Source: a virus (Duplodnaviria > Heunggongvirae > Uroviricota > Caudoviricetes). Taken from it: a stretch of 9,118 nucleotides of DNA. This document shows, one piece after another, positions 1 to 9,118 of this stretch. A model generated the notes under the pieces. That model had not been told where the DNA came from. It ran no database searches and saw only the letters and a program-made list of their open reading frames with translations. Position numbers and translations under genes: made by a program. The stretch is from IMG/VR virus record IMGVR_UViG_3300012155_000040; one strand, 5' to 3'. Each line of letters begins with the position of its first letter. Within the stretch, counting starts at the first letter, position 1.

Positions 1-305
1 GTATACATGGCATTATCCGAAATGCTCCACTCCCTGCAGACAACCCGGACAGTCCTGTTGTATTTTGGCGGACGCCACAAAAAAGCACGTATCCCGGCAT
101 GACGGGATAAAAAACTGTCCAGCGCAGCACGGGAATATTCATCTGTGACACGAAACACCGGTTTAAACGTTTTCAGATCCGCATTCAGACCACCAGCCCG
201 TCGCTGTTCATATCCGTCACCAAACTTTACCGTAATAACTGATGGCTTTCGTGTCGTCTCCATCCCCTCACGGGGGATCCAGTTAAAAACTTCAGGCTCA
301 GGCAC
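1..305 (-). CDS. Minor tail protein, lambda gpM-like (partial; last ~10 codons lie beyond the window start)
   Basis: Manual minus-strand translation from 305 gives (V/M)PEPEVFNWIPREGMETTRKPSVITVKFGDGYEQRRAGGLNADLKTFKPVFRVTDEYSRAALDSFLSRHAGIRAFLWRPPKYNRTVRVVCREWSISDNAMY with no stop before position 1. The motifs FxW..P..GM, V(K/R)FGDGY, GLNA(D/N)LKT and FLW.PP match my recollection of lambda gpM. The gene follows the tape measure gene as in lambda (H then M). Start is uncertain: GTG at 305 has GGAGG 8 nt upstream; in-frame ATG at 320 and 263 are alternatives. It is absent from the ORF track because its stop is outside the window. Confidence 0.8.
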   Translation of the reverse strand, partial: MPEPEVFNWIPREGMETTRKPSVITVKFGDGYEQRRAGGLNADLKTFKPVFRVTDEYSRAALDSFLSRHAGIRAFLWRPPKYNRTVRVVCREWSISDNAMY

Positions 306-3300
306 TGTACAATCCTCCATCCCGACGCGATGACTGCATAATTGACACAACCCTGCTGTCGATCAGATCCACCAGTCCCCTGGCTGAGCGCGCATCTGTC
401 TCGCCATTGCTCCCTTGATTCTGAATGCTGATGTGATACACGGGAGAATAAACAAATCCACCGCCACCATTCACATTGCCAATGGCTCTGACTCCAAGAG
501 AGCCGTCCGCTGCCCGTGTCAGTGGCATGATGGCTTCAGGCCCGGCCTCGCCCATCAGCCCGGCACCTTTCGTAAAAGCAAAATACGTCGGTGTATCCAC
601 AATAGTGTTACTGTAAGCACTCAGATTTGCCGATGTGTAAACACCACCTTTTGCGTTTGCCACCGCCCCCGAAATCCATCCGCCGACCGTACCAAGCCAC
701 CCTCCGGCACCGGAGAGTGACTTCAGTCCGTTAACAATGGCCGCATTCATCAGAATTTTTGAAACTTCCCGGAGAACTGAGCTACCCCAGTTCCTCCAGT
801 CCACAACATTTCCGGCCAGTGCATCGGAAATATTTGATACCAGCCCGTCCATCGTGGAAACGACAGCATCTGCCGCCTGTGAAGCATAATCGGTGGCACT
901 GTCTGCCCAGTTGGTCAGTCCCTCCTGGAGTCCGGCATTCCAGTTATTACGTAAAGCATCGGCCTTTGCATAATAATCCTGCTGATCGCTGAGACGCTCT
1001 TCCAGATATTTTTTATTCAGTTCTTTCTCCTGTTTCCACAGGGCTTCTTCAATTTCTCCGGCCTGATACTGTCTCAGCAGCTCGTTATTTTTCTGCTCAA
1101 ACGTCTGCCGGATACTCCACATTTCCTGGAGTCGTTCACGCATCCGTGAGCCTTCACCATATCCCAGCAACTGCGCGTCGTCAGATGCCCGGGCACTGGC
1201 ATTACTGTCCGCCAGACTGCTTTCATACGCGGCAAGCTGCTCACGAATCTTTTTCTGGTCGATGAGTGCCGCATTCTGTAAAAGCGTTTTTTTCTGCGCT
1301 TCTGAAAGGGTTGATAATTCGCCCTGACTGACCTGATATTTCATCTTAGCCAGTTCAGTATTCTGCCCTGCCAGTGCTATCTGCTCTTTCTGCTGTTTAA
1401 TCAGCCGTTTATAAATATCTTCTGTTTTTTCCGCTTCGGTCTTTTTATGCGCTTTGGGTTTATTTGCCTGGTTATTTCGCCAGGCATCCAGTGAGTTATT
1501 GATATAATTCTGTCTGGCTGTCTGATACGCCTCTCCCACAAAGCCGAGATCATCCGCAGCATAACCCAGGCGGGCACGCTCACGGGCTTCCCCCTTCAGG
1601 CGGGACAGAGCCAGTTCGCGCTCGCTGTTATTCAGTGCAGTCTGCTGTTTATCATCCAGGGTTGCCTGTGGTAGCCGTAACGGTACATTCACCAGCCCCT
1701 GTCGCTGCTGAAGTAATTCATTACCGAGCCCGAGAAGGCGATTAAACTCGGTATGCTGCCCATTCATGATCAACAGGGACTGATACGCTTTGTTTTGTTC
1801 CGCGGCCTGTTGACGGATCAACGCCACCCGTCGTTCCTCCAGCCCGGCAAGCACATCCTGAATGGATTGCGCTTTGCCCTGCATTTGAGTGAGGCGAGAC
1901 TGTTCAACTGCCAGTTGATTTGTTGCTTCGGCAAGCCCTTCTGTGACAGTTTTTACCGACGTCATGTGGTTAATCATAAAACCGTTATCGGTTGTCCAGC
2001 CCGGGTTTGCCAGCACGTACTGATAGCCAGCAATTTTTTCCTGTAAGGATTTAATCTTACTTTTCTGCTCGTCAATTAACCTGTTTTGCTCATCAAGTGC
2101 CTGCCGCGTCTTTTCCTCATTATCTGACGCTTCAGGAAGCGACATTGCCGACGTTTTCTGGCGAATTTCGTCGATTGTTGCGGCATACTGGCGTGCAGAT
2201 TCTCTGGCCTGCTCCTGATTCTGATACATCGTGTACCAGGCCGTCGCCCCCAGCATGACGAGTCCCGGCACACCACCAACCAACCCCAGCGCACCACTTA
2301 ACAGACGACTCCCCACTGACGTGACAGTATTCAGCGTTGTCTGTGCCGCTGTTCTGGCCGCAATATTACGGGTAAGTGACGCCTGGGCAGCAGCCAGTTT
2401 CGCTTCTGCGGCTGCCTGCCTTTCGGTACCGCGAGCAGCAACAACCGCTTGTTGCGCACGATAAACCGCCGCACGCGCCCTGGCTGTTGCTATCTGTGTC
2501 CCCCGGAGCTGCGCTTCCGCAAGAGCCACTTCGTTTCTGGCTGCAGTAATTAATCCGGCAGTTGCAGATCCAGCAGAAGACGCCATATTGCCAAAATATC
2601 GGGCTACCCCGACGGCAACCAGAGCACCGGCAGCGGTTGCCACAGTGTCAATATTGCCTGCAATACCATTCAGCACACCGGAGAGCGTCTTCGTCACTCC
2701 GCTTGCCTCGTTCGCACCACCAACCCAGGCCATAAAGGCGTTTTCAACTTTGGTTGCAGAGGATGAAACCGTATCAGGCATTGCCGCATATTCATCACGT
2801 AATGCCCCAAGCTGACTAATCAGTGCAGGAACAACCTTATCGGCGGTCAGTTTTCCGTTATCCGCCATGGCCTTCAGATCCTTACGGGCAACCCCCATTC
2901 CCGCAGCCAGCGCACGAATAACACGATCGCCGTTCTCATTCACCGAGTTAAACTCTTCACCGCGCAGCACTCCCTGCGCCAGTGCCTGACTGAACTGCGT
3001 GATCACCGAACTGGCTTCTGCTTTACTGGCACCGGATAATTTCAGGCCCGTGGAGATCGCCTCGGTGACTTTCAGTACCTCCTCAGAACTGTAACCATAC
3101 TCCCGCATGGAAGCTGCAGAACGGGCAAAAAGGCTGGCGTTATCAGAAAACGCCGTCCCCGTTCTCTGGCTGATCGCCATTAATTCACGTTGTGATACCT
3201 GAAAATCATCACTGGACTGTGAGGCCTGCTTCAGACGGGCATTTACTGAATTCCACTCATCGGCGAGAGAAATAAGATGACCGGTAGCAAAAGCCCCGGC

Positions 3301-3531
3301 AAATGCCCCCGCCATATTCAGTGCCGAAGATTTAGCTGTATTTATCTGATCCGTCACTTCTGCCAGTGCACGCCGCATTTCACGGGAGGCAGCAGCAGAC
3401 TGTTGGCCTCCGTTCTGCATGGTGCGGTAGTAATCCTGCCCCATACGCGAAGCCCGGGAGATCTCTGACTGGAATGACCGGGAGTTTGCCGAGATTTTAA
3501 TAATCAGTTCACGTAATGTCGCCACACTCAT
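298..3531 (-). CDS. Tail tape measure protein, lambda gpH family (1077 aa)
   Basis: Very long ORF placed between the chaperone genes and the gpM-like gene. It has a central hydrophobic Gly/Ala-rich segment (LLSGALGLVGGVPGLVMLGATAWYTMY), long Ala/Gln/Arg/Glu-rich predicted coiled-coil stretches, and a C-terminus (FTKGAGLMGEAGPEAIMPL ... RRDGGLYSA) resembling the lambda gpH C-terminus (... MRDGGLFSGGGR, from memory). ATG at 3531 has GGAG only 1-2 nt upstream; GTG at 3525 (residue 3) has better SD spacing, so the true start may be 3525. Confidence 0.9.
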   Translation of the reverse strand: MSVATLRELIIKISANSRSFQSEISRASRMGQDYYRTMQNGGQQSAAASREMRRALAEVTDQINTAKSSALNMAGAFAGAFATGHLISLADEWNSVNARLKQASQSSDDFQVSQRELMAISQRTGTAFSDNASLFARSAASMREYGYSSEEVLKVTEAISTGLKLSGASKAEASSVITQFSQALAQGVLRGEEFNSVNENGDRVIRALAAGMGVARKDLKAMADNGKLTADKVVPALISQLGALRDEYAAMPDTVSSSATKVENAFMAWVGGANEASGVTKTLSGVLNGIAGNIDTVATAAGALVAVGVARYFGNMASSAGSATAGLITAARNEVALAEAQLRGTQIATARARAAVYRAQQAVVAARGTERQAAAEAKLAAAQASLTRNIAARTAAQTTLNTVTSVGSRLLSGALGLVGGVPGLVMLGATAWYTMYQNQEQARESARQYAATIDEIRQKTSAMSLPEASDNEEKTRQALDEQNRLIDEQKSKIKSLQEKIAGYQYVLANPGWTTDNGFMINHMTSVKTVTEGLAEATNQLAVEQSRLTQMQGKAQSIQDVLAGLEERRVALIRQQAAEQNKAYQSLLIMNGQHTEFNRLLGLGNELLQQRQGLVNVPLRLPQATLDDKQQTALNNSERELALSRLKGEARERARLGYAADDLGFVGEAYQTARQNYINNSLDAWRNNQANKPKAHKKTEAEKTEDIYKRLIKQQKEQIALAGQNTELAKMKYQVSQGELSTLSEAQKKTLLQNAALIDQKKIREQLAAYESSLADSNASARASDDAQLLGYGEGSRMRERLQEMWSIRQTFEQKNNELLRQYQAGEIEEALWKQEKELNKKYLEERLSDQQDYYAKADALRNNWNAGLQEGLTNWADSATDYASQAADAVVSTMDGLVSNISDALAGNVVDWRNWGSSVLREVSKILMNAAIVNGLKSLSGAGGWLGTVGGWISGAVANAKGGVYTSANLSAYSNTIVDTPTYFAFTKGAGLMGEAGPEAIMPLTRAADGSLGVRAIGNVNGGGGFVYSPVYHISIQNQGSNGETDARSARGLVDLIDSRVVSIMQSSRRDGGLYSA

Positions 3532-3541
3532 TCTCCGGACG

Positions 3542-3566
3542 AAAAAAAACCGCCGAAGCGGTTTTT
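3542..3566 (-). terminator. Intrinsic terminator downstream of the moron gene (looks bidirectional)
   Basis: Minus-strand transcript reads CCGC-UUCG-GCGG (GC stem with UUCG tetraloop, plus hairpin at 3550-3561) followed by eight U (plus A-run 3542-3549). On the plus strand the same hairpin is followed by TTTTT (3562-3566). It lies 8 nt after the moron stop (3574) and just upstream of the tape measure start (3531). Confidence 0.65.
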
Positions 3567-3573
3567 GTATTCT

Positions 3574-3915
3574 TTAAAGAAGTCCGGCCTTACGCCTTGC
3601 TTCCTGAAGATATTCATCATCCGTTTTTTGTGAAACGGAACTATCTGCATTGCAAATTAAATCACTACCGCAATGCTTACATTTAATAGCCTCTTCTTTG
3701 ATCAACTCCGCACAGTAAGGGCATTTCTTCATGCCATTGCTTACCATTTGTTGTTCATGTGCCTTCTCATCTCTTTGGATTACTAGCGAATGAACCAGAG
3801 CAACAATAAAGATCATCGCACCATATACCCACCATCCTAAAAATGAGCGACCTTTGCTTTTCGCAATAATAGCTGGAATTAGTCCCAAAACTATTGAAAT
3901 AAGTAAAAATTCCAT
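3574..3915 (-). CDS. Moron: small membrane protein with C-terminal zinc ribbon (two predicted TM helices plus CxxC-x10-CxxC); candidate superinfection-exclusion or defence protein
   Basis: ORF of about 113 aa from ATG 3915 (the track's 3918 start is a TTG one codon upstream). AAGGA lies 7 nt upstream of the ATG. Hydrophobic segments [16 protein letters not shown] and [22 protein letters not shown] are separated by KSKGRS. C-terminal motif is [24 protein letters not shown]. Hand-counted GC in sample 60-nt blocks is about 33-42% versus about 52% in flanking genes. Followed by a strong intrinsic terminator. Inserted between the G-T chaperone and tape measure genes. Confidence 0.65.
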
Positions 3916-3934
3916 CAATGTTTCCTTACTTTCT

Positions 3935-3963
3935 CAATAAAATGGGAATAATAATCCAGTCAA
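3935..3963 (-). promoter_or_regulatory. Candidate sigma70-like promoter for the moron (weak -10)
   Basis: Minus-strand TTGACT (plus 3958-3963) followed after 16-17 nt by TTTATT/TTATTG (plus about 3935-3941), in the 57-nt AT-rich spacer between the G-T stop (3973) and the moron start. The -35 is a good match; the -10 is poor. Pattern inspection only. Confidence 0.2.
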
Positions 3964-3972
3964 GTGAAAAGA

Positions 3973-4661
3973 TCATCGAGCTGCAACAAATAATGCCTTC
4001 TCAATCTCAGCAAATGGATCTGAGGTGCCTTCTGTCTGCTCCTGATCCCACTGAAGAAGCGCATCATTCAGTGGCACTTTGACCCCCTGCGCACCGTAAA
4101 CAGCTGAAACAATCTGGGCAGCCCGGATATCAGCCCGTTCGTCCCCCAGCGGGCTGAACCTGTCAAATTCTGCCCACATCATGATTTCTGATGCGGACAT
4201 TTCCCGGCGTAACTCTGACAATGTGCGCCCCATCCTGAGTGCCAGCATCATCAGAAAACGCATCCCCGGAAGCGCTACTTTTTTTTAACCTCGCCGGCAT
4301 CACTGATCAGTTCCAGAGACTGCCGAAGAAGCCGCGCATGCACCGGGCCATACACGGCAATCACCTGTTCACGATCATCCTCTGAAAATACAGGTTGCAG
4401 TCCGGTATCACACAGAACATCAATGAACAGTTCAACATCTGCCTCCAGATTTCGGCGGGCGCGCTCCGCAACGGATAACGGTGTCTCATCATCTTTTGCT
4501 TTAACGATCTCCTGCCAGCGCAACCAGGCTTCTGCAGAAGGTTCCCGTAATACAACCGTTGCTCCTTCCCATTCAGGCACATCAACAGTTTTATGGCGAA
4601 ACCCCGACATCGTTGCCAGTGCCAGATTACGGATATCTTTAGTCATCACACCCATCCTCAT
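3973..4661 (-). CDS. Tail assembly chaperone G-T fusion made by programmed -1 ribosomal frameshift (lambda gpGT analogue)
   Basis: The upstream ORF (4275-4661) ends GTT AAA AAA AAG TAG. The heptamer A AAA AAG (minus strand, plus coords 4278-4284) sits immediately before the stop. A -1 slip reads AAA AAA GTA GCG CTT CCG GGG ATG CGT TTT ..., running without a stop into the 3973-4263 ORF (MRFLMMLALRMGR...). That ORF is in the -1 frame relative to G and has no convincing SD of its own. The position between major tail and tape measure genes matches the conserved G/GT arrangement. Confidence 0.8.
4275..4646 (-). CDS. Tail assembly chaperone (gpG analogue; zero-frame product)
   Basis: ORF directly downstream of the major tail gene, ending at the slippery site. 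Three in-frame ATGs (4661, 4655, 4646); the third has GAGGA about 8 nt upstream, while the first overlaps the major tail stop (TAATG) and could be translationally coupled. Acidic small protein, consistent with a chaperone. Confidence 0.75.
   Translation of the reverse strand: MTKDIRNLALATMSGFRHKTVDVPEWEGATVVLREPSAEAWLRWQEIVKAKDDETPLSVAERARRNLEADVELFIDVLCDTGLQPVFSEDDREQVIAVYGPVHARLLRQSLELISDAGEVKKK
4278..4284 (-). promoter_or_regulatory. Slippery heptamer A AAA AAG for -1 programmed frameshift
   Basis: Plus-strand cttttttt at 4278-4284 is AAAAAAG on the minus strand in X XXY YYZ register relative to the G reading frame, ending 0 nt before the G stop codon TAG (4275-4277). Confidence 0.75.
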
Positions 4662-5365
4662 TAACTGACGGTTACAGTGCAGGAAGTGGAGGTCACTTTG
4701 TTAACCGGGCTTGCTGAATCAGAAATCTCGCAGGTATATGCGCCCGCATCACCGGATACTGCCGATGCCTTACTGAACGTTGCCGCCGTCTGTCCGGCAA
4801 CAGGAGAACTACCTTTCTTCCAGACATAAGAATAAGGCGGCACACCACCGGCAGCCTCAACCACCATTTCGAGTTTCGCTCCGGCAGAAACCTGCAGCGT
4901 GCTGTTTAAATCGACCTTCACTTTCAGCGGCTCTGTCGCCAGCACAGGTTTACCTTTCAGGCGCAGGGAAAACGTTGCAGCCACAACACCATTGGTTCCT
5001 GCAGACCAGGTATGCTGACGCACCTCTGCCATAAAGGTAAATCCGTTTCCTGACGGAAAAATAACTTTAAAGCCATACGTGGTGTCATTGTCATAGGCAC
5101 TGCGCAACGCGTTCTGGGCAGCATTGAGGTAAAAGTTGCCTGACATGGAAATCTCTGACGCGGCACCAAGACCGTTAATATTTTCCTGCTCAACAGAACA
5201 CAGCGTGGTGACATCAATATCCTGCTTTTGTCCTGCGGTAAACTGCACCTCTTTGATTGTACAGCTCAGGCCAAGATAGCTGGCAGAATCCAGGGTTTCT
5301 GCTGTTACCGGTGCAGACGAAATCATAATTTTCGTCAGTTGCGAACGCTCAAAATTAGAGGACAT
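4661..5365 (-). CDS. Major tail (tube) protein with C-terminal Ig-like domain
   Basis: 234-aa ORF upstream of the chaperone pair, with AGGAG 6 nt before the ATG. The C-terminal ~85 residues (GGVPPYSYVWKKGSSPVAGQ...AGAYTCEISD...CTVTVS) have the Y-x-C pattern typical of Ig-like decoration domains on siphophage tail tubes. Confidence 0.8.
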   Translation of the reverse strand: MSSNFERSQLTKIMISSAPVTAETLDSASYLGLSCTIKEVQFTAGQKQDIDVTTLCSVEQENINGLGAASEISMSGNFYLNAAQNALRSAYDNDTTYGFKVIFPSGNGFTFMAEVRQHTWSAGTNGVVAATFSLRLKGKPVLATEPLKVKVDLNSTLQVSAGAKLEMVVEAAGGVPPYSYVWKKGSSPVAGQTAATFSKASAVSGDAGAYTCEISDSASPVNKVTSTSCTVTVS

Positions 5366-5382
5366 ACTCGTCTCCTGAAAAT

Positions 5383-5404
5383 AAAAAAACCCGCCAGCGG
5401 CGGG
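5383..5404 (-). terminator. Intrinsic terminator-like hairpin plus U-tract between the tail terminator gene and the major tail gene
   Basis: Minus-strand transcript CCCGCC-GCU-GGCGGG (6-bp GC stem, plus 5390-5404) followed directly by UUUUUUUAUUUU (plus A-run 5383-5389), then the SD AGGAG and the major tail ATG at 5365. Confidence 0.5.
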
Positions 5405-5425
5405 TGGGTAAAATCATTAACGACC

Positions 5426-5770
5426 TCAGGCTATTACCTGAAATTCAAGCGTGGCTCTGCTCAGACGGGAATCAGGATCATAACCCTGCGTTTTAGAAAT
5501 AACGGAGGGTGCAAGTTGCCTTACCGCATCAAGCGCCTGCTCACGGATATCATCTGCGTCATCAGGTACTGTTGCCCAGACATCGATCTGCACGGTAATT
5601 CTGGATTCAGCCTGACCATCAAGCACATCAGACGCCGTGTCAGACACCACAGAAAACACCAGCCACGGCGGAGATACCGCAGGCTTTCCCTCCGTCAGCG
5701 GGACCACATAAGGATAAACCTGTCCTCCGGCCAGTTGAGACAGCAGGGAATACAGTGTGGCTTCCCTCAT
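5426..5770 (-). CDS. Tail terminator / tail completion protein (lambda gpU-position analogue)
   Basis: 114-aa ORF whose ATG overlaps the upstream stop by 4 nt (ATGA at 5767-5770), immediately upstream of the major tail gene. Size and position fit the tail terminator slot. Family assignment is from synteny and general resemblance only. Confidence 0.6.
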   Translation of the reverse strand: MREATLYSLLSQLAGGQVYPYVVPLTEGKPAVSPPWLVFSVVSDTASDVLDGQAESRITVQIDVWATVPDDADDIREQALDAVRQLAPSVISKTQGYDPDSRLSRATLEFQVIA

Positions 5771-6213
5771 TTACTTAAGACCTCATCAATAGCCTGATTC
5801 ATTCGCTGTATGGCAACCTGCGCCGCCAGCTCCTCTGTCGTATCGAAAGCCGGGCGAATGAACGGATGCGCGGGCATGTTTATCGTTCCCAGCTCCACAA
5901 AGCGCCAGTAAAACGCATTTCGGGGATCGCTGGCTTTCATGCTGTTATCACTGTTTCCGGTTCGCAGGTTCCGTCCGCGAATGTGGACACCCGAGATAAT
6001 TTCCCCCCGACGTTTTGAACGCTGCGTGAGAACAACCACATTTTTCTTCAGTTTCCCGGTTCGCTCCGGCGCACGTTCAACAACTGCATCCCGCATAACT
6101 TCAGCACCGGCACGGGTGGCATCGCGCAGAACCTTATTGTTTTCTGCCCTGCTGAGCATCTCCAGATCCCGTGCAATATCCGCCAGGCCGGAAAAATCAA
6201 GACTGAAATCCAT
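5767..6213 (-). CDS. HK97 gp10-family protein (tail completion / neck component)
   Basis: ORF with ATG at 6213-6211 sharing one nucleotide with the upstream stop (TGATG). The track's 6216 start is a GTG one codon upstream. Contains the PAHPFIRPA motif I associate with the HK97 gp10-like family. Position after the head-closure gene is canonical. Confidence 0.7.
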   Translation of the reverse strand: MDFSLDFSGLADIARDLEMLSRAENNKVLRDATRAGAEVMRDAVVERAPERTGKLKKNVVVLTQRSKRRGEIISGVHIRGRNLRTGNSDNSMKASDPRNAFYWRFVELGTINMPAHPFIRPAFDTTEELAAQVAIQRMNQAIDEVLSK

Positions 6214-6551
6214 CACACATTCCCCTTCAGGCTGCAGAGTATTTCAAGCCGGGTGGCGCGTGCATCCGGTATTGGTGGACCTTCTATACCCAGAATGGCC
6301 CCTTTAAATGCACCGGTCAGCACTTTCAGACGTGAAGTCGCTACCACATCGCGCCGAAATCGCATCCAGACTCTGACCGTAGCCTGAGCGGTTTCTGCTC
6401 CGCCTGAGATTCTCTCCCTCCCGCTGATACCCTTAACTTCTGCCCATGCGGTAGCTCCCTCCGTCACCGTCTCCACCGGATGTCCTGACGGAGAACGGAC
6501 GGTGGTGACATTCAGAATAATTACGCGATCACGTAATCTGCCCGCCTGCAT
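6213..6551 (-). CDS. Head closure / head-tail joining protein (Phage_H_T_join-like stopper)
   Basis: 112 aa beginning MQAGRLRDRVIILNV... with later WAEV, RVWMRFRRDV and a C-terminal RLEILC pattern, matching the general profile of head-tail joining proteins. AGGAGGAGG SD precedes the start. Synteny after the connector gene. Confidence 0.7.
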   Translation of the reverse strand: MQAGRLRDRVIILNVTTVRSPSGHPVETVTEGATAWAEVKGISGRERISGGAETAQATVRVWMRFRRDVVATSRLKVLTGAFKGAILGIEGPPIPDARATRLEILCSLKGNV

Positions 6552-6559
6552 GCCTCCTC

Positions 6560-6877
6560 CTACAAAGGAATAAAACGATAAGGCTCCAGCAGAGAAGAAA
6601 AACCAAACGGGACTGGTGCCTTGCTGACATCTGAGGAATTTTCCCGGTTTTCGTACCAGTGTCCGACCAGCAACATGAGCGCCAGCAAAACATCATCAGC
6701 TATAAGCACCCCTTCAGGATCACCTTCCGGCACCGTCTCCTCATAAAGCTTACGGTTGATAAAATTTTCTGCCTTGCGGCAGGCCGCCCGGAAATACAGC
6801 ATCAGTAACTCATCATCAGTTGCATCATCTGTATCAATACGGCACTGCGCCCTGAGTTTTTCCACTATTGCTGCCAT
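6560..6877 (-). CDS. Head-tail connector protein (gp6-like adaptor)
   Basis: 105-aa acidic protein directly downstream of the major capsid gene, with CAGGAG 8 nt before the ATG. Size and position match gp6-like adaptor proteins. Family call is by synteny and composition. Confidence 0.65.
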   Translation of the reverse strand: MAAIVEKLRAQCRIDTDDATDDELLMLYFRAACRKAENFINRKLYEETVPEGDPEGVLIADDVLLALMLLVGHWYENRENSSDVSKAPVPFGFSSLLEPYRFIPL

Positions 6878-6889
6878 CTAAAACTCCTG

Positions 6890-6933
6890 CCCGCAACACT
6901 GTGCGGGCATAAAAAAACCGCATTACGCCGCGG
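6890..6933 (-). terminator. Terminator-like / attenuator structures after the major capsid gene
   Basis: On the minus transcript: a short hairpin CCGC-(8 nt)-GCGG (plus 6918-6933, overlapping the capsid stop codon) followed by U7 (plus A-run 6911-6917), then a second 6-bp hairpin CCCGCA-CAGUGU-UGCGGG (plus 6890-6907) immediately before the connector SD CAGGAG (plus 6884-6889). Confidence 0.35.
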
Positions 6934-8149
6934 CTTTCTGGCGGACCGCAGCGCCGATCTTCATCAGCTTAATCGCCTGAGAATCCACCAGCATACCGCC
7001 GGTTCGTTTGGTGGTATAAAAGCCCACAAACGGTTTGTTGGTGTACGGATCGCGCAGGATACGGGTGCCGATACGATCAACGATGGTATAGCCGCGTTTG
7101 AAGTTACCAAACGCAATGGCTTTTGCATCGGCGGCAATATCCGGCATCTGCTCATTTTCAACGATGCCATACCCTGCCAGAGAAGAAGGCTGACCCAGCT
7201 CAATGCCCGGACGCCACAGATAATTTCCGTCGTTATCCTTCAGCAGACGAATGGCAAACAGGCTGCTGTTGTTCATCATAAACTTCGCGCCGCTGCGGTG
7301 CGCCTTGCGCAGGGTGTAAATCAGTTTAATGATCGCATCAGCGGTCACGCCAGAAGCCGCACCGGAAGCAATGTGCTGAAGTTTGCCAAACGCACGGGTC
7401 TTGTCATCTTCATCAGTGGACTCATAAGCCAGAAAACCTTTTGGTTTTTTGCTGCCGTCGCCACTGGTAAAGGCAATTTCTTCCTGTTCGGCAAATTCCA
7501 GCGCCAGCTCACTGTTGATCCAGTCTTCCACATTGAAGAAAGCATCATCGAGCATTTTCTGGGTAGCCTGCGGGTTGCCGTAGATTTCCCCCATAAAGGG
7601 TTCAATCAGCCCCAGTTTTGAGGTGGCGGTTTCCGGACGCGTATCCGTTTCCCCCACCCATCCGGACTTAGTGCCGCCCAGATTCACCAGTTTTTTATAA
7701 TCCGAGCCACCGAGGGTGATCACAGTGGCTTCCTGGCGCATCACCACCTCATCTTTCAGCAGCGTCAGGATGGTACGATCCAGTTCTTCCGGAATGGCAT
7801 AACCACCATCTTCATCATTACCTACCTGAAGCGCCTTACGTTCAAGTTCACGCAGACCGTCTTCACGCCCCTTGCGCATAAATCCGATAAACGCTTCTTT
7901 GTGTTCACCGGCAACTTTATTTTGCGTGCCGCCTGCCGGACGCTTGATGTCTGCCAGCTCTTTTTCCAAGTCGCTTTTCAGGTTCTCCAGCTCGCTGATT
8001 TGCCCGTTCAGGCTTTCCACCTGTTCGGCCAGCTTGCTTTTTTCCTGTTCGATCGCGTCAATGCGCTTGTCGTTTTTTGCCTTAAAATCGTCAAACTTCT
8101 GCTGCAAATCCTGCGCGACCTGTTCAACGTCTTTAATATCAACAGCCAT
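6923..8149 (-). CDS. Major capsid protein, HK97 fold, with N-terminal delta (scaffolding) domain
   Basis: 408-aa ORF after the prohead protease gene, with AGGAG SD. The N-terminal ~100 residues are strongly coiled-coil-like (DLQQKFDDFKAKNDKRIDAIEQEKSKLAEQVESLNGQISELENLKSDLEKELADIK), typical of an HK97 delta domain. There is no separate scaffold gene between protease and capsid genes. Confidence 0.9.
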   Translation of the reverse strand: MAVDIKDVEQVAQDLQQKFDDFKAKNDKRIDAIEQEKSKLAEQVESLNGQISELENLKSDLEKELADIKRPAGGTQNKVAGEHKEAFIGFMRKGREDGLRELERKALQVGNDEDGGYAIPEELDRTILTLLKDEVVMRQEATVITLGGSDYKKLVNLGGTKSGWVGETDTRPETATSKLGLIEPFMGEIYGNPQATQKMLDDAFFNVEDWINSELALEFAEQEEIAFTSGDGSKKPKGFLAYESTDEDDKTRAFGKLQHIASGAASGVTADAIIKLIYTLRKAHRSGAKFMMNNSSLFAIRLLKDNDGNYLWRPGIELGQPSSLAGYGIVENEQMPDIAADAKAIAFGNFKRGYTIVDRIGTRILRDPYTNKPFVGFYTTKRTGGMLVDSQAIKLMKIGAAVRQKAAA

Positions 8150-8162
8150 TATTTACTCCTGG

Positions 8163-8813
8163 TTAAAATTTAAGATTTTTCAGTGCATTCAGTGCGGCAT
8201 CCACATCCTCAGCATCACGCAGGGATAAAGCGCCGTATCCCCCGTCCATGAATGCTTTGGCCTGGGTTCGCGAAAGTCCAACATCGCGCAGGACCCGCTC
8301 AATGATTTTCTGCTCAGGGATCTCCCCACGCGCCAGCGCATTTTTCACATCGCTGATGCGAGCCTCATCATTGGAAGGAAACGTCACCAGACTGACCTCC
8401 CACAGGTCGATCTCTTTCAGCAGGAATACCCCTTTTTCACGGTCGTACTCCCAGTCTTTCAGGATATAGCCAACAGAAAGGCCGGTTAAAGAACCGGCCT
8501 TCATATGAGCATGTGCACGTTTTGCCAGGGGATCATCATCAACGAGTAATCGCCCCCTGACATAAAGCCCGACATCATCTTCTTTCATTTCGGTGTACAC
8601 GCCGATGGGCTCATCCATGCGGTGCTGCCAGAGCAACGCAGGCAGCGCCTTTTTTTCGCTCCATTTCTGGAGTGTTGTGGTAAAGGCACCGGGGACCACC
8701 ACATCATCGTGGCTGTCCTTAACACCAAAAACAGAGCCGTAACCTTCAAACTCACCAGAATCACTGACGGATTTCAGGTTCAGCGGTATATCAAGACGCT
8801 GTTTTGTCTGCAT
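8163..8813 (-). CDS. Prohead maturation protease, HK97 family (S78-like)
   Basis: Contains GYGSVFGVKDSHDDVVVPGAF, which resembles the conserved N-terminal core of HK97-family prohead proteases as I recall it. Lies between the portal and capsid genes. Preferred start is ATG 8813 (AAGGAG 7 nt upstream); the track start ATG 8843 has no SD and lies deeper in the portal gene. Confidence 0.85.
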   Translation of the reverse strand: MQTKQRLDIPLNLKSVSDSGEFEGYGSVFGVKDSHDDVVVPGAFTTTLQKWSEKKALPALLWQHRMDEPIGVYTEMKEDDVGLYVRGRLLVDDDPLAKRAHAHMKAGSLTGLSVGYILKDWEYDREKGVFLLKEIDLWEVSLVTFPSNDEARISDVKNALARGEIPEQKIIERVLRDVGLSRTQAKAFMDGGYGALSLRDAEDVDAALNALKNLKF

Positions 8814-9118
8814 CTCCACTCTCCTTTTTCTTACCGTTGTCATCGCCAGCAGAGGGACTGGTGGTCATGTTCATCGGTGTCAGATACACATCACCGCCCG
8901 GTCGGGGATTCATATCCTCCAGATCACGGCAGTCATTAGGGGAATAAATCCCCCAGTTGATCCCCGTGGCATACGCTTCAAAGCGGGATTTCATGTCGCC
9001 ACGCAACAATGCTCCGGCATTAAATTTGGCGTAAAACTTCCCCTGCTTGCTCTCCCTGACCAGCCCTGTATTGATCCGCTGCTCAATACGGGTCAGATAC
9101 GGCACAAGGGAATAGTTA
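8791..9118 (-). CDS. Portal protein, C-terminal part (N-terminus lies beyond the window end)
   Basis: The reading frame is open to the window edge (the track's 9105 start is only the first in-window GTG). The acidic Gly/Lys-rich C-terminal tail and the position immediately upstream of the protease gene fit an HK97-type portal. Assignment is mainly by synteny. Confidence 0.65.
   Translation of the reverse strand, partial: NYSLVPYLTRIEQRINTGLVRESKQGKFYAKFNAGALLRGDMKSRFEAYATGINWGIYSPNDCRDLEDMNPRPGGDVYLTPMNMTTSPSAGDDNGKKKESGDADKTAS

Follow-up and report, generated by a model that had tools for sequence, protein, structure and literature searches.

A low-GC accessory gene between the tail chaperone and tape measure genes of a lambdoid prophage encodes a candidate phage-exclusion protein

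Here we report that a small low-GC block in a viral tail operon is, by comparison with related genomes, a moron: an accessory gene (the cargo gene) placed in the slot between gene T and the tape measure gene in the HK97-like tail module of a lambdoid Escherichia coli prophage. Its product is a reasonable candidate for a phage-exclusion protein, and our best guess at its function, to which we assign a probability of roughly 0.45, is that it blocks the entry of phage DNA. The window, by which we mean the whole stretch of 9,118 nucleotides analyzed (IMG/VR record IMGVR_UViG_3300012155_000040, Caudoviricetes), carries on its minus strand, in this order and as assigned with Pfam, genes for a protease, capsid, connectors and the major tail protein, followed by G, T, a small ORF and the tape measure. 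The slot and its neighbours comprise the following features:

3973 to 4263, minus strand: gene T, the downstream part of the G-T tail assembly chaperone and upstream neighbour of the slot (Pfam Phage_tail_T, E = 1e-20).
3923 to 3927, minus strand: AAGGA, the Shine-Dalgarno sequence of the cargo gene, 7 nt before its ATG, with the GG conserved in an alignment of family spacers.
3574 to 3915, minus strand: cargo gene, 113 aa, encoding two predicted transmembrane helices and a zinc ribbon.
3542 to 3566, minus strand: intrinsic-terminator-like hairpin, ACCGC-UUCG-GCGGU with A/U extensions, followed by eight U.
298 to 3531, minus strand: tape measure protein gene, downstream neighbour of the slot (Pfam TMP_3, E = 4.6e-58).

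An earlier, sequence-only reading of this DNA had proposed a single-gene moron of low GC at 3533-3975, with its own Shine-Dalgarno sequence, interrupting an otherwise tightly packed operon. The compositional part of that proposal held up well. Over 3533-3975 the GC content is 0.381 (z = -5.9 relative to other 443-bp windows, which have a mean of 0.521, a standard deviation of 0.024 and a minimum of 0.463), and when the limits are redefined from relatives, the block becomes 3567-3972, at 0.372 against 0.521 +/- 0.025 (z = -6.1), or 37% versus 52% elsewhere. The suggested codon-usage check likewise set the gene apart: the ORF at 3574-3915 has a GC content of 0.386, and its GC3 is 0.319 compared with 0.46-0.58 for the ten flanking genes. 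This is the single ORF of the block, reading 113 aa from its ATG with the AAGGA at 3923-3927 in front of it, and the tight packing of the flanking genes is visible in stop/start overlaps at 4661, 5767-5770 and 6213-6216. G and T form a genuine -1 frameshift pair, in which an A8 run at 4279-4286 leads to a 229-aa fusion. The proposed coordinates needed trimming: most of 3533-3975 is accessory, while 3533-3566 belongs to the backbone and holds the hairpin, the T-run and the tape measure ribosome-binding site (Shine-Dalgarno GGAGA at 3532-3536, minus strand). On the left, divergence from empty-junction relatives begins near 4010 in the alignment, and these last ~35 nt of T mark the left mosaic boundary.

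The comparison with relatives that the sequence-only reading had called for places the gene among optional cargo. The backbone was found in 903 of 5,426 complete E. coli genomes, with the slot filled in only 43 and empty in approximately 860. Matching phages gave the same picture, all 11 having flanks 97-99% identical and a matched span ~400 bp shorter; two of the 11 were aligned, and the junction was empty in both. Seven empty junctions (two phages and five E. coli genomes) were examined base by base, and it is for this reason unlikely that they are artefacts of assembly or annotation. The gap between T and the tape measure gene is 46 nt in empty-slot relatives, which include the isolated phages Evi and phi467. 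One E. coli genome, PK8241, holds an unrelated lipoprotein-like gene in the slot, and homologues of the cargo gene fill the same slot in other genera. The cargo gene is not a one-off recent insertion: with homologues in the slot elsewhere, it could as well have been lost from a once-filled slot as gained.

The hairpin requires a different assignment. Read on the minus strand as AAAAACCGC-UUCG-GCGGUUUUUUUU, it folds with a dG of -12.5 kcal/mol (z = -4.4), a value equalled in none of 200 shuffles, and it is predicted to be a rho-independent terminator, with a G+C-rich stem-loop directly before a U-run. A strong UUCG terminator had been described as part of the cassette; the hairpin is indeed there, but an identical copy is present in 7/7 of the empty junctions examined, and on this comparison the hairpin belongs to the slot or backbone and is no property of the cargo itself. 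HK97 has an equivalent hairpin after gp15, as does PK8241 after its lipoprotein gene, and a hairpin with a T-run lies downstream of 35 of 40 distinct family copies compared with 26 of 397 control segments. A permissive Rfam scan of 3300-4300 returned sub-threshold matches only, driven by the terminator, and no known RNA family. Morons of HK97 and HK022 have been recognized as extra DNA of deviant composition between genes that are adjacent in relatives, with their own promoter and terminator and expression from the repressed prophage (PMC3594210). In the present case the extra DNA between adjacent genes is evident from the junctions of relatives and the deviant composition from GC (z = -6.1) and GC3. 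A terminator owned by the slot rather than by the cargo refines the textbook view of the moron as a self-contained promoter-gene-terminator unit.

The promoter of the cargo gene may also lie elsewhere than first supposed. Three promoter-like elements are found in front of it:

3971 to 3976, minus strand: ATGATC, -35-like hexamer with 3/6 matches, overlapping the TGA stop of T (3973-3975) and aligned to the family GTGACA.
3958 to 3963, minus strand: TTGACT, the -35 of the sequence-only reading, lying within the 17-nt spacer of the conserved ATGATC/TATTAT pair.
3948 to 3953, minus strand: TATTAT, -10-like hexamer with 5/6 matches, including A2 and T6, aligned to the family TAGGAT.

TTGACT is present as described, but without a usable -10 partner. 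The -10 partners available to it (TTTATT, TTATTG) are without the critical A at position 2, the hexamer is not conserved (TTTACT or ATAACT in the closest variants), and its position is inside the spacer of the conserved pair; it was thus rejected as the main candidate. An alignment of 16 diverged family spacers points to GTGACA-17 nt-TAGGAT, conserved where the spacers are otherwise only 58% identical, with T38, A42 and T44 of the -10 region invariant and A39 and T43 at least 90% conserved. This pair aligns to ATGATC and TATTAT in the window, the latter beginning 17 nt after the former and ending 32 nt before the ATG. The -35 is poor in the window's own lineage (3/6), and a generic promoter scan made no call at ATGATC/TATTAT.

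This weakness bears on whether the gene serves the repressed prophage at all. It could instead be a late gene that serves the lytic cycle of its phage, expressed solely through late-promoter read-through and silent in the repressed prophage, with a role such as stopping injection by progeny or kin into the infected cell, or adjusting membrane events before lysis. The gene does share its operon and strand with the late genes and lies behind a promoter-like pair that is weak in this lineage, and a genome with a 100% identical cassette has a gene for a Q antiterminator upstream on the same strand, which would carry late transcription through the hairpin. However, the gene is not required, as about 95% of close relatives (Evi and phi467 among them) lack it; the -35/-10-like pair is conserved over diverged spacers, which would be unexpected if it were useless; and a terminator just downstream is the layout of a prophage-expressed gene. 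We consider a purely lytic role quite unlikely.

The cargo protein is predicted to have transmembrane helices at approximately residues 2-20 and 25-45 with an invariant K-G-R-S-F loop between them, followed by a short helix (50-59), a CPxC...CxxC zinc ribbon (62-86) and a C-terminal helix (99-109). The ribbon scores 34.7 bits with Pfam Zn_ribbon_3 (PF13248; cut-off 27), and C65, C68, C79 and C82 are invariant in the family alignment. The AF2 model has a pLDDT of 73.7. The protein matches phrog_8436 (E = 2e-50), a family of unknown function, and 325 cluster representatives at E <= 1e-30. Across 25 diverse homologues 22 residues are invariant, and dN/dS for the family is 0.08; judged by these alignments, the ORF is a real protein gene under purifying selection. 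Searches for a named relative gave little: only L32-type zinc ribbons at E > 0.1 in a PDB profile search, and only other unnamed zinc-ribbon proteins in a Foldseek comparison with viral models. A literature search covering phrog_8436, the family and the corresponding RefSeq accessions brought up nothing, and hence no report of expression or phenotype for any member. A holin-like role was set aside: a class II holin, an endolysin and one more annotated lysis gene are already encoded by the prophage, and relatives can dispense with the cargo gene.

The closest architectural parallels are the Imm-type proteins. Pseudomonas phage YMC11/02/R656 gp065 has an Imm_superinfect domain (E = 1.6e-18) followed by a zinc ribbon homologous to that of the cargo family, and lies in the same chaperone/tape-measure slot as the cargo gene. 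Like the Imm + zinc ribbon proteins, the cargo protein has an N-terminal transmembrane hairpin with a basic loop and then a homologous ribbon (CPYCAE...CKHCGSD). In profile-profile comparison the two families align collinearly with 99.5% probability (E = 9.5e-23). When the parts are taken separately, the ribbon gives E = 2.1e-27 (hhalign), and the hairpin 20.6% probability (E = 1e-3) over 21 columns comprising helix 1 and the loop; the second-helix motif is WW.YG..FIVAL.HS in the cargo family and LGWT..GW..ALVWA in the Imm + zinc ribbon family. The profile similarity of the cargo family to Imm-type proteins is, on these alignments, almost entirely a similarity of the zinc ribbon. The cargo protein did not match Pfam Imm_superinfect (PF14373; gathering score 27.9 bits) at E <= 0.1, whereas the positive controls gp065 and T-even Imm scored 66.8 and 64.9 bits, and the family aligned with a single T-even Imm at 2.9% probability. 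Membership in Imm_superinfect, which gp065 had raised, was not adopted in view of the missing PF14373 match and these hairpin and T-even Imm values.

A second parallel is one of position. The sequence-only reading had placed HK97 gene 15 at the same G-T/tape-measure junction, and this placement was correct (PMC3594210; HK97 record). The tail modules are related, the window's tape measure and HK97 gp16 sharing 55% identity overall, with near-identity in roughly the first 300 residues when the alignment is inspected by eye. The layouts also agree, each running from the T stop through a ~60-nt spacer and a Shine-Dalgarno sequence to a small AT-rich gene (GC 0.33 versus 0.51 for gene 15), then a hairpin with a T-run and the tape measure ribosome-binding site. 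Both products are small membrane proteins, that of the cargo gene by prediction, yet gp15, a relative of YebO, has 62 aa, a single transmembrane helix and no zinc ribbon, and BLASTP gave only E = 0.3 over 11 residues. The inner-membrane protein gp15 excludes incoming phages in a manner that depends on their tail and tape measure genes (PMC3594210, PMC10883804); prophage expression and the block of DNA entry have been proven for it by experiment (PMC3594210), whereas for the cargo protein both are proposed. Resistance to TP-J34 Ltp also maps to the tape measure protein (PMC10883804). Ltp, Tuc2009 Sie2009 and P22 SieA, lipoprotein and membrane exclusion proteins aimed at tape-measure-dependent DNA entry, resemble the cargo protein as prophage-encoded envelope proteins acting after adsorption, a function only proposed for the cargo protein, but have unrelated sequences and folds and other genomic positions. 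Lambda lom and bor are likewise accessory genes of foreign composition among late genes; they differ in encoding outer-membrane proteins with virulence-related roles, in other slots. The prophage that carries the cargo cassette also has a Lom/Ail gene.

With HK97 gp15 from the same slot and T4 Imm with its similar transmembrane-hairpin architecture as models, we propose the following. In an uninduced lysogen, a weak sigma-70 promoter (ATGATC, 17 nt, TATTAT, with a start near 3941) would transcribe the cargo gene only, the hairpin ending this transcript ahead of the tape measure gene; after induction, Q-modified RNA polymerase would read through the hairpin, such that the cargo gene would also be made late. 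Inserted in the inner membrane, the protein would keep superinfecting long-tailed phages from delivering their genomes, acting at the point where the tape measure protein builds a conduit across the envelope. Host factors linked to DNA entry by HK97 and lambda include PtsG, ManYZ and FkpA. Counted for such exclusion, circumstantially, are the slot shared with gp15, the tail-operon slots of the family, the ribbon in common with Imm-type proteins and the lipoproteins found as co-cargo. On the other side we counted the absence of gp15 homology and of PF14373 or PADLOC matches, the weak -35, an ambiguous membrane topology, copies outside recognizable tail operons, often with a partner gene, and a core conserved across phyla, which one would not usually see in a protein co-evolving with its phage targets.

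The distribution of the family leaves room for a function in the host. Prophages of E. coli, Salmonella, Enterobacter, Cronobacter, Hafnia, Yersinia and Pseudomonas carry family members, whose 86-residue core keeps 45-60% identity among Alpha-, Beta- and Gammaproteobacteria, Acidobacteriota, Nitrospirota, Bacillota and further groups. Tail genes are missing beside many of the copies, and at about 13 loci the gene is translationally coupled to a conserved, membrane-anchored partner of ~105 aa that is absent from the window. Searches of PADLOC and NCBIfam found nothing significant for the cargo protein, the PK8241 lipoprotein or gp15; the marginal matches of the cargo protein in PADLOC-DB v2 (E = 1.2e-3 and 6.7e-3) are explained by the zinc ribbon. 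These observations, including the lack of a defence-family match, are consistent with a core that acts on a conserved bacterial membrane process, i.e. a factor for host fitness or membrane physiology that prophages merely carry. Against this stands the repeated placement of the gene in tail operons of Enterobacterales and Pseudomonas next to tape measure or tail-tip genes: the slots used are T/TMP, TMP/M, L/K and K/I, their tallies being approximate since ORF-based neighbour calling sometimes picked up spurious ORFs antisense to tape measure genes, and in two Pseudomonas phages the family sits in the chaperone/TMP slot. Mobile elements also account for other neighbours, namely an integrase and a CI-type repressor, most copies are lower in GC than their surroundings, and the ribbon recurs in proteins of the Imm family. 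A host factor of this kind is unlikely in our judgment, though it is the strongest of the competing explanations.

The same protein features can be read in terms of a toxin-like effector of abortive infection, in which detection of a phage product by the cytoplasmic ribbon would lead the hairpin to permeabilize the inner membrane, killing the infected cell. A small two-helix protein with conserved intramembrane residues (W28, W29, Y31, G32 and H42) and a putative sensing domain, from a family found in mobile, variable regions, would suit such a role. However, the window has no antitoxin or partner gene, the gene is stably carried under purifying selection in many prophages, the protein shows no similarity to known two-helix effectors in PADLOC, and both slot and co-cargo speak for a protein that works at the envelope as the phage enters: genes that replace the family in the slot or share it with the family encode lipoproteins, i.e. 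envelope proteins. We regard cell killing as very unlikely and prefer exclusion at DNA entry.

A broader synthesis can be offered, although we find it doubtful with all of its parts taken together. The family may represent a large unrecognized class of exclusion proteins that block DNA entry and are related to T4 Imm through the ribbon, and perhaps anciently through the hairpin. The T/tape-measure junction of HK97-like tails would then be a terminator-closed cargo bay whose contents, exclusion genes acting at the envelope (gp15, this family, lipoproteins), are swapped through recombination in the interval from the end of T to the conserved hairpin/tape-measure start. The target of the core would be a host inner-membrane component, conserved and needed for tape-measure-mediated entry, rather than a variable phage protein, which would explain the conservation of the core across phyla.

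If the proposed entry block is true, a widespread family with hundreds of sequence clusters would join the few inner-membrane exclusion proteins of Gram-negative bacteria (gp15, Imm and SieA). Because one backbone exists with the slot empty, with the cargo gene or with a lipoprotein gene, nature would also have provided a matched set of phages for studying how the tape measure crosses the envelope. Exclusion-type genes can alter the host range of therapeutic siphophages, and the cassette itself is present in 45 of 5,426 complete E. coli genomes, clinical lineages included.

Two points of annotation arose around the slot. Plus-strand ORFs at 3516-3686 and 3918-4082 were rejected, being antisense to real genes. 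The true start of the tape measure gene is probably the GTG at 3523-3525 rather than the ATG at 3529-3531: SMS-3-5 has ACG where the window has this ATG, PGAP annotates the GTG, and HK97 MATLRELI aligns to it.

[quoted passage not shown] The word moron was coined for cargo at this very junction, and the present case is a textbook one. The window is taken up by the late region of a lambdoid prophage whose head and tail module is of HK97 type; every gene lies on the minus strand, in the order portal fragment, prohead protease, major capsid protein, connector, head closure, gp10-like protein, tail completion protein, major tail protein, G, T, small ORF and tape measure protein. The operon is tightly packed, as a sequence-only reading had described, with adjoining genes overlapping or abutting, and G and T form a true -1 frameshift pair, the shift at the run of eight A giving a 229-aa fusion without stops (...EVKKKVALPGMRFLMM...). 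The junction contains the following features:

4275-4661, minus strand: G
4279-4286, minus strand: slippery site at the end of G, eight consecutive A, -1 frameshift from G to T
3973-4263, minus strand: T
3971-3976, minus strand: -35-like ATGATC, overlapping the TGA of T and aligning to GTGAC(A/T)
3958-3963, minus strand: hexamer TTGACT
3948-3953, minus strand: -10-like TATTAT, aligning to TAGGAT
3923-3927, minus strand: Shine-Dalgarno sequence AAGGA of the small ORF
3574-3915, minus strand: small ORF (cargo gene)
3542-3566, minus strand: UUCG hairpin followed by eight U (dG -12.5 kcal/mol, z = -4.4)
298-3531, minus strand: tape measure protein gene (first-ATG start)

GTG 3523-3525 is probably the start codon of the tape measure gene, rather than the first ATG (3529-3531), since that ATG is only 1 nt past GGAG and is replaced by ACG in E. 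coli SMS-3-5, PGAP places the start of relatives at GTG, and the start of the HK97 tape measure protein gp16 is the aligned MATLRELI. The major tail protein (4661-5365) has a lambda-like tail tube domain and then a C-terminal Ig-like domain, called from Pfam Ig_2 and Ig_3 matches that both lie below gathering scores.

The compositional dip noted earlier is real and large. GC in the block as first delimited (3533-3975) is 0.381, against a mean of 0.521 (sd 0.024, minimum 0.463) in same-size windows elsewhere (z = -5.9); in the stretch bounded by the hairpin and the T stop codon (3567-3972) it is 0.372 (z = -6.1), and GC3 of the small ORF is 0.319 versus 0.46-0.58 in ten neighbouring genes. The elements listed at that time (the ORF, its Shine-Dalgarno sequence, TTGACT and the UUCG hairpin with its U-run) were all found.

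A single-gene moron had been proposed for this junction, to be checked by asking whether relatives have it empty or filled with another moron, and the comparison is clear. Eleven E. coli phages, isolated or induced, among them Evi, phi467 and vB_EcoS-733R4, are 97-99% identical in both flanks, with a matched span of 1,100 bp versus 1,501 bp in the window. The shared backbone was found in 903 of 5,426 complete E. coli genomes; the insert is covered in only 43 of these, and nearly all others have the 1,100-bp span. The cassette itself is present in 45 E. coli genomes, 16 at >=99% identity and 29 at 80-90%. Cargo is sometimes lost by decay, as E. coli 2014C-3075 (L004 2501-2932) carries a cassette at 88% identity with an unannotated ORF, a 6-nt deletion that takes out the first CxxC knuckle and a 1-nt indel. 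In E. coli PK8241 the slot is occupied by a different 113-aa gene whose product has an N-terminal signal and a lipobox-like sequence. This gene (L005 1876-2217, NZ_CP080139; N-terminus MRNLVVTLACIFFISAC...) is very AT-rich (GC 0.33), is unrelated to the window cargo in a near-identical backbone, has its own hairpin with a loop unlike the window's, and gave no match in Pfam, PADLOC or NCBIfam. HK97 gene 15, cited correctly in the sequence-only reading, also has the chaperone genes on one side and the tape measure gene on the other, in the same layout, and those who characterised it call gp15 the first moron and an inner-membrane exclusion protein (PMC3594210). From these comparisons the slot has at least four states: empty, gp15, the window gene and the lipoprotein gene.

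The hairpin had been read as the cassette's own terminator. It is present, but it is not part of the cassette, as base-level alignment showed an identical hairpin in 7/7 empty junctions (two phages and five E. coli genomes from different identity groups), 8 nt past the T stop codon and directly ahead of the tape-measure ribosome-binding site. Window-specific DNA runs from the last ~35 nt of T up to just 5' of the hairpin. A similar hairpin, then TTTTTTTATGGGT and the tape measure start, is common to HK97, a Hafnia prophage and PK8241, whose cargo differs (gp15, a member of the window's family and the lipoprotein gene, respectively). Because it is kept in empty junctions and beside differing cargo, we view the putative terminator as a property of the slot, forming its fixed right-hand border; it may be a scar of cargo loss, a recombination anchor or an element with a use of its own. 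In the subfamily occupying this slot, a hairpin and T-run follow 35 of 40 distinct copies versus 6.5% of control segments. The HK022 junction is only 19 nt and lacks a hairpin. Some 860 E. coli prophages without cargo retain a perfect UUCG hairpin with seven or eight T at this junction, and comparison loci L001, L002 and L186-L189 have a hairpin at the position of 3542-3566 in the window.

The suggested promoter fared less well. TTGACT exists, but it has no acceptable -10 at 15-18 nt (TTTATT and TTATTG lack A at position 2), drew no call in a generic promoter scan, and reads TTTACT or ATAACT in the nearest variants. It falls instead within the 17-nt spacer of a conserved pair, GTGAC(A/T) and TAGGAT, found in most copies in this slot. 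The comparison covered 44 distinct spacers from 86 loci, which apart from this pair are just 58% identical; in the alignment with the window, the TA..AT positions of the -10-like hexamer are invariant or nearly so. This conservation argues for a functional promoter travelling with the gene; in the window's lineage, where the -35 is weak (3/6 matches), its activity is plausible.

The small ORF encodes 113 aa counted from the ATG. Two helices (2-20 and 25-45) are linked by K-G-R-S-F and followed by a short helix, a CPYC...CKHC zinc ribbon (34.7 bits for Pfam Zn_ribbon_3) and, at the C-terminus, a further helix. Purifying selection acts on the ORF (dN/dS 0.08 relative to an E. coli variant whose block DNA is 84% identical), and 22 positions are invariant across 25 diverse homologues, including the loop, helix 2 residues W28, W29, Y31, G32 and H42, and the four cysteines. 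An exhaustive profile search returned 325 cluster representatives at E <= 1e-30 and 3,978 at E <= 1e-10. The PHROG match, phrog_8436, is a family of unknown function; no source names the family beyond "zinc ribbon domain-containing protein", and a literature search found no paper on it.

The protein is not homologous to HK97 gp15 (E = 0.3). In the same slot, gp065 of Pseudomonas phage YMC11/02/R656, annotated "immunity to superinfection", combines a bona fide Imm_superinfect domain (PF14373, E = 1.6e-18) with a zinc ribbon behind it, an architecture common to many proteins; a T-even imm product is a PF14373 match as well (E = 6e-18). Profile-profile comparison of the window's family with 28 such proteins gave a collinear match over 86 columns (99.5% probability, E = 9.5e-23). 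When split, the ribbon by itself gave E = 2e-27 and the helical hairpin by itself just 21% probability, spanning helix 1 and the loop. The window protein has no PF14373 match, and its family shows no similarity to a T-even Imm. Ribbon and architecture are thus shared, homology of the helical hairpin is at best putative, and we keep the protein out of Imm_superinfect.

Almost all of the nearest relatives examined (61-100% identity, 110-115 aa, DEEYL.EAR.KAG tail) sit in the T/tape-measure slot; they come from E. coli, Salmonella phage FSL SP-016, Enterobacter, Cronobacter, Hafnia, Leclercia and Superficieibacter. Enterobacterial copies examined are all AT-rich (GC 0.37-0.42 versus 0.50-0.57 in flanks). 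Distant members occupy other lambda-like tail-operon junctions (K/I in Atlantibacter, L/K in Edwardsiella, past the tape measure gene in Serratia), and homologues at 32-37% identity lie at the chaperone/tape-measure position in two Pseudomonas siphophages, one copy being unannotated and preceded by a weakly BamE-like lipoprotein gene. In Pseudomonas phage vB_PaeS-D14C (L182, BK061477) this slot holds two co-oriented cargo genes, and the record annotates a 58-aa antisense ORF where the family member lies:

L182 2599-2928: BamE-like lipoprotein gene (E = 1.5e-4, weak)
L182 2965-3276: 103-aa family member, unannotated

Longer members (183-189 aa) directly followed by a small lipoprotein gene occur in Serratia sp. 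(L051 3468-4425), just downstream of a 1,090-aa ORF resembling a tape measure protein, and in Yersinia pestis (L026 3486-4395).

A minimal form of 86-91 aa occurs at 45-60% identity in many phyla, with neighbours including integrase, a CI-type repressor and a DUF4145 protein. At ~13 such loci it is preceded by a translationally coupled ~105-aa partner with a membrane anchor, absent from the window, and the two may constitute a two-gene module. The main alternative for the product, a membrane-physiology role unrelated to phages, draws on this conservation across phyla and on the partner gene; we consider it rather unlikely. In unrelated bacteria (Paraburkholderia, Duganella and several metagenome-assembled genomes) the conserved partner directly precedes the family gene; its membrane anchor is N-terminal, its sequence includes two cysteines (...IDSADAMC...LLCR...LPYSE.LY.IST.GK.Y), and it has no Pfam match. 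Examples are:

L033 3185-3499: ~105-aa partner
L036 3184-3501: ~105-aa partner
L044 3184-3498: ~105-aa partner
L055 3168-3485: ~105-aa partner
L069 3169-3492: ~105-aa partner

With anatomy, comparative status, selection and contexts established, we infer a working model in which, in the lysogen, transcription of the small ORF alone would begin at a weak sigma-70 promoter located at the end of T and stop at the slot hairpin, 16 nt ahead of the tape measure start; once the prophage is induced, polymerase modified by Q would pass through the hairpin. Lambdoid phages are known to use Q-modified polymerase to transcribe past terminators, and one genome whose cassette is 100% identical has a Q gene upstream, in the same orientation. 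By analogy with HK97 gp15, we tentatively suggest, at a probability of about 0.45, that the cargo protein blocks phage DNA entry; T4 Imm is another protein that prevents DNA injection (PMC11436027). A strictly late function within the phage's own cycle is less likely, and an abortive-infection effector would be improbable.

What is new in this moron is its cargo from a different, large, uncharacterised protein family, recurring in tail-operon slots across genera, together with a putative terminator belonging to the slot and a promoter-like pair overlapping the T stop codon. This novelty is modest overall, and the cassette is a good experimental candidate rather than a surprise. Further accessory cargo accompanies a 100% identical cassette in an E. 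coli C8 prophage (L185, NZ_CP010125 2584541-2624983). There, J and the tail fibre gene are separated by a Lom/Ail-family gene, and the lysis and terminase genes by a GNAT acetyltransferase gene of opposite orientation; hokD and paa, which encodes an adhesin, are also present, as are four tRNA genes lying downstream of Q.

Follow-up and report, generated by a model that had tools for sequence, protein, structure and literature searches.

A short open reading frame (ORF) between two tail genes of an HK97-like Escherichia coli prophage raises the question of whether it is a gene that was added to the tail operon and, if so, what its product may do. The window, meaning the whole stretch of 9,118 nucleotides that was analyzed (IMG/VR record IMGVR_UViG_3300012155_000040), contains a late operon on the minus strand that is HK97-like according to its ORF list and the Pfam and PHROG assignments. 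In the direction of transcription, the protease gene is followed by those for the capsid, the head-tail connectors, the major tail protein, G and T, and then by the ORF in question and the gene for the tape measure protein (TMP).

An added gene upstream of the tape measure gene

The features of the window that are needed here are the following.

8163..8843, minus strand: protease (Pfam/PHROG)
6923..8149, minus strand: capsid (Pfam/PHROG)
4661..5365, minus strand: major tail protein with an Ig domain (Pfam/PHROG)
4275..4661, minus strand: chaperone G (PF06222)
3973..4263, minus strand: tail assembly protein T (PF06223), made via a −1 frameshift from G at the slip site A AAA AAG
3916..3972, minus strand: AT-rich gap of 57 nt from the T stop to the start of the moron ORF (sequence)
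3574..3915, minus strand: moron ORF, 113 aa, membrane hairpin and zinc ribbon (ORF call, Zn_ribbon_3, phrog_8436, dN/dS)
3567..4007, minus strand: inserted or replaced cassette (alignment with the empty-site phage L001; GC drop)
3542..3566, minus strand: intrinsic terminator, AAAAACCGC-UUCG-GCGGUUUUU and a U run (terminator scan; folding energy)
298..3531, minus strand: HK97-type tape measure protein, 1,077 aa (PF06120, PF20155, PF09718; phrog_339)

The location between the gene for the tail assembly protein T (PF06223) and the tape measure gene (PF06120/PF20155) was as the sequence-only reading had given it. The ORF has the orientation of the late operon, and 42 nt separate it from the TMP gene. 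It begins with an ATG at 3915-3913, preceded by a Shine-Dalgarno sequence rated as good (AAGGAA, 3927-3922), and ends with a TAA at 3576-3574; the stop codon is counted in the feature-table entry 3574..3915. An in-frame TTG is located one codon 5' of this ATG, at 3918. The ORF is a genuine gene because homologues of its product form 1,623 clusters at 90% identity, because 19 positions are invariant in an alignment of 64 members, and because the dN/dS ratio against four diverged alleles is 0.08-0.15. These ratios indicate purifying selection, with the ribbon as the most constrained part of the protein.

The status of the gene as a moron was evaluated in the Juhala/Hendrix sense. The GC content is 0.38 at positions 3601-4050 compared to 0.50-0.56 in the flanks (about 0.52). 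Eleven E. coli phage records possess flanks that are 97-98% identical and lack the ORF, with a matched stretch of 500 bp versus 901 bp. In the alignment with phage vB_EcoS-611R1, about 441 bp (window positions ~3567-4007) stand in place of about 45 bp. The cassette defined in this way begins about 11 codons ahead of the T stop codon, spans the intergenic region and the ORF, and stops just before the hairpin of the terminator; no partner gene was found in it besides the ORF. When a cassette was counted as present if at least 80% of the query was covered, only 44 genomes contained it among the 902 of 5,426 complete E. coli genomes that contained the flanks. In the eleven phages and in most of these 902 genomes, T is followed by the terminator and then directly by the TMP gene. 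The cassettes in E. coli include near-identical alleles, an intact allele with 84% identity (L033), and a 90.6% allele (L034) that is a decayed pseudogene, frameshifted and without the first CxxC motif. The lower GC content and the empty-site relatives bear out what had been claimed from the sequence: the ORF is a true moron, acquired horizontally by the tail operon of an HK97-like prophage of E. coli, and the gene is dispensable, mobile, and under selection where it is intact.

The intrinsic terminator (UUCG tetraloop, U8 tail, ΔG of −14.2 kcal/mol, z of −2.4) lies 7 nt past the stop codon of the moron gene and is separated by 10 nt from the start of the TMP gene. Since it is conserved at the empty site of vB_EcoS-611R1, it is part of the slot and not of the cassette. 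A scan for the sigma-70 consensus reported no promoter in the 57-nt gap upstream of the ORF. A candidate below the threshold is composed of TTGACT (3963-3958), a 16-nt spacer, and TTTATT (3941-3936); the corresponding block of the 84% allele reads TTTACT-17-TTTATT, and in more distant alleles it is not conserved. Expression of the gene in the lysogen is thus only putative.

The hairpin-ribbon protein and its family

Four regions can be distinguished in the protein of 113 aa.

3778..3915, minus strand: hydrophobic hairpin, aa 1-46 (invariant columns; AF2 helices 2-20 and 25-45 with pLDDT 81-87)
3733..3777, minus strand: charged linker, aa 47-61, with a short helix at aa 50-59, poorly conserved (AF2 model; highest dN of the four regions)
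3658..3732, minus strand: zinc ribbon, aa 62-86 (PF13248; invariant columns; dN about 0-0.03)
3577..3657, minus strand: variable tail, aa 87-113, with the non-conserved C89 and an acidic C-terminal helix at aa 99-109

The two hydrophobic segments near the N terminus that had been noticed earlier were found at aa 3-18 and aa 25-46, split by the basic loop K19-S-K-G-R-S24. The zinc ribbon, likewise described before as CPYC-x10-CKHC, is present at aa 65-82 in the layout C65-P-Y-C68, ten residues, C79-K-H-C82. Its match to Zn_ribbon_3 (PF13248) at aa 62-86 had an E value of 1.1e-8 and 34.7 bits, above the gathering threshold of 27, and 64/64 family members matched this model. A product in the form of a membrane-anchored zinc-ribbon protein is thus supported. 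The invariant residues in the 64-sequence alignment included G11, P14, A18, K21, G22, F25, W28, W29, Y31, G32, A39, and H42 in the hairpin and E70 and A76 in the ribbon, plus the four cysteines C65, C68, C79, and C82, which were invariant in an alignment of 51 sequences as well. The “fifth Cys” that had been pointed out as a feature of its own exists as C89 but is not conserved among the relatives. The tail around it, aa 87-113, is common to the alleles in the slot between T and the TMP gene and is elsewhere swapped for other tails or domains. The AF2 model of the protein as a whole, with helices 2-20, 25-45, 50-59, and 99-109 and the ribbon, has a pLDDT of 74 and cannot decide the membrane topology.

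The protein had been regarded as not belonging to a named family, which needs to be corrected. A full-length match to PHROG 8436 was obtained (E=2e-50), with aa 1-111 aligned to positions 1-108 of the 110 in the profile, and the RefSeq name of the protein in E. coli is “zinc ribbon domain-containing protein.” PHROG 8436 and the RefSeq zinc-ribbon family of Enterobacterales prophages are the protein's own family, and this label names the protein but does not explain it: PHROG 8436 bears no functional annotation and is listed as of unknown function. With the hairpin alone as query, 1,926 cluster representatives at 50% identity were retrieved. In NCBIfam, no significant match was obtained, only weak noise at the level of the ribbon. 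A search of the BFVD structures with the AF2 model returned only unnamed “zinc-ribbon containing” phage proteins, and a structure search of the PDB only generic zinc knuckles of 25 residues (RanBP2/NZF, L32-like) with non-significant E values; the best E value of a sequence-profile search against the PDB was 0.15.

The searchable literature (zinc ribbon combined with superinfection exclusion, prophage, or membrane; PF14373) yielded no characterized family member or phenotype, and the architecture of hairpin plus ribbon is absent from the Fc02 exclusion genes and from a superinfection-exclusion review. Small moron-encoded membrane proteins that block phage entry are an already known kind of protein. 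This particular family is uncharacterized, its hairpin is without a Pfam model, and the combination of a hairpin with a cytoplasmic ribbon is not described in the searchable literature.

The archetype of that kind is gp15 of phage HK97, a proven inner-membrane exclusion protein encoded by a moron, and the entry block by gp15 varies with the tail region of the superinfecting phage (PMC3594210). Like the protein studied here, gp15 is a small inner-membrane protein of a low-GC moron, and its gene occupies the same slot between T and the TMP gene with a terminator after it, which is an analogy of position only. Unlike it, gp15 has 62 aa, one transmembrane (TM) segment, and no Cys and is without a ribbon. 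The check for homology that had been suggested was negative: the moron protein is unrelated in sequence to gp15 (BLASTP E=0.3), and homology to gp15/YebO was rejected on the basis of this match over 11 residues. Tab of phage JBD26 and the Tai systems are TMP-directed prophage defenses that were compared as well. Tab is encoded between terminase genes, resembles no known protein in sequence, and blocks the assembly of tails, not entry; the tai genes are mostly found upstream of the packaging module. Both were rejected as a match, with their different loci and with no zinc or TM feature mentioned in either paper.

Comparison with T4 Imm and membrane topology

The moron protein itself had no match to PF14373 (Imm_superinfect; gathering score 27.9 bits) at an E value of 1 or below, and PF14373 was not among the 25 Pfam families most often matched by the 64 relatives at E values up to 0.1. 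The connection to T4 Imm comes from a second group of proteins. Protein gp065 of the Pseudomonas phage YMC11/02/R656, annotated by NCBI as a superinfection immunity protein, served as the positive control for PF14373 (66.8 bits, E=1.6e-18) and contains the Imm_superinfect domain followed by the same type of ribbon. The moron protein was similar to gp065 over hairpin and ribbon in BLASTP (E=5e-15), and the gp065 gene is located between the tail chaperone genes and the TMP gene, which is the slot of the moron ORF. Among the top homologues of gp065, 111/120 possess a CxxC...CxxC ribbon. Hundreds of proteins fuse this ribbon to a bona fide hairpin of the T4 Imm type (PF14373), and the ribbon that follows the hairpin in this branch, CPYCAExIKxxAIKC(K/R)xCGxD, is near-identical to that of the moron family.

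Evaluation of the hairpins needs to be separated from that of the ribbon. With the ribbon removed, hhalign aligned the hairpin of the window family to the PF14373-type hairpin with a probability of 49-55%, a P value of about 1.5e-4, and a score of 24.4. Columns in shuffled order scored 10.4 ± 2.4, with 0/200 reaching 24.4, and the reversed alignment scored 8.4; circular-shift controls were uninformative because a local alignment survives the shift. The alignment was in register: in T4 Imm and PF14373, as in the window family, the first helix of a small inner-membrane protein has (I/L)PAxIA at its end and is followed by a short basic loop and by a second segment with a W-rich motif. With a 10-residue deletion, the hairpin of the window family is shorter than that of PF14373 by about this length; the helix that PF14373 has past the basic loop, ahead of the W motif, is missing from it. 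The window hairpin appears to resemble the Imm hairpin beyond mere composition, and a distant relationship is likely, with homology unproven. T4 Imm contains R33 in the loop LMRGSKS and W50 in the motif NWSIIGW, and both residues were reported to be important for exclusion (bioRxiv 10.64898/2026.03.06.709160). According to the same preprint, which concerns a myovirus, T4 Imm binds the T4 tape measure protein directly and has a periplasmic N terminus (bioRxiv 10.64898/2026.03.06.709160). Unlike the moron protein, T4 Imm has no ribbon, originates from a virulent myovirus, and is made soon after infection starts; the ribbon-bearing members of the Imm group are not known to have a phenotype.

The sequence-only reading had suggested a periplasmic position of the Cys-rich domain. 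This suggestion was rejected, because a ribbon in the cytoplasm is almost certain from the architecture of fusion proteins and from the bias in charge. Protein P0226 is composed of a GYF_2 domain, the ribbon, an extra TM segment, and the Imm hairpin. In P0226 and P0186, the ribbon is part of a long N-terminal region without a signal peptide, followed by the extra TM segment, which argues for a cytoplasmic ribbon; the extra TM segment would restore the N-out orientation of the Imm helix. A third hydrophobic segment past the ribbon is present in 22 homologues, mostly as a C-terminal tail anchor and otherwise in front of a Pro/Thr-rich linker and a Cys-containing domain. The 12 residues preceding it contain a mean of 1.73 K+R, those after it 0.36. 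Exactly one extra TM segment per repeat occurs in 3/4 of the tandem-hairpin proteins (P0241, with an N-terminal XRE HTH; P0243, with a Lys-rich linker between the repeats; and P0328), and this fits a hairpin unit with its ends on opposite sides of the membrane. The fourth, P0281, is an exception and does not fit the proposed topology. In the family, the loop carries 2.29 K+R in 6 residues and the flank after the hairpin 2.92 K+R in 15 residues.

The most parsimonious topology would consequently be that of an N terminus outside, the basic loop inside, a re-entrant second segment as reported for T4 Imm, and the ribbon and tail in the cytoplasm. Such a topology would agree with the positive-inside rule for both basic clusters and would position the zinc-binding domain in a reducing compartment; a cytoplasmic location of the ribbon is compatible with the predicted binding of zinc.

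Genomic contexts and possible functions

The order T, moron gene, and TMP gene was found at all places shown for the homologues in E. coli and Cronobacter and in the Salmonella phage FSL SP-016. In the best 80 relatives on viral contigs, the TMP gene was directly downstream in 80/80, with a median gap of 47 nt. Besides gp065 of YMC11/02/R656, there are further independent and distant cases. The Pseudomonas phage D14C possesses the ORF in the same slot, unannotated and next to a lipoprotein-like ORF, and in the Klebsiella phage ST846-OXA48phi9.2 the slot contains a member with a different membrane anchor. In a Microcystis phage, the neighbors on either side are unannotated and were taken, from position and size, as putative chaperone and TMP genes; here the gene is encoded on the opposite strand. 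A diverse set of distant Imm-plus-ribbon proteins gave 13/80 genes directly upstream of a TMP gene and 8/80 more within about 1 kb upstream; these TMP-proximal loci represent about eight lineages, and the expectation for a random gene is about 1 in 60. With a TMP detector seeded from five TMPs, the 49/80 loci of this set without a TMP gene are an upper bound of the true absence.

Other positions are used as well. Family members reside in the K|I slot of lambda-type tail modules in Hafnia, Atlantibacter, and P. aeruginosa, at a prophage edge beside a two-component system in Sphingomonas, and at non-phage chromosomal sites near MFS/LysR genes and a Tae4 effector in Pantoea, and an Imm-plus-ribbon gene of P. 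veronii is part of an operon downstream of a cI-like repressor gene. Overall, members of the family are associated with positions that are those of morons or are expressed in lysogeny, among which the one next to the TMP gene is strongly preferred. The adjacency to the tape measure gene, on which the sequence-only reading had relied, recurs in the close relatives, but it is weakened as functional evidence by the K|I slot, the cI operon, the prophage edge, and the chromosomal sites; with these other slots in use, the adjacency may be that of a recombination hot spot and not one of function.

The preferred reading, to which a probability of roughly 45% is assigned, is that of a prophage-borne superinfection-exclusion protein of the inner membrane. 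The conserved hydrophobic hairpin would be embedded in the inner membrane and would act at the step of genome entry by interfering with the inner-membrane channel that an incoming phage forms with its TMP or ejection proteins. The cytoplasmic ribbon would be an accessory module, used for oligomerization or for capture of a partner or DNA. Superinfection exclusion had been the proposal of the earlier reading, too. It is strengthened by the fusions of the ribbon to T4 Imm hairpins, by the T|TMP and cI-operon contexts, and by the preprint on Imm and the TMP, and it is still something that we infer. An extension of this reading, that all proteins with a hairpin and a cytoplasmic ribbon, of the KGRSF or Imm type, form one widespread and unrecognized entry-blocking class of temperate siphophages, is doubtful. 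In such a class, the hairpin would neutralize the pore segment of the TMP, the ribbon would capture the TMP tip or the DNA end or oligomerize, and the placement beside the TMP gene would reflect a pairing similar to that of colicins and their immunity proteins.

Alternatively, the protein may be an Abi-type or membrane-perturbing defense factor, in which the ribbon would detect DNA or a phage product once entry has occurred and the hairpin would oligomerize, depolarize the membrane, and kill or arrest the infected cell. A single gene at a prophage moron location that combines a sensor-like soluble domain with a TM module would suit such a factor. The ribbon as the most constrained part is probably cytoplasmic, so that contact with phage components would be possible for it only once injection has taken place, and its fold is like that of small protein-binding zinc knuckles, albeit without significance. 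In PADLOC-DB 2.0, however, the protein matched no known defense-system component; the best scores, for a homing endonuclease (E=0.0012) and LmuB (E=0.0067), were both short and over the ribbon region. The two hydrophobic segments are short and the only ones, the cassette offers no partner gene, and the sister branch is built on the domain of T4 Imm, which is reported to block entry via binding of the TMP and not to kill (bioRxiv 10.64898/2026.03.06.709160). An Abi-type action is unlikely on balance.

The copies at the non-phage sites in Pantoea and beside the two-component system in Sphingomonas point in another direction, to a lysogenic-conversion factor apart from phage defense, with a role in the envelope, stress physiology, or metal handling and carried as cargo in moron hot spots. 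The fusions of the hairpin to unrelated domains, such as the XRE HTH and pentapeptide repeats, and the very broad family of 1,926 representatives at 50% identity would be in line with this. Most copies examined are nevertheless held by phage tail or immunity modules, no metabolic or regulatory neighbor is conserved, and the architecture parallels that of Imm_superinfect proteins, which leaves a conversion factor with a low probability.

A role in the prophage's own lytic cycle was also considered, in which the co-transcribed gene would shield the membrane of the producing cell from the pore-forming TMP of the same phage, similar to colicin immunity, or would help in handling the TMP. The late-operon orientation within the operon, the 42-nt distance to the TMP gene without a convincing promoter of its own, and the recurrence of this adjacency in unrelated phages, with the opposite strand in the Microcystis phage, are what such a role would predict. 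It is very improbable, as the gene is missing from near-identical phages and from about 95% of those E. coli prophages that have the tail module, one of the alleles is a pseudogene, some relatives are far from any TMP gene, and the intrinsic terminator stands between the ORF and the TMP gene. Finally, a virion structural or tail-assembly component, which the position in the tail cluster between T and the TMP gene may bring to mind, can be dismissed almost entirely because deposited phages with 97-98% identical flanking tail genes do without the gene; in addition, similarity to structural PHROGs and Pfam families or to any other virion structural or assembly protein was not detectable, the structure searches led only to uncharacterized zinc-ribbon proteins, and the protein is predicted to be embedded in the membrane.

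Should the prediction of superinfection exclusion fail, the gene stays an ordinary uncharacterized moron. If it is true, thousands of prophage genes for a “zinc ribbon domain-containing protein” would become recognizable as superinfection-exclusion genes, and the paradigm of T4 Imm, the neutralization of the TMP at the inner membrane, would reach the temperate siphoviruses of Enterobacterales, Pseudomonas, and beyond. The protein would then offer a compact arrangement of two modules, a membrane part and a ribbon that are genetically separable, for the study of how an entry channel is blocked, and genes of this kind would influence which lysogens a therapeutic phage can infect.

The G/T frameshift, the cassette junction and the tape measure start

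The 3' end of the chaperone gene G reads ...GAG GTT AAA AAA AAG TAG on the minus strand of the window, and the frame of the tail assembly gene T is entered after a slip on A AAA AAG, reading on as KKVALPGMRFLMML....

4275-4292, minus strand: −1 frameshift site G/T, slip on A AAA AAG

This site is a canonical G/T −1 frameshift signal, and the window resembles lambda and HK97 in this respect. The C-terminal approximately 11 to 20 codons of T differ between the cassette-bearing alleles and the empty-site phages (3973-4007 in the window and the equivalent positions of L033, an intact E. coli allele, and L034, a decayed one). The recombination junction is located inside T, with each cassette supplying its own T C-terminus. 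Concerning the tape measure ORF, the GGAG motif is just 1 nt upstream of the ATG at position 3531 (minus strand). The true start may be instead the in-frame GTG at 3525 (minus strand), two codons downstream, because its 7-nt spacing to GGAG is normal.

Other alleles and insertion slots

L034, about 430-860 of the locus: moron-gene allele of E. coli 2014C-3075 (NZ_CP027447.1, 1369718-1371211), 90.6% nucleotide identity
L006, 3512-4276: slot between chaperone and tape measure genes in Pseudomonas phage vB_PaeS-D14C (BK061477.1), two extra ORFs

The L034 allele is a decayed, unannotated pseudogene: it carries an R23C exchange, its frame is shifted by 1 nt near codon 46, and the first CxxC has been lost through a 6-nt deletion. 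Strain JNEC-KY180 is a second carrier of this same allele. In D14C, the first ORF has an internal start, MRKILVASIVLTAVLSGCASSG, resembling a lipobox-containing lipoprotein signal. The second (3965-4276) encodes an unannotated 103-aa hairpin-plus-ribbon protein; the deposited annotation contains, in its place, a small opposite-strand ORF.

In the lambda-type tail modules of Hafnia, Atlantibacter and P. aeruginosa (L021-L023, L195-L196 and L199-L201), members of the family repeatedly occupy a second slot, which is flanked by the tail genes K (NlpC/P60-JAB) and I/J. The Hafnia and Atlantibacter copies possess an additional C-terminal domain of about 85 aa, for which no Pfam match was found.

The hairpin outside of phage morons

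L027, 3501-3893: P0120, three-TM family member, in a non-phage chromosomal region of Pantoea allii (GCA_030057265.1)

A gene for a Tae4 type VI amidase effector is situated about 1.7 kb from the P0120 gene, and Tae4 is followed downstream by a small ORF with the same orientation. The KGRSF-type hairpin was also present as tandem repeats within larger proteins (P0241, P0243, P0281 and P0328), among these tandem-hairpin proteins one of 497 aa with an N-terminal XRE helix-turn-helix and one of 620 aa that contains pentapeptide repeats. This occurrence shows the hairpin to be a mobile membrane module, in use outside of phage morons as well.
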